Assembly: GCF_024502345.1 (NCBI RefSeq) | Contig: NZ_JALDNN010000001.1 | Strand: one strand, 5' to 3' | DNA length: 64,000 nucleotides | From: Escherichia coli | GTDB taxonomy: Bacteria; Pseudomonadota; Gammaproteobacteria; Enterobacterales; Enterobacteriaceae | In this document: positions 1 to 64,000 of the stretch, one piece after another | Layout: the number at the start of each line of letters is the position of its first letter | How positions within the stretch are numbered: position 1 is the stretch's first letter | The notes under the pieces: model-generated | What the model was told of the DNA's origin: nothing | Database searches by the model: none | Seen by the model: the letters and a program-made list of their open reading frames with translations, nothing else | Made by a program: the position numbers and the translations under genes

Positions 1-11912: not shown

Positions 11913-11982
11913 GACTTATATCACCTGTGTTTTGCGTGAGCCTGAGCCATACTGATATTTTTCCTCGCACAAAGGACTCGGC

Positions 11983-12591
11983 ATGAAACTCGTCGGTAGC
12001 TACACCAGCCCGTTTGTACGCAAACTTTCTATTCTGTTGTTAGAAAAGGGCATAACTTTCGAATTTATTAATGAACTGCCCTATAACGCGGACAACGGCG
12101 TGGCGCAATTTAACCCGTTAGGAAAAGTGCCGGTGCTGGTGACCGAAGAGGGCGAATGCTGGTTTGATTCGCCGATCATCGCTGAATATATTGAATTAAT
12201 GAATGTCGCTCCGGCGATGTTGCCGCGCGATCCGCTGGAGTCGTTGCGGGTGCGCAAAATTGAGGCACTGGCGGATGGCATTATGGATGCTGGGCTGGTA
12301 TCGGTGCGTGAACAGGCGCGTCCAGCGGCGCAGCAGTCTGAAGATGAATTGTTACGCCAGCGGGAGAAAATCAACCGCAGTCTGGATGTGCTGGAAGGAT
12401 ATCTGGTCGATGGCACACTCAAAACCGATACGGTCAATCTGGCGACTATCGCTATTGCCTGTGCCGTCGGATATCTCAATTTCCGCCGCGTTGCGCCAGG
12501 TTGGTGTGTCGACCGCCCACACTTAGTCAAACTGGTCGAAAACCTGTTTAGCCGCGAAAGTTTTGCTCGCACCGAACCGCCAAAGGCTTGA
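11983..12591 (+). CDS. yibF: Glutathione S-transferase family protein YibF
   Basis: 202-aa ORF recognised as YibF. Confidence 0.9.
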
Positions 12592-12688
12592 TGCGCGATA
12601 TGTCCTCCTGACCCATCTCACGTTACAATCCGTGGTTATGTTAAACGCCCTTCTCCGTGTGAGAGGGCCTTGATCAGCCAGGTTTCCT

Positions 12689-14080
12689 ATGACAACCGAA
12701 ATGCGTTCCCTCTATAGTCAACTTCCGGCTATTGATCGCTTATTGCGCGATAGCTCCTTCCTTTCTTTGCGTGATACTTATGGTCACACCCGCGTGGTGG
12801 AATTGTTGCGTCAGATGCTCGACGAAGCGCGAGAAGTGATTCGTGGCAGCCAGACGCTGCCTGCGTGGTGTGAAAACTGGGCGCAAGAAGTCGATGCCCG
12901 GTTGACGAAAGAGGCGCAGAGTGCGCTGCGTCCGGTGATCAACCTGACGGGAACCGTGCTGCATACCAACCTTGGGCGAGCTTTACAGGCGGAAGCCGCG
13001 GTGGAAGCCGTTGCGCAGGCTATGCGTTCGCCAGTGACCCTCGAGTACGATCTGGACGACGCCGGACGCGGACATCGCGATCGTGCGCTGGCACAGTTGC
13101 TGTGCCGTATTACGGGGGCGGAAGATGCCTGTATCGTTAATAACAATGCGGCGGCGGTGTTATTGATGTTGGCGGCCACTGCCAGCGGGAAAGAGGTGGT
13201 GGTTTCTCGCGGCGAATTGGTGGAGATTGGCGGCGCGTTTCGTATTCCCGATGTTATGCGTCAGGCAGGCTGCACACTACACGAAGTAGGGACCACCAAC
13301 CGCACGCACGCGAATGATTATCGTCAGGCGGTGAATGAAAATACCGCACTGTTGATGAAAGTACATACCAGTAACTACAGCATTCAGGGGTTCACCAAAG
13401 CGATAGACGAAGCTGAACTGGTGGCGCTCGGCAAAGAGCTGGATGTTCCCGTAGTGACTGATTTAGGCAGTGGCTCGCTGGTCGATCTTAGCCAGTACGG
13501 TTTGCCGAAAGAGCCAATGCCGCAGGAGTTGATTGCGGCGGGCGTCAGTCTGGTGAGCTTCTCCGGCGACAAGTTGTTAGGCGGGCCGCAGGCAGGGATT
13601 ATCGTTGGTAAAAAAGAGATGATCGCCCGCCTGCAAAGCCACCCGCTGAAGCGTGCATTACGCGCGGATAAAATGACCCTCGCGGCGCTGGAAGCCACGT
13701 TGCGTCTTTATTTACACCCTGAAGCTCTGAGTGAAAAATTACCGACCCTGCGCCTGCTTACCCGCAGCGCAGAGGTCATTCAAATCCAGGCACAACATTT
13801 ACAGGCTCCCCTTGCCGCACATTACGGCGCGGAGTTTGCGGTACAGGTTATGCCATGTCTTTCGCAGATTGGCAGTGGTTCGCTGCCGGTTGATCGCCTG
13901 CCGAGCGCGGCATTAACGTTTACACCCCATGATGGACGCGGTAGCCACCTTGAGTCATTAGCCGCCCGCTGGCGTGAATTGCCAGTGCCGGTGATTGGTC
14001 GTATTTATGACGGACGATTGTGGCTGGATTTACGCTGCCTTGAAGATGAGCAACGGTTTTTGGAGATGTTGTTGAAATGA
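12689..14080 (+). CDS. selA: L-seryl-tRNA(Sec) selenium transferase
   Basis: 463-aa ORF recognised as SelA; overlaps selB start by 4 nt. Confidence 0.95.
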
Positions 14081-15921
14081 TTATTGCGACTGCCGGACAC
14101 GTTGACCACGGCAAAACAACCTTATTGCAGGCGATTACTGGCGTAAATGCTGACCGTCTGCCGGAAGAAAAAAAGCGCGGCATGACCATCGATCTCGGCT
14201 ATGCCTACTGGCCGCAGCCGGATGGTCGCGTGCCTGGTTTTATCGACGTACCCGGTCATGAAAAGTTTCTTTCCAACATGCTGGCGGGCGTTGGTGGTAT
14301 CGATCACGCGCTGTTGGTGGTGGCGTGCGATGACGGCGTGATGGCACAGACCCGTGAGCATCTGGCGATTTTGCAGCTGACCGGTAACCCGATGCTGACA
14401 GTGGCGCTGACCAAAGCTGATCGCGTGGACGAAGCGCGTGTTGATGAGGTTGAACGCCAGGTAAAGGAGGTTCTGCGGGAATACGGTTTTGCTGAGGCAA
14501 AACTGTTTATCACCGCAGCAACCGAAGGTCGGGGAATTGATGCCCTGCGCGAGCATCTGCTTCAGTTGCCGGAACGCGAGCACGCCAGCCAACATAGTTT
14601 CCGCCTCGCGATTGACCGCGCATTTACCGTAAAAGGTGCCGGGCTGGTCGTCACCGGTACGGCGTTAAGCGGGGAAGTGAAGGTAGGCGATTCACTCTGG
14701 CTGACTGGTGTAAATAAACCGATGCGTGTACGTGCGCTGCATGCGCAAAACCAGCCAACAGAAACCGCCAATGCCGGGCAGCGTATCGCGCTTAACATCG
14801 CGGGTGATGCGGAAAAAGAGCAGATTAACCGTGGCGACTGGCTGCTTGCCGATGTGCCGCCAGAGCCGTTCACACGGGTGATTGTCGAGCTTCAAACCCA
14901 TACACCGCTGACCCAGTGGCAGCCGCTGCATATTCACCACGCCGCCAGCCACGTCACGGGACGCGTTTCACTGCTGGAAGATAACCTTGCTGAACTGGTC
15001 TTCGACACCCCGTTATGGCTGGCAGATAACGACCGCCTGGTATTGCGCGATATCTCTGCCCGCAACACGCTGGCCGGAGCGCGCGTCGTGATGCTTAACC
15101 CGCCGCGTCGCGGTAAACGTAAACCAGAGTATCTGCAATGGCTGGCTTCCCTCGCCAGGGCACAGAATGATAGCGAAGCGTTAGCCGTTCACCTGCAACG
15201 CGGCGCGGTTAATCTTCCTGATTTCGCCTGGGCGCGCCAGCTCAACGGCGAAGGGATGCGCGAACTGCTGCAACAGCCTGGCTATATTCAGGCTGGTTAT
15301 AGCTTGTTGAATGCGCCGGTTGCCGCTCGCTGGCAACGGAAAATTCTCGGCACATTAGCGACTTATCATGAGCAACATCGCGATGAACCTGGGCCTGGGC
15401 GCGAACGTCTGCGACGTATGGCGTTGCCAATGGAAGATGAAGCGCTAGTACTGTTGCTGATTGAAAAGATGCGCGAAAGCGGCGACATCCTCAGTCATCA
15501 CGGTTGGCTGCATCTGCCGGATCACAAAGCGGGCTTCAGCGAAGAGCAGCAGGCCATCTGGCAAAAAGCAGAGCCGCTGTTTGGTGACGAGCCGTGGTGG
15601 GTGCGTGATCTGGCAAAAGAGACGGGTACCGACGAGCAGGCAATGCGCCTGACGCTACGCCAGGCGGCGCAGCAAGGAATAATTACCGCGATCGTCAAAG
15701 ATCGTTATTACCGTAACGATCGGATTGTCGAATTTGCCAATATGATCCGCGATCTCGATCAGGAGTGTGGTTCAACCTGCGCGGCGGATTTCCGCGATCG
15801 CTTAGGCGTAGGCCGAAAGCTGGCAATTCAGATTCTGGAATATTTTGACCGCATTGGCTTTACGCGTCGTCGTGGAAATGATCATTTATTGCGCGACGCA
15901 TTATTATTTCCGGAAAAATAA
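14077..15921 (+). CDS. selB: Selenocysteine-specific elongation factor
   Basis: 614 aa; GTP-binding motif [11 protein letters not shown] at N-terminus. Confidence 0.95.
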
Positions 15922-15980
15922 GGAAATGATTAATTAATTTTTAAAATAAATTAATACAAATTTCTTATGATTTTAAAAAA

Positions 15981-16014
15981 AGCACATTGTTTAATGAATA
16001 CAATGTGCTTTTTA
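15981..16014 (+). terminator. Rho-independent terminator downstream of selB
   Basis: Perfect hairpin agcacattg / caatgtgct followed by a T-run, flanked by an A-run (potentially bidirectional). Confidence 0.6.
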
Positions 16015-16110
16015 TTAGATTAATTTTGATAATTAATAATAATGATCATGTTTTCGAATGAAAATCCTCAGTAAGCTGCCCACCCTTTTTTACACTTTCA
16101 GGAGTGTGTT

Positions 16111-17262
16111 ATGGCATCTTCAACTTTCTTTATTCCTTCTGTGAATGTCATCGGCGCTGATTCATTGACTGATGCAATGAATATGATGGCAGATTATGGA
16201 TTTACCCGTACCTTAATTGTCACTGACAGTATGTTAACGAAATTAGGTATGGCGGGCGATGTGCAAAAAGCACTGGAAGAACGCAATATTTTTAGCGTTA
16301 TTTATGATGGCACCCAACCTAACCCCACCACGGAAAACGTCGCCGCAGGTTTGAAATTACTTAAAGAAAATAATTGCGATAGCGTGATCTCCTTAGGCGG
16401 TGGTTCTCCACACGACTGCGCAAAAGGTATTGCGCTGGTGGCAGCCAATGGCGGCGATATTCGCGATTACGAAGGCGTTGACCGCTCTGCAAAACCGCAG
16501 CTGCCGATGATCGCCATCAACACCACTGCGGGTACGGCCTCTGAAATGACCCGTTTCTGCATCATCACTGACGAAGCGCGTCATATCAAAATGGCGATTG
16601 TTGATAAACATGTCACTCCGCTGCTTTCTGTCAATGACTCCTCTCTGATGATTGGTATGCCGAAGTCACTGACCGCCGCAACGGGTATGGATGCCTTAAC
16701 GCACGCTATCGAAGCATATGTTTCTATTGCCGCCACGCCGATCACTGACGCTTGTGCACTGAAAGCCGTGACCATGATTGCCGAAAACCTGCCGTTAGCC
16801 GTTGAAGATGGCAGTAATGCGAAAGCGCGTGAAGCAATGGCTTATGCCCAGTTCCTTGCTGGTATGGCGTTCAATAATGCTTCTCTGGGTTATGTTCATG
16901 CGATGGCGCACCAGCTGGGCGGTTTCTACAACCTGCCACACGGTGTATGTAACGCCGTTTTGCTGCCGCATGTTCAGGTATTCAACAGCAAAGTCGCCGC
17001 CGCACGTCTGCGTGACTGTGCCGCTGCAATGGGCGTGAACGTGACAGGTAAAAACGATGCGGAAGGTGCTGAAGCCTGCATTAACGCCATCCGTGAACTG
17101 GCGAAGAAAGTGGATATCCCGGCAGGCCTACGCGACCTGAACGTGAAAGAAGAAGATTTCGCGGTTCTGGCGACTAATGCCCTGAAAGATGCCTGTGGTT
17201 TTACTAACCCGATCCAGGCAACTCACGAAGAAATTGTGGCGATTTATCGCGCAGCGATGTAA
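16111..17262 (+). CDS. yiaY: Iron-containing alcohol dehydrogenase YiaY
   Basis: 383-aa ORF with Fe-ADH family features. Confidence 0.9.
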
Positions 17263-17277
17263 TCATCATTTCCACAA

Positions 17278-17304
17278 CGGCTGGCAAATTGTCAGCCGCT
17301 TTTT
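17278..17304 (+). terminator. Terminator-like hairpin after yiaY
   Basis: cggctg-gcaaattgt-cagccg followed by cttttt. Confidence 0.5.
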
Positions 17305-17426
17305 CAACTATCTCTGTAACCCTTGCCCGTAAATTCGTGATAGCTGTCGTAAAGCTGTTACCGACTGGCGAAGATTTCGCCAGTCACGTCTACCCTTGTT
17401 ATACCTCACACCGCAAGGAGACGATC

Positions 17427-18965
17427 ATGACCAATAATCCCCCTTCAGCACAGATTAAGCCCGGCGAGTATGGTTTCTCCCTCAAGTTAAAAGCCCGCTA
17501 TGACAACTTTATTGGCGGCGAATGGGTAGCCCCTGCCGACGGCGAGTATTACCAGAATCTGACGCCGGTGACCGGGCAGCTGCTGTGCGAAGTGGCGTCT
17601 TCGGGCAAACGAGACATCGATCTGGCGCTGGATGCTGCGCACAAAGTGAAAGATAAATGGGCGCACACCTCGGTGCAGGATCGCGCGGCGATTCTGTTTA
17701 AGATTGCCGATCGAATGGAACAAAACCTTGAGCTGTTAGCGACGGCTGAAACCTGGGATAACGGCAAACCCATTCGCGAAACCAGTGCTGCCGACGTGCC
17801 GCTGGCGATTGACCATTTTCGCTATTTCGCCTCGTGTATTCGGGCGCAGGAAGGTGGGATCAGTGAAGTTGATAGCGAAACCGTGGCCTATCATTTCCAT
17901 GAACCGTTAGGCGTGGTGGGGCAGATTATCCCGTGGAACTTCCCGCTGCTGATGGCGAGCTGGAAAATGGCTCCCGCGCTGGCGGCGGGCAACTGTGTGG
18001 TGCTGAAACCCGCACGTCTTACCCCGCTTTCTGTACTGCTGCTAATGGAAATCGTCGGTGATTTACTGCCGCCGGGCGTGGTGAACGTGGTCAACGGCGC
18101 AGGTGGGGAAATTGGCGAATATCTGGCGACCTCGAAACGCATCGCCAAAGTGGCGTTTACCGGCTCAACGGAAGTGGGCCAACAAATTATGCAATACGCC
18201 ACGCAAAACATTATTCCGGTGACGCTGGAGCTGGGCGGCAAATCGCCAAATATCTTCTTTGCTGATGTGATGGATGAAGAAGATGCCTTTTTCGATAAAG
18301 CGCTGGAAGGCTTTGCACTGTTTGCCTTTAACCAGGGTGAAGTTTGCACCTGTCCGAGTCGTGCCTTAGTGCAGGAGTCAATCTACGAACGCTTTATGGA
18401 ACGCGCCATCCGCCGTGTCGAAAGCATTCGCAGCGGTAACCCACTCGACAGCGTGACGCAAATGGGCGCGCAGGTTTCTCACGGGCAACTGGAAACCATC
18501 CTCAACTACATTGATATCGGTAAAAAAGAGGGCGCAGACGTGCTCACCGGCGGGCGGCGCAAGCTGCTGGAAGGTGAACTGAAAGACGGCTACTACCTCG
18601 AACCGACGATTCTGTTTGGTCAGAACAATATGCGGGTGTTCCAGGAGGAGATTTTTGGCCCGGTGCTGGCGGTGACCACCTTCAAAACGATGGAAGAAGC
18701 GCTGGAGCTGGCGAACGATACGCAATATGGCCTGGGCGCAGGCGTCTGGAGTCGTAACGGTAATCTGGCCTATAAGATGGGGCGCGGCATTCAGGCCGGG
18801 CGCGTGTGGACCAACTGCTATCACGCTTACCCGGCACATGCTGCGTTTGGTGGCTACAAACAATCAGGTATCGGTCGCGAAACCCACAAGATGATGCTGG
18901 AGCATTACCAGCAAACCAAGTGCCTGCTGGTGAGCTACTCGGATAAACCGTTGGGGCTGTTCTGA
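17427..18965 (+). CDS. aldB: Aldehyde dehydrogenase B
   Basis: Protein begins [15 protein letters not shown], 512 aa; ORF-track entry carries a 46-codon upstream extension. Confidence 0.92.
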
Positions 18966-18989
18966 TATAAGAAGCTGGTCGCATTGGGT

Positions 18990-19085
18990 ATTCATTGCCT
19001 GATGCGACGCTTACGCGTCTTATCATGCCTACGGGAACCTGACCGTAGGCCGGATAAGGCGTACACGCCGCATCCGGCATAAACA
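18990..19085. repeat. REP/BIME palindromic elements downstream of aldB
   Basis: gcctgatgcgacgcttacgcgtcttatcatgcctac and gtaggccggataaggcgtacacgccgcatccggc, a typical inverted REP pair. Confidence 0.6.
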
Positions 19086-19509
19086 AAGCGCACGTTGTTA
19101 CAATTTACGTTTTAAACCTACGTGCGCAATAACCCAGACTACGCCAACAGAAGTGCGTTTCTGGGGCGTGTTTTGTCAGGAGTTTAATCTCGCGTTTCGA
19201 TGGTGAGCGGGCGAACCAGGCCGTAAATCACCATTGGTGATCCGAGGCCAATCAGCAATAAACGGTAGATAATTGAAGGTTTAATACGCTTAATCTGTAC
19301 TGTGGATGTTTTACTGGAGTTATTCATTAGTTTGGCCAATAGTTCCACTATTTCAATATGATAAACCTCGTCCTGTTGAAAAACCAGACAGCACATTTCA
19401 GAAAGTATATAAAAAACAATATGTCGTTATATAAATAAGGAAATTGCACTGCATCATGGCATTTCATAATATGCGTTAATTGTTCTTTTTTATATTCTTT
19501 GAGGGAAAT

Positions 19510-19833
19510 ATGTTCCTGGACTATTTTGCACTGGGAGTGCTTATTTTTGTATTTCTGGTGATATTCTATGGGATTATTATTTTACATGATATTCCCTACC
19601 TGATTGCTAAAAAACGTAATCATCCTCATGCCGACGCCATTCATGTTGCTGGTTGGGTGAGTCTTTTTACGCTGCATGTTATCTGGCCATTTTTGTGGAT
19701 TTGGGCCACGCTTTACCGCCCGGAGCGGGGATGGGGAATGCAAAACCATGACTCCTCCGTTGTGCAACTACAACAGCGTATTGCCGGGCTGGAGAAACAG
19801 CTCGCCGACATCAAATCCTCTTCTGCCGAGTAA
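19510..19833 (+). CDS. yiaW: Small inner-membrane protein YiaW (DUF3302), paralog of YibI
   Basis: Begins [21 protein letters not shown], 107 aa; near-identical N-terminal region to YibI. Confidence 0.85.
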
Positions 19834-19838
19834 TACTT

Positions 19839-20975
19839 ATGGATTTACTGATTATTTTGACCTATGTGGCTTTTGCATGGGCAATGTTTAAGATCTTCAA
19901 AATTCCTGTAAATAAATGGACCATTCCCACAGCGGCCCTGGGTGGCATATTTATTGTCAGTGGTTTAATTCTGTTAATGAACTATAACCATCCGTATACC
20001 TTCAAAGCGCAAAAAGCGGTTATTTCTATTCCTGTTGTCCCACAGGTGACAGGTGTGGTGATTGAAGTGACGGATAAGAAAAATACGCTGATTAAAAAAG
20101 GTGAGGTGCTATTTCGACTGGACCCGACGCGTTATCAGGCGCGGGTGGATAGGCTGATGGCGGATATCGTTACCGCAGAACATAAACAGCGGGCGTTGGG
20201 CGCAGAGTTAGATGAGATGGCGGCGAATACTCAGCAGGCAAAGGCCACGCGGGATAAATTCGCTAAAGAGTATCAGCGTTACGCACGCGGCAGCCAGGCG
20301 AAAGTAAACCCGTTTTCAGAACGCGATATTGATGTGGCGCGGCAAAATTATCTGGCGCAGGAAGCCTCCGTAAAGTCATCGGCGGCGGAACAAAAACAGA
20401 TCCAGAGCCAGCTGGATAGCCTGGTGTTGGGTGAACATTCTCAAATCGCCAGCCTGAAAGCGCAGCTCGCGGAAGCAAAATATAACCTTGAGCAGACGAT
20501 AGTGCGTGCGCCGAGCGATGGTTATGTGACCCAGGTGCTGATTCGTCCGGGTACCTATGCCGCGTCGCTGCCGCTACGTCCGGTGATGGTGTTTATACCC
20601 GATCAGAAACGACAAATCGTGGCGCAGTTCCGTCAGAACTCCTTGCTGCGCCTGGCTCCCGGCGATGATGCGGAAGTGGTATTTAACGCTCTGCCAGGCA
20701 AAGTGTTCAGCGGTAAGCTGGCAGCCATTAGTCCAGCTGTTCCCGGCGGAGCTTATCAGTCGACCGGCACCTTACAGACGTTAAACACAGCGCCGGGTTC
20801 AGATGGCGTTATCGCGACCATTGAACTGAATGAGCACACTGATTTGAGCGCTTTACCAGACGGTATTTACGCCCAGGTGGCGGTCTACTCTGATCATTTC
20901 AGCCATGTCTCGGTGATGCGCAAAGTGTTATTACGCATGACCAGCTGGGTGCATTACCTTTATCTCGATCATTAA
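19839..20975 (+). CDS. yiaV: HlyD-family membrane-fusion-like protein YiaV, paralog of YibH
   Basis: 378 aa, collinear with YibH at roughly 75 percent identity by eye. Confidence 0.85.
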
Positions 20976-21946
20976 TCTTCGCTTTCCGCCGCTTGTTCAG
21001 GCCGCAGTTGCTGCGACTGAGCAAGCTGGTGGCGAATTTCACGCAGCATTTCATCCAGCACATACTGGACCCGCCAGGGCTGGTATTCCCGTTTACGGAA
21101 GATAGCCACCAGATCCAGCCACCATTCATACGGGTGCTGAAAGCAGGGCACCAGCGTGCCGTCTTGCAGATCGCTCTGCACACTTTTGTCTGGCGCAAAC
21201 ACAATCCCCAGGTGATTTCGTGCCAGCTCCAGCGCCGATTGCGTGTTGTCGCAAACGTAATTTCCCTTCACGCGATAATCCCGCACCTCTTTACTCCCAG
21301 CGACGTTGAAGCGCCAGATATTCGCGTCGTCGATCATCATCGAGTCGATCAAAATACAGGAGTGATGTTCGAGTTCGTCAGGACGGCTAATGGGATGTTT
21401 CTCAAGATAGCGCTGGCTGGCATAAGCGGTTACGGCATATTGGGTAATAAAACTGGCAACCAGCGATTCATCTTTTGGTGGGGCATAGCTGATTAAAACA
21501 TCACAATCATCAGGAAATTCGACGCCTTCATAAAAGGCATTACGCTCAAGATTGCAGGTTTTTAGCGATAAGGTGATATCACCGATATCTTTAATTTTAT
21601 CGATTACATGTTTGGATAAATAGGTAATTATGCCGGTTGGGGCGTAGATGGTGACCCGACCACGTTTCTCATGCTTATAATCTGCAATAAAATTATTAAG
21701 CTGCTCGTTTCTGTCCAGCATGTCGTTGATGTACGGTAACAGCGCGGTACCAAAAGGTGTGAGCATCAGCTGCCGGGTGGTTCGGTCAAAGACTTTTAAA
21801 CCCACTTTTGATTCAAAATCAGCAAGGTATTTGCTGACGTTGGCCTGTGCGATGCCAAGTACAGTCGCGGCATGGCTGATATTTTCACTGGCAGCGATTA
21901 CCGAGATAATTTTTAACTCCCGGTACTTAAGTTGTAATTTTGTCAT
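20972..21946 (-). CDS. yiaU: LysR-family transcriptional regulator YiaU
   Basis: 324 aa with N-terminal HTH; convergent with yiaV, 4-bp stop overlap; divergent from yiaT. Confidence 0.88.
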
Positions 21947-22069
21947 CGCAACAGCCCAATTATATATAATTTTATATATTACTATATAAATATGAATCTT
22001 GCACCGGAGAAATTGTAAGCATTACTATGCCGATTCTTTTTTATCTTATTTTAAAATGGAATACCGGAC

Positions 22070-22810
22070 ATGTTAATTAACCGCAGTATTGTGGCGTTAT
22101 TTGCGTTGCCTTTTATGGCAAGCGCAACTGCTTCTGAATTATCCATTGGTGCTGGTGCGGCTTATAATGAATCGCCTTATCGCGGTTATAATGAAAATAC
22201 AAAGGCAATTCCGCTGATTAGCTATGAAGGTGATACTTTTTATGTTCGTCAGACCACGTTAGGTTTTATTCTGTCGCAAAGTGAAAAAAATGAACTTAGC
22301 CTGACCGCATCCTGGATGCCGCTGGAATTTGACCCTGCCGATAATGACGATTATGCCATGCAACAGCTTGATAAGCGTGATAGTACGGCTATGGCGGGGG
22401 GTGCCTGGTATCACCACGAGCGTTGGGGAACCGTGAAAGCCTCTGCAGCTGCGGACGTTCTGGATAACAGCAACGGCTGGGTGGGGGAGCTATCGGTATT
22501 CCACAAAATGCAGATAGGTCGTCTGTCGCTGACACCTGCGCTGGGCGTTCTCTATTATGACGAGAATTTCAGTGACTATTACTATGGCATTTCAGAGAGT
22601 GAGTCCCGTCGTAGCGGTCTGGCAAGTTATTCCGCGCAGGATGCCTGGGTGCCCTATGTCAGCCTGACGGCAAAATACCCGATAGGAGAGCACGTCGTAT
22701 TGATGGCGAGCGCAGGATACAGCGAGCTGCCGGAAGAGATTACCGACAGCCCGATGGTTGATCGTAATGAGAGTTTTACCTTTGTCACTGGCGTGAGCTG
22801 GCGTTTTTAA
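22070..22810 (+). CDS. yiaT: Outer-membrane protein YiaT (MipA/OmpV family)
   Basis: 246 aa with signal peptide and C-terminal aromatic residue (ends SWRF). Confidence 0.85.
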   Translation: MLINRSIVALFALPFMASATASELSIGAGAAYNESPYRGYNENTKAIPLISYEGDTFYVRQTTLGFILSQSEKNELSLTASWMPLEFDPADNDDYAMQQLDKRDSTAMAGGAWYHHERWGTVKASAAADVLDNSNGWVGELSVFHKMQIGRLSLTPALGVLYYDENFSDYYYGISESESRRSGLASYSAQDAWVPYVSLTAKYPIGEHVVLMASAGYSELPEEITDSPMVDRNESFTFVTGVSWRF

Positions 22811-22939
22811 TTCACCGGTGGAAGTCGGTGCGGCTGGCCTACGCTCTCGCACCGACTTGTAGGCCTGATAAGACGTGTTAAGCGTCGCATCAGGCAATGT
22901 GCACCCTACGTTGGATGCGGCGCGAGCGCCTTATCCAAC
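22811..22939. repeat. Terminator hairpin plus REP elements between yiaT and the GH127 gene
   Basis: 11-bp stem aagtcggtgcg / cgcaccgactt (22822-22858), then REP-like gtaggcctgataagacgtgttaagcgtcgcatcaggc and gatgcggcgcgagcgccttatcc. Confidence 0.55.
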
Positions 22940-24910
22940 TTACGGATGGCAATGCTTTTCCTCATTCACCCAGATCTTCATTTCGCCTTCACCCCGGTTA
23001 GCCCAGCTAAACCACGGGATAAAGGTCAGAGTTTGCGGCTGGCGTTTGGCTGGGGCATAGTCGTAATGCCACAACGGTTGTTGTTCTGGATTGCTCTGTT
23101 CATACCGGTAACCCGGTGCCTGGATTAAGATCTTATGGCTGAACAATCCCTTACCTTCAAATGTCGTAAATGGCGCATCGGCGGGCAGCCACAGATTATG
23201 CAGTGACTCGCCGTTGTCGGCCTGTTCCAGGCAATACACCAGCAGGCCGCGCTGAATCGCCACTTTTCCGGCGACGTGACGCACCAGCGGGTTACCGTAA
23301 ACGCGGCGTACCGGCATCGGCAAAGTCAGATTCAGCGTATCGCCCTCCTGCCATTCGCGGGTAATGTGCAAATACCCTTTACGAATATCCTGCTCGACCT
23401 CTTCCCCATTCAATATGATCTGCGGCTGTGTGCACCAGTCCGGCAGACGTAAAGCCAGCGTATGACGTACCGGCTGGGGCGATTCAACCGCAATCGTCAC
23501 CTGCTCCTGCCACGGATAGTTCCCGCTAACCCGCAGGCGCAGCGTGCCATTTTCTACCGGCACTTCCATGCTGTTTCCTGCGTAGATGTTGATATACAAC
23601 GCATCTTCACGCGGCGTGTAGAGATAATGACCAATCGAGGTCAGCACGCGGGCGATATTTGGCGGACAACAAGCGCAGCCAAACCAACGCTGGCGGATCG
23701 GTTTAACGTGATCGTAGATATGGTTGAATTTCAGCGATTTTGGATGTACTTCCAGCGGATTCACATAGAAGAAATGTTTGCCATCCAGCGCCATGCCGCC
23801 GAGCACGGTGTTGTACAGTGCGCGCTCCATCACATCGGCATATTGACTGTCGCCTTCCATTTCCAGCATTCGTCGGGCAAACATCATCAGGCCGATGGAG
23901 GCGCAACTTTCAGCGTATACCGTGTCATTCGGCAGATCGTAATCGCTAGTGAACGCTTCGCCGCTGCTTTGCGAGCCAATGCCGCCGGTAATATATAACT
24001 GACGCTGGGCCATATTGTTCCACAGCCGCAGGCAGTCCTGACGCTTGCTGTCATCGTGACTTAAACGCGCGAGATGCGCGACGCCGGTCATCAGATAGAC
24101 AAAACGTACCGCGTGACCGATGGCGGTTTGCTGTTGCGCAAGGGGCAAATGTGCCTGGCTGTAGGCTTTGTCTTTCACCATCCACGCCGGGCCGTAGGTG
24201 TGCCAGTGCGATGTCTGCCCGCGCTTTTCATATTCCTGGTCGTAATAGTGCGGTTGCGCACCACGCTGTTCGACAAAATAGTTCGTCAGCGCCAGGTAGC
24301 GCGGCTCTTCAGTCACTTCATACAGGCGCATTAGTGCCAGTTCAATTTCCGGGTGACCAGGATAACCGTGTAACTTACTTTCATCTGGACCAAATACGCT
24401 GTCGATATTATCGGCCAGGCGGCAAACGACCCCCAGCAAGCGCCGTTTTCCCGTGGCCTGGAAGAAGGCGACTCCGGCTTCAATCAGATGACCTGCGCAG
24501 TAAAGTTCATGACACTCCGCCAGATTGCTCCAGCGTTCTTCGGGTGCTTTTACCGTAAAGTAAGTATTGAGATAGCCGTCTTCGCATTGGGCGGAGGCGA
24601 TCAGTTCGATTACCTCGTCGGCGGTTTTTTCCAGTTCGGCGTCCGGCTTCTGGCACAGCGACCAGGCTACCGCTTCCAGCCATTTGGCGACGTCGCTGTC
24701 CTGAAACACCATCCCGTAAAATTCACCCTCCTGAAGTCCGGCGGCAATGCGAAAGTTTTCAATCGCATGGCTGGGTTCCGCTTCTGGGATACGATCGTTC
24801 AAGGCATCCCACTGATAAGGAATCACCACGTCGCGGACCAGTTGTTGGTACTGACCGAGGAACGGATCGCTGACCGTCAGTTTATGCAGATCGACTTCCG
24901 AAATGTTCAT
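22940..24910 (-). CDS. Glycoside hydrolase family 127-like enzyme (beta-L-arabinofuranosidase family, DUF1680)
   Basis: About 656 aa from ATG at 24910 with AAGGAG RBS. Contains E-x-C (ESCAS) and, about 77 residues later, CACCPPN, matching the spacing of the Zn-binding/catalytic Glu338/Cys340 and Cys417/Cys418 of HypBA1 as I recall it. Confidence 0.7.
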   Translation of the reverse strand: MNISEVDLHKLTVSDPFLGQYQQLVRDVVIPYQWDALNDRIPEAEPSHAIENFRIAAGLQEGEFYGMVFQDSDVAKWLEAVAWSLCQKPDAELEKTADEVIELIASAQCEDGYLNTYFTVKAPEERWSNLAECHELYCAGHLIEAGVAFFQATGKRRLLGVVCRLADNIDSVFGPDESKLHGYPGHPEIELALMRLYEVTEEPRYLALTNYFVEQRGAQPHYYDQEYEKRGQTSHWHTYGPAWMVKDKAYSQAHLPLAQQQTAIGHAVRFVYLMTGVAHLARLSHDDSKRQDCLRLWNNMAQRQLYITGGIGSQSSGEAFTSDYDLPNDTVYAESCASIGLMMFARRMLEMEGDSQYADVMERALYNTVLGGMALDGKHFFYVNPLEVHPKSLKFNHIYDHVKPIRQRWFGCACCPPNIARVLTSIGHYLYTPREDALYINIYAGNSMEVPVENGTLRLRVSGNYPWQEQVTIAVESPQPVRHTLALRLPDWCTQPQIILNGEEVEQDIRKGYLHITREWQEGDTLNLTLPMPVRRVYGNPLVRHVAGKVAIQRGLLVYCLEQADNGESLHNLWLPADAPFTTFEGKGLFSHKILIQAPGYRYEQSNPEQQPLWHYDYAPAKRQPQTLTFIPWFSWANRGEGEMKIWVNEEKHCHP

Positions 24911-24920
24911 CTTGTGCTCC

Positions 24921-26321
24921 TTAAGGCTGTACATGACGCTGACGCAGGTCGGTAGCTATGCGTGACATCATAGGATTATTGAGTTTGCAAAAGCGGATCG
25001 CCCCTGCCAGCAGCAGGTGGAATAGCGCAGGCAGTAATGTTTCCATCGCCGCGATCCCGCCAAGCGAACTGGCGGTCTGGTTTTCCACGCCAGGCTGGTA
25101 GGCGACAAAAATAAACAGCAGGCTGATGATCCCGGCGCTGGAGGCCCAGGCCAGCTTGATGAAAAACAGATTGAAGGCGAAGTTCATGCCGGAAGAACGT
25201 ACGCGGGTTTTCCACTCGCCGTAGTCATCGGCAAAGGCCATCAATGAGAAGTGCAGTGGCAATGTGAAGCCAAGAATTACGCCATTACCGAGGATCACCG
25301 CCAGCCACAGCGTTTGATAAGCCGGGCCGGAGGGCAGGAACCACATCAACACCGCCAGCGCAGCGAGGAGCAGGTTGGTGTAGTAGTAAATTTTGACGGT
25401 ATCGAAACGCCGCGTTAACGGGCTGACAATCACCGAGCCGATAATGGAGGCGAAGGTGACCATGGTGAAGAACAGCGACGTGTAGCCCGTACTGCCTTGT
25501 AAGACGTAGGTAATGAAGTACATATACCCACCGCCGCGAATGTTAAAGACGTTAATCAGCAGGAAAGACATGACCAGCATCAGCAGCAGTTGGTCGTTGT
25601 TCCGCAGCCCGGCAAGATGTTCGCGCAGGGTAAATTTCCCCATTGTGGAGAGCGGCACCCGTTCACGAACCCAGAAGAAACAGCACAGGAACATCACCAC
25701 GGCAATGGCGCACAATACCCCGACGCCCAGTTGATAGCCGCGTGCAGCGTTGCCCTGACCGAAGAGATCTACCATCCACGGTAAGCCTACCGAAACCAGA
25801 AATCCCGCTACGCCGCAGAGAACGAATCGCCAGGGCTGGCAGGAGATCACTTCATTGTGGCGGGTGGTCATGGTGTTGATCAGCGCGCAGTACGGTACGT
25901 TGATGGCGGTATAACCGACTGAAAGGAGCAGGTAAGTACCGAACGCCCAGGCGATTTTTACTCCCATGCTGGCATCTGGCACGGTGAACGTCAGGATGCC
26001 GATAATGCCGATGGGAATGGCAATCCATAGCTGCCACGGACGAAAGCGCCCCCAGCGACTTTGCGTCCGGTCGGCAATGACGCCCATCACCGGGTCGGAG
26101 ATGGCATCAAACACGCGCAGTGCAATAAACAGCGTGCCAACCAGCGCCGGAGTTAATCCAAAAACGTCGGTGTAGAAAAAGGTGAGAAAATTCATGATCA
26201 GGCAAGTTATTACGGTGCCGCCTGCGTCACCCAGGCCGTAGCCTATTTTTTCCCGTACAGATAACGCATCGTCAATTTTACCTTTAGCGATATCAGCGGT
26301 AGTAATCGGTGTAGAGGTCAT
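24921..26321 (-). CDS. Glycoside-pentoside-hexuronide (GPH) family sugar:cation symporter (MelB-like)
   Basis: 466 aa, multi-TM; N-terminal GYGLGD motif typical of GPH transporters; immediately upstream of and co-directional with the GH127 gene. Confidence 0.75.
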
Positions 26322-26546
26322 AGATATTCCTCGTGAATAGGGAGCAATTTTTAGTTTTATTGAAATGACCTGATTAATTCTGCCGTGAACGGGAATATCA
26401 ACAAGGCGAGAAAAGAGTAAAAAAAGGTGACGATTCCGACCTGAATTTAAAAGTGTGAAATGGATCAGGTGAAATTAATGTTTTTGATTAATAATCAAAA
26501 GGTAATGTGTTTAATCATTAATGAATAAGCGGGAAATTACATATCA
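26322..26546. promoter_or_regulatory. Divergent promoter region between the GPH-GH127 operon and the AraC-family regulator gene
   Basis: 225-bp AT-rich intergenic region between divergent starts; contains a partial CRP-like motif tgtgaaatggatcagg. Confidence 0.4.
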
Positions 26547-27362
26547 ATGCTCGAATTATCCATGACGTTACCGATTAAAGTGCAAAATGGTGGATTATTT
26601 ATTTCCCGTGGCGTAGGGAGGCATCCTGCAAGGCGGCTGGAGTCATGGGAAATTATCTTTGTCGAAAAAGGTCGATTAACGATTCAGGAAGAAGAACGGA
26701 TATTTCTGGTCGATGCGGGAGAGAGTTTATTACTCTGGCCGAACCGACAACATGTTGGGGTGGAGGATTTTCCCGCCGATCTCAAATTTTACTGGCTGCA
26801 TTTTGAGGTTAAAGCGCCGGACAACGACCCTCGCTGGCTTACTCATCTTAGCGTGCCGCAACAAACGAAGGTTGTCGATCCGCAGGCGCTGGTGGCCCTG
26901 TTTCGCCAGTTCTTAAGCGAACAGGAAAAGCATCAACGCACTCCGGCGCTGGAGTTTATTGTGCTGCTCATTTTGCAGCAGCTCACCCGTGACGCGCGTC
27001 TTGATGAACAGGCCGATGGCGCAGGCACCACCCTTGCCTGGAAAGCGCAGAAACTGATCCGCACGCAATATCATCGCCCGCTTTCTACGGCGCTTCTGGC
27101 CCGCGAGCTGTACTGCAATGCCGATTATCTTGGGCGCGTCTACCGGCGGGTGTTTCATCTGACGTTAACAGAAGCAATCCATCGCCAGCGGGTGCGCGAA
27201 GCCGAAAAGCTGTTAATTAGCGAAGCGCGATCGCTCACGGAAGTGGCGGCGTTGTGCGGGTTTAATGACGTTGGCTATTTCCGGCAGATTTTTCGCAAAC
27301 ACACCGGTTTAACGCCAGCAGCGTGGAAGCGGCGTTACAGCAAGGAACATATCAATTCGTAG
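26547..27362 (+). CDS. AraC/XylS-family transcriptional regulator
   Basis: 271 aa; cupin-like N-terminal half and C-terminal double HTH (RELYCNADYLGRVYRR ... VGYFRQIFRKHTGLTPAAWKRRY). Confidence 0.8.
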   Translation: MLELSMTLPIKVQNGGLFISRGVGRHPARRLESWEIIFVEKGRLTIQEEERIFLVDAGESLLLWPNRQHVGVEDFPADLKFYWLHFEVKAPDNDPRWLTHLSVPQQTKVVDPQALVALFRQFLSEQEKHQRTPALEFIVLLILQQLTRDARLDEQADGAGTTLAWKAQKLIRTQYHRPLSTALLARELYCNADYLGRVYRRVFHLTLTEAIHRQRVREAEKLLISEARSLTEVAALCGFNDVGYFRQIFRKHTGLTPAAWKRRYSKEHINS

Positions 27363-27402
27363 TGCCGTGTCGATTTCGCTTTCGACATCACGTCTGAAAC
27401 AG

Positions 27403-27504
27403 GTGGGAGAGAAAAATCTCCTGAAACCTCTGCGTGAAACCGCGCAGGCTATTTCTAATGAACTGGGGTTTACTGTCAGGGACGACCAGGGCGCGATCAC
27501 ATAA
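27403..27504 (+). pseudogene. Possible 3' remnant of an IclR-family regulator gene (yiaJ-like)
   Basis: Start-less frame ending at a stop, encoding ...NLLKPLRETAQAISNELGFTVRDDQGAIT, which resembles IclR-family C-termini; sits where yiaJ would end next to ysaA in K-12. Confidence 0.3.
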
Positions 27505-27605
27505 CGCTTTGGACAAGTGCCAAAACTTTAACATTTCCTTCGTTGGATCAAAGCAGTAGGGACGCGCTCTCTGGCACTCTGCTGTTTTAGTGCAAAGGAG
27601 TGATC

Positions 27606-28079
27606 ATGAACCGGTTTATTATTGCGGATGCGACGAAATGTATCGGTTGCCGTACCTGTGAAGTGGCTTGCGCAGTGTCGCATCAGGAGAATCAGGATTG
27701 CGCTGCGTTGTCACCAGACGAGTTTATTTCCCGTATTCGTGTCATTAAAGACCACAGCTGGACCACGGCAGTAGCCTGTCATCAGTGTGAAGATGCACCG
27801 TGCGCGAATGTCTGCCCTGTTGACGCGATAAGCCGCGAACATGGGCATATTTTCGTTGAACAAACACGTTGCATTGGCTGTAAAAGCTGTATGCTGGCTT
27901 GCCCGTTTGGTGCGATGGAGGTCGTTTCTTCGCGCAAAAAGGCGAGGGCGATTAAGTGCGATCTGTGCTGGCATCGGGAGACGGGGCCGGCCTGTGTTGA
28001 AGCCTGCCCGACAAAGGCGTTGCAGTGCATGGATGTCGAGAAAGTGCAGCGGCATCGGCTACGGCAGCAGCCTGTTTGA
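27606..28079 (+). CDS. ysaA: 4Fe-4S ferredoxin-type protein YsaA
   Basis: 157 aa from ATG at 27606 with AAGGAG RBS; multiple CxxCxxC motifs. Confidence 0.85.
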   Translation: MNRFIIADATKCIGCRTCEVACAVSHQENQDCAALSPDEFISRIRVIKDHSWTTAVACHQCEDAPCANVCPVDAISREHGHIFVEQTRCIGCKSCMLACPFGAMEVVSSRKKARAIKCDLCWHRETGPACVEACPTKALQCMDVEKVQRHRLRQQPV

Positions 28080-28086
28080 AACGTTT

Positions 28087-28224
28087 TCCGGCGTTTCTCA
28101 ACGCCGGAATAGTGCGCTTTGTTTATGCCAGATGCGGCGTAAACGCCTTATCCGGCCTACAAATTCTTCCAAATTCAATATATTGCAGAAATTATGTAGG
28201 CCTGATAAGCGTAGCGCATCAGGC
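28087..28224. repeat. Terminator hairpin plus REP/BIME pair between ysaA and avtA
   Basis: Hairpin ccggcgtt-tctca-acgccgg; REP gccagatgcggcgtaaacgccttatccggcctac (28128-28160) and inverted copy gtaggcctgataagcgtagcgcatcaggc (28196-28224). Confidence 0.55.
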
Positions 28225-28229
28225 AATTT

Positions 28230-29483
28230 TTAGTGACTTTCAGCCCAGGCTCTTTCTATCTCTTCCGCCAGAATCTTCACCCCCGCCTCAATTTTCTCCG
28301 GCTCTGGTACGTAGTTCATGCGCATACATTGATGCGTATGCGGCCACGGTTTATCCAGTCCCGGGAAGAAGTTGTGCCCCGGCACCATCAGCACGCCGCG
28401 TGCTTTCAGGCGCTGGTAGAGTTGCTCGGTCGTAATGGGCAAATCCTTAAACCAAAGCCAGAGGAAAATGGCTCCTTCTGGTTTATGAATTAGGCAGCGA
28501 TCTTCCGGTAAATAGCGGCGAATGATGGCGATAGTTTCCTGAACACGCTGGTAGTAAAACGGTTTGATGACTGTTTCAGACAGGCGCAGCAGATCGTTAC
28601 GCTTAATCATTTCACACATCATCGCCGGACCAATACCGCCAGGTGCCAGGCTGATAATGCCGTTCATATTGGTGATGGCAGTGATGATTTTTTCATTGGC
28701 GATGATAATGCCGCAGCGGGAGCCAGGCAGCCCCAGCTTGGAAAGACTCATGCACAGCACGATATTCGGATTCCATAGCGGGCGCGCTTCACTGAAGATG
28801 ATACCCGGGAACGGGACGCCATAAGCGTTATCAATCACCAGCGGAATGCCGTGTTGATTCGCCAGCGCGTCAAGCTTCAGCAACTCTTCGTCAGTAATCA
28901 CATTGCCTGTTGGATTCGTCGGCCGGGAGACGCAAATCATCCCGGTTTCTTCGCCAATATGCAGATGCTCAAAATCGACGTGGTATTTAAACTGGCCTTC
29001 CGGCAGCAGTTCAATATTCGGACGCGCAGAGACAAACAGATCTTCTTCCAGTCCGGCGTCAGCGTAGCCAATGTATTCCGGTGCCAGCGGGAACAGCACT
29101 TTTTTGACCCGACCATCGGCACGGCGTCCGGCAAACAGATTAAATAAGTAGAAAAACGCGCTCTGGCTGCCGTTTGTTAGTGCAATATTCTGTGCTTCGA
29201 TATCCCAACCCAACTTCTCGCGCAGCATTCCGGCAAGCAGTGTGAGTAGCTCCGTTTTCCCCTGTGGACCGTCGTAATTGCACAGTGCATCAGTCGCTTT
29301 GCCACTTTCCAGCATGTCGGTCAGTAGCGTCTGGAAGTAGTCCTGCATTTCCGGGATCTGCGCCGGATTACCGCCGCCGAGCATAATCGCGCCAGGCGTG
29401 CGTAAACCGTCGTTCAGATCTTCCATCAGCAGCGTAATGCCGGAGTGGCGGGTAAATTTGTCACCAAAAAGGGAGAATGTCAT
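28230..29483 (-). CDS. avtA: Valine-pyruvate aminotransferase
   Basis: Protein begins MTFSLFGDKFTRHSG, 417 aa; ORF-track entry has a 35-codon upstream extension. Confidence 0.93.
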   Translation of the reverse strand: MTFSLFGDKFTRHSGITLLMEDLNDGLRTPGAIMLGGGNPAQIPEMQDYFQTLLTDMLESGKATDALCNYDGPQGKTELLTLLAGMLREKLGWDIEAQNIALTNGSQSAFFYLFNLFAGRRADGRVKKVLFPLAPEYIGYADAGLEEDLFVSARPNIELLPEGQFKYHVDFEHLHIGEETGMICVSRPTNPTGNVITDEELLKLDALANQHGIPLVIDNAYGVPFPGIIFSEARPLWNPNIVLCMSLSKLGLPGSRCGIIIANEKIITAITNMNGIISLAPGGIGPAMMCEMIKRNDLLRLSETVIKPFYYQRVQETIAIIRRYLPEDRCLIHKPEGAIFLWLWFKDLPITTEQLYQRLKARGVLMVPGHNFFPGLDKPWPHTHQCMRMNYVPEPEKIEAGVKILAEEIERAWAESH

Positions 29484-29660
29484 AGCGGGATATCTGTCGA
29501 ACTCTGTAGCAAGGAAGGTAACAATAACGCTACATTTGCTGGGGTGCAAATCGGTCTGTTGAAGAGTGAGCGGTGCTTTATCCTGCAACGCTGATTAGGG
29601 CTGACATTTTATCCTGGTTGGCGGCTTCCCGAGGTACTGACGAACGGGAAGCCGGAAAAG

Positions 29661-31691
29661 TCACTGTTGCCCAGCCCAGATGACCAGCACTTTATCGTCG
29701 CCATGCTCACGAACAAAGCCGTAGCCCTGCTTCAGCGAAAGTGTCGTTTGTTTGCCCGCGCCAATTGCGGGATGGCGGGCGCGGAACTGGCTGATTTTCT
29801 GCCAGTGCGCGACGTTGGCGGCAGATTTACCGCTAACATCCTGCCAGTTCATATCCGAACGTGTACCTTGCAGCGGATCAGAACCTGTAGGACCGAACGG
29901 ACGCGAGGATTCATCGCCATAAAAGATTTGTACCGCGCCTGGCGCTAATAGTAATAACTCTGCTGCTTTGTCGCCCCCTTCACGGAACAGACGGGTATCA
30001 TGCGACGAGAGGTAGCTCAACACGTTGAAACCCTGCAATTTCTCCGCCATTTGCTGCCAGGTCGTATCCATCTGCGCAATACAATCGACAGCTTTCGCCG
30101 CCTGCTCCTGATAATCGAAATTGATCATCGCATCGAAGCCGTGGCGATAGTAGTCACTTTGCATCACGCCGTGGCCCCAGGCTTCACCGGTCATCCAGAA
30201 AGGTTTGTCATCTAATGCTTTGTCGGGGTTAGCTTTTTTCCATTCGCGAAGCGCGGCGCTGGCTTCGGTTTTCAGTTGCTGCCAGGCGGGCAACTCAACA
30301 TGTTTGGCGGTATCGACCCGAAAACCATCAATCCCATAGTCGCGGACCCACTGACTTAACCAGTGGGTTAAGTAATCGCGAGGTGTAAAGCCTTCGATGA
30401 CTTTAGCGTGAGTATCCGTTTTGTTTTTATAGAACACCGGCAGACCAGAAGCGGTAGTTGATTCGGTTTTGATATCCGGCAAAAAGGCCAGCGACATAGT
30501 GAGATCGTCAAATCCAGGATTGTCGTAATCGCCGATATCCGTTCTGATCCAGTTTTTTCCCCACCATTTATCCCAGCCTGTTTTGTCGCTGAAATTAATG
30601 TAATCGTTAAAGCTATGCCAGGTTTGCCCGGCGGCAGGTTTCCAGTCGCTCCAGCGTTCACCCAGCGTTTTTTTCACTTCGTCACCAGAAAGATATAACG
30701 CGCCAAACTGATACTCCTGCATATCCGCCAGCGTGGCATAGCCGGTGTGGTTCATCACGACATCAAAGAGAATACGAATACCGCGCTGATGTGCGCTATC
30801 AACCAGCGTCCGTAGATCGGCTTCGTTGCCCATATTGGCATCAAGATTCGTCCAGTCCTGTGTGTAATAACCGTGGTAGGCATAATGCGGGAAATCGCCT
30901 TTTGTACCGCCGCCGACCCAGCCGTGAATTTGCTCAAATGGGGCGCTTATCCATAAAGCATTAACGCCCAACTGCTGGAGGTAATCCAGTTTGTTGGTCA
31001 GGCCGCGTAAATCGCCGCCGTGAAAAGTGCCAATTTCCGCCATACCGTCTTTATGACGTCCGTAACTCTGGTCATTACTGGGATCGCCGTTTTCGAAACG
31101 ATCTGTCAGCACAAAGTAAACCGTGGCGTTATGCCAGTCGAAAGGGGCAGAGGCGTCAGTTTCTGCCCGTTCCAGCAGGAGTAAACCGTTGCTGGTGGCA
31201 GCGGGTTGTAACGTTATTTGACCGTTCTTCACTATCGCAATTTGCTGGCTGTAATAATCCCGTACGGCGGCTCCTTCCAGGAAAGTGGCGCTGACATCCA
31301 GCGTGAGCGGTAATCCATCCCATTTCGGGCATACACGGACCTGGCTTGCTACCGGTTCGGCGGCGTTCTGGATGGAAATCATCAATGTTGGCGTGCCGGA
31401 GCGGGTGTCTATTTGCAGCGTATATTCGCCGTCCCTGAACAATCGCCATTGAGGCGGCGTGTTGCTACAGGGTTGCAGGGAAAGCATCTGATTGAGTTTT
31501 ATCGCATCCGCAGGCTGCCAGCACTGTTGGTCAAAATTTAGCGTTAGTGGACGCGTACCTTTGGGCAACTGCGCGTGGCTGACAAATGTTCCCGTTCCCT
31601 GTTCACTAAAGGCAGGGAACCCCGGAGAAGTCCAGCTGGCGGCAACGGCGAAGCCAGGAAGGAGTGTCAGAAAACAGGCGGCGAGTTTCAT
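29661..31691 (-). CDS. malS: Periplasmic alpha-amylase
   Basis: 676 aa, signal peptide MKLAACFLTLLPGFAVA, GH13 motifs. Confidence 0.95.
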   Translation of the reverse strand: MKLAACFLTLLPGFAVAASWTSPGFPAFSEQGTGTFVSHAQLPKGTRPLTLNFDQQCWQPADAIKLNQMLSLQPCSNTPPQWRLFRDGEYTLQIDTRSGTPTLMISIQNAAEPVASQVRVCPKWDGLPLTLDVSATFLEGAAVRDYYSQQIAIVKNGQITLQPAATSNGLLLLERAETDASAPFDWHNATVYFVLTDRFENGDPSNDQSYGRHKDGMAEIGTFHGGDLRGLTNKLDYLQQLGVNALWISAPFEQIHGWVGGGTKGDFPHYAYHGYYTQDWTNLDANMGNEADLRTLVDSAHQRGIRILFDVVMNHTGYATLADMQEYQFGALYLSGDEVKKTLGERWSDWKPAAGQTWHSFNDYINFSDKTGWDKWWGKNWIRTDIGDYDNPGFDDLTMSLAFLPDIKTESTTASGLPVFYKNKTDTHAKVIEGFTPRDYLTHWLSQWVRDYGIDGFRVDTAKHVELPAWQQLKTEASAALREWKKANPDKALDDKPFWMTGEAWGHGVMQSDYYRHGFDAMINFDYQEQAAKAVDCIAQMDTTWQQMAEKLQGFNVLSYLSSHDTRLFREGGDKAAELLLLAPGAVQIFYGDESSRPFGPTGSDPLQGTRSDMNWQDVSGKSAANVAHWQKISQFRARHPAIGAGKQTTLSLKQGYGFVREHGDDKVLVIWAGQQ

Positions 31692-31800
31692 GGCGGATGA
31701 GTCCTTATTGCTGCGATTTCAGACAGTTTGCCAGCGATAAGCCAGACAAAACTCATCCCTGAGCGGTAAGTCCACAGGATGAGAAGCAAGGGTGAGCGAT
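31692..31800 (-). promoter_or_regulatory. malS upstream region with candidate MalT boxes
   Basis: GGATGA-type motifs near 31695 and 31776; malS is a known MalT-dependent gene. Site positions are tentative. Confidence 0.3.
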
Positions 31801-32010
31801 CTCGCGCAAAAAACGGCTGAATTTTGCGATAAACCCCACATTTTCTGCGATTTAGCGCCAATCTGAATCGTTAACACGTGACATAGTTTCAGATTTGGAC
31901 TATTCCTTGGGGTGCTCTTGACAGCTATTTTTGATATGATTTGAGATTCAACTCTCAAATTTGTGAAAAATATAAGGTGTTGGAATGATTAAATCCGACC
32001 AGGAGACCTG

Positions 32011-32835
32011 ATGATTTTGACTCCCATACGACGATATGGGGCGATGATTCTTATGTTACTCACTCTGGTGTTTTCGAGTGAGGTGTTAGCGAAGACGCAC
32101 ACAACAACAGCGAGTCAAAAGTCCCACTTAACTAAAGCTAGTAATAAACAGGTAAGCAGTAAACAAGAGTATTCTCGCAATAGTGCAAAGAGTAGTTCAC
32201 TTCCTGATTTGCGAAAATACCCTTCCGGAACACCAAGGAAAAAGGCGTTTCTCCGGACCGTAATGCCTTACATTACCAGCCAAAATGCAGCCATTACTGC
32301 AGAACGTAACTGGCTGATTTCAAAACAGTATCAGGGCCAATGGTCACCTGCTGAGCGTGCGCGTCTGAAAGACATCGCCAAACGCTACAAGGTGAAGTGG
32401 TCTGGTAATACGCGAAAAATCCCGTGGAATACCTTGCTTGAACGCGTAGACATTATCCCCACCAGTATGGTGGCGACGATGGCTGCAGCAGAAAGCGGTT
32501 GGGGAACGTCGAAGCTGGCGCGCAACAACAACAATCTTTTCGGCATGAAATGCATGAAAGGACGTTGTACCAATGCGCCGGGTAAAGTGAAAGGGTACTC
32601 ACAGTTTAGTTCTGTCAAAGAATCGGTGAGCGCCTATGTCACTAACCTCAATACGCACCCGGCTTACTCTTCGTTCCGTAAATCGCGTGCGCAGCTGCGT
32701 AAAGCGGATCAGGAAGTGACTGCCACAGCGATGATTCACAAGCTGAAGGGCTACTCGACCAAAGGGAAGAGTTATAACAACTACCTGTTCGCAATGTACC
32801 AGGATAACCAACGGTTAATCGCGGCGCATATGTAA
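32011..32835 (+). CDS. bax: Bax protein (putative glucosaminidase)
   Basis: 274-aa ORF, position between malS and xylR as in K-12. Confidence 0.88.
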   Translation: MILTPIRRYGAMILMLLTLVFSSEVLAKTHTTTASQKSHLTKASNKQVSSKQEYSRNSAKSSSLPDLRKYPSGTPRKKAFLRTVMPYITSQNAAITAERNWLISKQYQGQWSPAERARLKDIAKRYKVKWSGNTRKIPWNTLLERVDIIPTSMVATMAAAESGWGTSKLARNNNNLFGMKCMKGRCTNAPGKVKGYSQFSSVKESVSAYVTNLNTHPAYSSFRKSRAQLRKADQEVTATAMIHKLKGYSTKGKSYNNYLFAMYQDNQRLIAAHM

Positions 32836-32849
32836 TTGTATTTCCTCGA

Positions 32850-32919
32850 GCCTTATCCGACTTGTCGGTCGGATAAGGCTTTTGATCGCATCAGGTGGTT
32901 GTGCTGAGTTACCTGATGC
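32850..32919. repeat. Two REP-like palindromes downstream of bax and xylR
   Basis: gccttatccgac-ttgtcg-gtcggataaggc (perfect palindrome) and gcatcaggt...acctgatgc. Confidence 0.5.
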
Positions 32920-32942
32920 GACGCCGACAATTCTCATCATCG

Positions 32943-34121
32943 CTACAACATGACCTCGCTATTTACATCGCGATACTCTTTTGGCGTCGTGTCATATGCT
33001 TTTTTAAAAACAGAGTAGAAATATTGCAGCGATGGATAACCGCACATTTGCGATATCTCATTGATCGACAAGGTGGTTGAAATCAGCAGACTGCGCGCTT
33101 TCTCCAGCTTCTCGGCATGAATCATGGCATGGATGGTTTCACCCACCTCTTCTTTAAAACGCTTCTCAAGATTGGAGCGCGAGATCCCGACCGCATCGAG
33201 TACCTGATCCACTTTAATCCCTTTACAGGCGTGATTACGAATGTAATGCATGGCCTGAATAACGGCGGGATCGGTCAGCGAGCGGTAATCTGTTGAGCGC
33301 CGTTCAATGACGCGAACTGGTGGGACCAAAATTCGCTGTAGCGGCATTTCTTCTTTATCTAATAATCGATGCAACAGTTTTGCCGCCTGATAGCCCATTT
33401 GCCGCGCGCCCTGAGCGACCGAAGAAAGGGCGACACGCGACAGATAGCGGGTCAGTTCTTCGTTGTCGATGCCAATCACGCATAATTTTTCCGGTACGGG
33501 AATGTGTAGATGTTCACATACTTGCAGAATATGCCGCGCCCGGGCGTCAGTAACGGCAATAATCCCGGTTTGCGGTGGCAGCGTTTGTAGCCAGTCTGCC
33601 AGCCGATTTTGCGCGTGTTGCCAGTTCTCTGGCGCGGTTTCTAACCCCTGATAAACCACTCCGCGATACTTTTCTTCGGCGACAAGCTGACGAAATGCAT
33701 ATTCGCGTTCAGTGGCCCAACGTTTGCCGCTTGATTCCGGAAGACCATAAAAAGCAAAGCGGTTAACGCCTTTCTCTTTTAAATGCAAAAATGCGCTTTC
33801 AACCAGCGCATAGTTATCGGTGGCAATGTAATGAACGGGTGGGTAACTTTCTGCAAGGTGATACGAGCCGCCAACCCCAACAATGGGGACGTCGACATCA
33901 GCCAGCGCTTGCTCGATCTGTTTGTCGTCGAAGTCGGCAATGACGCCATCTCCTAACCAGTCCTTGATTTTATCAATGCGGGCGCGGAAATCTTCTTCAA
34001 TGAAAATATCCCATTCCGATTGTGACGCCTGTAAATATTCCCCTACGCCTTCTACTACCTGCCGGTCATAGGCTTTATTGGCATTGAACAGTAATGTGAT
34101 GCGGTGACGTTTAGTAAACAT
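32943..34121 (-). CDS. xylR: Xylose operon AraC-family activator
   Basis: 392-aa ORF recognised as XylR. Confidence 0.95.
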   Translation of the reverse strand: MFTKRHRITLLFNANKAYDRQVVEGVGEYLQASQSEWDIFIEEDFRARIDKIKDWLGDGVIADFDDKQIEQALADVDVPIVGVGGSYHLAESYPPVHYIATDNYALVESAFLHLKEKGVNRFAFYGLPESSGKRWATEREYAFRQLVAEEKYRGVVYQGLETAPENWQHAQNRLADWLQTLPPQTGIIAVTDARARHILQVCEHLHIPVPEKLCVIGIDNEELTRYLSRVALSSVAQGARQMGYQAAKLLHRLLDKEEMPLQRILVPPVRVIERRSTDYRSLTDPAVIQAMHYIRNHACKGIKVDQVLDAVGISRSNLEKRFKEEVGETIHAMIHAEKLEKARSLLISTTLSINEISQMCGYPSLQYFYSVFKKAYDTTPKEYRDVNSEVML

Positions 34122-34198
34122 GGTTCTTTTCCTGCTGAATCATGCAAAAACTCAAAACCGGTAATACGTTACCGGCTTTGAGAAAATTTTTATCAAAA

Positions 34199-35380
34199 TC
34201 AAGAACGGCGTTTGGTTGCGGAGTCCATCCATACTGCCAGCAACAGAATCGCACCTTTAACGATATACTGCCAGAAGGTCGGTACATCCATCATACTCAT
34301 GCCGTTATCCAGTGAAGCCATGATAAATGCCCCCATTACCGCTCCAGCCACGCTCCCGACACCGCCAGCCAGGCTGGTGCCGCCAATCACGCATGCTGCA
34401 ATTGCGTCCAGCTCGGCGATATTCCCCGCAGAAGGTGAACCAGCGCCAAGTCGAGAACTGAGGATTAATCCGGCGATGGCTACCATTAATCCGTTAATTG
34501 CGAACACGGCAAGTTTGGTGCGTTCAACGTTAATCCCGGAGAGCCGTGCTGCTTCCAGATTGCCGCCGATGGCATAAATGCGTCGTCCAAATGCCGTCCG
34601 CGTTGCCATAAACATTCCGCCGAGTAACAGCAACGTCAGCAGCAGAACAGGAGTGGGAACGCCACGGTAATCATTCAACAGCCAGATTGCGCCTAATACG
34701 ATGATAGCGGTTAAAGCCTGGCGACCGACTACTGCGGTAGAGGCCGGAGACTGCAAACCCAAAGCCTGACGGCGCATTCTTCCGCGCCATTGCCAACCAA
34801 CAAAAGCCATTAAGCCAAGCGCGCCAATGATGAAGCCGGTGCTGGCGGGGAGATAGCTTTGCCCAATTTGTGACATCGCGGCGCTGGTGGGGGATACAGT
34901 CGTGCCGTTGGTGATGCCAATGAGTATGCCGCGAAATGCCAACATGCCCGCGAGAGTGACAATAAATGAAGGGACTTTGCGGTACGCGACCCACCATCCG
35001 TTCCAGGCACCGAGAAGCAGTCCCAGAACCAACGTCACAATGATGGTAAGTGGCAAAGGCCAGCCTAGCCAGACGTCACAAATCGCCGCGACGCCACCTA
35101 ATAGCCCCATCATTGAGCCGACGGAAAGGTCGATTTCAGCAGAAATTATGACGAACACCATTCCTACCGCGAGGATGCCGGTAATCGCGGTCTGGCGTAA
35201 CAGGTTGGAGACGTTACGGGCGCTTAAGTAGGCACCATCGGTGGTCCAGGTAAAGAACAGCATGATTGCGATGATAGCTGCAATCATCACGAAGACCTGC
35301 AAATTCAGTGATTTCAGCCCGGAGAAGCCACCGGATGTCGGTACGGCCAATTTCACTTCAGACGGATTGCTTTTCGACAT
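34199..35380 (-). CDS. xylH: Xylose ABC transporter permease
   Basis: 393 aa, multi-TM; 23-nt overlap with xylG. Confidence 0.95.
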
Positions 35381-36899
35381 GATGTTCGCTCCTCAATGCG
35401 GCTTCCATCACCTGCTCCTGAGTCAGGTTATGATTTATCAGGTTGGCTTTTAGTTTCCCTTCATGCATCACTAGTACACGATCGCTAAGGCCGAGCACTT
35501 CAGGTAATTCGGAAGAGATGACAATAACGGCAATACCCTGCTGGACGAGTTGGTTAATTAATTTGTAGATCTCGTATTTCGCGCCAATATCGATACCCCT
35601 GGTGGGTTCATCAAGAATGAGAATGCGCGGGTTAAGTAACAGACAGCGAGCGAGGATCGCTTTTTGCTGATTGCCGCCGCTCAAACGTCCAATAGCAAGG
35701 TCGGGGGACGACGTTTTAACTTTGAGTTGCTGGATTGATTCCAGAATACATTTTTGCTCTGCCGCGTCATCAAGCTGGCTAATGCCACCGGTAAATTTAT
35801 TGAGTGCGGCGAGGGTAATATTTTTACCAGCCGCCATTACCGGAACGATGCCGTCGCGCTTTCTGTCTTCGGGGACCATCGCAATCCCCTGGGCGATGGC
35901 TTGCTGACAGTTACGAATATCTACCTGTTTGCCATCAATATAAATTTTTCCTTCCCATTGTCCGGGCCACACACCAAACAGGCACTGAATGGTCTCGGTA
36001 CGTCCGGCACCAACGAGTCCGGCAATACCCAGTATTTCGCCACGTTTCAGGGAAAACGAGACATCATTAACTCGTTTAATATGACGATTAACCGGATGCC
36101 ATGCCGTCAGATGTTCAATACGTAATATTTCATCTCCGGTGGTATGTGGTTCATTAGGGTAAAGCGCGGTTAACTCTCGCCCGACCATCATGGTGATAAT
36201 ATCGTCTTCACTCATTCCGGCAGCATCACGCGTACCAATGTGCTGTCCGTCGCGAATAACGCAAATCGTATCGGAAATCGCTTTGACTTCGTTGAGTTTG
36301 TGCGAAATATAAATACAGGCGATACCGTGCTGTTGTAGATCGCGAATAATATCCAGTAAAACCGACGTTTCCTGCTCAGTTAATGAGGCTGTCGGTTCAT
36401 CGAGAATTAACAAGCGCACCTGTTTATTAAGTGCCTTGGCAATTTCAACCAGTTGTTGTTGCCCAAGCCCTAAATCGCCAACGCGGGTATCAGGTGAAAT
36501 GGATAAACTGACCTGTGCGAGCAGCTTCTGACAGCGTAGCGTCATCAGGTCATAATCCATAATGCCATTGTGGGTTATTTCGTTACCCAGGAAGATATTT
36601 TCCAGCACGGTCAATTCTTTCACCAGGGCCAATTCCTGGTGAATGATGGCGATACCTTTGCGTTCGGTATCGCGGATGTGACTCGCCTGAATCTCTTCTC
36701 CCGCAAAAATAATTTCGCCTTCGTAGGAGCCATGGGGATAAATACCACACAGCACTTTCATCAGCGTTGATTTACCAGACCCATTTTCCCCACAGAGTGA
36801 GACGATTTCGCCAGCATTCAACCGCAAGCTGACGTTATCAATCGCCTTCACACTGCCGAAGGTTTTGGTAATGTTCTTCATTTCAAGTAGATAAGGCAT
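35358..36899 (-). CDS. xylG: Xylose ABC transporter ATP-binding protein
   Basis: 513 aa with duplicated Walker A motifs ([18 protein letters not shown]). Confidence 0.95.
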
Positions 36900-36976
36900 A
36901 ACGACTCCACCTAAGCCAATTCATTCACGCGGCATGGAGAGAAATCACGCCCCCGCTCCGCGCCGGGGCGTAACGC

Positions 36977-37969
36977 TTACAGCTCGCTCTCTTTGTGGAA
37001 TCCGTCTTTAACTACCGTGTCTTTGATGTTGTTTTTATTCACATCGATCGGTGTCAGGAGGCGGGAGGGCACATCTTTCAGGCCATTATTCAGTGTGGTA
37101 TCTGCTTTTGGTTCCTGACCATTGCCCAACTCAACGGCAATTTCTGCGGCAGTATTTGCCAGCAATGTAATAGGTTTATACACCGTCATAGTTTGCGTAC
37201 CGGCAGCAATACGTTTAATACCTGCGAGATCCGCATCCTGGCCGGAAATTGCTACTTTCCCTGATAAACCTTGCGCGCTTAATGCCTGAATTGCCCCACC
37301 TGCGGTGGCATCGTTTGAGGCAACTACAGCATCAATTTTGTTATTATTGGCGGTTAGCGCGTTTTCCATAATTTTCAATGCGTTTTCCGGTAACCAGCCA
37401 TCAACCCATTGGTCACCAACGACTTTAATTTTTCCGGAATCAACGTAAGGTTTTAACACTTTCATTTGTCCGGCGCGGAACAGCTTGGCGTTGTTATCTA
37501 CCGGCGAGCCGCCCATCAGGAAGTAATTACCTTGCGGAACAATATCGACCAGGGCTTTTGCCTGCAGTTCACCGACTTTTTCGTTATCGAAAGAAATATA
37601 AAAATCGATATCCGCATCGTTAATCATACGGTCGTAAGCTAATACTTTAATGCCTTCTTGTTTGGCTTCTTTTACAACGTTACTTAATACCTGACCGTTA
37701 TACGGAATAATGACAAGAACATCGACACCCCGGTTAATCATGTTTTCAATCTGCGACATTTGTGTTTCTTCATTGCCATTTGCAGACTGTACAAATACTT
37801 TCGCGCCGAGAGATTCTGCCTTTTTCACAAAAATATCTCGATCTTTTTGCCAGCGTTCAAGACGGAGATCATCAATCGCCATACCTATTTTGACTTCTTT
37901 GGCGTGTGCCGCAACGTTGGTAAGCAGAAGTGAGGTGCAAAGGGTGAGTAGAATGTTCTTTATTTTCAT
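36977..37969 (-). CDS. xylF: Xylose-binding periplasmic protein
   Basis: Begins MKIKNILLTLCTSLLLTNVAAHA, 330 aa; ORF-track entry extended 26 codons upstream. Confidence 0.95.
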   Translation of the reverse strand: MKIKNILLTLCTSLLLTNVAAHAKEVKIGMAIDDLRLERWQKDRDIFVKKAESLGAKVFVQSANGNEETQMSQIENMINRGVDVLVIIPYNGQVLSNVVKEAKQEGIKVLAYDRMINDADIDFYISFDNEKVGELQAKALVDIVPQGNYFLMGGSPVDNNAKLFRAGQMKVLKPYVDSGKIKVVGDQWVDGWLPENALKIMENALTANNNKIDAVVASNDATAGGAIQALSAQGLSGKVAISGQDADLAGIKRIAAGTQTMTVYKPITLLANTAAEIAVELGNGQEPKADTTLNNGLKDVPSRLLTPIDVNKNNIKDTVVKDGFHKESEL

Positions 37970-38047
37970 GGTGTAGGGCCTTCTGTAGTTAGAGGACAGC
38001 TTTAATAAGTAACAATCACCGCGATAAACGTAACCAATTTTTAGCAA

Positions 38048-38334
38048 CTAAACAGGGGAAAACAATTACAGATTTTTATCTTTCGATTACGATTTTTGGT
38101 TTATTTCTTGATTTATGACCGAGATCTTACTTTTGTTGCGCAATTGTACTTATTGCATTTTTATCTTCGAGGAATTACCCAGTTTCATCATCCCATTTTA
38201 TTTTGCGAGCGAGCGCACACTTGTGAATTATCTCAATAGCAGTGTGAAATAACATAATTGAGCAACTGAAAGGGAGTGCCCAATATTACGACATCATCCA
38301 TCACCCGCGGCATTACCTGATTATGGAGTTCAAT
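38048..38334. promoter_or_regulatory. Divergent xylF / xylA promoter region (XylR and CRP control)
   Basis: AT-rich intergenic region; CRP-like motifs ttgtgaattatctcaat and agtgtgaaataacat around 38219-38250; regulatory architecture known from K-12. Confidence 0.6.
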
Positions 38335-39657
38335 ATGCAAGCCTATTTTGACCAGCTCGATCGCGTTCGTTATGAAGGCTCAAAATCCTCAAACCCGTTA
38401 GCATTCCGTCACTACAATCCCGACGAACTGGTGTTGGGTAAGCGTATGGAAGAGCACTTGCGTTTTGCCGCCTGCTACTGGCACACCTTCTGCTGGAACG
38501 GGGCGGACATGTTTGGTGTGGGGGCGTTTAATCGTCCGTGGCAGCAGCCTGGTGAGGCACTGGCGTTGGCGAAGCGTAAAGCAGATGTCGCATTTGAGTT
38601 TTTCCACAAGTTACATGTGCCATTTTATTGCTTCCACGATGTGGATGTTTCCCCTGAGGGCGCGTCGTTAAAAGAGTACATCAATAATTTTGCGCAAATG
38701 GTTGATGTCCTGGCAGCCAAGCAAGAAGAGAGCGGCGTGAAGCTGCTGTGGGGAACCGCTAACTGCTTTACAAACCCTCGCTATGGCGCGGGTGCGGCGA
38801 CGAACCCAGATCCTGAAGTCTTCAGCTGGGCGGCAACGCAAGTTGTTACAGCGATGGAAGCAACCCATAAATTGGGCGGTGAAAACTATGTCCTGTGGGG
38901 TGGTCGTGAAGGTTACGAAACGCTGTTAAATACCGACTTGCGTCAGGAGCGTGAACAACTGGGCCGCTTTATGCAGATGGTGGTTGAGCATAAACATAAA
39001 ATCGGCTTCCAGGGCACGTTGCTTATCGAACCGAAACCGCAAGAACCGACTAAACATCAATATGATTACGATGCCGCGACGGTCTATGGCTTCCTGAAAC
39101 AGTTTGGTCTGGAAAAAGAGATTAAACTGAACATTGAAGCTAACCACGCGACGCTGGCAGGTCACTCTTTCCATCATGAAATAGCCACCGCCATTGCGCT
39201 TGGCCTGTTCGGTTCTGTCGACGCCAACCGTGGCGATGCGCAACTGGGCTGGGACACCGACCAGTTCCCGAACAGTGTGGAAGAGAATGCGCTGGTGATG
39301 TATGAAATTCTCAAAGCAGGCGGTTTCACCACCGGTGGTCTGAACTTCGATGCCAAAGTACGTCGTCAAAGTACTGATAAATATGATCTGTTTTACGGTC
39401 ATATCGGCGCGATGGATACGATGGCACTGGCGCTGAAAATTGCAGCGCGCATGATTGAAGATGGCGAGCTGGATAAACGCATCGCGCAGCGTTATTCCGG
39501 CTGGAATAGCGAATTGGGCCAGCAAATCCTGAAAGGCCAAATGTCACTGGCAGATTTAGCCAAATATGCTCAGGAACATAATTTGTCTCCGGTGCATCAG
39601 AGTGGTCGCCAGGAGCAACTGGAAAATCTGGTAAATCATTATCTGTTCGACAAATAA
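38335..39657 (+). CDS. xylA: Xylose isomerase
   Basis: Begins [15 protein letters not shown], 440 aa. Confidence 0.96.
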
Positions 39658-39728
39658 CGGCTAACTGTGCAGTCCGTTGGCCCGGTTATCGGTAGCGATA
39701 CCGGGCATTTTTTTAAGGAACGATCGAT

Positions 39729-41183
39729 ATGTATATCGGGATAGATCTTGGCACCTCGGGCGTAAAAGTTATTTTGCTCAACGAGCAGGGTGAGGTGGTT
39801 GCTTCGCAAACGGAAAAGCTGACCGTTTCGCGCCCGCATCCACTCTGGTCGGAACAAGACCCGGAACAGTGGTGGCAGGCAACTGATCGCGCAATGAAAG
39901 CTCTGGGCGATCAGCATTCTCTGCAGGACGTTAAAGCATTGGGTATTGCCGGCCAGATGCATGGAGCAACCTTACTGGATGCTCAACAACGGGTATTGCG
40001 CCCTGCCATTTTGTGGAACGACGGGCGCTGTGCGCAAGAGTGCACTTTGCTGGAAGCGAGAGTTCCGCAATCACGAGTGATTACCGGCAACCTGATGATG
40101 CCCGGATTTACTGCGCCTAAATTGCTATGGGTTCAGCGGCATGAGCCGGAGATATTCCGTCAAATCGACAAAGTATTATTACCGAAAGATTACTTGCGTC
40201 TGCGTATGACGGGGGAGTTTGCCAGCGATATGTCTGACGCAGCTGGCACCATGTGGCTGGATGTCGCAAAGCGTGACTGGAGTGACGTCATGCTGCAGGC
40301 TTGCGACTTATCTCGTGACCAGATGCCCGCATTATACGAAGGCAGCGAAATTACTGGTGCTTTGTTACCTGAAGTTGCGAAAGCGTGGGGTATGGCGACG
40401 GTGCCAGTTGTCGCAGGCGGTGGCGACAATGCAGCTGGTGCAGTTGGTGTGGGAATGGTTGATGCTAATCAGGCAATGTTATCGCTGGGGACGTCGGGGG
40501 TCTATTTTGCTGTCAGCGAAGGGTTCTTAAGCAAGCCAGAAAGCGCTGTACACAGCTTTTGCCATGCGCTACCGCAGCGTTGGCATTTAATGTCTGTAAT
40601 GCTGAGTGCAGCATCGTGTCTGGATTGGGTCGCGAAATTAACCGGCCTGTGCAATGTCCCAGCTTTAATCGCTGCAGCTCAACAGGCTGATGAAAGTGCC
40701 GAGCCAGTTTGGTTTCTGCCTTATCTTTCCGGCGAGCGTACACCACACAATAATCCCCAGGCGAAGGGGGTTTTCTTTGGTTTGACTCATCAACATGGCC
40801 CCAATGAACTGGCGCGAGCAGTGCTGGAAGGCGTGGGTTATGCGCTGGCAGATGGCATGGATGTCGTGCATGCCTGCGGCATTAAACCGCAAAGTGTTAC
40901 GTTGATTGGTGGCGGGGCGCGTAGTGAGTACTGGCGTCAGATGCTGGCGGATATCAGCGGTCAGCAGCTCGATTACCGTACGGGGGGGGATGTGGGGCCA
41001 GCACTGGGCGCAGCAAGGCTGGCGCAGATTGCGGCGAATCCAGAGAAATCGCTCATTGAGTTGTTGCCGCAGCTACCGTTAGAACAGTCGCATCTACCAG
41101 ATGCGCAGCGTTATGCCGCTTATCAGCCACGACGTGAAACGTTCCGTCGCCTCTATCAGCAACTTCTGCCATTAATGGCGTAA
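39729..41183 (+). CDS. xylB: Xylulokinase
   Basis: 484 aa, FGGY kinase N-terminus MYIGIDLGTSGVK. Confidence 0.95.
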   Translation: MYIGIDLGTSGVKVILLNEQGEVVASQTEKLTVSRPHPLWSEQDPEQWWQATDRAMKALGDQHSLQDVKALGIAGQMHGATLLDAQQRVLRPAILWNDGRCAQECTLLEARVPQSRVITGNLMMPGFTAPKLLWVQRHEPEIFRQIDKVLLPKDYLRLRMTGEFASDMSDAAGTMWLDVAKRDWSDVMLQACDLSRDQMPALYEGSEITGALLPEVAKAWGMATVPVVAGGGDNAAGAVGVGMVDANQAMLSLGTSGVYFAVSEGFLSKPESAVHSFCHALPQRWHLMSVMLSAASCLDWVAKLTGLCNVPALIAAAQQADESAEPVWFLPYLSGERTPHNNPQAKGVFFGLTHQHGPNELARAVLEGVGYALADGMDVVHACGIKPQSVTLIGGGARSEYWRQMLADISGQQLDYRTGGDVGPALGAARLAQIAANPEKSLIELLPQLPLEQSHLPDAQRYAAYQPRRETFRRLYQQLLPLMA

Positions 41184-41351
41184 ACGTTATCCCCTGCCTG
41201 ACCGGGTGGGGGATAATTCACATCTATATATCTCACTAATTAATTAATATTTAGTATGAATTTATTCTGAAAATCATTTGTTAATGGCATTTTTCAGTTT
41301 TGTCTTTCGTTGGTTACTCGTAATGTATCGCTGGTAGATATGGAGATCGTT

Positions 41352-41693
41352 ATGAAAACCTCAAAAACTGTGGCAAAACTATTATTTGTTGTCGGGGCGC
41401 TGGTTTATCTGGTTGGGCTATGGATCTCATGCCCATTGTTGAGTGGAAAAGGCTATTTTCTTGGCGTGTTAATGACAGCAACTTTTGGCAACTATGCATA
41501 TCTTCGCGCAGAAAAACTCGGGCAATTGGATAATTTTTTTACCCATATTTGCCAGTTAGTTGCGTTAATCACTATCGGTCTCTTGTTTATCGGTGTTTTA
41601 AATGCACCTATCAATGCTTATGAAATGGTGATCTACCCCATCGCCTTTTTTGTCTGCTTGTTTGGTCAAATGCGTTTGTTTCGCTCGGTATGA
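41352..41693 (+). CDS. yiaB: Inner-membrane protein YiaB
   Basis: 113 aa from MKTSKTVAKLL; paralog of YiaA. Confidence 0.8.
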   Translation: MKTSKTVAKLLFVVGALVYLVGLWISCPLLSGKGYFLGVLMTATFGNYAYLRAEKLGQLDNFFTHICQLVALITIGLLFIGVLNAPINAYEMVIYPIAFFVCLFGQMRLFRSV

Positions 41694-41735
41694 GCAACAT
41701 AAAGCTCTTACACATTCAGGAATGAAAGGAATACT

Positions 41736-42176
41736 GTGATGGACAACAAAATATCAACCTATTCACCCGCCTTTAGTATTGTGTCATGGATAGCTCTCGT
41801 TGGTGGTATCGTTACCTATCTGTTAGGGCTATGGAATGCAGAGATGCAGTTAAATGAAAAAGGGTATTATTTTGCCGTACTGGTGTTAGGACTGTTTTCT
41901 GCTGCGTCTTATCAAAAGACCGTTCGGGACAAGTATGAAGGCATACCGACCACTTCCATTTATTATATGACCTGCCTGACTGTCTTTATTATCTCTGTTG
42001 CATTACTGATGGTAGGTCTGTGGAATGCGACATTATTACTCAGTGAAAAAGGTTTTTATGGACTGGCTTTCTTCTTAAGCTTGTTTGGTGCAGTAGCGGT
42101 GCAGAAGAATATTCGTGATGCCGGAATAAACCCGCCAAAAGAAACACAGGTTACCCAGGAAGAATACAGCGAATAA
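41736..42176 (+). CDS. yiaA: Inner-membrane protein YiaA
   Basis: 146-aa ORF with an internally duplicated membrane domain. Confidence 0.8.
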
Positions 42177-42217
42177 TTCACGTAAGCCCGGTCAGTCCAA
42201 TGTGAACGGGCTTTTAC

Positions 42218-43213
42218 TTAACTCACTAATCTGTTTCTGTCGATTCGTTGTACCAGCATAGAAAGTAACAAACTCGCTGCCAACGTCGCGCAAAAGATCC
42301 AAATAATATCCAGTATTGGCCAATTTTTAAGCTCAATTCCCCGGGTGCGCAGCGCATGGATAATCAAGGCGTGGAATCCGTATATACCCAATGAATGGCG
42401 GGAGATTAAGCCAAGTCCGCGAATGGTACGCGTATCCAGCGTGTTTTTAACCAGAGTCAATAGCGCGATTGCGCAGATAAAAACCATCGGCCCACAGTAA
42501 AGATACCAGGTATCGGCAAAATTTCCGCGCCACTGCAATTCATATAATGTCCCGCGAGAGATAATAAAAACCCCCGTCGCAAACAGCGCGGCGCTCACCC
42601 ACGACAGTGCTTTATGCTGTGTGTCCATCATCCCTATAGCGCGGCCCAACATGCCATACAGAATGTAGTAAAAAGTATCGCCATTGATATATAAGTTAAT
42701 TGGCAGCCATTCAAAACCGTCAATTTTCTGCGGCACTGTGTTTGGGTTAGCGATAATGCCAATCACCGCCATTAGCACCAGCAACATTTTTCCGCCGACG
42801 TTCTTCACCTGAATCAGCGGTGAAACCAGATAAATCACCGCAATCGCGAAGAAAAACCACAAGTGGTAAAACACTGGCTTTTGCAGCAGGTTTTTCAGCG
42901 CTAACTCCATATTGATGGAGGTAAACAGCGCAATGTAGAGCAGTGCGATTGCGCTATAAAAAATCAGACATAAGCCGATACGCAAGAAATGGCGCGGCTG
43001 GGCGCTGCGTTCGCCAAAAAAGAGATAGCCGGAAATCATGAAAAATAGCGGCACGCTGACACGAGAGGCAGAATTCAGAACATTGGCGATATCCCATGTG
43101 ACGGGGCTAACACTATGAGCATTGGTCACATACCAGGTAGTGGTGTGAATCATCACCACCATTAAACACGCTATCCCTCGCAGGTTATCAATCCAGTAAA
43201 TTTTGGGCTGCAT
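42218..43213 (-). CDS. wecH: O-acetyltransferase WecH (acyltransferase-3 family)
   Basis: 331 aa, polytopic membrane protein. Confidence 0.88.
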
Positions 43214-43387
43214 CTGTGTCTCTGTATCTGGTTAAAAAAAGTCTGACCGATAAATCATTTGGTTGGCGCACTGGAATAATCTGAGTTTTATCACTACAGC
43301 TTATAGAGGCTTAAGGAAATTCGTAAGATATCAGCCACTATACCGATATAAATAATAAGACTCACCTGCAAACCAGACGGTAATTTA

Positions 43388-43687
43388 ATGATGATGAACG
43401 CTTTCTTTCCGGCAATGGCGCTTATGGTGCTAGTGGGTTGTTCTACACCGTCACCCGTGCAGAAAGCACAACGGGTAAAGGTTGATCCTCTGCGTTCGTT
43501 GAATATGGAAGCGTTATGCAAGGATCAGGCGGCAAAACGTTATAACACCGGCGAGCAAAAAATCGACGTCACCGCCTTCGAACAGTTCCAGGGAAGCTAT
43601 GAAATGCGCGGTTATACCTTCCGTAAAGAGCAGTTTGTCTGTTCTTTTGACGCAGATGGCCATTTTTTGCATCTTTCCATGCGTTAA
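43388..43687 (+). CDS. ysaB: Lipoprotein YsaB
   Basis: 99 aa, lipobox LVGCS. Confidence 0.8.
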   Translation: MMMNAFFPAMALMVLVGCSTPSPVQKAQRVKVDPLRSLNMEALCKDQAAKRYNTGEQKIDVTAFEQFQGSYEMRGYTFRKEQFVCSFDADGHFLHLSMR

Positions 43688-43781
43688 GCCCTGCTTTTTC
43701 CCGTTTCGTACTGTATATCTTCCATCCAGCGGGTATACTGATCCCTTCCTTTAAATCCACACGTATCCAGCACGAAATAAT

Positions 43782-44693
43782 ATGCAAAAGTTTGATACCA
43801 GGACCTTCCAGGGCTTGATCCTGACCTTACAGGATTACTGGGCTCGCCAGGGCTGCACCATTGTTCAACCATTGGACATGGAAGTCGGCGCGGGAACCTC
43901 TCACCCAATGACCTGTCTGCGCGCGCTGGGGCCAGAACCGATGGCGGCTGCTTATGTTCAGCCTTCTCGTCGCCCGACCGATGGTCGCTACGGCGAAAAC
44001 CCCAACCGTTTACAGCACTACTATCAGTTCCAGGTGGTCATTAAGCCATCGCCGGACAATATTCAGGAGCTGTACCTCGGTTCTCTGAAAGAGCTGGGCA
44101 TGGACCCGACTATTCACGACATCCGTTTCGTGGAAGATAACTGGGAAAACCCGACTCTGGGTGCCTGGGGACTGGGCTGGGAAGTGTGGCTAAACGGCAT
44201 GGAAGTGACGCAGTTCACTTACTTCCAGCAGGTTGGTGGTCTGGAGTGTAAACCGGTTACCGGCGAGATCACCTACGGTCTGGAACGTCTGGCCATGTAC
44301 ATTCAGGGCGTAGACAGCGTTTACGACCTGGTCTGGAGCGACGGCCCGCTGGGTAAAACCACCTACGGCGACGTGTTCCATCAGAACGAAGTGGAGCAGT
44401 CCACTTACAACTTCGAATACGCGGATGTGGACTTCCTGTTCACCTGCTTTGAGCAGTACGAGAAAGAAGCGCAGCAGCTGCTGGCGCTGGAAAATCCGCT
44501 GCCGCTGCCAGCCTACGAGCGTATTCTGAAAGCCGCCCACAGCTTCAACCTGCTGGATGCGCGTAAAGCCATCTCCGTCACCGAGCGTCAGCGCTACATT
44601 CTGCGCATTCGCACCCTGACCAAAGCAGTGGCAGAAGCATACTACGCTTCCCGTGAAGCCCTCGGCTTCCCGATGTGCAACAAAGATAAGTAA
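43782..44693 (+). CDS. glyQ: Glycine--tRNA ligase alpha subunit
   Basis: 303-aa ORF recognised as GlyQ. Confidence 0.96.
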
Positions 44694-44702
44694 GAGGCGG
44701 CT

Positions 44703-46772
44703 ATGTCTGAGAAAACTTTTCTGGTGGAAATCGGCACTGAAGAGCTGCCACCAAAAGCACTGCGCAGCCTGGCTGAGTCCTTTGCTGCGAATTTTACTGC
44801 GGAGCTGGATAACGCTGGCCTCGCACACGGCACCGTTCAATGGTTTGCTGCTCCGCGTCGTCTGGCGCTGAAAGTAGCTAACCTGGCGGAAGCGCAACCG
44901 GATCGTGAAATCGAAAAACGCGGCCCGGCGATTGCCCAGGCGTTCGACGCTGAAGGCAAACCGAGCAAAGCGGCAGAAGGTTGGGCGCGTGGTTGCGGTA
45001 TTACCGTTGACCAGGCTGAGCGTCTGACTACCGATAAAGGCGAATGGCTGCTGTATCGCGCCCATGTGAAGGGCGAAAGCACCGAAGCACTGCTGCCGAA
45101 TATGGTTGCGACTTCTCTGGCGAAACTGCCGATCCCGAAACTGATGCGTTGGGGCGCAAGCGACGTGCACTTCGTGCGTCCGGTGCACACCGTGACCCTG
45201 CTGCTGGGCGACAAAGTCATTCCGGCAACCATTCTGGGCATTCAGTCCGATCGCGTGATTCGCGGCCACCGCTTTATGGGCGAGCCGGAATTCACCATCG
45301 ATAACGCCGATCAGTATCCGGAAATTCTGCGTGAGCGTGGGAAAGTCATCGCCGATTACGAAGAACGTAAGGCGAAGATTAAAGCCGATGCCGAAGAAGC
45401 AGCGCGTAAGATTGGCGGTAACGCTGACTTAAGCGAAAGCCTGCTGGAAGAAGTGGCTTCGCTGGTGGAGTGGCCGGTCGTTCTGACCGCAAAATTCGAA
45501 GAGAAATTCCTCGCGGTGCCGGCTGAAGCGCTGGTTTACACCATGAAAGGTGACCAGAAATACTTCCCGGTGTATGCGAACGACGGCAAACTGCTGCCGA
45601 ACTTTATCTTCGTTGCCAACATCGAATCGAAAGATCCGCAGCAAATTATCTCTGGTAACGAGAAAGTCGTTCGTCCGCGTCTGGCGGATGCCGAGTTCTT
45701 CTTCAACACCGACCGTAAAAAACGTCTTGAAGATAACCTGCCGCGCCTGCAAACCGTGTTGTTCCAGCAACAGTTGGGGACGCTGCGCGACAAAACTGAC
45801 CGCATCCAGGCGCTGGCTGGCTGGATTGCTGAACAGATTGGCGCTGACGTTAACCACGCTACCCGTGCGGGTCTGCTGTCTAAGTGCGACCTGATGACCA
45901 ACATGGTCTTCGAGTTCACCGACACCCAGGGCGTTATGGGGATGCACTATGCGCGTCACGATGGCGAAGCGGAAGATGTCGCGGTGGCGCTGAATGAGCA
46001 GTATCAGCCGCGCTTTGCCGGTGATGACCTGCCGTCTAACCCGGTAGCCTGTGCGCTGGCGATTGCTGACAAGATGGATACTCTGGCGGGTATCTTCGGT
46101 ATCGGCCAGCATCCGAAAGGCGACAAAGACCCGTTTGCGCTGCGTCGTGCCGCACTTGGCGTGCTGCGAATTATCGTTGAGAAGAACCTCAACCTTGATC
46201 TGCAAACGCTGACCGAAGAAGCGGTGCGTCTGTATGGCGATAAGCTGACTAATGCCAACGTAGTTGATGATGTTATCGACTTTATGCTCGGTCGCTTCCG
46301 CGCCTGGTATCAGGACGAAGGTTATACCGTTGACACCATCCAGGCGGTACTGGCGCGTCGTCCGACTCGTCCGGCTGATTTCGATGCCCGTATGAAAGCG
46401 GTATCGCATTTCCGTACCCTGGATGCAGCTGCTGCACTGGCGGCGGCGAACAAACGTGTATCTAACATTCTGGCGAAATCTGACGAAGTGCTGAGCGATC
46501 GCGTGAATGCCTCTACCCTGAAAGAGCCGGAAGAAATTAAACTGGCGATGCAGGTTGTGGTGCTACGTGACAAGCTGGAGCCGTACTTTGCGGAAGGTCG
46601 TTACCAGGATGCGCTGGTCGAACTGGCTGAGCTGCGTGAACCGGTTGATGCTTTCTTCGATAAAGTGATGGTAATGGTTGATGACAAAGAATTGCGTATC
46701 AACCGTCTGACCATGCTGGAGAAACTGCGCGAACTGTTCCTGCGCGTTGCGGATATTTCGCTGTTGCAGTAA
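44703..46772 (+). CDS. glyS: Glycine--tRNA ligase beta subunit
   Basis: 689-aa ORF recognised as GlyS. Confidence 0.96.
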
Positions 46773-46787
46773 TAACGCCGTTATTAA

Positions 46788-46818
46788 AAAGCCTGCCATC
46801 TGGCAGGCTTTTTTTATT
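46788..46818 (+). terminator. Rho-independent terminator of glyQS
   Basis: agcctgcc-atct-ggcaggct followed by a T-run. Confidence 0.7.
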
Positions 46819-46979
46819 ATCGCTAAATAATACAGCAACCTTTAATAATCTTCTGCTGAATAAAGATTATCTCATATATTAATTTTATGAGGTTTTTTTA
46901 GGATTATATCAAGGAGAAGAAACAAACTTATTAAGCTAGAATAGCCACGGGTGCTTGAGACTGTTTGTCTCAGGTATTC

Positions 46980-47060
46980 ACCGAAAGGCAGACAGAGAAA
47001 AGCCCCACCTGACTATAAATCAAAGTGAGGCTACCCTATGCCTGAACACCATAAGGTTAG
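46980..47060 (-). ncRNA. sokA: Putative SokA antisense RNA of the hokA/sokA type I toxin-antitoxin locus
   Basis: Placed by analogy with hok/sok loci, where Sok is antisense to the mok translation-initiation region (here the mok-like ATG at 47038). Boundaries approximate; no promoter or terminator mapped. Confidence 0.3.
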
Positions 47061-47097
47061 CCTCTTACTCGTTGGAAATCAACACAGGGGGCTGGGA

Positions 47098-47250
47098 ATG
47101 CCGCAGAAATATAGATTACTTTCTTTAATAGTGATTTGTTTCACGCTTTTATTTTTCACCTGGATGATAAGAGATTCACTGTGTGAATTGCATATTAAAC
47201 AGGGGAGTTATGAGCTGGCGGCATTTTTAGCCTGCAATTTAAAAGAGTAA
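47098..47250 (+). CDS. hokA: Hok-family type I toxin HokA, with an in-frame upstream mok-like start at 47038
   Basis: 50-aa product MPQKYRLLSLIVICFTLLFFTWMIRDSLCELHIKQGSYELAAFLACNLKE (single TM, Hok signature). An in-frame ATG at 47038 with SD gtgagg gives a 70-aa reading frame. No IS element follows. Confidence 0.8.
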   Translation: MPQKYRLLSLIVICFTLLFFTWMIRDSLCELHIKQGSYELAAFLACNLKE

Positions 47251-47258
47251 GAGTCTTC

Positions 47259-47285
47259 GGCGGGAAGTTATTCCCGCCTTTCTTA
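47259..47285 (+). terminator. Hairpin at the 3' end of the hokA transcript
   Basis: ggcggga-agtta-tcccgcc followed by tttctt. Confidence 0.45.
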
Positions 47286-47380
47286 CGGCGTTGCGCATTC
47301 TCATTGCACCCAAATTTATTTTTCACAAAAATAATACTAGATTTTATTACGCGATCGATTATTTATTTCCTGAAAAACAA

Positions 47381-47410
47381 ATAAAAAAATCCCCGCCAAA
47401 TGGCAGGGAT
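47381..47410 (-). terminator. cspA rho-independent terminator
   Basis: On the minus strand ccctgcc-attt-ggcgggg followed by a T-run. Confidence 0.6.
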
Positions 47411-47437
47411 CTTAGATTCTGTGCTTTTAAGCAGAGA

Positions 47438-47650
47438 TTACAGGCTGGTTACGTTACCAGCTGCCGGGCCTTTAGCGCCGCTTTCGATGGTGAAGGACAC
47501 TTTCTGACCTTCGTCCAGAGATTTGTAACCATCGTTCTGGATAGCAGAGAAGTGTACGAACACGTCTTTAGAGCCATCGTCAGGAGTGATGAAGCCGAAG
47601 CCTTTGTCAGCGTTGAACCATTTTACGATACCAGTCATTTTACCGGACAT
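47438..47650 (-). CDS. cspA: Major cold-shock protein CspA
   Basis: 70 aa, [21 protein letters not shown] with RNP motifs. Confidence 0.96.
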
Positions 47651-47810
47651 AGTGTATTACCTTTAATAATTAAGTGTGCCTTTCGGCGATATGGCGTGCT
47701 TTACAGATTTTGAAGCGTTAAAGGAATGTGCACTACGAGGGGTATCAACGATAACTCTTGAAGGGACTTGCCTTACTACACTGCTTTAATGGTCTGTACG
47801 TCAAACCGTT
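47651..47810 (-). promoter_or_regulatory. cspA long 5' UTR (cold-responsive RNA thermosensor region)
   Basis: About 160 nt between the presumed promoter and the cspA ATG; established for K-12 cspA. Exact 5' end not determined. Confidence 0.55.
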
Positions 47811-47877
47811 GATGTGCATTAAGCCACGCATTGGCGGGTGATGCAACAATTATTTTTCATATTTATGATTAATCGGT

Positions 47878-47904
47878 TGGAAAACGGTCCTGTCATCAGG
47901 ACCG
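47878..47904 (-). terminator. Terminator-like hairpin downstream of yiaG
   Basis: ggtcctg-tcatc-aggacc palindrome with flanking T-run on the minus strand. Confidence 0.45.
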
Positions 47905-47930
47905 TAAACAGCAATAAAGTGGATAAAAGT

Positions 47931-48221
47931 CTATTCCATCAACTGCTTACTTAATGCCGGGTTGGCTTGAATCAAACGCATCAATTTTAGTTCGGCACTT
48001 GAAGGCTTCACGCGTCTGGATTCCCATTCCTTTACCATGGCGACTGATACGCCCAAAACCCGGGCGAAATCATCGATTTTTAACCCTGTCCCTTTTCGTA
48101 ACTGCTCAATTTCGGTACAGGACGTTGTTCTGTGCGTCAGGGTAATTTTCTGCGTTTCATCTTTAAAAACAATCTGTTCCAGGCTGCTCAACAGCTCATG
48201 CATTGGATCTTTATATTCCAT
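47931..48221 (-). CDS. yiaG: HTH (XRE-family) transcriptional regulator YiaG
   Basis: 96 aa, C-terminal HTH; no partner toxin-like ORF seen upstream. Confidence 0.85.
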   Translation of the reverse strand: MEYKDPMHELLSSLEQIVFKDETQKITLTHRTTSCTEIEQLRKGTGLKIDDFARVLGVSVAMVKEWESRRVKPSSAELKLMRLIQANPALSKQLME

Positions 48222-48654
48222 TGAAAACTCCTCAAATCACACTGCGGGATCGTGAATTGCATCGAAGCTCATTAAGAATAGTCGGGAAAAGCAGACACAG
48301 CGGGGTGAAGTCAGGGCATGCTCTGGCTATGATTCGATTCAGCCAGTCATTTAGCGTGACTTATAGCCACCTAACGATCTGATAAATGCCGATATATTTC
48401 TTACCACTCCCGGTTTGTAAAGATTTCGAAAATCTAACGTTCTGCGAAGGCGTAAATCTCGGGCTACAAAAAAGGCAACGGCAATATCATTTTTTAACAA
48501 TGAAACAACAAATTAACCTTGTTTCATTTTCTCCATGATTTTACCAGGAAGATTACGTAGAAAGGGTATCCTGCAAGCCTGTCCTGGACTATCCTTGTCA
48601 CGTCAGACACGCGTGTGTCGTTGTGCGCTTTTTTTGGGTGAAAGGAGTAAGAAA

Positions 48655-49365
48655 ATGGCGACAGGAAAGTCCTGCTCTCGCTGGTTTGCGCCTCTTGCGG
48701 CGTTATTAATGGTAGTTAGCCTGAGTGGGTGTTTTGATAAAGAAGGCGATCAGCGTAAAGCGTTTATCGACTTCCTGCAGAATACAGTGATGCGTAGCGG
48801 TGAACGTCTACCAACCCTGACTGCCGATCAGAAAAAACAGTTTGGTCCTTTTGTCTCTGATTACGCGATTCTGTATGGTTATTCTCAGCAGGTGAATCAG
48901 GCGATGGATTCCGGTCTGCGCCCGGTTGTAGACAGCGTTAACGCAATTCGCGTACCGCAGGATTACGTTACGCAAAGCGGTCCGCTGCGTGAAATGAATG
49001 GTTCGCTGGGTGTGCTGGCGCAACAACTGCAAAATGCGAAGTTGCAGGCCGATGCTGCGCACTCTGCGCTAAAACAGAGTGATGACCTGAAACCGGTCTT
49101 TGATCAGGCATTCACCAAAGTGGTAACGACGCCAGCTGATGCATTGCAACCGTTGATTCCGGCGGCACAAACTTTCACGCAACAACTGGTGATGGTTGGA
49201 GACTACATTGCCCAACAAGGTACTCAGGTGAGCTTTGTAGCAAATGGCATCCAGTTCCCGACTTCACAGCAGGCAAGTGAATATAACAAACTGATTGCGC
49301 CATTACCGGCACAACATCAGGCGTTTAATCAGGCCTGGACTACAGCAGTTACTGCAACCCAATAA
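48655..49365 (+). CDS. yiaF: Uncharacterised lipoprotein YiaF
   Basis: Begins MATGKSCSRWFAPLAALLMVVSLSGC, 236 aa, lipobox LSGC; ORF-track entry is extended upstream. Confidence 0.85.
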   Translation: MATGKSCSRWFAPLAALLMVVSLSGCFDKEGDQRKAFIDFLQNTVMRSGERLPTLTADQKKQFGPFVSDYAILYGYSQQVNQAMDSGLRPVVDSVNAIRVPQDYVTQSGPLREMNGSLGVLAQQLQNAKLQADAAHSALKQSDDLKPVFDQAFTKVVTTPADALQPLIPAAQTFTQQLVMVGDYIAQQGTQVSFVANGIQFPTSQQASEYNKLIAPLPAQHQAFNQAWTTAVTATQ

Positions 49366-49414
49366 AGAGTAAAAGCCCGAGCGATTATCGGGCTTTACTC
49401 CACGCAGTCGCGGC

Positions 49415-50389
49415 TTAGTCCGCGACGTGCGGATTCACACAGTTCTTCTCAACCTTTCCTTGTAACGCATCAATCAAATTATCCACGGCACAGGCGGCCA
49501 TGCCATAACGCGTCTCATGGGTGGCAGATCCAATATGCGGTACTGCGACGACGTTGGCCATTGAGAGCAACGGCGAATCTACGGACAGTGGCTCTTGTTC
49601 GAAGACATCCAGCCCGGCGGCGTGAATTTCCCCTTTCTGCAATGCTGCGATCAGTGCATTTTCGTCAACCACCGGGCCACGTCCGGCATTAATGAAAATG
49701 GCGGAGGATTTCATTTTGGCGAATTGTTCTGCGCCAAACAGATGATGCGTCTCATCAGTTAACGGCAGGATCAGGCAAACGAAATCTGACTCTTGTAACA
49801 GAGTATCCAAATCGCAGTAGCGGGCGTTGAAGCGTTCTTCTGCTTCTTTATGGTGGCGGCGCGCGTTATAGAGGATGGGCATGTTGAAGCCAAAGTGCGC
49901 ACGTTGTGCCAGCGCCATGCCGATCCGTCCCATCCCGACAATGCCCAGTGTTTTATGGTGAACGTCAGTGCCGTACCAGTCCGGGCCTATGCTCGCGGTC
50001 CATTCGCCTGCTTTTACCCGTTCTGCTACCTCCACAACCCGACGAGCGGTAGACAACACCAGCGCCATCAGCGTATCGGCGACGGTTTCTGTTAATACGG
50101 TTGGCGTGTGCATCAGCAGAATTTTTCGGGCGGTAAGCGCATCGACATCAAAATTGTCATAGCCGACGGAGATCGTTGATGTGGCACGCAGTTTCGGCAT
50201 TTTTTCCAGCAATGCGGCATCTACATTCTCGTTTGAACCCAGTAAACCTTCAGCTTCGGCAAAAATTGCTGCATTTTGTTCGACGGTTTGTGGGCTGAGG
50301 TTTGCCACCTGGTGAACGGTGAAATGCTCTTGCAGGCGTTGCAGTAAATCATCAGGTAAGGCTTTGTAGAGGATAACGGACGGCTTCAT
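49415..50389 (-). CDS. ghrB: Glyoxylate/hydroxypyruvate reductase B
   Basis: 324 aa from [15 protein letters not shown]-2-hydroxyacid dehydrogenase family. Confidence 0.93.
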
Positions 50390-50492
50390 GCTTCTCTCCA
50401 TTCACTGATAAGGCGATCACCTTAGCCTGAAATATGATGAAGGAAAACTGAAGAATGCCAGGTGATTTCTGCATCACCTGGCATGAAAGGGA

Positions 50493-51152
50493 TTACAGCG
50501 GGCTTAAGGTAATTTCTACACGGCGGTTTTGCGCCTTACCTTCTGCGGTGCTGTTGCTGGCGATTGGGTTAGCCGGGCCAAGGCCCTGAGTACGGATGCG
50601 GCTGGCGTCCACGCCCTGGGTGATCAACGCGCTGGCAACGGAATCCGCACGTTGCTGGGAGAGACGCATGTTCAGGTCGTGACCACCCGTGCTGTCGGTA
50701 TAACCAATCACGTTAACCGCCGTTTTCGGATACTCTTTCAGCACCATTGCCACGCCGGTCAGGGTGTTAGCGCCCGCAGGTTTCAGGGTCGCGCTGCTGC
50801 TGTCGAAGGTCACGTTGTTCGGCATATTGAGGATAATGTTATCCCCGCTGCGGGTTACGCTAACACCAGTGCCGCGCATTTTGTCACGCAGCTTCGCTTC
50901 CTGCACATCCATGTAATAACCAACGCCGCCGCCCAGAGCTGCGCCTGCTGCTGCGCCAATCAGCGCGCCTTTACCGCGATCTTTCTTCGAAGAAGAGAGC
51001 GCACCAATACCCGCGCCCACGAGAGAGCCCAGACCTGCGCCGATAGCAGATTTACCTGCTTCGCGTTCGCCGGTGTAAGGGTTAGTTGTGCAGCCAGATA
51101 CCGCCAGAGCGCCACTCACTACGGCGGCAATAAGATAAACACGTTTCTTCAT
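50493..51152 (-). CDS. yiaD: OmpA-family lipoprotein YiaD
   Basis: 219 aa, lipobox VSGC, Gly-rich linker, OmpA-like C-terminal domain. Confidence 0.88.
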   Translation of the reverse strand: MKKRVYLIAAVVSGALAVSGCTTNPYTGEREAGKSAIGAGLGSLVGAGIGALSSSKKDRGKGALIGAAAGAALGGGVGYYMDVQEAKLRDKMRGTGVSVTRSGDNIILNMPNNVTFDSSSATLKPAGANTLTGVAMVLKEYPKTAVNVIGYTDSTGGHDLNMRLSQQRADSVASALITQGVDASRIRTQGLGPANPIASNSTAEGKAQNRRVEITLSPL

Positions 51153-51304
51153 TGTTAATCCTTAATAACCTTTTTATTCTTTGCCACGGGTTCCGTGGCG
51201 GGAGATTATGCCGCGTGAACATGAAGATTATTCCTGGGAATACTCGGAAATTTGTAAGTAATATTTAACTGCTCAATACATCTAACCTTTCAGGAGTCTT
51301 CGGT

Positions 51305-53638
51305 TTGGCCAACTCATCCTCACGATATTCCGTTCTGACTGCCGCCCATTGGGGGCCCATGCTGGTTGAAACCGACGGCGAAACCGTGTTTAGCTCGCGT
51401 GGCGCGTTAGCCACAGGAATGGAAAACTCCTTGCAGAGCGCGGTTCGCGACCAGGTTCACAGCAATACGCGGGTACGATTTCCAATGGTGCGCAAAGGCT
51501 TTCTCGCGTCACCGGAAAACCCGCAAGGCATTCGTGGGCAGGATGAATTTGTTCGCGTGAGTTGGGATGAGGCGCTGGATCTTATTCACCAACAACATAA
51601 ACGCATTCGTGAGGCTTATGGTCCGGCATCGATTTTTGCTGGTTCCTACGGCTGGCGTTCAAACGGCGTGCTGCATAAGGCCTCGACATTATTACAACGC
51701 TATATGGCGCTGGCAGGCGGTTATACCGGGCATCTGGGGGATTATTCGACCGGCGCGGCACAGGCGATCATGCCGTATGTCGTGGGTGGTAGTGAAGTTT
51801 ATCAACAGCAGACCAGTTGGCCGCTGGTGCTGGAACATAGCGATGTCGTGGTGCTGTGGAGTGCTAACCCACTCAATACGCTGAAAATTGCGTGGAATGC
51901 ATCCGATGAGCAGGGGCTTTCTTACTTTTCTGCACTGCGTGACAGCGGGAAAAAGCTGATCTGCATTGATCCAATGCGATCGGAAACCGTCGATTTCTTT
52001 GGCTATAAAATGGAGTGGGTGGCACCGCACATGGGCACCGATGTTGCGCTGATGCTGGGGATCGCCCATACGCTGGTGGAAAATGGTTGGCACGACGAAG
52101 CGTTTCTGGCGCGTTGCACCACAGGTTATGCCGTCTTCGCCTCTTATTTGCTGGGCGAGAGTGACGGAATAGCGAAAAACGCCGAATGGGCGGCAGAGAT
52201 TTGTGGTGTTGGCGCAGCGAAAATCCGCGAGCTGGCGGCTATTTTCCACCAAAATACCACCATGCTGATGGCAGGCTGGGGAATGCAGCGCCAACAGTTT
52301 GGTGAGCAAAAACACTGGATGATCGTCACGCTGGCAGCAATGTTGGGGCAAATCGGCACACCCGGCGGCGGTTTTGGTCTTTCTTACCATTTTGCCAATG
52401 GTGGTAACCCCACGCGGCGCGCTGCGGTACTCTCTTCCATGCAGGGCAGCTTGCCGGGTGGCTGCGATGCGGTAGATAAAATCCCTGTCGCCCGCATTGT
52501 TGAAGCACTGGAAAACCCTGGTGGCGCATATCAACACAACGGTATGAACCGACATTTCCCGGATATTCGTTTTATCTGGTGGGCGGGCGGTGCCAACTTT
52601 ACTCATCATCAGGATACCAATCGCCTGATCCGTGCCTGGCAAAAACCGGAGCTGGTGGTGATCTCTGAATGCTTCTGGACGGCGGCGGCAAAACACGCGG
52701 ATATCGTTCTGCCTGCGACTACCTCTTTTGAGCGTAATGATCTCACCATGACCGGTGATTACAGTAATCAGCATCTGGTGCCGATGAAGCAAGTGGTGCC
52801 GCCACGCTATGAAGCGCGTAATGATTTTGATGTTTTTGCCGAGTTAAGTGAACGCTGGGAGAAGGGCGGTTATGCACGTTTTACGGAAGGAAAAAGTGAG
52901 CTGCAATGGCTGGAAACGTTTTATAACGTTGCCCGACAGCGCGGGGCAAGCCAGCAGGTTGAATTGCCGCCATTTGCTGAGTTCTGGCAAGCCAATCAGT
53001 TAATTGAGATGCCGGAAAACCCGGACAGCGAGCGGTTTATTCGCTTCGCTGATTTTTGCCGCGATCCGCAGGCGCATCCATTAAAAACCGCCAGCGGTAA
53101 GATTGAAATCTTCTCGCAGCGTATTGCCGATTACGCTTATCCGGATTGCCCGGGGCATCCAATGTGGCTGGTGCCGGACGAATGGCAGGGCAATGCCGAA
53201 CCGGAACAGTTACAGGTACTTTCTGCTCATCCGGCGCATCGTCTGCACAGCCAGCTGAATTACAGTTCTCTGCGCGAATTGTACGCGGTGGCAAACCGTG
53301 AGCCTGTCACCATTCATCCTGACGATGCCCAGGCGCGCGGCATACAAGATGGCGATACTGTTCGGCTGTGGAACTCACGCGGGCAAATTCTTGCCGGAGC
53401 GGTCATTAGCGAGGGAATTAAACCTGGCGTGATTTGCATTCACGAAGGGGCATGGCCGGATCTGGATTTAACCGCTGACGGTATTTGTAAAAACGGCGCA
53501 GTGAACGTGCTGACCAAAGATCTCCCCAGCTCGCGGCTGGGGAATGGCTGTGCGGGTAATACGGCGCTGGCATGGCTAGAAAAATACAACGGCCCGGAAC
53601 TGACACTTACAGCGTTTGAACCACCGGCCAGCTCATAA
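51305..53638 (+). CDS. bisC: Biotin sulfoxide reductase (molybdoenzyme)
   Basis: 777-aa ORF of the DMSO reductase family. Confidence 0.93.
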
Positions 53639-54047
53639 TCCAGGTGGGTAGTTGGGTTTCATCCTGCCATGCGCAATCGACAATGTGAAAACCCTGCGCC
53701 TGGTAAAAATCTATCGCCGGTTGATTTTTTTGATAAACCTCCAGCATCAGATGGGGATGGCGCTGTTGCACATACTGCATCAGCGCCTTACCAATACCGC
53801 GCCTGACGGCCTTCGGTGCGACAAACATCGCTGCCAGAAATCGGCCTTCCATAATGCTGACAAAACCGAGAAGCTTACTGTCTTCTTCCCAGACCCAGTT
53901 TTGTGCGTTGGCAAGATAGGCATCCCGCACCAGTGGAATGCACTCGCGCCAGTAATTCGCTTTTATAAAGGGATGGCCCCAGGTTGTACTTTCCAGCCAC
54001 AGTTCGAGGATCGCGGGGAGTTCTGAACGTTGCGCTTCCCTAATCAT
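53607..54047 (-). CDS. yiaC: GNAT-family N-acetyltransferase YiaC
   Basis: 146 aa; convergent with bisC, 3' ends overlap by 32 bp. Confidence 0.85.
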
Positions 54048-54607
54048 GGTTTATTTCCCGGATAGCAACAGCAGCCAACCACATGATCATTCACCAGCCC
54101 ACATGCCTGCATAAAGGAGTAACAGATTGTGGTACCGACAAACTTAAAACCACGTTTTTTCAGTGCCTTAGATAGGGCGTCGGAGGCGGGCGTAGATGTG
54201 GGGATTTCGCTCAACGTTGTGGCTTGTGTCACCTGTGGCTGATGATTTACAAACGACCAGACAAAGTCGGCAAACGGTTCGCCGTTCTGTTCCATTTGCA
54301 GGTACGCCCGCGCATTACCAATAATTGCCTGAATTTTCCCGCGATGGCGGATAATCCCGGCGTCCTGTACCAGTCTTTCGACATCCTCTTCCTGCATTGC
54401 GGCAACCTTCACCGGATCGAACTGATGAAAGCAGGCGCGATAGTTTTCGCGTTTTTTGAGGACGGTGATCCACGATAACCCAGCCTGCTGCCCTTCCAGG
54501 CAGATCATTTCGAACAGTTTTTTACTGTCAGTTTCAGGCACGCCCCACTCATTATCATGGTAGGCAATATAAAGCGGGTCCTGACTCACCCAGCCGCAAC
54601 GTTCCAT
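54044..54607 (-). CDS. tag: DNA-3-methyladenine glycosylase I
   Basis: 187 aa from MERCGWVSQDPLYIAYHDNEWGVPETD; ORF-track entry has a 55-codon upstream extension. Confidence 0.93.
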   Translation of the reverse strand: MERCGWVSQDPLYIAYHDNEWGVPETDSKKLFEMICLEGQQAGLSWITVLKKRENYRACFHQFDPVKVAAMQEEDVERLVQDAGIIRHRGKIQAIIGNARAYLQMEQNGEPFADFVWSFVNHQPQVTQATTLSEIPTSTPASDALSKALKKRGFKFVGTTICYSFMQACGLVNDHVVGCCCYPGNKP

Positions 54608-54697
54608 ACTTTCCCTCGCTATGTACCCGATCGTAAAAATTTCAGCCGCTTTTCTTGACGCATCGGTGAAAAAGTCAATATTTAATACAGGGCTACT

Positions 54698-55462
54698 ATG
54701 CCCGATATCCTTCATACAATGACAATAATATTGCCGAATTCGGCTCTTCCCTGGAGTCGTGTTAATGATCATAAAAAAAGCGGTGGTCGCTGGCAGCTAA
54801 GCCTGCTGGCGAGTGTGGTAATCAGTGCCTTTTTTCTCAACACAGCTTACGCCTGGCAACAAGAATATATCGTTGATACGCAACCCGGGCATTCCACAGA
54901 GCGTTACACCTGGGATAGTGAACATCAACCTGATTACAACGATATTTTGTCGCAACGTATTCAAAGTAGCCAAAGGGCGCTGGGACTGGAAGTCAATCTG
55001 GCGGAAGAAACCCCTGTGGATGTGACCAGCAGTATGAGTATGGGCTGGAATTTTCCTTTATATGAACAGGTTACAACTGGCCCGGTCGCGGCATTACATT
55101 ACGATGGCACAACCACCTCGATGTATAACGAGTTTGGCGACAGTACTACCACGCTGACCGATCCGTTATGGCATGCCAGCGTGAGTACCTTAGGCTGGCG
55201 TGTTGACTCCCGGCTTGGCGAGCTCCGACCCTGGGCGCAAATCAGCTATAACCAGCAATTTGGCGAGAATATCTGGAAGGCGCAATCAGGCCTGAGCCGG
55301 ATGACGGCGACAAACCAGAACGGCAACTGGCTGGATGTCACCGTAGGCGCTGATATGTTGCTCAATCAAAATATTGCCGCCTATGCCGCGCTATCTCAGG
55401 CAGAAAATACCACTAACAATAGCGATTATCTGTATACGATGGGGGTTAGTGCCAGATTTTAA
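54698..55462 (+). CDS. yhjY: YhjY (autotransporter-like outer-membrane protein); start codon uncertain
   Basis: Open frame of 254 codons ending in a C-terminal Phe. The best-RBS ATG (54765) is out of frame by 1 nt across an A7 tract; in-frame ATGs at 54698 and 54719 have weak RBS. Confidence 0.6.
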   Translation: MPDILHTMTIILPNSALPWSRVNDHKKSGGRWQLSLLASVVISAFFLNTAYAWQQEYIVDTQPGHSTERYTWDSEHQPDYNDILSQRIQSSQRALGLEVNLAEETPVDVTSSMSMGWNFPLYEQVTTGPVAALHYDGTTTSMYNEFGDSTTTLTDPLWHASVSTLGWRVDSRLGELRPWAQISYNQQFGENIWKAQSGLSRMTATNQNGNWLDVTVGADMLLNQNIAAYAALSQAENTTNNSDYLYTMGVSARF

Positions 55463-55690
55463 CGTAACAATCACAATTGAAACCATTGGATAACAATAGT
55501 TGTGGCGATAGTGGGTGCTAACTTACCAAATAATAAATTTGGTGAATAATTGTCGCGTCATTCATTCCTGAACTAAGGCATTTCATTCCGTTCTGATGGC
55601 ATTTCATGCCGTTTTTCCCCAGGCATAAAGTGCACTTCGTTATGGTTGTCGGCAGAGATTTTTCCTTTTTATTACTGCAGGAATACTGCC

Positions 55691-64000: not shown

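Follow-up and report, generated by a model that had tools for sequence, protein, structure and literature searches.

The window, the whole 64-kb stretch of E. coli DNA analyzed here, encodes yibI, yibH, yibF, selA, and selB head-to-tail on one strand (Table 1). The list of open reading frames for the window gives a yibH-yibF gap of 11913-11982, and the initial statement of the sequence-only reading, that only 70 bp separate the two genes, is true (yibH stop at 11912, yibF ATG at 11983). The names yibH and yibF follow the RefSeq annotation of near-identical genomes. The name yibI is also taken from the annotation of near-identical genomes, and the gene is collinear with K-12 b3598. YibH matches the EmrA, MdtN, and RND adaptor families in NCBIfam, and YibF matches the equivalog PRK10357 (407.7 bits, E=7e-123, residues 1-202 of 202). 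Both genes are full-length and collinear with the K-12 flanks, and no flanking gene sequence has been lost. About 8 kb downstream of yibI-yibH (10411-11912) is a paralogous pair, yiaW-yiaV (~19500-21000), which likewise encodes a DUF3302 protein and an HlyD adaptor. The two pairs share ~69% nucleotide identity and 75-78% protein identity, and pairs of the yiaW-yiaV type account for second matches in the outgroup loci too.

Table 1. Features of the yibH-yibF site and its surroundings, in window coordinates.
Feature	Position	Strand	Description	Basis
mtlA	7961-9874	-		ORF and NCBIfam MtlA match (the SelA, SelB, and MtlA matches are to equivalogs or subfamilies)
yibI	10411-10773	+	DUF3302 protein, 120 aa; first gene of the yibI-yibH pair	ORF
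yibH	10776-11912	+	HlyD-family membrane-fusion/adaptor protein, 378 aa; left flank	ORF
yibH-yibF spacer	11913-11982	+	unoccupied RhsA attachment site, 70 bp	ORF coordinates
32 bp (ACTTATATCACCTGTGTTTTGCGTGAGCCTGA)	11914-11945	+	present in the empty allele only	BLAST and manual alignment to K-12
CATACT	11948-11953	+	-10-like hexamer	invariant alignment columns C54, A55, T56, A57, and T59 (CATAnT across genera)
AGGA	11973-11976	+	Shine-Dalgarno core, 6 nt upstream of the yibF ATG	invariant alignment columns A79, G80, G81, and A82
yibF	11983-12591	+	glutathione S-transferase-like protein, 202 aa; right flank	ORF
selA-selB	12689-15921	+	selenocysteine synthase and SelB elongation factor	ORFs, TIGR00474 and TIGR00475 equivalogs
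selA	12689-14080	+		ORF, TIGR/NCBIfam SelA match
selB	14077-15921	+		ORF, NCBIfam SelB match

Alignment of the spacer across genera revealed two invariant blocks, CATAnT and AGGA. Judging from this cross-genus conservation, the CATACT hexamer is a putative yibF promoter core. A scan of 11700-12100 found no consensus sigma-70 promoter and no intrinsic terminator. Folding of the RNA from 11880-11985 was no better than that of shuffled sequences (z = 0.87) and gave no terminator or structured RNA, and an E-value scan of 11700-12200 returned no match in Rfam. Over the same 11700-12200 interval, the only repeats were chance-level short direct repeats inside yibF, and there were no inverted repeats. 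Because no terminator is detectable, transcripts that start at yibIH could continue into yibF-selAB where the site is empty.

In K-12 MG1655 (NC_000913.3), yibF (3761347-3761955) and yibH (3770243-3771379) are 8,287 bp apart, and the interval contains rhsA, yibA, yibJ, yibG, yibS, yibW, yibV, and yibU. The premise of the sequence-only reading, that rhsA and associated yib genes occupy this position in K-12, is correct, and the adjacency of yibH and yibF that would have spoken against it does not occur in MG1655. By BLAST, the window is 98.5% identical to K-12 as far as 11913, one base beyond the yibH TGA, and 99.5% identical from 11946 onward, on the yibF side. The alignment to K-12 suggested as a check therefore defines the empty-site junction exactly, with breaks at 11913/11946 and 32 bp here versus 8,249 bp (48.8% G+C) in K-12. 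On the yibH side, the window reads TGAG/ACTTATATCACC... (beginning TGAG/ACTTAT) and K-12-type alleles read TGAG/GGGGAGGGGGG... On the yibF side, the window reads ...GAGCCTGA/GCCATACTG (ending ...CCTGA/GCCATACTG) and K-12-type alleles read ...CCCATCACCAG/GCCATACTG, also written ...CATCACCAG/GCCATACTG. The K-12-type junction sequences are absent from both sides of the yibH-yibF site in the window. The -10-like box lies just past the Rhs junction at 11945/11946, on the yibF side, and is therefore retained in occupied alleles.

The K-12 RhsA element thus lies at the same site, bounded by yibH and yibF with flanks 98.5-99.5% identical to those of the window, but its 8,249 bp are missing from the window and the 32 bp of the window are missing from K-12. 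Neither the 8,249-bp element (blastn) nor K-12 RhsA, YibA, YibG, and YibV (tblastn) has a match anywhere in the 64-kb window. No large rhs core ORF (~1,377 aa, with YD repeats) is present between yibH and yibF of the window, where there are 70 bp only. The 32 bp show only a weak 19-nt partial match to the K-12 element, which we take as chance. Comparison of the first and last 150 bp of the K-12 element revealed no terminal direct or inverted repeats, and there is consequently no evidence of transposon-like ends or of a target-site duplication. The claim that this strain lacks the RhsA polymorphic toxin locus at yibH-yibF is supported, given that no Rhs-related sequence occurs in the window; the scope of this absence is the 64-kb window, not the rest of the genome of the strain.

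Population frequencies were counted over 5,426 complete E. coli genomes. The empty junction is contiguous in ~28% of them (1,523/5,426 with a yibH-yibF query and 1,521/5,426 with a 181-bp junction query). K-12-type junctions occur in ~69% (the yibF-rhsA junction in 3,738/5,426 and the yibH-side junction in 3,723/5,426), and in the occupied genomes that were sampled the match to the window starts exactly at 11946. One O157:H7 genome has a 6.5-kb variant of the RhsA element at the site (locus L061, 7504-14037). A third state, found in ~74 of the 5,426 genomes (e.g., Ec15103; locus L060, 1635-12063), is a 10.4-kb island that encodes an HTH protein, a chaperone-usher fimbrial operon, and an S6-family (SPATE) autotransporter. 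The spacer takes at least three states in E. coli. The fimbrial/SPATE island has no BLAST homology to the Rhs element and is absent from the window, and its position in the same intergenic site shows that the spacer is a recurrent insertion point.

The genomes with an empty site include enteropathogenic E. coli (EPEC) E2348/69 (O127:H6) and many O145:H28 strains. The Rhs-free allele of these strains and of FDAARGOS_943/944 matches the window in gene order and in its contiguous 70-bp spacer. Across Rhs-free E. coli alleles, the junction is 97.8-100% identical to that of the window, with point substitutions only. Most of the sampled empty-site genomes, including E2348/69, differ from the window at ~4/181 positions, and a minority (strains 7/2 and GF60) have exactly the spacer allele of the window. 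The window is from E. coli sensu stricto, and around the site it shares 98.5% identity with K-12. Among complete genomes, the nearest are those of two chicken isolates (99.8% over 32000-56800) and FDAARGOS_943/944.

An outgroup scan with YibF, using one genome per species, returned 55 loci; the outgroup set is without E. fergusonii and Salmonella, neither of which was recovered by the peptide-pattern scan. In the outgroup loci listed here, yibH is directly upstream of yibF, 61-174 bp away, with no rhs within 10 kb. These loci are from E. whittamii, Escherichia sp. E1V33, two divergent species representatives labeled 'E. coli' (L003 and L004), Citrobacter amalonaticus, C. koseri, Kluyvera cryocrescens, Lelliottia, Huaxiibacter, Pluralibacter, and several uncultured Enterobacteriaceae. 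The adjacency extends to at least eight other genera. In E. whittamii, E1V33, L003, and L004, the spacer is 70 bp long, has few substitutions relative to the window, and includes the 32 bp that are missing from K-12. The spacer of C. amalonaticus is partly conserved. Overall identity between the outgroup Escherichia loci and the window is 90-95%, which indicates that they are true outgroups. The gene order in the outgroups and the shared spacers together argue that the empty site is ancestral and that the RhsA element is derived.

We conclude, with a probability of roughly 93%, that the allele at the RhsA site of the window is unoccupied and of the ancestral type. None of the results speaks against such an allele. 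The proposal of an ancestral empty site is borne out both by the 70-bp spacer, whose 32 bp are kept in other Escherichia, and by the adjacency of the genes in other genera. The sequence-only reading had offered this state or a lack of the toxin locus as an either-or; both halves hold, but they are not alternatives as it worded them. An ancestral empty site agrees with the work of Jackson et al. 2009 (PMC2935791), in which yibF/yibH is rhs position (locus) 10 and is variably present between strains. The same authors inferred that a basal group of pathogens, which is without the clade I rhs expansion, had split off before locus 10 arose (Jackson et al. 2009, PMC2935791).

Two further Escherichia loci differ from those above. 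In the non-coli Escherichia sp. MOD1-EC7003 (locus L007, 1-2962), only the last 184 bp of a K-12-type RhsA element adjoin yibF, and an ISAs1/H-repeat-like fragment and other ORFs lie upstream of this remnant. The arrangement resembles an Rhs element that has decayed or been replaced, in a genome that lies outside E. coli proper. A K-12-type right junction in a lineage that is not E. coli implies that the RhsA element is old or has moved between lineages. In E. albertii NBRC 107761 (locus L008, 89-781), the ORF directly upstream of yibF encodes 230 aa and is neither yibH nor rhs; by eye, it looks MOSC-like. From the same GCCATACTG point onward the sequence is again homologous to E. coli, and the contig does not reach the yibH side.

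Under the history that we propose, K-12-type strains would have exchanged 32 bp of the native spacer for a composite of ~8.2 kb, made up of the rhsA YD-repeat toxin gene, one or more immunity genes, orphan tips, and H-repeat remnants. The native 70-bp spacer carries the yibF ribosome-binding site and the conserved -10-like box. In the lineage of the window, the exchange would either never have happened or have been undone when an empty allele was regained via recombination. For the latter, an ancestor bearing RhsA would have recombined homologously with Rhs-free DNA, with crossovers in yibH and in yibF-selA. E. coli recombines frequently, and the flanks of the site are of unequal affinity: the yibF-selB side, on the right, is 99.4% identical to the RhsA-bearing O157:H7 genome and the yibH side, on the left, is 98.5% identical. 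This indicates mosaicism and leaves room for allelic replacement. The contrast between O145:H28 strains, which are empty, and the one O157:H7 genome, which is occupied, also fits such a replacement. However, there is no positive evidence of a past occupant in the lineage of the window, and we consider this secondary reversion unlikely, at something like one chance in several. The allele that it would produce is the same as the ancestral one, so it would alter the history of the site and not what is present there. Unbroken vertical descent and recombinational regain of the empty allele cannot be told apart.

Deletion in place, with the RhsA element excised and the 70 bp left as a scar, is a different matter. 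Rhs elements are known to undergo recA-dependent rearrangement (Jackson et al. 2009, PMC2935791), but a deletion could not recreate the 32 bp that are missing from K-12-type alleles and is excluded on this ground. These 32 bp are common to the Rhs-free Escherichia species, no Rhs remnant exists within the 64-kb window, and the K-12 element is without terminal direct or inverted repeats that might mediate precise excision. With the full ancestral 32 bp present, no remnants of the element, and no loss from the flanks, the deletion scar is effectively refuted and we regard it as highly improbable. Short-read assemblies can break at Rhs cores, which are repeats several kilobases long and present in multiple copies, but a false joining of yibH to yibF by collapse or loss of a repeat-rich Rhs element is more improbable still. 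The junction contains the particular 32 bp of the ancestral sequence, and ~1,520 genomes that were finished independently show exactly the same junction, whereas a collapsed assembly would have brought K-12-type junction sequences together.

The ancestral-type empty allele places this strain among the ~28% of sequenced E. coli with the ancestral yibIH-yibF-selAB arrangement. The strain is without the RhsA toxin/immunity cassette at yibH-yibF and hence without whatever contact-dependent competition or RhsA-type toxin immunity that cassette gives. In the 1990s, C. W. Hill's laboratory reportedly found variable rhs at yibF/yibH in the ECOR collection and described both Rhs-free strains and the limits of the element. 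Variable rhs at yibF/yibH is already known (Jackson et al. 2009, PMC2935791), and the difference between strains is common and ordinary. The exact junction (32 bp versus 8,249 bp, with breaks at 11913/11946) is a useful marker, not a discovery, and its importance beyond the description of this strain is very little.

Some features of the occupied alleles might point to cassette exchange. A common start, GGGGA[G/A]GGGG right after TGAG at the yibH stop, is shared by the RhsA element and the fimbrial/SPATE island, which are unrelated. At the other end, the 30 nt of the K-12 element next to the yibF-side junction (ACATTTTCTGCCCTTTTTCCCATCACCAGG; locus L001, 5993-6022, minus strand) resemble the ancestral spacer of other Enterobacteriaceae (local alignment score of 12 versus 7.5 +/- 1.4 for shuffles, p about 0.01). 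The yibF-proximal spacer may therefore persist in the occupied allele in diverged form, and this allele may have arrived whole, with a foreign spacer, from another lineage. The true novel joint may lie ~25 nt further into the K-12 element. Given the shared start of two unrelated islands and the spacer-like 30 nt, the yibH-yibF spacer could be a multi-state cassette-exchange hotspot, at which whole alleles, each an island with a foreign spacer, would have come from other lineages by flank recombination, or at which an unrecognised site-specific mechanism would act. We view this as a long shot.

The window differs from K-12 at several other places. Positions 1-4585, beyond yibL, are non-K-12 DNA; in K-12, lldP directly follows yibL. 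The window starts within the 3' part of a large gene for a YadA-like trimeric autotransporter, on the minus strand, which runs off the edge, and a DUF3251 gene follows at 3902-4585 (minus strand). Both genes have the same annotation in FDAARGOS_944. At 22940-27362, genes for a GH127 beta-L-arabinofuranosidase, an MFS_2 sugar transporter, and an AraC-family regulator replace the K-12 yiaK-yiaL-yiaMNO-lyxK-sgbHUE operon (K-12 3741825-3750800 is absent). In O157:H7, yiaT is followed by this same GH127 gene. A five-gene chaperone-usher fimbrial operon that is absent from K-12 lies between yhjX and eptB (57226-62719) and encodes a major subunit, a PapD-like chaperone, an usher, and two further fimbrial subunits. 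Its position is presumably that of the long polar fimbriae operon (lpf1, O-island 141) of O157:H7. Finally, the IS150 found next to hokA/sokA in K-12 (3720633-3722075) is absent at 47026-47066 of the window, leaving the hok/sok locus uninterrupted.

What the first reader, a model, noticed from the sequence alone, without database searches (positions are those of the whole stretch)
19184..19396. Candidate small membrane-protein ORF between aldB and yiaW
A minus-strand ORF (up to 70 codons; 47 from the internal Met, MNNSSKTSTVQIKRIKPSIIYRLLLIGLGSPMVIYGLVRPLTIETRD) has a hydrophilic N-terminus followed by one hydrophobic helix, the architecture of many bona fide small membrane proteins. Its ribosome-binding sites are weak, so this may be chance.
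Basis: seen in the sequence. Interest (0 to 1): 0.25.

Follow-up and report, generated by a model that had tools for sequence, protein, structure and literature searches.

The report
Deletion relic of a membrane-protein gene
The small ORF between aldB and yiaW is real and not a chance ORF, but it is what remains of a 104-codon membrane-protein gene after an in-frame 171-bp deletion, and it now evolves as if unconstrained, so it is most likely a gene relic and not a working small protein.

Summary
The ORF is exactly as described: 19184-19396 on the minus strand, 70 codons, or 47 from the ATG at 19327. NCBI's PGAP pipeline annotates the 47-codon form as 'hypothetical protein' in most E. coli genomes. 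The MG1655 reference record annotates no gene there.

Its length alone is not beyond chance. Homology explains it. A few E. coli strains, Escherichia sp. E1V33 and E. whittamii carry a 104-codon gene at this position. The window lacks 171 bp (57 codons) of that gene, lost between two imperfect 15-bp direct repeats. The start codon, the first transmembrane helix, the last 9 codons and the stop codon remain in frame.

The full-length protein belongs to a widespread family of about 100 residues that has no Pfam or NCBIfam model. Its orthologues in Citrobacter and Franconibacter also lie convergent to aldB. The deletion removes the family's conserved core.

Full-length alleles are under purifying selection (omega about 0.1). 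Deletion alleles show 19 nonsynonymous and 8 synonymous changes (omega about 0.8). That ratio is indistinguishable from neutrality.

The ribosome-binding site is weak. No minus-strand promoter was found, and none of the ribosome-profiling tables I could read lists this ORF.

Verdict: an unannotated gene relic of low interest. A residual function as a mini-protein is not excluded.

The parts
19184..19327 (-). 47-codon ORF (MNNSSKTSTVQIKRIKPSIIYRLLLIGLGSPMVIYGLVRPLTIETRD). It is the in-frame 171-bp deletion allele of an ancestral 104-codon membrane-protein gene: codons 1-38 and 96-104 of the full-length gene plus the original stop.
   Evidence: ORF list. PGAP annotation as WP_001066080.1 'hypothetical protein'. 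Alignment to full-length alleles in E. coli E400634, Escherichia sp. E1V33 and E. whittamii. The family HMM still detects it weakly, E 2.6e-6.
19211..19225 (-). Deletion junction. This is the single hybrid copy (TACGGCCTGGTTCGC) of two imperfect 15-bp direct repeats that lie 171 bp apart in the full-length gene (TACGGYCTGGTTTGC ... TACAGCCTGGTYCGC).
   Evidence: The segment aligns on both sides of the extra 157-171 bp in L004 and L005. The repeats are visible in the alignment. Coordinates were read. Some strains carry TGC in place of CGC at the junction codon.
19328..19396 (-). 23-codon in-frame upstream extension that gives the '70-codon' ORF. It is non-coding spacer between the relic and the yiaWV promoter, and it is hypervariable.
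   Evidence: Omega is 0.6-1.6. The ATG is GTG in most strains, and ECOCN22 has a 1-bp deletion and a TAA here. Orthologues in Citrobacter and Franconibacter start at the MNN/MNK Met. Diversity is pi 0.104.
19116..19187 (+). Relic of the 3' end of the antitoxin gene hicB (TYVRNNPDYANRSAFLG----RVLSGV*). It has an internal 12-bp deletion, and its stop codon overlaps the stop of the minus-strand ORF. hicA and the rest of hicB are absent.
   Evidence: tblastn with HicB of strain E400634 gives 78% identity and E 2e-9. Intact hicAB sits at this site in E400634, E1V33 and other strains.
18955..19128 (.). REP-type palindromic repeats downstream of aldB. They occupy the place of hicA and the 5' part of hicB.
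   Evidence: Three sub-threshold Rfam naRNA4 matches of 33-39 bits against a gathering score of 59.5. The segment has multiple copies per genome in blastn.
19385..19413 (+). Published constitutive sigma-70 promoter of yiaWV (CAGACA-17-TATAAA) in an H-NS-bound spacer. Its -35 hexamer lies on top of the ATG of the 70-codon ORF.
   Evidence: Shimada et al. 2014, PMC3946193. The exact pattern occurs once in the window.
17427..18965 (+). aldB, the flanking gene. It is convergent with the relic, as in other enterobacteria.
   Evidence: The Franconibacter neighbour of the orthologue is 93% identical to AldB.
19510..19833 (+). yiaW (DUF3302), the flanking gene. It is divergent from the relic.

Best explanation
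The ORF is a gene relic. The ancestor of Escherichia carried a gene for a small inner-membrane protein of about 104 residues, convergent with aldB, and Citrobacter amalonaticus/farmeri and Franconibacter still carry it there. In Escherichia a hicAB toxin-antitoxin pair came to lie between aldB and this gene. In the lineage that now makes up about 70% of sequenced E. coli, including K-12, two things followed. First, hicAB was lost, leaving 72 nt of hicB. Second, 171 bp (57 codons) of the membrane-protein gene were deleted between two imperfect 15-bp direct repeats. The likely route is slipped-strand or short-homology recombination (inferred). Because 171 is a multiple of three, the original start codon, the first transmembrane helix, the last nine codons and the original stop stayed in one frame. 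That produces a 47-codon ORF that looks like a small membrane protein. The deletion removed the conserved core of the family: the WN(D/G)..HG hairpin, the second long hydrophobic helix and the GLWxYS motif. Since then the remnant has accumulated changes at the neutral ratio. It is therefore most likely non-functional, and at best poorly expressed. Shown here: the homology, the deletion, the synteny and the relaxed constraint. Inferred: the deletion mechanism, the order of events and the lack of expression.
For: 1. Full-length allele. Strain E400634 has a 104-codon ORF (127 from an upstream GTG) at the same site. The window's ORF equals its codons 1-38 plus 96-104. The gene is also full length in Escherichia sp. 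E1V33, E. whittamii and an E. coli-like metagenome contig that lacks hicAB.
2. Real family. An exhaustive HMMER search with the 104-aa protein finds 169 cluster representatives at E<=1e-3. They are about 100-125 aa and align end to end. Conserved motifs are visible in the alignment.
3. Synteny. The 57%- and 52%-identical orthologues in Citrobacter and Franconibacter lie convergent to the AldB orthologue.
4. Selection. Full-length alleles have omega 0.09-0.13. Deletion alleles (18 haplotypes from 15 genomes and 49 metagenome contigs) show 19 N: 8 S, omega about 0.78. Neutrality is not rejected (p=0.51) and omega<=0.3 is rejected (p=0.015). The contrast with full-length alleles gives Fisher p=0.007. 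The flanking genes yiaW and yiaV have omega 0-0.14. Nucleotide diversity of the relic (0.0475) is close to that of yiaW third codon positions (0.053).
5. Frequency. Of 5426 complete E. coli genomes, 3800 match the gene but only 28 hold it full length.
6. Other losses in the genus. There is a 5' deletion in Escherichia sp. MOD1-EC7003. In strains with a GH127/MFS island only the last 10 or so codons are kept.
7. Expression signals. The Shine-Dalgarno pairing is weak. The scan found no sigma-70-like promoter on the minus strand. The spacer is H-NS-bound. MG1655 has no gene annotated here. The ribosome-profiling supplements I could read have no entry for it.
Against: The 47-codon frame is intact in all 15 genomes sampled and in 48 of 49 metagenome alleles. 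This is weak evidence, because the probability of no stop among 21 random changes is 0.39. Residues 11-26 (QIKRIKPSIIYRLLLI) are almost invariant at the protein level; only one I15S variant was seen. With 27 polymorphisms, omega values of 0.4-0.5 cannot be excluded. Absence from the ribosome-profiling lists is weak evidence too: the Stringer supplement was truncated when stored and the Weaver and Meydan tables were not available. Many validated E. coli small proteins also have poor Shine-Dalgarno sequences (own knowledge). PGAP keeps calling it a gene.
Confidence: 0.82

Rival explanations
1. The deletion product is itself a functional single-pass mini membrane protein. On this view, a 47-residue protein made of the ancestral N-terminus, the first transmembrane helix and a short tail was retained by selection in most E. 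coli after the deletion.
For: The ORF is intact in nearly all alleles sampled. Residues 11-26 are nearly invariant. The ancestral start codon and upstream region are retained. PGAP annotates it in most genomes. Omega up to about 0.5 is not excluded.
Against: The N:S ratio is neutral and significantly higher than in the full-length gene. Every strongly conserved family motif has been lost. Nonsynonymous and radical variants occur within the helix (G27V, L37R, I15S, P40L) and at the junction codon (R/C). Translation signals are weak and the region is H-NS-bound. MG1655 has no gene here and the profiling lists I could read have no entry.
Confidence: 0.12
2. It is a chance ORF in AT-rich non-coding DNA with no coding history.
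For: ORFs of this length are expected by chance in a spacer of this size (P=0.58 for at least 47 codons). The region is 36% G+C.
Against: The ORF is collinear with, and 95-97% identical in protein to, the two ends of a 104-codon gene that has 169 homologue clusters and syntenic orthologues in other genera.
Confidence: 0.01
3. It is a type I toxin-like small hydrophobic peptide, possibly linked to the neighbouring hicAB remnant.
For: It is a small hydrophobic ORF in an intergenic region next to a toxin-antitoxin relic.
Against: No antisense or other RNA family match overlaps it; the only Rfam hits are REP-like. There are no PADLOC, Pfam or NCBIfam matches. Its full-length orthologues occur without hicAB in Citrobacter, Franconibacter, E. 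whittamii and L107. It is single-copy.
Confidence: 0.02
4. The DNA is kept mainly as part of the yiaWV upstream regulatory and H-NS-binding region, and the ORF is incidental. This is compatible with the relic explanation.
For: A constitutive yiaWV promoter and H-NS binding are reported in this spacer. The region is 36% G+C.
Against: Diversity across the relic is at the level of synonymous sites, and the 69 nt next to the promoter are hypervariable. Neither suggests sequence constraint. Related genera keep only about 45 bp proximal to yiaW.
Confidence: 0.25

Closest known systems
104-aa hypothetical inner-membrane protein of Escherichia (WP_001064341.1 in strain E400634), with orthologues in Citrobacter amalonaticus/farmeri and Franconibacter
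   Same: Same locus, strand, start and stop codon. Residues 1-38 and 96-104 are collinear and nearly identical. The position convergent to aldB is the same.
   Different: The window lacks residues 39-95. That segment holds the WN(D/G)..HG hairpin, the long second hydrophobic helix and the GLWxYS motif. It evolves at a neutral N:S ratio, against omega about 0.1 for the full-length gene.
Validated E. coli small membrane proteins of 50 residues or fewer, found by tagging and ribosome profiling, such as AcrZ, KdpF and MgtS (named from own knowledge)
   Same: It has 47 residues, a charged N-terminus and one predicted transmembrane helix, and it lies in an intergenic region.
   Different: There is no evidence of translation in the tables I could read. 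It is not conserved as a 47-codon unit outside E. coli. No purifying selection is detectable. Its origin as a deletion remnant is documented.
Bacterial pseudogenes and gene relics made by short-repeat-mediated internal deletion
   Same: An intact homologue exists in close relatives at the syntenic site. The deletion is bounded by short direct repeats. Constraint is relaxed, and the same gene has been lost independently in other lineages of the genus.
   Different: The deletion is in frame, so no stop or frameshift marks the relic. Annotation pipelines therefore call it a gene rather than a pseudogene.
Type I toxins (Ibs, Ldr, Hok, TisB class; own knowledge)
   Same: Small size and a hydrophobic helix.
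   Different: There is no antisense RNA, no family match and no repeated copies, and the ancestry from a 104-aa protein family is different.

Membership tests
Unnamed family of ~100-aa membrane proteins (parent of the ORF; 169 cluster representatives) | End-to-end alignment of about 95 residues with other members | tested here: not met
   The full-length Escherichia allele aligns over residues 1-103. The window's ORF covers only the first 38 and last 9 positions. The family HMM scores it 26 bits, against 129 bits for the full-length allele.
Unnamed family of ~100-aa membrane proteins (parent of the ORF; 169 cluster representatives) | Conserved motifs: G40, G46, N53, the invariant G59 (WN(D/G)..HG) and G88-L89 (GLWxYS) | tested here: not met
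   All these columns fall inside the 57 deleted codons.
Unnamed family of ~100-aa membrane proteins (parent of the ORF; 169 cluster representatives) | Orthologous genomic position (convergent with aldB) | tested here: met
   and the window itself.
Gene relic / pseudogene | An intact homologue at the syntenic site in close relatives, and a definable disabling lesion | tested here: met
   A 171-bp deletion relative to E400634, E1V33, E. whittamii and L107.
Gene relic / pseudogene | Relaxed selective constraint relative to the intact gene | tested here: met
   19 N: 8 S against about 8-9 N: 20-21 S, Fisher p=0.007. Omega is about 0.78 against about 0.1. The sample is small, and omega 0.4-0.5 is not excluded.
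Gene relic / pseudogene | No functional product | not testable with these tools
   This needs ribosome profiling or a tagged allele. Only indirect evidence is available.
Bona fide small membrane protein gene (50 aa or fewer) | One predicted transmembrane helix | tested here: met
   Kyte-Doolittle 19-residue maximum of 1.71 at residues 19-37. The segment corresponds to helix 17-44 of the AlphaFold2 model of the parent.
Bona fide small membrane protein gene (50 aa or fewer) | The reading frame is conserved under purifying selection in related genomes | tested here: not met
   The 47-codon form is found only in E. coli, and its N:S ratio is neutral.
Bona fide small membrane protein gene (50 aa or fewer) | Evidence of translation | tested here: inconclusive
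   No entry in the supplements of Stringer 2021 (file truncated), PIRT-Seq or the acid-stress Ribo-seq study. The Weaver 2019 tables are not held. MG1655 RefSeq has no gene here.
DUF3566 (Pfam PF12089; a label UniRef gives to one Franconibacter orthologue) | Match to the Pfam model | tested here: not met
   No DUF3566 hit for any of the 40 family members, even at E<=10. The label was seen.
Type I toxin-antitoxin | A cis-encoded antisense RNA or a known toxin family match | tested here: not met
   Rfam gives only REP-like sub-threshold hits outside the ORF. PADLOC, Pfam and NCBIfam give nothing.
HicAB type II toxin-antitoxin (neighbouring relic at 19116-19187) | Intact hicA and hicB genes | tested here: not met
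   Only the last 27 codons of hicB remain, with a 4-codon gap, and there is no hicA match. The pair is intact in E400634.

The most novel reading that the evidence does not exclude
The in-frame deletion created a new 47-residue single-pass membrane protein from the N-terminus and first helix of a three-segment ancestor. On this reading it is still transcribed from the ancestral promoter, translated at low level or only when H-NS silencing is lifted, and kept in about 70% of E. coli because it has acquired a function of its own, for example as a modulator of a larger membrane protein. That would be a documented case of a small protein born by truncation of a larger gene.
Probability: 0.1. Interest if true: 0.4.

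Novelty: new member of a known kind. Interest (0 to 1): 0.17.

Why it matters
It settles what a recurrent 'hypothetical protein' call is. WP_001066080.1 and its relatives are annotated in thousands of E. coli genomes, and they are the in-frame remnant of a larger gene rather than a small-protein gene. Screens for small proteins in K-12 can give it low priority. The case also shows that in-frame deletions produce pseudogenes that carry no stop or frameshift and so escape pseudogene detection. As by-products, the work identifies an unnamed but widespread family of about 100-residue membrane proteins that has no Pfam or NCBIfam model, and it documents the stepwise decay of the aldB-hicAB-yiaW interval in Escherichia.

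Tried and rejected
- Rfam at a permissive threshold over 17000-22000 gave only REP-like naRNA4 sub-threshold hits outside the ORF.
- Pfam, NCBIfam, PADLOC and PHROGs on the 47-, 70- and 104-aa proteins and on 40 family members gave nothing meaningful.
- A profile search of PDB sequences gave no hit.
- The 'DUF3566' label on one orthologue was not reproduced.
- Gene neighbourhoods of distant family members share no partner, so context gives no functional inference for the parent family.
- Literature: the yiaW papers concern an IS1 insertion inside yiaW, not this ORF. The ribosome-profiling and PIRT-Seq supplements have no entry. The Cappable-seq supplement has no coordinate hit. The Weaver 2019 mBio and Thomason 2015 papers are not held.
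- I first took the 73-aa protein P0236 for another truncated allele. Its DNA is a full-length 104-codon gene for which the gene caller chose an internal Met, so I dropped the idea.
- Two junction variants exist, CGC and TGC at codon 39. They could mean two independent deletions or one later point change. All deletion alleles share the linked 12-bp deletion in the hicB relic, which favours a single origin. This is not resolved.

Full report
**Observation.** The window is the E. coli yiaY-aldB-yiaW-yiaV-yiaU region, in reverse orientation relative to K-12. The minus-strand ORF 19184..19396 is present exactly as described. It has 70 codons from the ATG at 19396 and 47 from the ATG at 19327, and the peptide is the one quoted. 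PGAP annotates the 47-codon form as 'hypothetical protein' (WP_001066080.1 and variants) in most complete E. coli genomes. The MG1655 RefSeq record has no gene between yiaW and aldB.

The hydrophobic stretch has a Kyte-Doolittle 19-residue maximum of 1.71. The ribosome-binding sites are weak: anti-SD pairing is -3.3 and +0.4 kcal/mol, against a random median of -2.5 and -8.5 for aldB. Length is not evidence. A random 544-nt spacer of this composition holds an ATG ORF of at least 47 codons with P=0.58 and of at least 70 codons with P=0.17.

**What it is.** Protein searches with the 70-aa sequence found only E. coli entries, with many different called starts. There was no Pfam or NCBIfam match.

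I fetched the orthologous yiaW loci from one genome per species and compared them with BLAST. The ORF region is absent from Citrobacter and other genera; only about 45 bp next to yiaW are conserved there. It is mostly replaced in Escherichia sp. MOD1-EC7003. In Escherichia sp. E1V33 and E. whittamii it is present but carries an extra ~160 bp near its 3' end.

Some E. coli strains have hicAB at this site. In strain E400634 PGAP annotates a 104-codon gene (WP_001064341.1) on the minus strand, and its stop overlaps the hicB stop. Alignment shows that the window's ORF is this gene minus 171 bp. Codons 1-38 are joined to codons 96-104, in frame, with the original start and stop. The missing segment is bounded in the full-length gene by two imperfect 15-bp direct repeats (TACGGYCTGGTTTGC and TACAGCCTGGTYCGC). 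The window keeps one hybrid copy at 19211-19225.

Just downstream, 19116-19187 on the plus strand is the last 27 codons of hicB, with a 12-bp internal deletion. hicA and the rest of hicB have been replaced by REP-type repeats.

**The parent gene is real.** An exhaustive HMMER search of 1.84 billion cluster representatives with the 104-aa protein gave 169 hits at E<=1e-3 and 29 at E<=1e-10. Nearly all are 95-130 aa and align end to end. The alignment shows conserved positions: G40, G46, N53, the invariant G59 in a WN(D/G)..HG motif, and GLWxYSxFRPL near the C-terminus.

The closest orthologues are in Citrobacter amalonaticus/farmeri (57% identity) and Franconibacter (52%). They lie convergent to the AldB orthologue, without hicAB. 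The gene is therefore an old neighbour of aldB.

Among the Escherichia full-length alleles, omega is 0.09-0.13. AlphaFold2 (pLDDT 83.7) predicts helix 17-44, a short beta hairpin at 50-57 carrying the WND..HG motif, and a long helix at 59-95.

**The remnant looks unconstrained.**
- The deletion removes every strongly conserved column of the family.
- Frequency: of 5426 complete E. coli genomes, 3800 match the gene, only 28 hold it full length, and about 3770 hold the 144-nt allele. A sample of metagenome contigs, retrieved with a 19-mer outside the ORF, gave 49 deletion alleles, 1 full-length allele and 1 allele cut by the contig end.
- Substitution pattern: across 18 distinct haplotypes I count 19 nonsynonymous and 8 synonymous changes after correcting one misclassified site. 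That gives omega about 0.78. Neutrality is not rejected (p=0.51), and omega<=0.3 is rejected (p=0.015). The full-length alleles show about 8-9 N: 20-21 S; Fisher p=0.007. The flanking genes yiaW and yiaV have omega 0-0.14 in the same strains.
- Diversity: pi in the relic is 0.0475, close to yiaW third codon positions at 0.053. That genome sample was chosen for diversity at this locus, which inflates the value.
- Intactness: the frame is intact in all but one allele, a 1-nt deletion in L118. This carries little weight, because only 4.3% of single-base changes create a stop, so P(no stop in 21 changes)=0.39.
- The 23-codon extension is not coding. It has omega 0.6-1.6, the ATG is GTG in most strains, and ECOCN22 has a frameshift plus a stop there.

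**Expression.** The published yiaWV sigma-70 promoter (CAGACA-17-TATAAA) lies at 19385-19413, in a spacer reported as H-NS-bound. The scan found no promoter-like site on the minus strand. The region is 36% G+C. I found no entry for this ORF in the ribosome-profiling or PIRT-Seq supplements I could read. One file was truncated and two key papers were unavailable.

**History (inferred).** The ancestral arrangement was aldB convergent with the 104-codon gene. hicAB was then acquired between them in Escherichia; E400634 and E1V33 still show this state. hicAB was later lost, leaving the hicB tail; E. whittamii and contig L107 show this state with the gene still full length. Finally the linked 12-bp and 171-bp deletions gave the allele now dominant in E. 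coli.

Other lineages lost the gene differently. MOD1-EC7003 has a 5' deletion. Strains with a GH127/MFS island keep only the last 10 or so codons next to hicB.

**Verdict.** The ORF has a genuine membrane-protein ancestry, but it is an in-frame deletion relic and not a small-protein gene. It is a new, unannotated member of a familiar kind (a pseudogene or gene relic), and interest is low. The reading that the 47-residue product is still made and useful is not excluded. I put it at about 0.1, and it could be settled by inspecting existing initiation-profiling tracks or with a tagged allele.

Noticed in passing
window 19328-19396: The 69 nt between the relic's ATG and the yiaWV promoter, including its -35 hexamer, are hypervariable among E. 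coli. Diversity is pi 0.104 and 23 of 69 sites segregate, about twice the level at neighbouring third codon positions. The K-12-type sequence here resembles Escherichia sp. E1V33 and E. whittamii more than other E. coli. The -35 hexamer reads CAGACA, CAGGTA, CACGCA, CAGGCT or CAGGCA in different strains.
   Followed up: partly
window 19116-19187: A relic of the hicB antitoxin 3' end lies here, and its stop codon overlaps the stop of the minus-strand ORF. Intact hicAB occupies this site in a minority of E. coli and in Escherichia sp. E1V33.
   Followed up: yes
window 18955-19128: Three overlapping REP-type palindromic units give sub-threshold matches to Rfam naRNA4 (33-39 bits against a gathering score of 59.5). 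They have several copies per genome.
   Followed up: no
L084 and L085 (E. coli JNEC-KY174 and AR13438): In these strains the interval downstream of aldB holds hicAB, and in AR13438 also a type I restriction endonuclease gene. A GH127 glycoside hydrolase and an MFS transporter follow in place of yiaW in the 2-2.5 kb fetched beyond hicB. The locus is a hotspot of rearrangement.
   Followed up: partly
H1 (E. coli strain ES2, NZ_CM184352.1 130744-132064): An IS1A element is inserted within the aldB-yiaW intergenic region of this strain.
   Followed up: no
L067 (433-bp contig of a Myxococcus assembly, coverage 0.7): This contig encodes a protein 71% identical to enterobacterial YiaW. It is probably contamination of that assembly.
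   Followed up: no
L059-L061, L065 and other loci: A second DUF3302 paralogue, about 75% identical to YiaW, lies next to sequence that appears to encode mannitol-1-phosphate dehydrogenase (identified by eye, not checked) in several other loci (L047, L049, L053 and others). It is presumably the yibI locus (own knowledge).
   Followed up: no
L101 (E. coli CFSAN027350): aldB itself is annotated as frameshifted in this strain.
   Followed up: no

Follow-up and report, generated by a model that had tools for sequence, protein, structure and literature searches.

Convergent genes that meet or overlap at their ends have been described in several settings. In Escherichia coli, 58 convergent overlaps have been counted, and 4-bp overlaps of the CTAA, TTAA, CTAG or TTAG type form the modal class of convergent overlaps (PMC2174442). 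Pairs with overlapping transcription units have also been catalogued as excludons, which are defined by reciprocal expression. The convergent 'excludome' of MG1655, obtained with ExcludonFinder, comprises 165 convergent excludons; the yiaU-yiaV pair is explicitly one of them, being listed for 50% or more of the 58 transcriptomes (PMC12288877). Two kinds of hairpins have in turn been described at such gene ends. Stem-loops that lack a U-tract and are followed by sequence with more C than G mark Rho-dependent 3' ends, also inside downstream genes (PMC6061677). Bidirectional terminators that encode hairpins, but are non-intrinsic and Rho-independent, have been reported between convergent E. coli genes (bioRxiv 10.1101/2022.10.23.513370), and in the model proposed for them the hairpin is a pause site that sets where head-on collisions take place (Ju et al. 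2019; Wang et al. 2022 preprint).

The yiaV-yiaU junction of E. coli can be compared with each of these systems. The overlap of its stop codons, as first noted, matters little, since it belongs to the commonest convergent class and is present in every E. coli annotation; neither the overlap or excludon idea nor the link between YiaU and yiaT is new. The earlier reading of this junction passed over a strong RNA hairpin, conserved in evolution, that is located just 3' of the yiaV stop codon. This hairpin is a modest addition: a terminator-like RNA structure, supported by covariation, in a coding tail where two convergent genes overlap.

Layout of the locus and the stop-codon overlap

The window, that is, the whole 64-kb stretch of E. 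coli DNA that was analysed, contains the following features around the two gene ends:

19510..19833, plus strand: yiaW, DUF3302 inner-membrane protein of 107 aa, opening the yiaWV operon (open reading frame and RefSeq)
19839..20975, plus strand: yiaV, HlyD-family membrane fusion protein of 378 aa, TAA stop at 20973-20975
20972..20975: overlap of the coding sequence ends, TTAA, 4 bp, two TAA stops on opposite strands
20972..21946, minus strand: yiaU (csuR/lpsR), LysR-type regulator of 324 aa, stop at 20974-20972
21947..22069: divergent control region between yiaU and yiaT, 123 bp, from the open reading frame coordinates
22070..22810, plus strand: yiaT, MipA/OmpV-family outer membrane protein, divergent target of YiaU

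The preliminary description had presented yiaW-yiaV as an operon and yiaU as a LysR-family gene divergent from yiaT, and our analysis agrees on all these points. Only 5 nt separate yiaW from yiaV, the synteny of both genes is kept in 23 of 23 loci, and a published list has 'yiaWV' as an operon that H-NS binds and that has a constitutive RpoD promoter (PMC3946193). YiaW matches Pfam DUF3302 (E=1.8e-43) and the Pfam match of YiaV is to HlyD/CusB-type membrane fusion proteins; YiaV is 77% identical to its paralogue YibH. YiaU matches both HTH_1 and LysR_substrate. The latter match stops at residue 302, and residues 303-324 form a variable tail beyond it, the orthologues ranging from 309 to 325 aa with tails of varying length. 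The divergent arrangement with yiaT, whose product matches MipA (E=2.4e-52), follows from the open reading frame coordinates and leaves the 123-bp spacer. For this spacer, binding of H-NS and constitutive RpoD promoters facing either way have been reported (PMC3946193), and a consensus scan placed promoter-like sites on its minus strand, at 22076..22048 and 21996..21969.

By its two domains, its 123-bp spacer and its published effect on yiaT, YiaU belongs to the LysR regulators with a divergent target. Whether YiaU regulates yiaT, a check proposed in the preliminary description, can be answered from the literature: yiaT went up by 2.8 log2 in a yiaU knockout (PMC9068703), and control of the divergent yiaT by YiaU (CsuR/LpsR) is already published. 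The sign of this control is unsettled, as the knockout derepresses yiaT whereas the K-12 annotation says 'activator'. The main text of the knockout study, with its differential-expression table, names neither yiaV nor yiaW (PMC9068703).

The last codons are CAT TAA for yiaV and GAT TAA for yiaU, and both stops lie inside a single [C/T]TA[A/G] tetramer (TAA 20973-20975 on the plus strand and TAA 20974-20972 on the minus strand). The 4-bp overlap noted earlier is thus present in the open reading frames as well as in the RefSeq annotation. An identical overlap is annotated by RefSeq in strain Ecol_AZ147, and the same overlap is found in K-12 MG1655 (RefSeq; yiaU 3751992..3752966 on the plus strand, yiaV 3752963..3754099 on the minus strand). 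The overlap does exist, but it is commonplace and has been catalogued before. As a tail-to-tail TTAA overlap with both stops inside the tetramer, and with an origin consistent with the stop-codon-mutation model, it is a textbook member of its class and differs from it in nothing. What comes in addition at yiaV-yiaU is that gain or loss of the yiaU stop is coupled to a base-pair partner in the hairpin.

We compared 23 yiaV-yiaU loci from Escherichia, Citrobacter and Pseudocitrobacter. The stop-to-stop distance in these loci was -7, -4 or +16 to +48 bp, the C. freundii complex having a spacer of 16-48 bp between the two stops, and the 4-bp overlap was not conserved across genera. The C-terminus of YiaV, LLRMTSW[VM]HYLYLDH*, is near-invariant in the 23 loci, with the V/M difference in three Citrobacter strains only, and the YiaU tail varies in both length and sequence. 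In the Citrobacter freundii complex a yiaU TAA stop lies within one arm of the hairpin and YiaU has mostly 316-317 aa. In Escherichia the equivalent codon is CAA (Gln318) and the frame continues for six sense codons (A319-D324), until yiaU stops at the TAA made by the reverse complement of the yiaV ...T TAA end. Because this reverse complement provides an in-frame TAA past the earlier stop of yiaU, the overlap requires no more than chance, and its lack of conservation means that there is no sign of the overlap as a selected regulatory device. The distance between the two stops follows the shifting stop codon in the variable tail of YiaU. The TTAA overlap would have come about incidentally, by drift of the yiaU stop in a C-terminal tail free of constraint, and would not in itself be a regulatory device.

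The hairpin past the yiaV stop codon

The hairpin and the sequence that follows it were delimited as follows:

20978..21036, plus strand: extended form of the hairpin in Escherichia, some 24 bp, from 3 nt past the yiaV stop
20991..21026, plus strand: conserved core hairpin, 12 bp, arms 20991-21002 and 21015-21026
21037..21348, plus strand: C-rich, G-poor stretch directly 3' of the hairpin and antisense to yiaU, where Rho might load

The extended hairpin occupies yiaU codons 304-323, at 3 nt from the yiaV stop and 3 nt before the yiaU stop, and the core lies 16 nt downstream of the yiaV stop, within yiaU codons 307-319. The stem-loop is GC-rich, as is that of an intrinsic terminator. In the yiaV-sense RNA it folds with a minimum free energy of -33.3 kcal/mol (z = -4.8) and in the yiaU-sense RNA with -27.3 kcal/mol (z = -2.9), and it also forms within a 301-nt context fold. 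Only three sites in the 64-kb window reached -30 kcal/mol or less among 42,634 folds of 50 nt; the junction hairpin is one of them, and another is a REP element after aldB. A REP/BIME identity was rejected for the junction hairpin, as the REP-derived Rfam family naRNA4 was placed at 19000-19128 and 22862-22940 only, and no Rfam family matched the hairpin at E<=1. A repeat family was rejected as well: the 141-nt junction is single-copy, with a median of one place per E. coli genome. The junction is missing from about 30% of complete E. coli genomes.

In the alignment of the 23 sequences from the three genera (alignment A1), columns 50-61 pair with columns 74-85 to form the 12-bp core, with 92.3% of the cells paired, whereas slid-register controls gave a pairing of merely 25-49%. 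Compensatory double changes were observed at 6 of the 12 core pairs, the covariation score was reached by none of 500 shuffles, and RNAalifold yielded the same helix. With compensatory substitutions beyond those of the controls, the hairpin belongs among conserved structured RNA elements. It was seen at all 23 yiaV-yiaU junctions; it was absent from all five yiaU loci that lack yiaVW, and from the sequence 3' of the paralogue yibH. The number of independent compensatory events is about 6-7, not 22.

Other arguments for conservation were considered and set aside. The outer stem, formed by 20978-20990 with 21027-21036, is not kept beyond Escherichia and Pseudocitrobacter, the outer 5 pairs of the extended hairpin being lineage-specific, so that conservation is claimed for the 12-bp core only. 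Conservation of the arm in non-coding sequence could not be used either: no more than 2-3 nt of it extend past the stop in the C. freundii complex, and the case for the hairpin therefore rests on covariation. Finally, the YiaV homologues of other genera that are 75-79% identical, and that could have served as examples of yiaV without yiaU, are YibH orthologues (the Trabulsiella copy is found in an mtlA-yibIH-yibF-selAB context), which confounds the comparison.

Pairing is preserved through replacements in YiaU that involve both arms. Ala309/Gln318 (GCT/CAA) in some loci corresponds to Thr/stop (ACT/TAA) in others, and in Pseudocitrobacter the change Q310->V is joined with E317->Q, pairing being retained. 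Structural selection at the hairpin thus appears to trade off visibly with protein sequence and to shift the stop codon. The yiaV-sense fold is the stabler one in 19 of the 23 sequences, by 4-8 kcal/mol in most overlapping lineages. G.U wobbles are more frequent in the yiaV-sense (14 vs 6 on the other strand), and C->U changes among E. coli and Escherichia variants retain pairing in the yiaV-sense alone. As the sequences are related, such differences are no more than suggestive of a preference for the yiaV-sense strand.

It had been stated that no terminator intervenes between the two genes. This is correct for a canonical terminator, but the conserved and covarying stem-loop 3 nt past the yiaV stop had been overlooked. 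A consensus scan for a hairpin followed by at least 5 T in 8 nt did not find a hairpin-plus-U-tract terminator at the junction and did not flag the junction hairpin. The nearest calls, at 21165..21180 on the plus strand and 20417..20400 on the minus strand, are weak 6-bp stems within the partner genes. A U-tract was absent on either strand in 23 of 23 orthologous junctions. After the extended stem the E. coli sequence reads UUUCAC, with 3 U only, and after the conserved core UGGUGGCG, without any U; the flanks of the hairpin are UGGUGGCGAAUUUCAC in the yiaV-sense and GGCGGAAAGCGAAGAUUAA in the yiaU-sense.

Possible roles of the junction hairpin

Directly downstream of the hairpin, the C/G ratio is 1.25-1.53 in four successive 78-nt bins (21037-21348), as compared with 0.54-0.94 farther on, and the value of C minus G over this stretch (0.093) ranks at the 97th percentile when every 312-nt window of the two strands is considered. 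The junction thus combines a stable stem-loop, devoid of a U-tract or an upstream A-tract, with a rut-like excess of C over G downstream. It shares these features and a terminator-like energy with the Rho-dependent protective 3' stem-loops (PMC6061677), and like some of these it falls within coding sequence of the gene that follows. On the yiaV-sense strand the junction hairpin is a candidate member of this group, which is marked by steady-state 3' ends at the stem base and by read-through that bicyclomycin increases. The hairpin also resembles the bidirectional terminators in being located at a convergent boundary, in folding on both strands and in being unlike an intrinsic terminator. However, these are found in intergenic gaps and the junction hairpin in coding sequence, and collisions are expected to be rare between yiaU and yiaV, which are both weakly transcribed.

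Taken as a whole, we consider it moderately probable that the overlap is incidental and that a functional hairpin at the 3' ends limits read-through. The functional element at the junction would then be the conserved hairpin without a U-tract, 3-16 nt past the yiaV stop. We infer that it defines the 3' ends and the way in which transcription terminates there: it would form the mature 3' end of the yiaWV mRNA, resistant to exonucleases, and perhaps also the 3' end of the yiaU mRNA, whose stop sits in or just 3' of the stem, and it would pause RNA polymerase at the gene boundary. Just past the hairpin the polymerase might be released by Rho by way of the C-rich antisense RNA, which is untranslated, or by head-on collisions when both genes are on. 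Since the polymerase would pause at the boundary and be released past the hairpin, the hairpin would restrict mutual antisense read-through and not enable it.

We propose, as a tentative possibility, that the hairpin is a bidirectional pause and termination element that lacks a U-tract and is embedded in coding sequence, that its need for pairing has shaped YiaU, and that it insulates the regulator gene from the abutting operon. The first base of the stop/Gln318 codon is predicted to pair with that of codon 309 (Thr/Ala), and selection on the RNA structure would couple gain or loss of the stop to an amino-acid change nine codons upstream. This coupling would set the length of YiaU as well as the presence of the gene overlap. 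If confirmed, the junction would be a natural test case for U-tract-less hairpins that end convergent transcripts, by Rho trimming or polymerase collision, and also for the origin of gene overlaps.

The same junction could be read as an excludon or 'regulatory knot', with uninsulated transcription of yiaWV and yiaU, mutual repression through transcriptional interference or through RNase III, which would cut the duplex, and feedback on the YiaU-controlled yiaT. Overlapping gene ends without a canonical intrinsic terminator, the place of the pair among the MG1655 convergent excludons (PMC12288877), a bicyclomycin-sensitive transcript antisense to yiaV (Adams et al. 2021) and the effect of YiaU on yiaT (PMC9068703) would be expected in this case. 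We nevertheless regard it as unlikely. The overlap is not conserved and gives way to a spacer in the C. freundii complex, the study of the yiaU knockout does not name yiaV or yiaW in its main text, and a strong boundary hairpin that is conserved by covariation suggests limited read-through and argues for insulation. Moreover, the pair was listed on transcript overlap only, whereas reciprocal expression defines excludons, and the overlap of the coding sequences makes this listing nearly automatic and silent on the length of read-through. The read-through from yiaWV antisense to yiaU that had been anticipated is backed by a published transcript overlap, but not as to its extent. A conventional Rho-independent terminator of yiaWV, embedded in the yiaU coding sequence, would explain the stable GC-rich stem-loop right after the yiaV stop and the U residues after the E. 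coli extended stem, and 19 of the 58 E. coli convergent overlaps do have a predicted one inside the partner gene (PMC2174442). With 3 U after the extended stem and none after the core, a negative scan, and a U-tract in 0 of 23 orthologous junctions on both strands, such a terminator is improbable.

We also give little credit to the idea that the hairpin serves the yiaU mRNA and not yiaWV, for example as a 3' stabiliser or as a translational pause at the end of the yiaU reading frame. The fold of the yiaU-sense RNA is itself substantial, and the 3' arm holds the yiaU stop in the C. freundii complex, four of whose sequences have the yiaU-sense fold as the stabler one. However, yiaU loci without yiaV have no hairpin in any of the five cases, and both the greater stability of the yiaV-sense in the remaining 19 sequences and the wobble-type substitutions favour the yiaV-sense. 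It is very improbable that nothing at the junction is functional and that both the inverted repeat and the overlap arose by chance where two genes abut, a reading that covariation already disfavours. Overlaps of 4 bp between convergent genes arise easily (PMC2174442), the genes are poorly expressed and silenced by H-NS (PMC3946193), and the junction is missing from a sizeable share of complete E. coli genomes; against this stand the extreme fold energy, reached at so few sites of the window, and the compensatory changes that keep pairing in several lineages despite amino-acid replacements.

Published transcripts at the yiaV-yiaU boundary

Under laboratory conditions yiaU, yiaV and yiaW are bound by H-NS and barely expressed (PMC3946193). 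The three genes are missing from the SMRT-Cappable-seq supplementary tables. The Term-seq supplements of Adams et al. 2021 contain one bicyclomycin region, on the yiaU-sense strand, and no 3' end for yiaV or yiaU. Two observations from published data go against the hairpin-limited read-through that we favour: the sole Rho-sensitive coordinate in the literature maps to the yiaU-sense strand, and the excludon listing in at least 50% of the 58 transcriptomes implies that some transcript overlap exists. The first of these also counts in favour of the model, as it documents Rho at work at this locus, on the yiaU-sense strand.

The Rho-sensitive coordinate was assigned to the following region:

20347..20417, minus strand: Rho-coordinate region in yiaV, yiaU-sense, matching the published bicyclomycin-sensitive site

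Supplementary file 2 of Adams et al. 2021 gives this site as K-12 3753583 on the plus strand, 'antisense yiaV', with a Rho score of 4.98 (p = 1.9e-8). The position corresponds to about 20355 in the window, about 620 nt into yiaV on the yiaU-sense strand. With bicyclomycin, reads downstream of K-12 3753583 exceed those upstream, a pattern that could reflect an internal antisense promoter and not read-through from yiaU. On the minus strand of the region the consensus scan placed a weak hairpin with a T-run at 20417..20400 and a promoter-like site at 20374..20347, and the local C/G ratio is 1.42 at 20431-20354.

The yiaV-yiaU overlap and its variation

The convergent genes yiaV and yiaU have in common the TTAA at 20972..20975:

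19839..20975, + strand: yiaV ORF, 378 aa, ending ...GAT CAT TAA
20972..21946, - strand: yiaU ORF, 324 aa, ending ...GAA GAT TAA

The window is chromosomal E. coli DNA. A 3.6-kb query spanning the junction was 99.2% identical to strain Ecol_AZ147, and from ~12,000 to 50,000 the annotated genes of this strain run colinear with the window, to the base. RefSeq annotates the identical 4-bp overlap in this strain and in K-12 MG1655 (yiaU 3751992..3752966, yiaV 3752963..3754099), in agreement with the ORF ends, so that the preliminary description of the stop overlap was correct. Pfam identified YiaW as DUF3302, YiaV as an HlyD/CusB-type membrane fusion protein, YiaU as HTH_1 plus LysR_substrate and YiaT as MipA. 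The yiaW-yiaV gap is 5 nt, the pair was adjacent in every case, and yiaWV has been handled as one operon under an RpoD promoter of its own (PMC3946193). The overlap is ordinary and previously published. Four-base overlaps of the CTAA, TTAA, CTAG or TTAG type are the modal class of tail-to-tail overlap, and one survey counted 58 convergent overlaps in E. coli (PMC2174442). The seven annotated convergent junctions in the first 50 kb of the window have gaps of 459, 218, -4, 129, 31, 150 and 195 bp.

Both stops were placed in each of 27 yiaU loci from other species. In this sample the yiaT-yiaU-yiaV-yiaW cluster was found in Escherichia, Citrobacter and Pseudocitrobacter; Kluyvera, Serratia oryzae and one C. 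amalonaticus strain had yiaU without yiaVW, yiaT being mostly kept. In Escherichia, Pseudocitrobacter and two C. amalonaticus strains the stop-to-stop distance was -4 bp; three other Citrobacter strains had -7 bp, and the whole C. freundii complex +16 to +48 bp. The YiaU tail, which lies beyond the end of the Pfam LysR_substrate match at residue 302, varied in sequence and length (309-325 aa), while the YiaV C-terminus was uniform (LLRMTSW[V/M]HYLYLDH*). Because distance and tail vary against a constant YiaV end, these comparisons indicate that the overlap itself is under no detectable selection; its extent appears to be set by where the poorly constrained YiaU tail meets a stop. Within E. coli, the junction (20930-21070) was present in 3774 of 5426 complete genomes (in 3630 of them at 99% identity or above) and the 3.6-kb yiaW-yiaT block (19300-22900) in 3935, with at least 80% coverage in 3724; about 30% of complete genomes thus lack the cluster.

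A covarying hairpin past the yiaV stop codon

Regional folding predicted a long hairpin starting 3 nt past the yiaV stop codon, in the YiaU tail past the LysR domain:

20978..21036: extended hairpin, within yiaU codons 304-323
20991-21002 / 21015-21026: core arms, GCTTGTTCAGGC / GACTGAGCAAGC, within yiaU codons 307-319

The inner stem of the core is CGCAG-TTG-CTGCG. The fold had -33.3 kcal/mol (z = -4.8 relative to dinucleotide shuffles) in the yiaV-sense (+ strand) RNA and -27.3 kcal/mol (z = -2.9) in the yiaU-sense (- strand) RNA. Among 42,634 overlapping 50-nt folds covering both strands of the 64-kb window, just 12 reached -30 kcal/mol, and these clustered at three sites, one of them the junction hairpin and another the REP element that follows aldB. 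Just downstream of mtlA (7961..9874, - strand), the third (7753-7802, - strand) holds the most stable 50-nt fold of the window (-34.7 kcal/mol) and is likely to be a further REP-type element. REP/BIME-type palindromes (Rfam naRNA4) just after aldB (19000-19128) and just after yiaT (22862-22940; 66 bits) make up part of the remaining very stable hairpins around the locus. The junction hairpin is single-copy and had no Rfam match, and was rejected as a REP or a member of a known Rfam family.

We aligned 23 yiaV-yiaU junctions in yiaV-sense, the core occupying columns 50-61 and 74-85. RNAalifold recovered the helix, and 92.3% of the cells in the 12-bp core held standard pairs; the outer stem extension was lineage-specific. 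Neither the observed covariation score nor the percentage paired was reached by any of 500 column shuffles, and shifting the 3' partner by 1 to 3 columns reduced pairing to 25-49%. Compensatory two-sided changes occurred in 6 of the 12 core pairs, representing about 6 or 7 independent events as against 22 cells counted. They include G-C to A-U in the C. freundii complex (pair 54-81) and U-A to C-G in one C. amalonaticus strain (56-79). Pseudocitrobacter has C-G to G-C at 57-78 and A-U to U-A at 58-77, and several further changes fall at 60-75 and 61-74. In yiaU such substitutions are non-synonymous (Pseudocitrobacter YiaU reads QLAV...PPQQ, E. coli QLAQ...RPEQ) and they are matched across both arms, which argues that the constraint acts on RNA pairing and not on the YiaU protein. 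At pair 54-81, the C. freundii complex has the T of the yiaU stop TAA opposite the A of ACT, a Thr codon; in Escherichia the two bases are the C of CAA (Gln318) and the G of GCT (Ala309). The stop, and hence the overlap, is therefore gained or lost as one half of a compensatory pair. This neat coupling of RNA pairing, stop codon and gene overlap is the main interest of the hairpin.

The hairpin was present in all 23 convergent yiaV-yiaU junctions and was not found in any of five yiaU loci without yiaVW. The best local fold at the latter was -10 to -17 kcal/mol; the exception, Kluyvera cryocrescens, carries a canonical GC hairpin plus U-run that is unrelated. No hairpin was found after the paralogue yibH in the window (MFE -13.1 kcal/mol, z = +0.6). 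In 19 of 23 sequences the yiaV-sense fold was the stabler, the margin being 4-8 kcal/mol in most overlapping lineages, and non-Watson-Crick cells comprised 14 G.U in yiaV-sense versus 6 in yiaU-sense, a strand preference that is suggestive given that the sequences are related. The Escherichia variants are C-to-U changes that can be wobble-paired in yiaV-sense only, such as TTCGC to TTTGT in the outer stem, or 20990 and 21014 in strain 1218KP. Co-occurrence with yiaV, together with yiaV-sense stability and wobbles, speaks for a function in the yiaWV transcript.

The paralogous DUF3302 plus HlyD operon yibI-yibH lies 8 kb upstream, at 10411-11912 (YibH and YiaV are 77% identical). Homologues in other genera, for example Trabulsiella, stand in an mtlA-yibIH-yibF-selAB context, so that yiaWV seems to be a lineage-restricted duplicate, inserted beside yiaU-yiaT.

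Transcript ends and antisense transcription

The preliminary description had seen no intervening terminator. This holds for a canonical one, since on neither strand is the hairpin followed by a U-tract in any of the 23 sequences and a consensus scan made no call, but not for the conserved hairpin right behind yiaV. The yiaV-sense sequence downstream of it (21037-21348) is rich in C and poor in G (C/G 1.25-1.53), its C minus G being at the 97th percentile among all 312-nt windows. Rho-dependent 3' ends include ones within downstream coding regions, and in the proposed model a stem-loop stops 3' exonucleases, with a rut site just past it (PMC6061677); the junction hairpin with its C-rich downstream region matches this known kind. 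Its anatomy is likewise in line with the bidirectional terminators of convergent E. coli genes, which encode hairpins, do not look intrinsic and are Rho-independent, and whose hairpins are proposed to pause polymerases and so cause head-on collisions at the gene boundary (bioRxiv 10.1101/2022.10.23.513370). As far as we checked, the junction hairpin is undescribed, though apparently of known kinds.

One survey lists yiaU-yiaV among 165 convergent "excludons" seen in half or more of 58 MG1655 transcriptomes (PMC12288877); since the CDSs overlap, a coverage threshold flags the pair almost automatically, and the listing does not tell how far the transcripts overlap. A bicyclomycin-sensitive region antisense to yiaV has been reported at K-12 3753583 (+) (Rho score 4.98, p = 1.9e-8; Adams et al. 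2021). It maps to about 20355 in the window, ~620 nt beyond the yiaU stop, and adjoins a C-rich bin. Two features lie by it inside yiaV:

20417..20400, - strand: weak hairpin plus T-run
20374..20347, - strand: promoter-like site TTTACG-16-GATAAT

With bicyclomycin, this region had more reads in the downstream than in the upstream window (Adams et al. 2021), so that the signal may come from an internal antisense promoter instead of yiaU read-through. The coincidence of the two features with the reported coordinate hints at a Rho-limited antisense transcript that begins inside yiaV. For the yiaV-sense strand we found neither a published 3' end nor a Rho region; the scarcity of such reports can be put down to the locus being H-NS-bound and near-silent under standard conditions (PMC3946193).

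YiaU has been characterised twice, as LpsR (PMC9068703) and as CsuR (Shimada et al. 2022). The LpsR study placed ChIP-exo sites at waaP and adeP and found yiaT up 2.8 log2 in a yiaU knockout, bearing out the suggestion that YiaU regulates yiaT. RefSeq names the K-12 product "transcriptional activator YiaU"; the sources thus disagree on the sign of its action.

From the observed anatomy, conservation and composition of the hairpin, we infer roles in 3'-end formation and termination. The overlap would be a neutral outcome of stop-codon drift in the YiaU tail and the hairpin the selected feature. It would give the yiaWV mRNA a protected 3' end and probably do so too for the mRNA of yiaU, whose stop falls in the 3' arm or 3 nt past the stem. 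Polymerase paused by the hairpin at the gene boundary might be released by Rho acting on untranslated C-rich antisense RNA, or by collisions when both promoters fire. On balance we lean towards a hairpin that restricts mutual antisense transcription instead of allowing it.

The regulatory reading proposed earlier for the junction keeps the overlapping transcripts of the excludon list and the control of yiaT by YiaU, but not an unprotected junction, and a true excludon-type interference circuit seems unlikely. Quite improbable is a conventional intrinsic terminator, which the stable stem would suit and the missing U-tracts do not. We give a similarly small chance to action on the yiaU mRNA alone: the yiaU stop lies in or next to the stem, but yiaU loci without yiaVW lack the hairpin. 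Beside the compensatory changes, a complete lack of function is hardly credible.

Neighbouring features

The stretch between yiaT and the sgb/araD genes (22940-27362) encodes a GH127 glycoside hydrolase, an MFS transporter and an AraC-family regulator; in K-12 this place holds nothing but the pseudogene remnants ysaC and ysaD. The yibF gene follows yibH after 70 bp (~11912-11983). In the compared Ecol_AZ147 locus (4952-11983), ~7 kb of rhs/polymorphic-toxin, yibA, yibG and immunity-gene remnants separate the two. RefSeq annotates a 47-aa hypothetical protein at 19184-19327 (- strand), between aldB and yiaW and beside the REP element.

What the first reader, a model, noticed from the sequence alone, without database searches (positions are those of the whole stretch)
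22811..22939. REP palindromes sit at both boundaries of the replaced segment
REP/BIME-type palindromes lie at 22811–22939 (yiaT side) and 28087–28224 (ysaA/avtA side), bracketing the region that differs from K-12. REP clusters are known recombination and IS-targeting hotspots, so they may have mediated the exchange. Alternatively they are ordinary intergenic REPs shared with K-12.
Basis: inference. Interest (0 to 1): 0.25.

Follow-up and report, generated by a model that had tools for sequence, protein, structure and literature searches.

The report
Ordinary REP palindromes, not recombination joints
The palindromic repeats are real, ordinary E. coli REP/BIME elements sitting between convergent genes, but they did not cause the difference from K-12, which comes from separate small-homology deletions of one larger ancestral gene arrangement.

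Summary
Both sites hold genuine REP/BIME elements. The left site has a unique hairpin (22822-22858), a z2-type REP (22859-22897) and a degenerate y-type REP (22910-22943). The right site has the ysaA terminator hairpin and a BIME-1 (y REP, IHF-type linker, z1 REP; 28126-28225).

They are not the joints of an exchange, and there was no exchange. About 830 complete E. coli genomes carry a full arrangement: yiaT-BIME-GH127-MFS-AraC-sgbE...yiaK-yiaJ-ysaA-BIME-avtA.
- The window lineage (426 genomes, including O157:H7) lost 8.98 kb, from sgbE into yiaJ. The junction is a 4-bp GCCG at 27364-27367, leaving a 46-codon yiaJ stub. This lies 759 bp and the whole ysaA gene away from the right BIME.
- The K-12 lineage (2460 genomes) lost 216 bp and 4,021 bp, leaving the annotated pseudogenes ysaD and ysaC. 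The 216-bp loss joins two GGCTGG copies (22832-22837 and 23048-23053) and removes both left REPs.

No REP sits at either end of any of the three junctions. The right BIME is shared with K-12 (4493 genomes) and is cleanly absent from most of the rest.

The left spacer does collect breakpoints of other variants, one of them inside REP1 (567 genomes).

This is ordinary and of low interest.

The parts
22070..22810 (+). yiaT (MipA/OmpV family outer-membrane protein), the conserved left neighbour
   Evidence: ORF; Pfam MipA, E 2.4e-52; annotated yiaT in matching genomes
22822..22858 (.). Single-copy, non-REP hairpin (11-bp perfect stem, 15-nt loop). The loop holds GGCTGG (22832-22837), the left end of K-12's 216-bp deletion. 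The right arm (from 22849) is where genomes with hicB instead of yiaT become homologous.
   Evidence: (unique in the window); one place per genome
22859..22897 (-). REP1, long z2-type REP with GTAG at 22859-22862 on the + strand. Absent from K-12-type genomes. Replaced by a y-type REP of the aldB BIME in 567 genomes.
   Evidence: REP types from PMC8266576
22910..22943 (+). REP2, degenerate y-type REP (GTTGGA...TCCAAC keeps the pairing; the tail reads GTAA instead of GTAG). Its last 4 nt overlap the GH127 stop codon. With REP1 it forms one head-to-head BIME unit.
   Evidence: 20-nt arms, 80% complementary; naRNA4 66.2 bits at 22862-22940
22940..24934 (-). GH127 beta-L-arabinofuranosidase-like gene. 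K-12 keeps only a 190-bp internal remnant (ysaD), equivalent to window 23048-23237.
   Evidence: Pfam PF07944, PF20736 and PF20737
24921..26321 (-). MFS_2 sugar transporter gene, wholly deleted in K-12
   Evidence: Pfam MFS_2, E 3.6e-72
26547..27362 (+). AraC-family regulator gene. K-12 keeps only the last 104 bp of the gene plus 12 bp beyond its stop codon (window 27259-27374; annotated as ysaC).
   Evidence: Pfam HTH_18 and AraC_binding
27364..27367 (.). Junction of the window-lineage 8.98-kb deletion (sgbE through the 5' part of yiaJ). GCCG is shared by both parental sequences; 9 of 11 match over 27364-27374.
   Evidence: All other genomes split at query positions 100-110 of the junction probe. 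426 genomes share the joint.
27368..27504 (+). yiaJ (plaR) 3' stub, last ~46 codons. It shows that the yia-sgb operon was deleted here rather than never present.
   Evidence: IclR_C profile positions 145-174 of 174; PGAP labels it an IclR-family regulator in H31 and H32
27606..28079 (+). ysaA (4Fe-4S protein), conserved in every architecture. It separates the deletion joint from the right BIME.
28086..28109 (+). ysaA terminator-like hairpin (10-bp perfect stem), not a REP. Still present in genomes that lack the BIME.
28126..28160 (+). y-type REP of the right BIME
28161..28195 (.). 35-nt BIME-1 linker of the L/RIB type with an IHF-core-like ATTCAATATATTG
   Evidence: Rfam ES036, 50.3 bits against gathering score 37.6; IHF role from PMC2817692
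28196..28225 (-). Short z1-type REP, inverted, with GTAG at 28196-28199
   Evidence: type lengths from PMC8266576
28230..29483 (-). avtA, convergent with ysaA

Best explanation
The two palindrome clusters are ordinary E. coli REP/BIME elements occupying the 3' spacers between convergent gene pairs: yiaT and GH127 on the left, ysaA and avtA on the right.

The left unit (z2 REP plus degenerate y REP) belongs to the 3' flank of the MFS-GH127 operon. The right unit is a BIME-1 (y REP, IHF-type linker, z1 REP). By analogy with studied REPs, their likely role is local: stable 3' hairpins that protect the convergent mRNAs from 3' exonucleases and damp read-through, with IHF binding at the right linker. 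That role is inferred, not shown here.

They are bystanders in the rearrangement. The ancestral locus was yiaT-BIME-GH127-MFS-AraC-sgbE...yiaK-yiaJ-ysaA-BIME-avtA.
- The window lineage lost 8.98 kb (the sgbE-yiaK operon and most of yiaJ) by illegitimate recombination at a 4-bp GCCG microhomology.
- The K-12 lineage lost 216 bp (both left REPs plus the GH127 3' end, between GGCTGG copies) and 4,021 bp (no homology). These two losses occurred together or in quick succession.

Comparing two reciprocal deletion derivatives makes it look like a replacement flanked by REPs.
For: Shown:
- REP identity and excess over chance.
- The full architecture in L001 is collinear with the window at 19001-27374 and 27364-32000, with nothing else missing.
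- The junction sequences compared with both parental sequences.
- Remnants in both derivatives: ysaC and ysaD are annotated in MG1655 and as partial CDSs in L002. The yiaJ stub in the window matches the end of IclR_C and is annotated as such in H31 and H32.
- Counts among 5426 complete genomes: 426 window-type joint, 1253 with the left BIME next to yiaT, 2460 K-12 type with both joints, and 2460 and 2462 with each joint singly, so no intermediates.
- No REP anywhere between the left BIME and the ysaA-avtA BIME in the full locus.
- The right BIME is collinear in K-12 and in the full type and present in 4493 genomes whatever the yia-sgb state.
- All GH127-bearing variants share the sequence from 22849 rightwards, whatever lies to the left (yiaT, hicB or aldB). 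The REPs therefore travel with the GH127 flank.

From the literature:
- About 30% of convergent spacers in E. coli hold a REP, and these are associated with higher expression of both genes. REP325 acts as a terminator and mRNA stabiliser (bioRxiv 10.64898/2026.03.23.713779).
- BIME-1 linkers bind IHF (PMC2817692).
Against: The left spacer (about 130 bp) collects at least four independent breakpoints: K-12 at 22832-37, the yiaT/hicB switch at 22848/9, a hybrid REP in aldB-adjacent genomes, and loss of REP2 between GGCAATG copies. Some structural contribution of the hairpins to breakage or slippage therefore cannot be excluded.

No expression, 3'-end or protein-binding data were available, so the functional role of these two BIMEs is by analogy only.

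The polarity of events rests on remnants and on distribution, not on a phylogeny.
Confidence: 0.88

Rival explanations
1. One reading: recombination between or at the two REP clusters swapped the K-12 yia-sgb segment for the GH127-MFS-AraC segment.
For: REPs do lie near both ends of the differing stretch. K-12's left breakpoint is 21 nt from REP1.
Against: - A full type carrying both segments side by side exists in about 830 genomes.
- Remnants in each derivative show deletions, not a swap.
- The right breakpoint is 759 bp from the BIME, with ysaA in between.
- The junctions show 0-6 bp of non-REP microhomology.
- No REP lies inside or at the ends of the lost 8.98 kb.
- REP-REP recombination between the two clusters would have removed GH127 through ysaA altogether, and that is not what is seen.
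Confidence: 0.03
2. The REP hairpins contributed indirectly to the K-12 216-bp loss and to other events in the left spacer. Stable palindromes lying between short direct repeats (GGCTGG; GGCAATG) bring the repeats together on the lagging-strand template and stimulate replication slippage. REP-REP pairing produced the aldB-GH127 fusion.
For: - The 216 bp lost in K-12 contain the right arm of the hairpin plus both REPs, bounded by GGCTGG copies.
- REP2 alone is lost between GGCAATG copies in 490 genomes.
- The 567 aldB-adjacent genomes carry, in the position of REP1, a y-type REP continuous with the aldB BIME. The switch back to window-type sequence falls within CGCATC(C/A)GGCA.
- Fold energies are strong.
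Against: - The spacer is the only place where a breakpoint spares yiaT, so clustering is expected from selection alone.
- The other end of the 216-bp deletion, and both ends of the 4-kb and 8.98-kb deletions, lie in ordinary coding sequence without palindromes.
- No rate data exist.
Confidence: 0.2
3. The GH127-MFS-AraC block is a horizontally acquired island that inserted at a REP target next to yiaT. K-12 represents the empty or older state.
For: REP/BIMEs are known targets for some insertion sequences (general knowledge). The block is absent from 45% of genomes.
Against: - K-12 retains internal GH127 (190 bp) and 3' AraC fragments in the right order and orientation. That is a deletion scar, not an empty site.
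- The block is present, next to sgbE, in every non-K-12 architecture seen, including those without yiaT.
- No mobility genes or terminal repeats are present.
Confidence: 0.03

Closest known systems
E. coli REP elements of types y, z1 and z2 (palindromic units; Stern, Gilson, Bachellier; PMC8266576)
   Same: The elements have a GTAG-tagged imperfect palindrome of 30-40 nt, an extragenic 3' location, many copies per genome, and consensus tails CTTATCCGGCCTAC or CTTATCAGGCCTAC. REP1 is the long z2 type, 28196-28225 is the short z1 type, and 28126-28160 is the y type.
   Different: REP2 (22910-22943) is degenerate: GTAA for GTAG, and GTTGGA/TCCAAC for GCCGGA/TCCGGC. It overlaps a stop codon, so it is probably no longer a TnpA-REP substrate.
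BIME-1, also called RIB or RIP (y REP, L linker with IHF site, z1 REP)
   Same: The right cluster has exactly this layout: two inverted REPs and a 35-nt AT-rich linker that matches Rfam ES036. It lies at the 3' end of convergent transcription units.
   Different: IHF binding was not tested. The element is missing as a clean 113-bp indel from most of the genomes that lack a full match.
BIME-2, and the naRNA4 unit of REP325 (Rfam RF02564; PMC4550694)
   Same: The left pair (z2 plus y, head to head, short linker) scores above the naRNA4 gathering threshold, at 66.2 against 59.5 bits.
   Different: It is a single unit rather than a tandem array. Nothing here shows that it is transcribed as a discrete RNA. 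The chromosome-compaction role claimed for naRNA4 is disputed by bioRxiv 10.64898/2026.03.23.713779.
Microhomology-mediated (illegitimate) deletion leaving pseudogene scars, such as K-12 ysaC and ysaD
   Same: All three joints show 0-6 bp of homology, truncated genes on one or both sides, and a single origin shared by hundreds to thousands of genomes.
   Different: Nothing unusual. The only twist is that the two common alleles are reciprocal deletions, which mimics a replacement.

Membership tests
E. coli REP (y/z1/z2) | Imperfect palindrome of about 29-37 nt preceded by GTAG, matching the REP consensus | tested here: met
   REP1 at 22859-22897, the y REP at 28126-28160 and the z1 REP at 28196-28225 match the tail consensus with 0 mismatches and form hairpins. 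REP2 matches only in degenerate form, with a GTAA tag.
E. coli REP (y/z1/z2) | High copy number, dispersed in the genome | tested here: met
   There are 8 tails in 64 kb against 0.47 expected. Probes containing the REPs hit a median of 24-36 places per E. coli genome.
E. coli REP (y/z1/z2) | Extragenic, typically at the 3' ends of transcription units | tested here: met
   Both clusters lie between convergent stop codons. REP2 overlaps the GH127 stop codon by 4 nt.
E. coli REP (y/z1/z2) | Recognised and cleaved by TnpA-REP (RAYT) | not testable with these tools
   This needs biochemistry. GTAG is required (PMC8266576) and is intact in three of the four REPs.
BIME-1 / RIB-RIP | y and z1 REPs in inverse orientation separated by the L linker | tested here: met
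   The layout is 28126-28160 (y), 28161-28195 (linker) and 28196-28225 (z1, inverted). The linker matches Rfam ES036 above its gathering score.
BIME-1 / RIB-RIP | IHF binds the linker | not testable with these tools
   Only an IHF-core-like ATTCAATATATTG can be read in the sequence. The property itself comes from PMC2817692.
naRNA4 (Rfam RF02564) | Covariance-model score at or above the gathering threshold | tested here: met
   66.2 bits against 59.5 at 22862-22940 on the - strand. The + strand scores 52.1 and the right cluster 37.8, both below threshold.
naRNA4 (Rfam RF02564) | Expressed as a discrete HU-binding RNA | not testable with these tools
   No expression data were available.
REP-mediated rearrangement joint | REP sequence at both parental breakpoints, or a hybrid REP at the joint | tested here: not met
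   For the window-versus-K-12 difference the joints are GCCG, GGCTGG and a blunt join, all outside REPs. There is no REP in or beside the 8.98-kb segment. The feature is met only for a different variant, the aldB-BIME-GH127 type found in 567 genomes.
REP-mediated rearrangement joint | Breakpoints coincide with the REP clusters in multi-genome comparison | tested here: not met
   The right breakpoint is 759 bp from the BIME. The left K-12 breakpoint is 21 nt upstream of REP1, in a non-REP hairpin loop.

The most novel reading that the evidence does not exclude
The yiaT/GH127 spacer is a true REP-promoted fragile site. On this reading its three stacked hairpins raise the local rate of slippage and illegitimate joining, and so explain why four independent structural variants have an endpoint within about 130 bp: the K-12 216-bp loss, the yiaWVUT/hicAB switch, the aldB-REP fusion and the loss of REP2. 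REP content would then shape which neighbouring operons E. coli lineages lose.
Probability: 0.15. Interest if true: 0.3.

Novelty: already known. Interest (0 to 1): 0.1.

Why it matters
It matters little beyond correct annotation.

It shows that an apparent "replaced segment" between E. coli strains can be two reciprocal deletions of a larger ancestral locus. It also shows that REPs near the edges are expected by base rate: about 30% of convergent spacers carry one.

For strain biology, the window lineage (including O157:H7) lacks the yiaK-sgbE L-xylulose/2,3-diketo-L-gulonate operon but keeps a GH127 arabinofuranosidase-like cluster. K-12 has the reverse.

Tried and rejected
- Searched for REPs at or inside the 8.98-kb segment lost in the window, using the full-type locus L001. 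None lies between the left BIME and the ysaA-avtA BIME.
- Looked for genomes carrying only one of K-12's two deletions, using junction-specific probes. The counts were 2460, 2462 and 2460, so there are no intermediates.
- Asked whether the 22822-22858 hairpin is a repeat family. It is unique in the window and occurs at one place per genome.
- The consensus terminator scan did not flag either REP cluster or the ysaA hairpin, because no U-tract follows them.
- A literature search for ysaC/ysaD found nothing relevant to this locus.
- I ran no further search on outgroup species, because the remnants already give the polarity of the events.
- I did not build a phylogeny, so "single origin" of each joint rests on identical junction positions only.

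Full report
**1. What is at the coordinates**

The window is the E. coli aldB-yiaT ... ysaA-avtA-malS region, read in the opposite orientation to K-12.

The left site lies between the stop codon of yiaT (22810) and the stop codon of a convergent 664-aa gene (22940-22942, minus strand). It holds three hairpins:
- A perfect 11-bp stem at 22822-22858. It is single-copy and not REP-like (one place per genome).
- REP1 at 22859-22897, GTAGGCCTGATAAGACGTGTTAAGCGTCGCATCAGGCAA, the long z2 type.
- REP2 at 22910-22943, GTTGGATGCGGCGCGAGCGCCTTATCCAACTTAC, a degenerate y type. Its tail overlaps the stop codon.

The right site lies between ysaA (stop at 28077-28079) and avtA (stop at 28230-28232, minus strand). 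It holds:
- The ysaA terminator-like hairpin at 28086-28109.
- A y REP at 28126-28160.
- A 35-nt AT-rich linker at 28161-28195.
- An inverted short z1 REP at 28196-28225.

This is the classical BIME-1 layout. The type names and lengths follow PMC8266576.

The REP tail motif occurs 8 times in the window against 0.47 expected. The two spacers fold far better than shuffles on both strands, with z from -4.2 to -6.6. Rfam's REP-derived models match: naRNA4 at 66.2 bits (gathering score 59.5) at 22862-22940, and ES036 at 50.3 bits (gathering score 37.6) on the right linker.

The palindromes are therefore real REP/BIME elements.

**2. What differs from K-12, and where the breakpoints are**

A 6.5-kb probe (21900-28400) against 5426 complete E. 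coli genomes showed several architectures rather than two.

Strain E89 (L001) carries everything: yiaT, REPs, GH127, MFS, AraC, sgbE-sgbU-sgbH-lyxK-yiaONMLK, yiaJ, ysaA, BIME, avtA. Pfam confirms the GH127, MFS_2 and AraC assignments in the window.

Pairwise BLAST gives these relationships:
- The window equals L001 over 19001-27374 and again over 27364-32000. The window therefore lacks 8,978 bp of L001 (21476-30452).
- A K-12-type genome (L002) equals the window over 19001-22837, 23048-23237 (90% identity) and 27259-27374. From 27364 onward it is collinear.

The junctions, read against both parental sequences:
- **Window joint.** ...CAATTCGTAGTGCCG|TGTCGATTTCGC... The left parent continues GGGCGATGAAGCCCCGGC, which is the sgbE terminator hairpin. 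The right parent is inside yiaJ, 141 bp before its stop. The shared bases are GCCG (27364-27367), or 9 of 11 over 27364-27374.
- **K-12 joint 1.** GGCTGG at 22832-22837 (the loop of the non-REP hairpin) joins GGCTGG at 23048-23053 (inside GH127). This removes 216 bp, including both REPs.
- **K-12 joint 2.** Window 23237 joins 27259 with no homology, inside GH127 and AraC.

Each derivative keeps scars. K-12 MG1655 annotates ysaD (the GH127 fragment) and ysaC (the AraC 3' fragment) as pseudogenes. The window keeps the last ~46 codons of yiaJ (27368-27504), which match the end of the IclR_C domain and are labelled as an IclR-family regulator by PGAP in sister genomes.

The "replaced segment" is therefore an illusion produced by comparing two reciprocal deletion derivatives of one ancestral arrangement.

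**3. Multi-genome mapping**

Junction-centred probes gave these counts among 5426 complete genomes:

| Architecture or feature | Genomes |
|---|---|
| Window-type AraC\|yiaJ' joint (includes O157:H7) | 426 |
| yiaT-hairpin-REP1-REP2-GH127 spacer | 1253 |
| K-12 double joint | 2460 |
| K-12 joint 1 alone | 2460 |
| K-12 joint 2 alone | 2462 |
| ysaA-avtA BIME present | 4493 |

- In one search, every other genome splits at probe positions 100-110, which is 27364-27374.
- Subtracting 426 from 1253 gives about 827 genomes of the full type.
- Because the three K-12 counts agree, the two K-12 deletions always travel together.
- The full-type locus has no REP between the left BIME and the ysaA-avtA BIME. 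No REP was available at either end of the 8.98-kb deletion.
- The right BIME is 759 bp from the joint, beyond the yiaJ stub and all of ysaA. It is collinear in the K-12 and full types and occurs whatever the state of yia-sgb.
- In most of the remaining genomes the BIME is missing as a clean 113-bp indel between the ysaA hairpin and the avtA stop. This is ordinary BIME presence/absence polymorphism.

**4. The left spacer is nevertheless busy**

Genomes without yiaWVUT join other neighbours to the same GH127 flank.
- **hicB-adjacent genomes.** They become homologous to the window at 22849, the right arm of the hairpin, and keep REP1 and REP2 (L005).
- **hicB with REP1 only.** 490 genomes keep only REP1. 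REP2 is lost between GGCAATG copies at 22893-22900 and 22947-22954 (L004, L007).
- **aldB-adjacent genomes.** In 567 genomes aldB's own BIME runs straight into the spacer. In place of REP1 there is a y-type REP, and the sequence switches back within CGCATC(C/A)GGCA (L003). This is the only joint that looks like REP-REP recombination.

All variants share the sequence from 22849 rightwards. The REPs therefore belong to the 3' flank of the MFS-GH127 operon and are older than the polymorphism of the left neighbour.

This clustering could reflect hairpin-stimulated slippage. It is equally expected because the spacer is the only place where a breakpoint spares the flanking genes. I rate a real fragile-site effect at about 0.15-0.2.

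**5. How the elements most likely work**

This section is inferred. Both BIMEs sit between convergent genes. In K-12 about 30% of such spacers hold a REP. REP-bearing convergent pairs show higher expression of both genes, and the model REP325 acts as a partly Rho-dependent terminator and an mRNA 3' stabiliser (bioRxiv 10.64898/2026.03.23.713779). BIME-1 linkers bind IHF and BIME-2 binds gyrase (PMC2817692).

I therefore assign both clusters the ordinary role of bidirectional 3'-UTR hairpins. None of this was measured here.

**6. Comparison with known elements, and verdict**

The elements are members of the known E. coli REP families. The right one is a BIME-1, and the left one is a single y/z2 unit that passes Rfam's naRNA4 threshold. 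The deletions are ordinary microhomology or illegitimate events, and K-12's scars are already annotated.

The base rate of REPs (five clusters in this 64-kb window) makes REPs within a kilobase of both edges unremarkable.

- The REP-mediated-exchange reading is not supported.
- Novelty: already known.
- Interest: about 0.1.

Noticed in passing
window 19116-19217 (downstream of aldB); L004 3025-3310; L005 3860-4020: The window and K-12 carry a 3' remnant of the hicB antitoxin gene downstream of aldB. Genomes with intact hicAB have the cassette's left joint in the middle of the first aldB REP (...GCCTGATGCGACGCTTACGCGT|TTTACC...). So a REP-internal breakpoint does exist nearby, though it is not the one the finding is about.
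   Followed up: partly
window 19210-22848 (small ORF, yiaW, yiaV, yiaU, yiaT): The whole yiaWVUT block is a presence/absence polymorphism. About 3719 of 5426 genomes have yiaT. The rest join aldB or hicAB directly to the GH127 flank. The right end of the block creates the unique hairpin at 22822-22858: its left arm lies inside the block and its right arm lies in the older flank.
   Followed up: partly
window 28114-28226; L008 12011-12140: The ysaA-avtA BIME-1 is absent as a clean 113-bp indel from most of the genomes without a full match, for example strain E41-1. These genomes otherwise keep the ysaA hairpin and the avtA stop codon.
   Followed up: yes
L001 17032-19011; L003 4081-6050: The GH127 gene is annotated as a pseudogene in some full-type genomes: an internal stop in E89 and a frameshift in WP3-S18-ESBL-08. 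It is intact (664 aa) in the window. The cluster seems to be decaying in several lineages.
   Followed up: no
L008 8009-8929: Strain E41-1 has an extra DUF4862 gene between yiaL and yiaM that the K-12 and E89 yia operons lack. This is another indel within the operon that the window has lost.
   Followed up: no
window 22940-22943: The tail of REP2 (GTAA on the minus strand) supplies the TAA stop codon of the GH127 gene. In strain WP3 the same REP has an intact GTAG tag.
   Followed up: no
window 21900-28400: The best match among 5426 complete E. coli genomes is only 99.2% identical over 6.5 kb (FDAARGOS_944), and O157:H7 matches at about 98-98.9%. Yet the deletion joint is the same, and the junction probe is 100% identical to FDAARGOS_943. 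The window's strain is not closely represented in the collection.
   Followed up: no
L002 16933-17122 (= window 23048-23237): K-12's ysaD remnant is only about 90% identical to any intact GH127 allele (88-92%), while the flanking sequence is about 98.4% identical. This fits a long period of neutral decay since an old deletion.
   Followed up: no

Follow-up and report, generated by a model that had tools for sequence, protein, structure and literature searches.

A three-gene GH127 module beside yiaJ-sgbE in Escherichia coli, with a probable role in the use of a small beta-L-arabinofuranoside

Results

Organization of the locus

The window that we analyzed is a 64,000-nucleotide stretch of Escherichia coli DNA. 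Between the flanking genes yiaT (22070 to 22810) and ysaA (27606 to 28079), it carries a compact module of three genes. A GPH/MFS_2 symporter gene (24921 to 26321, minus strand, 466 amino acids) is the first in a two-gene operon and is followed by a GH127 hydrolase gene (22940 to 24910, minus strand, 656 amino acids). An AraC-family regulator gene (26547 to 27362, plus strand, 271 amino acids) diverges from this operon. We used the ATG at 24910 as the hydrolase start, as RefSeq does for orthologues; an alternative 664–amino acid frame opens at 24934. The transporter and hydrolase genes are separated by 10 nucleotides (24911 to 24920), and direct reading of the sequence places the ribosome-binding site of the hydrolase, AAGGAG (24917 to 24922, minus strand), over the TAA stop of the transporter, 6 nucleotides before the ATG. 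An earlier note on this DNA had described this operon anatomy, with a regulator divergent from a symporter-hydrolase pair, and its coordinates, gene order, 10-nucleotide gap, and AAGGAG site can all be read in the sequence just as it gave them.

The GC content of the module (0.53 to 0.56) matches that of its flanks, in which RefSeq annotates no further glycosidase, no ABC system, and no linked GH121 gene. An inverted-repeat search found three stem-loops (22822 to 22858, 22863 to 22895, and 22904 to 22945) at the spacer between yiaT and the hydrolase gene (22811 to 22939). These look like REP elements, and they probably form or stabilize the 3′ ends of the convergent transcripts.

The hydrolase, symporter, and regulator

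GH127 enzymes are built from a catalytic (alpha/alpha)6 domain, a middle domain, and a C-terminal domain. The same three-domain architecture was found in the hydrolase, where Pfam domains PF07944 (E = 9e-111), PF20736 (E = 1e-23), and PF20737 (E = 2e-22) together span residues 12 to 649. The protein aligns with the Geobacillus structure 4QJY over residues 11 to 650 (E = 2.7e-232, 54.8% identity) and with HypBA1 (3WKW) over residues 11 to 648 (E = 8.7e-150, 43.4% identity). Its residues H134, H186, and H266 correspond to H142, H194, and H270 of HypBA1, which we take to be active-site residues. Furthermore, E318, E334, C336, C414, and C415 align with E322, E338, C340, C417, and C418 of HypBA1, such that the E-x-C (E334-S-C336) and CC (C414-C415) motifs match those of HypBA1 exactly. 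The corresponding minus-strand codons are at 23957 to 23959 (E318), 23909 to 23911 (E334), 23903 to 23905 (C336), 23669 to 23671 (C414), and 23666 to 23668 (C415). HypBA1 has a Cys3-Glu zinc site, and in catalysis a Cys serves as the nucleophile and a Glu (E322) as the acid/base (PMC8106489). Judged from its sequence, the 656–amino acid protein is thus a full-length GH127 member with a complete set of catalytic residues. We predict it to be a beta-L-arabinofuranosidase (EC 3.2.1.185, acting on terminal residues), based on solved relatives that are 43 to 55% identical. A hydropathy scan detected no hydrophobic segment, and the enzyme is therefore predicted to be cytoplasmic. Two Bacteroides relatives (6EX6 and 5MQO) match residues 248 to 648 only, and more weakly than do enzymes of the HypBA1/Ara127N type. 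The sole NCBIfam match, the aceric-acid hydrolase equivalog NF049879, was rejected as an identity for the protein (448.7 bits against a cutoff of 950, residues 252 to 649 only).

The transporter covers positions 1 to 426 of the 427 in the Pfam MFS_2 model (E = 4e-72) and passes the curated cutoff of the GPH family model TIGR00792 (TC 2.A.2; 331.8 bits against 231.35). Its best subfamily matches were to the YagG model and to PRK11462, a GPH-family model. Orthology was rejected for YagG (352 bits against a curated cutoff of 610), PRK11462 (321 against 836), MelB (209 against 456), and UidB (190 against 528). Because the YagG and PRK11462 scores fall below their cutoffs, we consider the transporter a distinct member of the GPH family. 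A crude hydropathy scan gave 14 peaks, several of them overlapping, which suggests approximately 11 to 12 segments.

The regulator contains the Pfam domains AraC_binding (residues 26 to 132, E = 1e-9) and HTH_18 (residues 184 to 263, E = 4e-19). These domains identify it as an AraC/XylS family protein with a predicted N-terminal, ligand-binding cupin domain and a C-terminal double helix-turn-helix. The regulator reached no NCBIfam equivalog cutoff, and with 61.1 bits where NF007860 requires 208, it was rejected as AraC itself. UniProt therefore over-annotates it as "Arabinose operon regulatory protein." The families that the earlier note had proposed for all three proteins are thus upheld: Profile search and HypBA1 alignment of the hydrolase retain all five catalytic and zinc residues, including the HypBA1-like motifs that it had pointed out, the GPH model cutoff is exceeded with full MFS_2 coverage, and Pfam recovers both AraC-family domains.

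A conserved control region

The divergent control region (26322 to 26546; 225 base pairs) is AT-rich (GC of approximately 0.39) and presumably holds the promoters of both the operon and the regulator gene. An alignment of 71 sequences revealed conserved blocks, and a 23-nucleotide direct repeat is present at 26476 to 26525. A CRP-like site, TGTGAAATGGATCAGG (26454 to 26469), lies approximately 139 nucleotides upstream of the transporter start. It agrees with 8 of 10 core positions (two mismatches), a pattern match that by itself is no better than chance; among the 71 sequences, conservation of its TGA...TCACA core is 95% or higher. Between this site and the presumed −35 element of the operon is a highly conserved block of approximately 45 nucleotides (26397 to 26441, minus strand). 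We infer from this phylogenetic footprint a candidate binding site for an AraC-family activator, positioned like araI in araBAD. No promoter in the control region passed a simple sigma-70 scan.

The arrangement resembles that of araC/araBAD, in which CRP and araI1-I2 occupy the upstream region. In both, the regulator gene is divergent; in the module, the CRP-like site lies upstream of a block that abuts the presumed −35. The two systems differ in that the module's regulator is no AraC orthologue (61 bits against 208) and in that its sites and promoter are putative.

Distribution and genomic history

Both E. coli and its relatives commonly carry the module. It is present in 2311 of 5426 complete E. 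coli genomes (43%), and regulator, transporter, and hydrolase co-occur in about 70 enterobacterial species (69 to 71 of 80 species loci), in several chromosomal contexts. In Citrobacter, Enterobacter, Leclercia, and other genera, it adjoins yiaT-yiaU. Across the 80 loci, recurrent neighbors, recognized by eye from their sequences, are apparently SelA/B, AldB, YiaY, YiaTUVW, LyxK, and SgbHUE; none of these loci has linked arabinose genes. Carriers within O157:H7 include Sakai (ECs4457-4459), TR01, and close matches, and the same layout is kept throughout the O55:H7 and O157:H7 lineage. The module also occurs in at least one ST131-type O25:H4 strain. The dN/dS values of 0.03 to 0.15 relative to another E. 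coli strain show strong purifying selection on each of the three genes.

The sequence next to the module records a deletion. Straight after the stop codon of the regulator gene is a 141-nucleotide yiaJ (plaR) pseudogene (27364 to 27504, plus strand) that retains the last 47 codons; it matches YiaJ residues 234 to 282 in tblastn and is annotated as a pseudogene by RefSeq in ET350 and O157:H7 TR01. This remnant, like the module scars ysaC and ysaD of K-12, had been overlooked in the earlier note. PK-F-10122, the one carrier that we inspected beyond those with this yiaJ scar, has both clusters, in the order yiaT-GH127-GPH-AraC-sgbE...yiaK-yiaJ-ysaA. Relative to this strain, the window lacks 8987 base pairs, with a junction at a GCCG microhomology (27364 to 27367). 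The deletion removed sgbE, sgbU, sgbH, lyxK, yiaO, yiaN, yiaM, yiaL, yiaK, and the 5′ 708 nucleotides of yiaJ, together with a hairpin terminator after the regulator gene. The same junction occurs in Escherichia sp. E1V33, and the module directly abuts the yiaJ scar, as in the window, in 426 of the 5426 complete E. coli genomes. O157:H7 Sakai, like the window, lost sgbE-yiaK in a deletion separate from that of K-12.

In K-12 and HS, it is the module that was lost, by one deletion. In K-12, this amounts to 4021 base pairs plus about 210 base pairs, and the window's stretch from 22838 to 23047 is missing from the K-12/HS-type scar. What remains is ysaD (b4649), a 63-codon, 90% identical piece of the GH127 gene, and ysaC (b4648), a C-terminal piece of the regulator. 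Thus, the module is destroyed in K-12 and intact in the window.

These observations decide against the view in the earlier note that the module stands in place of the K-12 yiaJ-sgbE operon, whether as an alternative allele or as a horizontally acquired cassette. The genomes that have the module without yiaK-sgbE (426 of 5426, and the window) and the opposite arrangement of K-12 would fit such a replacement island. However, the two clusters lie side by side in PK-F-10122, and 1885 of the 2311 carriers do not have the window's junction. Module fragments persist in K-12 as ysaC and ysaD, whereas the window keeps its yiaJ fragment and 4–base pair microhomology junction. In addition, the GC content resembles that of the flanks, and the module sits beside yiaT-yiaU in several other genera. 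Because the clusters co-occur and separate deletions have left scars on both sides, a replacement island is refuted and retains next to no probability. The module is instead an old enterobacterial unit that is a neighbor of yiaJ-sgbE rather than an alternative to it.

Discussion

We consider it likely that the module is a self-contained, functional catabolic unit for a small beta-L-arabinofuranoside. The AraC-family regulator would sense the glycoside or its product and, with cAMP-CRP, would activate the divergent operon. The symporter, a GPH member by its sequence, would import the glycoside with a cation. The cytoplasmic GH127 enzyme, to judge from its relatives, would then cleave the terminal beta-L-arabinofuranosyl residue using a zinc-bound C414 as nucleophile and E318 as acid/base, and the freed L-arabinose would enter the araBAD pathway. 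Since the module comes with no further glycosidase, whether secreted or not, its substrates are likely to be di- or monoglycosides. Candidates include beta-1,2-arabinobiose (beta-Ara2) and Araf-beta-Hyp, which may come from plant extensins, arabinogalactan proteins, and pectin through release by other microbes or plant turnover. The putative substrate would be beta-Ara2 or another small glycoside of this type, and the putative inducer would be this glycoside or its product. The role in plant beta-L-arabinofuranoside use that the earlier note suggested is thus the best inference from the closest characterized relatives. Its description of the system as uncharacterized also stands: Databases carry family names only, and our literature search retrieved no functional study of the module and, for any enterobacterial member, neither an enzyme assay nor a growth phenotype nor data on induction. 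One RNA-seq study did detect a regulated transcript of an E. coli GH127 gene (PMC6561948).

A close functional parallel is found in Bifidobacterium longum, in which secreted GH121 frees beta-Ara2, a transporter takes it up, and an intracellular GH127 cleaves it (PMC8106489). The module would share with this HypBA system the import of a small beta-L-arabinofuranoside followed by cytoplasmic GH127 hydrolysis, by an enzyme with 43.4% identity to HypBA1 and the same Cys3-Glu zinc site, Cys nucleophile, and Glu acid/base. In contrast, B. longum has the GH121 enzyme HypBA2 and a beta-Ara2 ABC transporter, whereas the module has a GPH symporter, an AraC-type regulator, and no secreted releasing enzyme. 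E. coli would thus depend on substrate freed by others. The closest solved relative, at 54.8% identity over its full length, is Ara127N (AraN; 4QJY and 4QK0) of Geobacillus stearothermophilus T-6. Its activity was reportedly assigned in the structure paper by similarity to HypBA1. The arabinan-utilization cluster of Geobacillus spans 38 kb. A comparative-genomics paper lists araN in this cluster, only as a hypothetical protein, as the last gene of araJKLMN, with ABC transporters and alpha-arabinofuranosidases; the E. coli gene, in contrast, is in a minimal module without other arabinan genes. Pairs of a GPH symporter gene and a cytoplasmic glycoside hydrolase gene for small plant-derived glycosides also exist in E. 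coli K-12, namely yicJ-yicI (GH31 alpha-xylosidase) and yagG-yagH (GH43). The module differs from these in its hydrolase family and in having its own divergent AraC regulator.

Enzymes of other specificity, such as aceric-acid hydrolase and 3,6-anhydro-D-galactosidase, also belong to GH127, and the family alone thus leaves the substrate unfixed. It is conceivable, though rather unlikely, that the same architecture serves another small glycoside, such as a furanoside of a different kind or a glycoside of a plant secondary metabolite. The diversity of GH127 would allow for this, as would the Bacteroides relatives 6EX6 and 5MQO, the lack of linked arabinose genes in the 80 loci, and the nearest solved relative, whose activity is itself said to be homology-assigned and whose gene araN is listed only as hypothetical. 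The lone NCBIfam match to an aceric-acid hydrolase points the same way, yet it is far under its cutoff (449 bits against 950). The full-length match is to the HypBA1/Ara127N type (E = 1e-150 to 1e-232), whereas the Bacteroides enzymes align only partially and more weakly, and every HypBA1 catalytic and zinc residue is kept, as are the three histidines. It is much less probable still that the window's lineage keeps the module only as a functionless relic that is silent or in decay. The loss of the module from over half of all E. coli genomes shows that it is dispensable in many niches, and the adjoining deletion took the terminator after the regulator gene. However, the three open reading frames are intact with complete catalytic residues, dN/dS is low relative to another E. 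coli strain, the layout persists in the O55:H7/O157:H7 lineage, and one RNA-seq study found a regulated transcript of an E. coli GH127 gene (PMC6561948). A working catabolic unit for a small beta-L-arabinofuranoside is therefore our preferred reading.

The module combines an enzyme class, a transporter class, and a regulatory logic that are all known, and its genes already bear family labels in RefSeq. What would be gained is an assigned substrate and some ecology rather than a new mechanism. More tentatively, E. coli carriers, including O157:H7 and O55:H7, might be cross-feeders on beta-L-arabinofuranosyl di- and monoglycosides that bifidobacteria or plants free from extensins and arabinogalactan proteins of the diet or of plant surfaces. 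Such an unrecognized cytoplasmic source of L-arabinose might affect gut or plant colonization and, possibly, arabinose-linked virulence regulation in EHEC. L-Arabinose metabolism has been tied to EHEC fitness and virulence regulation (PMC11127945), and the GH127 gene has been statistically flagged with the invasiveness of isolates from inflammatory bowel disease (PMC11879602). An extra intracellular route to L-arabinose is therefore of interest. If cross-feeding does occur, niche adaptation would explain why the module has long been present in some genomes (43%) and absent from others. Should the proposed function be correct, much of E. coli, including the O157:H7 strains examined here and at least one ST131-type O25:H4 strain, would be able to use plant glycosides that are closed to K-12, which would have lost the ability through one simple deletion, with two named pseudogenes as its traces.

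Organization of the module

The module occupies 22940-27362 of the window, between yiaT (22070-22810) and ysaA (27606-28079). The hydrolase gene lies on the minus strand at 22940-24910 and encodes 656 amino acids from the ATG at 24910, the form that RefSeq annotates at orthologous loci; an in-frame upstream ATG at 24934 would give 664 amino acids. The transporter gene (24921-26321, minus strand, 466 amino acids) ends 10 nt before it, and an AAGGAG motif at 24917-24922, also on the minus strand, overlaps the transporter's TAA stop. The AraC-family gene (26547-27362, plus strand, 271 amino acids) is divergent from this pair across an AT-rich spacer of 225 bp (GC ~0.39 vs 0.53-0.56 in the genes). 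The ORF list and raw sequence thus reproduce exactly the ORFs, divergent regulator, 10-nt gap and AAGGAG motif described in an earlier note, and profile and structure-sequence matches bear out its reading of the genes as a GH127 hydrolase, a GPH symporter and an AraC-family regulator.

The hydrolase has the residues of an active GH127 enzyme

Three GH127 Pfam domains span residues 12-649 of the hydrolase. Counting identities from alignments to solved structures, we found end-to-end matches to Ara127N of Geobacillus stearothermophilus (4QJY; E = 2.7e-232, 54.8% identity) and HypBA1 of Bifidobacterium longum (3WKW; E = 8.7e-150, 43.4% identity). In HypBA1 the nucleophile is Cys417 and the acid/base is Glu322, and Zn is held in a Cys3-Glu cluster (PMC8106489). 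Aligned to it, the E. coli protein has E318 (E322 in HypBA1), E334 (E338), C336 (C340), C414 (C417) and C415 (C418). The family match and HypBA1 alignment proposed in the earlier note are therefore significant and complete, with the catalytic Cys and Glu and the Zn residues all kept. H134, H186 and H266 are likewise conserved and correspond to HypBA1 His 142, 194 and 270, which we take to be sugar-binding residues. By its residues the protein is catalytically complete, and we predict that it is hydrolytically active. The match to GH127 structures from Bacteroides is confined to residues 248-648 and is weaker than that to HypBA1 or Ara127N; the score against the NCBIfam equivalog for aceric-acid hydrolase is 449 bits against a cutoff of 950, which rejects that identity. 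Together these results place the protein in the HypBA1/Ara127N group. It is cytoplasmic, as no hydrophobic segment was found in it.

Transporter and regulator

The transporter covers the whole MFS_2 model in a profile search and scores above the curated cutoff of the GPH:cation symporter model TIGR00792. The nearest models are YagG and the GPH-family PRK11462, and it is an orthologue of neither. GPH transporters usually carry mono- or disaccharide glycosides. The regulator combines an AraC-type cupin ligand-binding domain with HTH_18. It is not AraC itself (61 bits, where the cutoff is 208), and the name that UniProt assigns automatically, "Arabinose operon regulatory protein", is unjustified.

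In an alignment of 71 control regions, two features are conserved: a CRP-like core (TGA...TCACA, 26454-26469) and a block some 45 nt long (26397-26441) lying just upstream of a possible −35/−10 pair (TTGATA, 18 nt, ATTAAT). The arrangement of candidate CRP-like site, block and possible promoter resembles that of araBAD, a likeness that is suggestive only. No sigma-70 promoter in the control region passed a consensus scan, and the CRP pattern taken alone gave 32 matches where 26 were expected, not above chance; the CRP-like and promoter candidates carry weight solely because they are conserved across species. Elsewhere in the window, 180 bp at 10018-10194 contain four CRP sites close to consensus, of which three match perfectly and the fourth has one mismatch. 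Synteny with comparison locus L002 identifies this stretch as the mtlA-yibI intergenic region, the mannitol operon promoter.

Two separate deletions shaped the locus

The module had been described as standing in place of the ten-gene yiaJ-yiaKLMNO-lyxK-sgbHUE cluster of K-12. This claim does not hold, as the two coexist in E. coli PK-F-10122 and there are scars on both sides. PK-F-10122 has the order yiaT, GH127, GPH, AraC, sgbE-sgbU-sgbH-lyxK-yiaONMLK, yiaJ, ysaA; because it carries both in series, module and cluster are neighbours. Among 5,426 complete E. coli genomes, 2,311 have the module at a coverage of at least 80%. K-12 and HS lack it and retain its debris: in K-12, the pseudogene ysaD is a 63-codon GH127 fragment (90% identical) and ysaC corresponds to the final 33 codons of the AraC gene. 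The K-12/HS-type scar junction occurs in at least 2,462 genomes, 55989 among them.

The window bears a different deletion. Relative to PK-F-10122, it has lost 8,987 bp, beginning 5 nt past the AraC stop and ending within yiaJ, with a 4-bp GCCG microhomology. What is left of yiaJ is its final 141 nt, at 27364-27504, which RefSeq annotates as a pseudogene in ET350 and O157:H7 TR01. We reject a horizontally acquired replacement island, given that the GC content is like that of the flanks, both clusters coexist in other strains and scars lie on both sides. The claimed substitution is a misreading of two independent deletions.

In PK-F-10122 a hairpin follows the AraC gene. The window's deletion took this hairpin away as well, and only a weak terminator-like hairpin (27429-27448) is left in 27363-27605. 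Transcription of the regulator may therefore read through the yiaJ remnant into ysaA. In full-locus strains the lost hairpin is GC-rich (GCCGGGGC...GCCCCGGC, L002:18554-18577).

The window's junction is present in 426 of the 5,426 E. coli genomes, including O157:H7 Sakai, whose module genes are ECs4457-ECs4459. The same junction occurs outside E. coli in Escherichia sp. E1V33 at 92% identity (L006:5292-5612 vs window 27300-27620), which makes the module-only haplotype look old; either it arose before E. coli diversified or it was moved by recombination. In Citrobacter, Kluyvera, Leclercia, Silvania and Enterobacter species, AraC directly adjoins ysaA, with no detectable yiaJ remnant at those loci. 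Across window positions 12000-36000, the top matches among the 5,426 complete genomes are O55:H7 and O157:H7 (99.0% identity), and only 4 contigs are recorded with exactly this GH127 protein. The lineage of the source strain is poorly represented among complete genomes.

The module is conserved as a unit

A scan with one genome per species yielded 262 relatives, and we kept the best 80. Orthologues 76-87% identical occur in Citrobacter, Klebsiella, Raoultella, Enterobacter, Kluyvera, Kosakonia, Phytobacter, Leclercia, Lelliottia, Buttiauxella, Pantoea, Mixta, Hafnia, Salmonella diarizonae and others. The regulator-transporter-hydrolase arrangement is kept in 69-71 of these 80 loci; in some it adjoins yiaT-yiaU, its E. 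coli position, and in others it lies elsewhere. All three genes have dN/dS of 0.03-0.15 (Nei-Gojobori, window vs eight other loci). The module is kept as a unit and is under purifying selection.

We clustered 1,079 flanking ORFs from the 80 species loci. Only chromosomal genes recur, by eye apparently SelAB, AldB, YiaY, YiaTUVW, LyxK and SgbHUE, and none of the ORFs was an arabinan, extensin or arabinose gene; we therefore rejected the neighbourhood as a clue to substrate. In approximately 26-29 of the 80 species (loci L008-L085), the region 3-8 kb upstream of the AraC gene, just past the regulator, has genes that by eye resemble lyxK, sgbH, sgbU and sgbE, as is also the case in full-locus E. 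coli strains. SgbE, an AraD isozyme, is an L-ribulose-5-phosphate 4-epimerase; its position beside a putative L-arabinose-releasing enzyme might be functional or might reflect synteny alone.

Bradyrhizobium species, which are legume symbionts, have a GH127 protein 71% identical to that of E. coli (L076-L079, L081, L083; for example L081:7989-9953). Such identity across bacterial classes suggests horizontal transfer of GH127. No GPH or AraC partner lies beside the gene at those loci, and its neighbours (a sensor kinase, peptidase-like and repeat-rich ORFs) are not obviously sugar-related. As a lone gene without evident sugar-metabolism neighbours, it was rejected as substrate evidence. A second GPH-GH127 pair, about 69-70% identical, occurs in Enterobacteriaceae bacterium MGYG-HGUT-00110 (L084:6578-9956), whose genome also holds the orthologous module (L033). 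No AraC-type homologue adjoins this pair. It forms a paralogous module, and its substrate or regulator may differ.

Proposed function and significance

In B. longum, a secreted GH121 enzyme acts on hydroxyproline-rich glycoproteins and frees beta-1,2-arabinobiose, which a transporter brings into the cell and HypBA1 cleaves there to L-arabinose (PMC8106489; PMC7889515). Of these steps, the E. coli module covers import and cleavage but lacks the releasing enzyme, and it uses a GPH symporter rather than an ABC system. From this likeness, the missing releasing enzyme and the usual cargo of GPH transporters, we infer that the symporter would take up a small beta-L-arabinofuranoside made available by other organisms. 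GH127 would hydrolyze it in the cytoplasm, and the released L-arabinose would enter araBAD. Expression would be set by the AraC-family protein, probably together with catabolite repression. The module's activity, substrate and inducer, and the sign of its regulator, are inferred.

The earlier note called the system uncharacterised, and this stands: source databases give only family names ("glycoside hydrolase family 127 protein", "MFS transporter/permease", "AraC family transcriptional regulator"), and no functional study of the enterobacterial module was found in the searchable literature. The gene receives two passing mentions: among IBD E. coli isolates, the GH127 gene co-segregated with invasiveness (PMC11879602), and a GH127 transcript rose 4-5-fold, alongside lacZ, under ZnO-nanorod stress (PMC6561948). 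According to a study of how O157:H7 uses arabinose on plants, E. coli is unable to access L-Araf directly; the module is absent from that account (PMC8489885).

The genes already have family labels in RefSeq, and the module is common in E. coli and its relatives. It is real but ordinary in kind: its enzyme, transporter and regulator all come from known families, and it is itself uncharacterised. What makes it valuable is a substrate assignment that can be tested cheaply and may matter for O157:H7 and for cross-feeding in the gut.

What the first reader, a model, noticed from the sequence alone, without database searches (positions are those of the whole stretch)
27363..27599. Start-less IclR-like C-terminal fragment at the junction of the replaced locus
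Just upstream of ysaA there is a frame with no start codon that ends in ...NLLKPLRETAQAISNELGFTVRDDQGAIT-stop, resembling the C-terminal effector-domain ends of IclR-family regulators. In K-12 the IclR-type gene yiaJ ends next to ysaA in this orientation. That suggests yiaJ was truncated when the yiaJ–sgbE block was replaced (or the new locus inserted), which would put the recombination breakpoint within about 27363–27420.
Basis: partly seen in the sequence, partly recalled or inferred. Interest (0 to 1): 0.45.

Follow-up and report, generated by a model that had tools for sequence, protein, structure and literature searches.

The report
Leftover tail of deleted yiaJ gene
This is the dead last 46 codons of the E. 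coli regulator gene yiaJ (plaR), left behind when a 9-kb deletion between two nearly identical 11-base stretches removed the neighbouring sugar-acid operon; it is an ordinary, already annotated pseudogene, though the same deletion seems to have happened more than once.

Summary
Window 27364-27504 is the last 46 codons plus stop of yiaJ/plaR. It matches YiaJ at 45/46 residues, and 248/252 nt match K-12 from 27364 into ysaA. Homology to yiaJ stops at 27363/27364, one base after the stop codon of the upstream AraC-type gene.

The "replacement/insertion" reading is not supported. Of 5426 complete E. coli genomes, 1893 carry both loci side by side: yiaT-GH127-MFS-AraC-sgbE…yiaK-yiaJ-ysaA. Many other Enterobacteriaceae do too. 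K-12-type genomes (2461) carry decayed remnants of the GH127 and AraC genes. So both layouts are alternative deletions from an ancestor that had both loci.

Here an 8987-bp deletion joined two imperfect 11-bp direct repeats. One is GCCGGGGCGAT, in a GC hairpin after the AraC-type gene. The other is GCCGTGTCGAT, at yiaJ codons 237-240. The deletion removed sgbE to yiaK and yiaJ codons 1-236.

426 genomes have this layout, with two junction alleles: the window type (74) and the O157:H7/O55:H7/O145:H28 type (350). A different Escherichia species, about 10% diverged, has the window-type junction. This suggests a recurrent deletion.

The remnant lacks the HTH and most of the effector domain, and RefSeq annotates it as a pseudogene. 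Interest is low to moderate.

The parts
26547..27362 (+). Intact AraC-family regulator gene (271 aa) of the GH127/MFS/AraC cluster. Its TAG stop (27360-27362) lies one base before the deletion junction.
   Evidence: ORF. Annotated as an AraC family transcriptional regulator in the matching RefSeq record. In 1893 genomes the same gene is followed by a hairpin and sgbE.
27364..27374 (+). Deletion junction: one hybrid copy (GCCGTGTCGAT) of the 11-bp imperfect direct repeat. In this window the crossover lies within GCCG (27364-27367).
   Evidence: Three-way comparison with strain C5. The AraC-side parent matches the window up to 27367, and the yiaJ-side parent matches from 27364. O157:H7 has the other hybrid, GCCGGGGCGAT, with the crossover in CGAT.
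27364..27504 (+). yiaJ (plaR) remnant: codons 237-282 plus TAA. It is a pseudogene without the HTH domain and with only the last 32 positions of the IclR_C domain.
   Evidence: PGAP annotates exactly these bases as 'IclR family transcriptional regulator, incomplete, missing N-terminus' in FDAARGOS_943, O157:H7 F8952 and THO-010.
27505..27605 (+). Unchanged yiaJ-ysaA intergenic spacer. It is 101 nt and identical to K-12 MG1655.
   Evidence: Alignment to K-12. Parts of it (GGATCAAAGC…CTCTGGCAC) are conserved upstream of ysaA in other genera.
27606..28079 (+). ysaA (4Fe-4S protein), the intact right-hand neighbour.
   Evidence: ORF. RefSeq annotation.

Best explanation
Window 27364-27504 is a non-functional remnant of the IclR-family repressor gene yiaJ (plaR).

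The ancestral layout, still present in about a third of E. coli genomes and in many other Enterobacteriaceae, was yiaT - GH127 - MFS - AraC-type regulator - hairpin - sgbE sgbU sgbH lyxK yiaO yiaN yiaM yiaL yiaK - yiaJ - ysaA.

In the lineage of this window an 8987-bp deletion joined two imperfect 11-bp direct repeats:
- GCCGGGGCGAT lies just after the AraC-type gene's stop. It forms the 5' arm and start of the loop of a GC-rich hairpin.
- GCCGTGTCGAT lies at yiaJ codons 237-240.

The deletion removed the whole yiaK-sgbE operon, the yiaK/yiaJ promoter region and yiaJ codons 1-236. The likely mechanism is RecA-independent misalignment at short repeats (replication slippage or microhomology-mediated joining), possibly helped by the hairpin. 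This mechanism is inferred, not shown.

What is left cannot act as a regulator. It has no HTH and only 32 of 174 effector-domain positions. It is out of frame with the AraC-type gene and has no ribosome-binding site.

Inferred consequences:
- Loss of the 2,3-diketo-L-gulonate / L-xylulose (aerobic ascorbate, L-lyxose) pathway.
- Loss of the PlaR repressor for its other targets.
- Loss of the hairpin that separated the AraC-type gene from downstream DNA, so its transcripts may now run into ysaA.

The same pair of repeats appears to have been used more than once. There are two junction alleles in E. coli, and the window-type junction also occurs in a separate Escherichia species.
For: Shown directly:
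- Identity of the remnant to yiaJ codons 237-282 and to the K-12 yiaJ-ysaA spacer, with a Pfam IclR_C partial hit. Full YiaJ has HTH_IclR at 25-74 and IclR_C at 92-268.
- Both parental sequences exist in one genome. In strain C5 the two GCCG copies are 8987 bp apart, and the flanks match the window at 98-99%. Best whole-region matches of window 9000-27600 are both-loci genomes in two pieces spanning 27588 bp, again 8987 extra.
- Population counts in 5426 complete genomes: 1893 with both loci, 426 with the AraC-remnant-ysaA junction, and 2461 with the K-12-type GH127 plus AraC remnants.
- Outgroups: the both-loci synteny occurs in at least 8 genera.
- No IS, integrase or target duplication is annotated at either boundary.
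- The hairpin in the undeleted form has dG -11.6 kcal/mol and z -3.4. It is lost in the window.

Recurrence:
- Junction GCCG|TGTCGAT occurs in 74 genomes and GCCGGGGCGAT|TTCGC in 350 (O157:H7, O55:H7, O145:H28).
- Escherichia sp. E1V33 is about 90% nt identical to the window on both flanks and 97% identical to E. whittamii. It has the window-type junction.
- Its remnant differs from the window at 20/235 nt but at only 8/235 from the intact E. whittamii yiaJ.
- The O157:H7 remnant plus spacer is 0/235 different from an intact yiaJ allele.

Function of YiaJ/PlaR as repressor of the yiaK operon and about 18 other targets: PMC6958661.
Against: - Nothing contradicts the deletion itself.
- The slippage mechanism and the role of the hairpin are inferred from sequence only.
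- Recurrence within E. coli is not proven. The AraC-side haplotype is almost identical among both junction types and an undeleted genome. Homologous recombination could have moved one old deletion onto different right-hand haplotypes.
- No whole-genome phylogeny was made.
- A mechanical 45-aa GTG ORF exists, and translation was not tested.
- The promoter/terminator scans gave no more hits than shuffled sequence, so read-through into ysaA is only an inference.
Confidence: 0.92

Rival explanations
1. One reading: the yiaJ-sgbE block was replaced by, or interrupted by insertion of, a 'new' GH127/MFS/AraC locus, truncating yiaJ at the recombination breakpoint.
For: In a two-way comparison with K-12 the two blocks occupy the same place between yiaT and ysaA. 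That looks like a replacement.
Against: - 1893 genomes carry both blocks in tandem with intact AraC-type and yiaJ genes.
- The tandem layout is widespread in other genera.
- K-12 has GH127 and AraC remnants, so its ancestors had the 'new' locus too.
- No IS, integrase or duplication is annotated at the borders.
Confidence: 0.03
2. One single ancient deletion, later spread and reshuffled by homologous recombination, explains all carriers. The two junction alleles and the different flanking haplotypes are secondary.
For: - The AraC-side 821 nt are nearly identical in window-type, O157-type and one undeleted genome.
- E. coli flanks are mosaic, so recombination is active here.
- The deletion size and repeat pair are the same everywhere.
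Against: - The two junction alleles differ at exactly the two mismatched positions of the repeat, each matching one parent. Point mutation or recombination with only 4 bp of homology on one side is unlikely to do that.
- In E1V33 clade-specific variants lie 13 nt left and 23 nt right of the same junction.
- Remnants resemble intact alleles of their own background more than each other.
Confidence: 0.3
3. The 45-aa GTG ORF (27367-27504) is a real small protein, for example a free C-terminal IclR peptide made by reinitiation after the AraC-type gene's stop 4 nt upstream.
For: - The open frame is kept in all carriers examined, including the 10%-diverged E1V33.
- GTG lies 4 nt after the TAG, which could allow termination-reinitiation.
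Against: - There is no Shine-Dalgarno sequence.
- The fragment covers only 32 of 174 positions of the effector domain.
- PGAP marks it as a pseudogene in every record inspected.
- 141 nt staying open is expected by chance for a young remnant.
Confidence: 0.04

Closest known systems
yiaJ / plaR of E. coli K-12 (IclR-family repressor of yiaKLMNO-lyxK-sgbHUE; PMC6958661)
   Same: The window's 141 nt are its codons 237-282 plus stop. They sit in the same position and orientation upstream of ysaA. From 27364 into ysaA, 248/252 nt are identical.
   Different: The first 236 codons are missing (HTH and most of the effector domain). So are its promoter and the whole operon it regulates.
RefSeq/PGAP pseudogene 'IclR family transcriptional regulator, incomplete, missing N-terminus' in O157:H7 and other strains (e.g. 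E4U62_RS01115, I6H00_RS19455, JLH08_RS00670)
   Same: It is the same feature at the same coordinates relative to the AraC-type gene and ysaA.
   Different: O157:H7 has the other junction allele (GGG instead of TGT at window 27368-27370) and a slightly different remnant haplotype.
K-12's own remnants between yiaT and sgbE (GH127 internal fragment plus last 34 codons of the AraC-type gene)
   Same: This is the mirror-image case at the same locus: a deletion from the both-loci ancestor that left a 3' gene stub.
   Different: - It is a different deletion of about 4 kb and removes the other block.
- The GH127 stub is only 88-90% identical to intact genes, so it is much older or more decayed than the yiaJ stub (97-100%).
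Short-direct-repeat (microhomology) deletions, as in the classic lacI deletion hot spots (my own knowledge: Farabaugh et al. 1978; Albertini et al. 1982)
   Same: - The endpoints lie in short, imperfect direct repeats and one hybrid copy is retained.
- There is a palindrome at one endpoint.
- No mobile element is involved.
   Different: - Seen here as a natural polymorphism spanning 9 kb.
- The mechanism was not tested experimentally.

Membership tests
Functional IclR-family transcription factor | N-terminal winged HTH DNA-binding domain (Pfam HTH_IclR PF09339) | tested here: not met
   In full YiaJ the HTH is at residues 25-74. The remnant starts at residue 237, and Pfam on the remnant finds no HTH.
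Functional IclR-family transcription factor | Complete C-terminal effector-binding domain (Pfam IclR_C PF01614, 174 positions) | tested here: not met
   Only model positions 143-174 are matched (E 3.7e-5).
Functional IclR-family transcription factor | Start codon with a ribosome-binding site and its own promoter | tested here: not met
   - The only in-frame start is GTG 27367, with no Shine-Dalgarno-like bases upstream.
- The yiaK/yiaJ promoter region is deleted.
- The promoter scan found no + strand site.
yiaJ (plaR) pseudogene remnant | Collinear nucleotide identity with the yiaJ 3' end and the yiaJ-ysaA spacer, in the same position and orientation | tested here: met
   248/252 nt identical to K-12 MG1655, 45/46 aa identical to YiaJ, and synteny with ysaA-avtA-malS.
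Short-direct-repeat (microhomology-mediated) deletion | A repeat copy at each endpoint in the undeleted form, and a single hybrid copy at the junction | tested here: met
   In strain C5, GCCGGGGCGAT starts at L003 11665 and GCCGTGTCGAT at 20652. The window has GCCGTGTCGAT and O157:H7 has GCCGGGGCGAT, followed by yiaJ sequence.
Short-direct-repeat (microhomology-mediated) deletion | No mobile element, recombinase gene or target-site duplication at the junction | tested here: met
   The sequence is contiguous across the junction. No IS or integrase is annotated between yiaT and ysaA in C5, FDAARGOS_943 or O157:H7.
Short-direct-repeat (microhomology-mediated) deletion | RecA-independent slippage as the actual mechanism | not testable with these tools
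   This needs deletion-frequency assays in recA and hairpin-mutant backgrounds.
Genomic-island replacement or insertion (O-island versus K-island) | The two blocks are mutually exclusive alternatives at one site | tested here: not met
   1893 of 5426 genomes carry both blocks in tandem. The same holds in other genera.

The most novel reading that the evidence does not exclude
The 9-kb loss of yiaJ plus the yiaK-sgbE operon is a recurrent, site-preferred deletion.

The same imperfect 11-bp repeat pair, one copy inside a GC hairpin, has been used independently at least three times:
- the window-type junction in E. coli;
- the O157:H7/O55:H7/O145:H28-type junction;
- the window-type junction in the separate species Escherichia sp. 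E1V33.

This would point to a structural deletion hot spot, to repeated selection for losing PlaR and the 2,3-diketo-L-gulonate/ascorbate pathway, or to both. The yia-sgb block is also present or absent between sister species in Citrobacter, Enterobacter, Kluyvera and Raoultella, which would fit such selection.
Probability: 0.5. Interest if true: 0.4.

Novelty: already known. Interest (0 to 1): 0.25.

Why it matters
On its own the remnant is a routine pseudogene that RefSeq already flags.

Its value is as a marker. It fixes to the base how O157:H7-like and some other E. coli lost the PlaR repressor and the yiaK-sgbE pathway for oxidised ascorbate and L-xylulose. It also shows that the textbook K-12 versus O157 "island swap" at this site is really two alternative deletions from a richer ancestor.

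If the recurrence holds, the site would be a natural example of a hairpin-associated microhomology deletion hot spot. It would also be a case of repeated loss of a plant-sugar-acid pathway in enteric bacteria. PlaR controls about 18 other targets in K-12 (PMC6958661), so carriers may also have a rewired carbon-source regulon.

Tried and rejected
- Promoter/terminator scans of window 26300-28300 and of the C5 AraC-sgbE spacer gave no more hits than shuffles. They do not support any statement on transcription. The hairpin lacks a T-run and was not called a terminator.
- I tried to decide single versus multiple origin within E. coli from flanking haplotypes. This was inconclusive. The 821-nt AraC-type gene is nearly identical in both junction types and in an undeleted baboon isolate, and the larger flanks are mosaic.
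- The four 'gaps' between the window's GH127 region and all other genomes are an alignment artefact of a substitution cluster at 23053-23059 with no net length change. They are not a frameshift.
- Literature searches (yiaJ+O157; lyxK+O157+deletion; yiaT/GH127; ysaA+sigma54) found no paper describing this deletion or a sigma-54 promoter for ysaA. One search failed on syntax.
- Other genera with the AraC-type gene directly next to ysaA were checked for a yiaJ stub. None was recognisable, so they say nothing about the junction mechanism.
- I considered and rejected an in-frame AraC-YiaJ fusion by stop-codon read-through. The remnant is in the +1 frame relative to the AraC-type gene (coordinates).

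Full report
**1. What is in the sequence**

Window 27364-27504 (+ strand) translates to AVSISLSTSRLKQVGEKNLLKPLRETAQAISNELGFTVRDDQGAIT-stop. Just upstream, a 271-aa AraC-family regulator gene (26547-27362) ends with TAG at 27360-27362. Downstream lie a 101-nt spacer and ysaA (ATG 27606 to 28079), then avtA and malS on the other strand.

The ORF finder lists a 45-aa ORF from GTG 27367. So "no start codon" is nearly, but not strictly, true. That GTG is Val238 of YiaJ and has no Shine-Dalgarno-like sequence in front of it.

**2. It is the 3' end of yiaJ**

- The 46 residues match residues 237-282 of the 282-aa YiaJ of strain C5 at 45/46 (E 8e-28).
- Aligned to K-12 MG1655, window 27364-27615 is identical at 248 of 252 bases through the yiaJ end, the spacer and the ysaA start. 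Similarity stops abruptly at 27363/27364.
- Pfam finds IclR_C on the fragment alone (E 3.7e-5), but only model positions 143-174 of 174.
- Full YiaJ has HTH_IclR at 25-74 and IclR_C at 92-268.
- RefSeq/PGAP annotates exactly these 141 bases as an incomplete IclR-family pseudogene in FDAARGOS_943 (identical over the 1201 bases searched), O157:H7 F8952 and THO-010.

**3. Deletion, not replacement**

A search with window 26900-28100 against 5426 complete E. coli genomes found 426 with the contiguous AraC-remnant-ysaA layout. In nearly all others the yiaJ-ysaA half matched from exactly query base 465, which is window 27364. A second, separate match covered the last ~110 bases of the AraC-type gene.

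That second match is a pseudogene stub between yiaT and sgbE in K-12-type genomes, next to an internal fragment of the GH127 gene. This double stub is present in 2461 genomes.

A chimeric query (window AraC-type gene plus the hairpin and sgbE of a K-12-type genome) was covered in full by 1893 genomes. In strains C5 and PapM-32-1 the order is yiaT, GH127, MFS, AraC, sgbE, sgbU, sgbH(ulaD), lyxK, yiaO, yiaN, yiaM, yiaL, yiaK, yiaJ, ysaA, avtA, all intact.

I scanned one genome per species with the AraC-type protein and then ran tblastn with the C5 genes. The same tandem synteny appeared in Enterobacter, Lelliottia, Citrobacter, Klebsiella, Kluyvera ascorbata, Pseudocitrobacter, Huaxiibacter and E. 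whittamii.

The both-loci layout is therefore ancestral. K-12 and the window represent two different deletions from it. No IS, integrase or duplication is annotated at the borders.

**4. The junction**

In strain C5 the sequence after the AraC-type gene's stop is TAG T GCCGGGGCGAT GAAGCCCCGGC… This forms an 8-bp GC hairpin (DNA dG -11.6 kcal/mol, z -3.4 against shuffles). It lies between the convergent AraC-type gene and sgbE.

In yiaJ the sequence at codons 237-240 is …TAC GCCGTGTCGAT TTCGC. The two 11-mers match at 9 of 11 positions. The window reads TAG T GCCGTGTCGAT TTCGC. It follows the AraC-side parent through 27367 and the yiaJ parent from 27364, so the crossover lies in GCCG.

The distance between the two GCCG copies in C5 is 8987 bp. 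The best two-piece matches of window 9000-27600 show the same extra length.

The deleted interval contains:
- the 3' arm of the hairpin;
- all nine operon genes from sgbE to yiaK;
- the divergent yiaK/yiaJ promoter region;
- yiaJ codons 1-236.

The remnant is in the +1 frame relative to the AraC-type gene, so no fusion protein is possible.

**5. Two junction alleles and a second species**

O157:H7 F8952 reads TAG T GCCGGGGCGAT TTCGC, so its crossover is in CGAT at the other end of the same repeat. A 60-nt junction query, restricted by E-value to spanning matches, returned two groups:
- 74 genomes with the window allele, including O169:H41, several ETEC and animal isolates.
- 350 genomes with two mismatches at 96.7% identity, the listed ones mostly O157:H7, O55:H7 and O145:H28. 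I read the O157-type junction base by base only in F8952.

The two alleles differ at exactly the two mismatched repeat positions, and each copies one parent. That is what two separate misalignment events would give. It is hard to obtain by mutation, or by recombination with only 4 bp of homology on one side.

Escherichia sp. E1V33 also has the window-type junction. It is ~90% nt identical to the window on both flanks and 97% identical to E. whittamii. Clade-specific variants lie 13 nt to the left and 23 nt to the right of its junction.

Over the 235 nt of remnant plus spacer:

| Comparison | Differences |
|---|---|
| E1V33 remnant vs window | 20 |
| E1V33 remnant vs intact E. whittamii yiaJ | 8 |
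| O157:H7 remnant vs intact allele (isolate 2-101) | 0 |
| THO-010 (window-type junction) vs window | 7 |
| THO-010 vs intact C5 allele | 3 |

Remnants thus group with intact alleles of their own background, not by junction type. I read this as at least two, and probably three, independent deletions at the same repeat pair.

Within E. coli alone I could not exclude one old event followed by recombination. The AraC-side haplotype is almost the same in all classes, and the larger flanks are mosaic.

**6. Function and consequences**

The remnant itself is best regarded as inert DNA. The consequences of the deletion are inferred from what is known of the lost genes. YiaJ/PlaR represses the yiaK operon and binds about 18 other targets, with L-ascorbate and galacturonate as effectors (PMC6958661). 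Carriers, including the O157:H7 lineage, therefore lack both the pathway and this repressor.

The hairpin after the AraC-type gene is gone, so transcripts of that gene may extend into ysaA. The consensus scans gave no useful signal either way.

**7. Comparison with known things, novelty and score**

The feature is a member of a very familiar class: a gene stub left by a short-repeat deletion. It is already marked as a pseudogene in public annotation. No paper on it was found in the searchable library.

What this analysis adds:
- the base-exact breakpoint;
- the demonstration that the K-12 and O157 layouts are reciprocal deletions from a both-loci ancestor;
- the likely recurrence of the deletion.

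I rate the finding itself as already known and of low to moderate interest (0.25). The recurrent-hot-spot reading is the most novel possibility not excluded (probability about 0.5, interest about 0.4 if true).

Noticed in passing
L006 1306-1599 (K-12 MG1655); L002 4719-5012: K-12-type genomes hold the mirror-image remnants between yiaT and sgbE: a 189-nt internal GH127 fragment and the last 34 codons of the AraC-type gene. These occur in 2461 of 5426 genomes. The GH127 stub is only 88-90% identical to intact genes, so it is much older or more decayed than the yiaJ stub.
   Followed up: partly
L014 10814-10870 (Escherichia whittamii): E. whittamii has the both-loci layout but lacks sgbE. The AraC-side hairpin, with a different sequence (CTCCGGAGC…GCCCCGGAG), is followed almost directly by the end of sgbU. 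This is another deletion starting at the same boundary.
   Followed up: partly
L009, L011, L018-L020, L030, L032, L045, L051, L052, L054, L065, L083 (around 10800-11100 of each): Many other species have the AraC-type gene directly next to ysaA, with no yia-sgb operon and no recognisable yiaJ stub. They include Citrobacter amalonaticus, C. portucalensis and C. gillenii, Kluyvera, Leclercia, Enterobacter cloacae and Raoultella. Sister species have the full operon, so the block is gained or lost repeatedly across the family.
   Followed up: partly
window 27546-27590: GGATCAAAGC…CTCTGGCACTCTGCTGTTTT upstream of ysaA is conserved across genera, even where the rest of the spacer differs. The TGGCAC resembles a sigma-54 -24 element, but the -12 part fits poorly. 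No literature support was found.
   Followed up: no
window 28080-28230: The 150-nt ysaA-avtA spacer holds REP-like palindromic units (e.g. GCCGGATGCGGCGTAAACGCCTTATCCGGCCTAC). THO-010 and PapM-32-1 have only 38 nt here, a ~112-nt presence/absence difference.
   Followed up: partly
L001 3747-4911 (FDAARGOS_943), compared with window ~16100-22800: The strain whose junction region is identical to the window has an IS1A between a truncated yiaY and a truncated yiaT. About 5.5 kb (aldB, yiaW, yiaV, yiaU) is lost there, and the window still has it. No complete genome in the collection matches window 9000-27600 in full at more than about 98.7%.
   Followed up: partly
L004 (Nissle 1917) 3012-6000 and 12561-12673: Nissle-type genomes have a fourth layout. 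aldB lies directly next to sgbE, with no yiaW/V/U/T and no GH127 cluster or AraC stub. A Fic-family gene sits between yiaY and aldB, and a DUF4862 gene replaces yiaL. sgbE is only ~92% identical to the K-12-type gene.
   Followed up: no
window 27429-27448: A terminator-like hairpin (TCTGCGTGAAACCGCGCAGG followed by CTATTTCTAA) lies inside the yiaJ remnant. The number of such hits was no greater than in shuffled sequence.
   Followed up: no
window 23053-23059: A small cluster of substitutions near the 3' end of the GH127 gene distinguishes the window from every compared genome. There is no net length change and the reading frame is intact.
   Followed up: yes
H141/H81 (NZ_CP033605.1, 'O157:H7 strain TR01'): One record labelled O157:H7 carries the window-type junction at 100% identity, unlike the other O157:H7 genomes. 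This may be a mislabelled serotype or a recombinant.
   Followed up: no

What the first reader, a model, noticed from the sequence alone, without database searches (positions are those of the whole stretch)
46820..47290. Apparently intact hokA/mokA type I toxin locus, not interrupted by an IS element
In K-12 the hokA locus is associated with IS150 (insJK lies between glyS and cspA). Here glyS is followed directly by a complete Hok-family toxin ORF (50 aa), an in-frame upstream start with its own SD giving a 70-aa mok-like frame, a 5' leader with inverted repeats, and a 3' hairpin, with no IS. If the antisense Sok RNA is also intact this is a potentially functional chromosomal toxin-antitoxin (post-segregational killing or persistence type) module.
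Basis: partly seen in the sequence, partly recalled or inferred. Interest (0 to 1): 0.5.

Follow-up and report, generated by a model that had tools for sequence, protein, structure and literature searches.

The report
Uninterrupted hokA/mokA/sokA toxin-antitoxin locus
This is the ordinary, already characterised chromosomal hokA/sokA toxin-antisense RNA locus of E. coli in its IS-free form, which about half of all sequenced E. coli carry; the K-12 version split by IS150 is just the other common variant.

Summary
Between glyS and cspA the window carries a complete hok-family type I toxin-antitoxin locus with no IS element. It has a 50-aa HokA ORF, an in-frame 70-aa mokA frame with its own SD, and a 5' leader matching Rfam RF01794 over its full length. 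It also has a 3' hairpin, a downstream fbi element that pairs with the mRNA 5' end, and an antisense sokA gene with promoter and terminator.

The mRNA starts at 46949, not 46820, and the fbi at 47299-47311 lies beyond 47290.

None of this is new. RefSeq annotates hokA here in essentially every E. coli genome, and 2800 of 5426 complete genomes have the uninterrupted leader. The transcribed region through 47292 is identical to E. coli C, the strain in which hokA/sokA was characterised in 1999. Secondary sources report that allele as toxic when overexpressed, but unable to mediate post-segregational killing and not activated by rifampicin.

Regulation therefore very probably works as in plasmid R1 hok/sok, while the physiological role remains unknown.

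Side observation: IS150 has hit the same few bases just 5' of the mokA SD several times independently, at the position homologous to reported IS150 insertions next to hokC.

The parts
46937..46942 (+). Putative hokA promoter -10 (TAGAAT), 6 nt upstream of the mRNA start. There is no good -35, as in R1 hok.
   Evidence: Read directly. It aligns with the R1-type TATGAT -10. It is inferred, not shown, and the consensus scan did not list it.
46949..47324 (+). Predicted full-length hokA mRNA, about 376 nt. The 3' end is approximate and is placed in the T-run after fbi by analogy with R1.
   Evidence: The 5' end is position 1 of the RF01794 model. The fold of 46949-47312 has dG -139.8 and z -8.4, with 5'-3' closure. 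The R1-type mRNA folds the same way.
46949..46959 (+). tac element (GGGUGCUUGAG). It pairs with fbi in the full-length RNA and with ucb in the 3'-trimmed RNA.
   Evidence: It is invariant in 7 E. coli alleles.
46961..46995 (+). 5' leader hairpin enclosed by the tac-ucb stem.
   Evidence: the Rfam consensus structure, and the RNAalifold consensus with compensatory pairs.
47000..47006 (+). ucb (AAGCCCC), the partner of tac in the processed mRNA.
   Evidence: Fold of 46949-47284. The pairs are kept in 7 of 7 family members.
47027..47064 (+). SokA target hairpin (sokT). It holds the mokA SD (GAGG, 47027-47030) and the mokA ATG in its stem, and the loop CCUGAACAC (47041-47049) carries the YUNR motif CUGA.
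   Evidence: Inverted repeat I6, 11 nt, 91% complementary. Also in the Rfam structure and in the alifold consensus with both-sides-changed pairs.
47038..47250 (+). mokA reading frame, 70 codons, in frame with hokA and ending at the same stop.
   Evidence: The layout matches the R1-type locus, which has an in-frame ATG 19 codons upstream of hok. It is open in 7 of 8 E. coli alleles examined.
47098..47250 (+). hokA toxin ORF, 50 aa, with Cys29 and Cys46 hard-coded.
   Evidence: NCBIfam NF007290 at 131.9 bits. Pfam PF01848. 40% identity to R1 Hok. The protein is identical to WP_001135738.1 of E. coli C.
47055..47083 (-). sokA promoter: -35 TTGATT (47083-47078), 17-nt spacer, -10 TAACCT (47060-47055).
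   Evidence: It aligns column for column with R1 TTGCGC-17-TATCCT. TTG and TA...T are invariant in 6 family members and in 7 E. coli alleles. Activity is inferred.
46992..47049 (-). Predicted SokA antisense RNA, about 57 nt. Its 5' tail is complementary to the target loop and the mokA start. Terminator stem-loop at 47032-47001, U-run at 47000-46994.
   Evidence: Fold with dG -19.9 and z -2.9. The 3' end coincides with the sokA remnant annotated in MG1655, b4614. The 5' end is inferred from the -10 position.
47259..47278 (+). 3' hairpin (GGCGGGAA-GTTA-TTCCCGCC) followed by UUUCUU. It is the presumed stop for 3' exonucleolytic trimming, so the processed mRNA would end near 47284.
   Evidence: The R1-type locus has the equivalent hairpin.
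47299..47311 (+). fbi fold-back inhibition element (CUCAUUGCACCC), complementary to tac.
   Evidence: Duplex of -18.9 kcal/mol, against -11.2 +/- 2.0 for shuffled 5' ends (0 of 300 as good). The equivalent element sits at +350 to +392 in five other hok loci, with compensatory changes.

Best explanation
This is the chromosomal hokA/mokA/sokA type I toxin-antitoxin locus in its uninterrupted, non-K-12 form. It is the same allele as in E. coli C.

Inferred mechanism, by homology with plasmid R1 hok/sok:
1. A weak promoter (-10 at 46937-46942) makes a hokA mRNA of about 376 nt.
2. The 5' end (tac, 46949-46959) is locked to the 3' end (fbi, 47299-47311). The RNA can therefore neither be translated nor bind antisense RNA.
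3. Slow 3' trimming back to the hairpin at 47259-47278 removes fbi.
4. The 5' end then re-pairs with ucb (47000-47006). The target hairpin (47027-47064) forms and exposes the mokA start region.
5. SokA is a short-lived antisense RNA of about 57 nt, made from TTGATT-17-TAACCT on the minus strand. It binds the target loop and blocks mokA translation. hokA translation is coupled to mokA, so hokA stays silent.
6. If SokA were lost, the 50-aa membrane toxin HokA would be made.

Shown here: every sequence and structure element is present, and they are conserved or covary. Inferred: transcription, processing and coupling.

In single copy on the chromosome the locus is normally silent. According to published tests on the identical allele it does not give post-segregational killing. 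Its physiological role is unknown and it is evidently dispensable, since about 48% of E. coli have it broken by IS150.
For: Toxin:
- HokA equivalog at 131.9 bits, cut-off 89.
- PF01848.

Leader:
- RF01794 full-length hit, 124.9 bits.
- An independent RNAalifold consensus on 7 family members recovers the tac-ucb stem, hairpin I and the target hairpin. Seven pairs are changed on both sides.

Conformational switch:
- The full-length fold closes 5' on 3' (z -8.4).
- The 3'-trimmed fold re-pairs the 5' end with ucb.
- The R1-type mRNA does the same.

tac-fbi:
- 0 of 300 shuffles are as good.
- Compensatory changes are seen against IncI1 loci (U-A to C-G, A-U to G-C) and against a Vibrio plasmid locus.

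sokA:
- Promoter alignment.
- Terminator.
- MG1655 sokA remnant.

Synteny and ubiquity:
- glyS-hokA-cspA, annotated as hokA by RefSeq.
- Uninterrupted in 2830 of 5426 genomes and 2800 of 5426.

Identity to the characterised allele:
- E. coli C is identical from 46925 to 47292.

Literature:
- hokA/sokA of E. coli C is regulated 'in the usual manner' (PMC3562002).
- HokA is toxic and needs no RNA editing. E. coli C hokA shows no PSK and no rifampicin activation (bioRxiv 10.1101/2025.08.07.668861).
- K-12 hok loci are inactivated by IS elements and other lesions (PMC2654758; PMC11551753).
Against: - No expression data are available for this window, so promoter activity, RNA half-lives and processing are all inferred.
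- The consensus promoter scan lists neither the hokA nor the sokA promoter. The functional R1-type sok promoter also fails that scan, so this is uninformative.
- The sokA -10 (TAACCT) matches only 3 of 6 consensus positions.
- The ucb-dcb pairing of the R1 model was not recovered in the MFE fold.
- The primary paper (Pedersen & Gerdes 1999) could not be read. Its results are taken from citing papers and from my own recollection.
- The window differs from E. coli C at 47293-47294, between the 3' hairpin and fbi, and at 46924 upstream of the -10.
Confidence: 0.88

Rival explanations
1. The locus is an active killer or addiction module. Loss of SokA, for example through transcription shut-off or loss of the region, would let processed hokA mRNA be translated. 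The cell would be killed or made dormant. This would stabilise the glyS-cspA region or produce persisters.
For: - All regulatory elements of a PSK-competent hok/sok locus are present and conserved.
- HokA is toxic on overexpression.
- One citing paper states that ECOR-strain hok loci are 'active' (PMC1635323).
Against: - The identical E. coli C allele is reported not to mediate PSK and not to be activated by rifampicin.
- About 48% of E. coli genomes carry IS150-broken versions without apparent cost.
- The locus sits in core-genome context, with nothing obviously mobile to stabilise.
Confidence: 0.12
2. The locus acts as an abortive-infection phage defence. Phage-induced shut-off of host transcription would deplete SokA, and HokA would kill the infected cell before phage release. 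This has been reported for R1 hok/sok against T4 (my recollection of Pecota & Wood 1996, not retrieved here).
For: The architecture is the same as R1 hok/sok. The presence/absence polymorphism in the species resembles that of defence genes.
Against: - The reported lack of activation by rifampicin, a transcription shut-off, argues against it.
- The locus is in a fixed core position in 5425 of 5426 genomes, not in a defence island.
- The PADLOC library was not searched, and there are no phage data.
Confidence: 0.05
3. The locus looks intact but is cryptically defective, a decaying relic. Subtle features would keep HokA from ever reaching toxic levels, and the sequence would be drifting toward loss. 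Candidate features are a very weak hokA promoter without a -35, a G-rich weak hokA SD buried in long-range pairing, or a tac-fbi lock that is too stable.
For: - No PSK was found despite a correct RNA anatomy.
- No -35 can be seen for hokA.
- Inactivation recurs in nature and in laboratory evolution.
- One allele (S21EC) has a 1-bp deletion that puts mok out of frame, plus an fbi mismatch.
Against: - Among uninterrupted alleles that differ by up to about 4%, tac, ucb, the Sok terminator, the mok SD, both sokA hexamers and fbi are invariant or nearly so. That is not expected of a freely drifting relic.
- The toxin ORF is intact in every allele examined, including the IS150-broken ones.
Confidence: 0.3

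Closest known systems
hokA/sokA of Escherichia coli C (Pedersen & Gerdes 1999, Mol Microbiol 32:1090)
   Same: Same chromosomal position (glyS-hokA-cspA), no IS, and the same HokA protein (WP_001135738.1). The DNA is identical from window 46925 to 47292. That span covers the -10, tac, ucb, the target hairpin, mokA, hokA, the sokA promoter and terminator, and the 3' hairpin. fbi is also identical.
   Different: Two adjacent differences at 47293-47294 (GC versus A plus a gap) lie in the spacer between the 3' hairpin and fbi. One difference lies at 47321, and a few lie upstream of the promoter, at 46924 and in the glyS terminator region. None touches a defined element.
hokA locus of E. coli K-12 MG1655 / BL21 (hokA b4455, mokA and sokA pseudogenes, IS150 insJK)
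   Same: Orthologous locus with the same flanks. hokA ORF is intact. The 5' leader up to 47026 and everything from 47066 onward are 97-98% identical.
   Different: K-12 carries IS150 (1443 bp) and lacks window 47027-47065. The missing 39 bp hold the mokA SD and ATG, the SokA 5' half and the sokA -10. hokA is therefore cut off from its promoter, and sokA is a 35-nt remnant. HokA differs at two residues (G36E, N47K). The SD region reads AGGAGG instead of GGGGG.
hok/sok (parB) of plasmid R1
   Same: Same gene layout and the same RNA logic:
- tac at +1
- tac-ucb stem
- target hairpin with a CUGA loop
- in-frame mok
- sok promoter at the same place with a 17-nt spacer
- 3' hairpin
- fbi downstream pairing with the 5' end

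   Different: - It is chromosomal and single copy.
- The toxin is only 40% identical.
- The leader is 20 nt shorter, lacking an 18-nt insert in hairpin I.
- fbi sits closer to the 3' hairpin.
- There is no PSK phenotype according to the literature.
pnd-type loci of IncI1 plasmids (here L015 and L017)
   Same: These are the closest plasmid toxins, at 51-54% identity. The leader scores are nearly the same (131.7 and 124.7 bits). The tac-fbi geometry is nearly the same (GGGCGCUUGAGG / CCUCAUUGCGCCC at +358 to +372).
   Different: The upstream coupling frame is not in frame with the toxin in the IncI1 loci. They are plasmid-borne.

Membership tests
[quoted passage not shown] | Small hydrophobic toxin of the Hok/Gef family (about 50 aa) | tested here: met
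   Pfam PF01848, E 2.9e-23. The NCBIfam Hok family model also hits. 40% identity to R1 Hok.
[quoted passage not shown] | Upstream overlapping mok-type reading frame, with its own SD, that runs across the hok start | tested here: met
   ATG at 47038, GAGG SD at 47027-30, 70 codons, same stop as hokA. The in-frame layout matches the R1-type locus.
[quoted passage not shown] | 5' leader with a tac-ucb stem and an antisense target hairpin (covariance model RF01794) | tested here: met
   124.9 bits against a gathering score of 59, model positions 1-157 of 157. An independent alifold consensus has 7 compensatory pairs.
[quoted passage not shown] | Long-range 5'-3' pairing (tac-fbi) that closes the full-length mRNA | tested here: met
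   Present in the MFE and centroid folds. The duplex is -18.9 kcal/mol and beats all 300 shuffles. It lies at a conserved distance and shows compensatory changes in other family members.
[quoted passage not shown] | Refolding after 3' trimming, with the 5' end switching from fbi to ucb | tested here: met
   This is a prediction only: the fold of 46949-47284 pairs positions 1-8 with 47000-47006. The processing itself is not testable here.
[quoted passage not shown] | Cis-encoded antisense RNA gene (sok), with promoter and terminator, overlapping the mok translation start | tested here: met
   TTGATT-17-TAACCT aligns with R1 TTGCGC-17-TATCCT, and the invariant positions are kept. There is a terminator hairpin plus a U-run. 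The match is to the MG1655 sokA remnant. This is sequence-level evidence only.
[quoted passage not shown] | YUNR (U-turn) motif in the target loop | tested here: met
   The loop CCUGAACAC at 47041-47049 contains CUGA. The R1-type loop UCUGACAAC also contains CUGA (read).
[quoted passage not shown] | Unstable antisense RNA, stable toxin mRNA, and killing when transcription stops (PSK) | not testable with these tools
   The literature on the identical E. coli C allele reports no PSK and no rifampicin activation (citing Pedersen & Gerdes 1999).
hokA orthologue group | HokA-specific protein model and a position between glyS and cspA | tested here: met
   NF007290 equivalog at 131.9 bits, cut-off 89. 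Synteny is glyQ-glyS-hokA-cspA-yiaG, as in RefSeq genomes.
hokA orthologue group | Both cysteines (C29, C46) encoded directly, so no A-to-I editing is needed | tested here: met
   Read from the translation. The property is described for HokA in the bioRxiv preprint.

The most novel reading that the evidence does not exclude
The hok-family leader may contain a conserved IS150 insertion hot spot at the foot of the Sok-terminator hairpin, just 5' of the mok SD.

In hokA, at least two and probably three independent IS150 events map to window 47024-47028 or 47026/47066.
- The events differ in orientation and in target duplication.
- The IS copies differ by at most 1 nt in 1443, in allele backgrounds that differ by up to about 4%.
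- Laboratory-evolved lines acquired IS150 next to hokC within 1-2 nt of the homologous position.

If this reflects target recognition by the IS150 transposase rather than selection against hok loci, the hok/sok leader would be a natural, defined target site for an IS3-family element. The roughly 50:50 intact/broken polymorphism of hokA in E. coli would then be mutation-driven.

A second, weaker possibility concerns the two hokA alleles. They differ by 6 substitutions within 15 nt, exactly in the SokA recognition region, which may reflect diversifying selection on antisense specificity.
Probability: 0.3. Interest if true: 0.35.

Novelty: already known. Interest (0 to 1): 0.1.

Why it matters
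It matters little as a discovery. The locus, its IS-free wild-type form and its regulation were described in 1999, and it is annotated automatically in every E. coli genome.

Its practical value is as a reminder that K-12 is the derived state here. About half of natural E. coli keep a structurally complete hokA/sokA module whose physiological role is still unknown.

The recurrent, position-specific IS150 insertions could be used to ask whether hok loci are being lost through selection or through transposase target preference.

Tried and rejected
- **Consensus promoter scan.** It found neither the hokA nor the sokA promoter. I rejected this as evidence of absence, because the same scan misses the sok promoter of the R1-type locus. 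It did list the R1-type hok promoter.
- **Sub-threshold Rfam hits at 46716-46898** (STnc370, Phe/Trp leaders, istR, rnk). All sit on the glyS terminator hairpin and fall below gathering scores. I rejected them as terminator look-alikes.
- **Primary paper and review.** Pedersen & Gerdes 1999 and a review I recalled as PMC2593563 are not held. The supplement of PMC3562002 that holds the hokA sequence is not held either.
- **Paper searches for hokB plus IS150** found nothing.
- **REL606 position 1,272,468.** The PeerJ table as extracted lists it as trg/mokB, but it falls in chaB. The table columns appear shifted, so only the hokC site (16,972) was mapped.
- **ucb-dcb pairing.** I looked for it in the full-length fold. 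A candidate dcb (GGGGGCU, 47087-47093) exists by eye, but the MFE pairs that segment with the 3' part of the coding region instead, so it is left open.
- **Two plasmid homologues** (L018, L020) gave no RF01794 hit at the gathering score and were dropped from the comparisons.
- **Not used.** Structure prediction, the large protein-database searches and collection scans were judged unnecessary for a 50-aa toxin with an equivalog-level match.

Full report
**Observation**

The window reads glyQ (43782-44693), glyS (44703-46772), then a 665-bp intergenic region, then cspA on the minus strand (47438-47650) and yiaG. Within the intergenic region:
- A 50-aa ORF lies at 47098-47250.
- An in-frame ATG at 47038 gives a 70-aa frame. 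It is preceded by GAGG at 47027-47030.
- A G+C-rich hairpin lies at 47259-47278 and is followed by TTTCTT.
- No IS element is present.

The signals are far above chance:
- The ORF matches the NCBIfam HokA equivalog at 131.9 bits, against a cut-off of 89.
- It also matches Pfam HOK_GEF.
- The upstream 152 nt match Rfam RF01794 over the whole model, at 124.9 bits against a gathering score of 59, E 9e-30. That family is called 'sok' but models the sense-strand hok leader.

**Anatomy**

The Rfam match fixes the mRNA 5' end at 46949 (GGGTGCTTGAG). This is 6 nt downstream of a TAGAAT hexamer at 46937-46942. The 8-bp inverted repeat at 46845-46852/46863-46870 is not part of the leader.

Folding 46949-47312 gives a highly stable structure (-139.8 kcal/mol, z -8.4). 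In it the first 12 nt pair with CUCAUUGCACCC at 47299-47311.

Folding the RNA trimmed to the 3' hairpin (46949-47284) switches the 5' end onto AAGCCCC at 47000-47006. This is the tac-ucb stem of the Rfam consensus. A bona fide R1-type hok mRNA (L004:283-680) shows the same 5'-3' closure.

The tac-fbi duplex of hokA (-18.9 kcal/mol) beats all 300 shuffled controls. The equivalent element sits at +350 to +392 in five other hok loci, with compensatory changes:
- GGGUGC:GCACCC here versus GGGCGC:GCGCCC in IncI1 plasmids.
- UUGAG:CUCA versus UCUCGG:CCGUAGAG in a Vibrio plasmid.

An RNAalifold run on seven family leaders independently recovers the tac-ucb stem, hairpin I and the target hairpin. Seven pairs are changed on both sides.

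The target hairpin (47027-47064, I6) holds the mokA SD and ATG. Its loop carries a CUGA (YUNR) motif, as in R1.

**Antisense gene**

On the minus strand, TTGATT (47083-47078), a 17-nt spacer and TAACCT (47060-47055) align column for column with TTGCGC-17-TATCCT of the R1-type locus. The positions invariant in six family members (TTG...TA...T) are all retained.

Downstream is a unit of about 57 nt. It ends in a hairpin (47032-47001) plus UUUUCUCU. Its 3' end coincides with the 35-nt sokA pseudogene remnant annotated in MG1655.

The generic promoter scan does not list this promoter. It also misses the R1-type sok promoter, so the negative result is uninformative.

**Comparison with K-12 and the species**

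MG1655 carries IS150 between glyS and hokA, with mokA and sokA annotated as pseudogenes. Alignment shows that the K-12/BL21 type has IS150 and also lacks window 47027-47065. The lost segment holds the mokA SD and ATG, the 5' half of SokA and the sokA -10.

A second common type has a simple IS150 insertion in the opposite orientation at 47024-47028.

Across 5426 complete E. coli genomes:
- 5425 contain the locus.
- 2830 have at least 80% of the 671-bp region in one piece.
- 2800 have the uninterrupted 181-bp promoter-to-ATG segment.
- Even-step samples suggest about 27% K-12 type and about 17% simple-insertion type.
- RefSeq names hokA in all of them.

The IS-free state is therefore the common, presumably ancestral condition.

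**Link to experiment**

E. coli C is the strain in which wild-type hokA/sokA was studied. It has no IS here and the same HokA protein. Its DNA is identical to the window from 46925 to 47292. fbi is identical too. The only nearby differences are at 47293-47294 and 47321.

Citing papers state that:
- E. coli C hokA/sokA behaves 'in the usual manner', with a 52-nt target (PMC3562002).
- HokA is toxic on overexpression and, unlike HokB, needs no RNA editing, because both cysteines are encoded.
- The E. coli C hokA locus did not mediate PSK and was not activated by rifampicin (bioRxiv 10.1101/2025.08.07.668861).
- The K-12 copies are inactivated by IS elements, point mutation or rearrangement (PMC2654758; PMC11551753).

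I also recall from the abstract that the wild-type loci make unstable antisense RNAs and stable, 3'-processed mRNAs. The primary paper (Pedersen & Gerdes 1999) is not held, so that recollection is unverified.

**Mechanism**

The best-supported reading is that the locus is regulated as in the R1 paradigm, which is established knowledge from the Gerdes laboratory:
- Thisted & Gerdes 1992 for mok coupling.
- Franch et al. and Gultyaev et al. 1997 for tac/fbi/ucb refolding.
- Franch et al. 1999 for the U-turn.

These are cited from memory. In that model:
1. The full-length mRNA is inert.
2. 3' trimming releases tac.
3. The refolded mRNA is either captured by SokA or translated through mokA into HokA.

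The elements are shown to be present here. Transcription, processing and coupling are inferred.

Three rivals remain:
- An active PSK or persistence role is disfavoured by the published negative tests and by the dispensability of the locus.
- Phage abortive infection has no direct evidence, and the rifampicin result argues against it.
- A cryptically inert relic is possible. However, among uninterrupted alleles differing by up to about 4%, tac, ucb, the Sok terminator, the mok SD, both sokA hexamers and fbi are invariant or nearly so.

**Side observations**

1. IS150 has inserted at the same few bases repeatedly. Target duplications of 3 bp (AAG) and 5 bp (AAGTG) occur in the same orientation, and the K-12 type has the opposite orientation.
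   - The IS copies differ by 0-1 nt of 1443, while the flanks differ by up to 4%.
   - Laboratory-evolved lines gained IS150 next to hokC at REL606 16,972 (PMC5419217). On the covariance-model alignment this maps within 1-2 nt of the homologous position.
   - sokE::IS150 is reported in more than 400 isolates.
2. Two hokA alleles differ by six substitutions within 15 nt (47032-47046). This is exactly the SokA 5' recognition region around the mokA start.
3. One allele (S21EC) has a 1-bp deletion that puts mok out of frame, giving 29 aa that still overlap the hokA start.

**Verdict**

The finding is real and correctly identified, but it is ordinary and already described. Interest is low.

Noticed in passing
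window 47024-47028 and 47026/47066; loci L001, L003, L021, L022, L023: IS150 has hit the hokA leader at the same few bases several times, just 5' of the mokA SD. Two forms have the same orientation with a 3-bp or a 5-bp target duplication. The K-12/BL21 form has the opposite orientation plus a 39-bp loss. The IS copies are nearly identical while the flanks are diverged. Published lab-evolution IS150 insertions next to hokC map within 1-2 nt of the homologous position.
   Followed up: partly
window 47032-47046 (alignment A1): E. coli hokA alleles fall into two forms, TACCCTATGCCTGAA and CCCTCTATGCATAGA. They differ by 6 substitutions in 15 nt while the rest of the locus differs by about 1-3%. 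The segment is the SokA 5' recognition region and the first mokA codons. This may reflect a specificity switch or a recombination patch.
   Followed up: no
L008 (strain S21EC), position equivalent to window 47097: A 1-bp deletion just before the hokA ATG puts mok out of frame. The resulting frame is 29 aa and ends 31 nt into hokA. The same allele has a G-to-A change in fbi. This suggests that the Mok amino-acid sequence itself is not constrained.
   Followed up: partly
window 47239-47298 (-): A 19-aa ORF (MRNAVRKAGITSRRRLLLF) lies antisense to the hokA 3' end and 3' hairpin. RefSeq annotates it as a hypothetical protein. In K-12 the orthologue is the 23-aa YsaE.
   Followed up: partly
window 46845-46852 / 46863-46870: A perfect 8-bp inverted repeat (ATAATCTT / AAGATTAT) sits in the AT-rich spacer between the glyS terminator and the hokA promoter, outside the hokA transcript. 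Its function is unknown.
   Followed up: no
window 47314-47382: An imperfect 29-nt AT-rich inverted repeat (76% complementary) fills the gap between the convergent 3' ends of hokA and cspA. The cspA thermoregulator and mRNA (RF01766, 501 bits) occupy 47383-47810 on the minus strand.
   Followed up: no
window 22862-22940 (-) and 28161-28203 (+): Two Rfam hits lie above gathering score elsewhere in the window: naRNA4 (RF02564, 66.2 bits) and ES036 (RF02751, 50.3 bits).
   Followed up: no
window about 57200-62000: ORFs here (178, 232, 857 and 294 aa) correspond to a fimbrial operon that is annotated lpfC (usher) in the best-matching genomes. The best complete-genome match to window 36000-60000 is only 99.6%, so the source strain is not among the 5426 complete RefSeq genomes.
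   Followed up: no
L020 669-842 (Lelliottia plasmid); L018: A group II intron domain (RF02001, 85.9 bits) lies about 70 nt downstream of a hok homologue annotated as a DUF5431 family protein. Neither this locus nor the IncHI2 homologue L018, which sits next to an ISKpn8 transposase, reaches the RF01794 gathering score.
   Followed up: no
L012-L014 (E. coli C NZ_CP020543.1): In E. coli C the glyS-hokA-cspA segment lies about 346 kb from dnaA and in the opposite orientation to most dnaA-started assemblies, where it lies at about 165-250 kb. This indicates a large origin-proximal inversion in that assembly.
   Followed up: no
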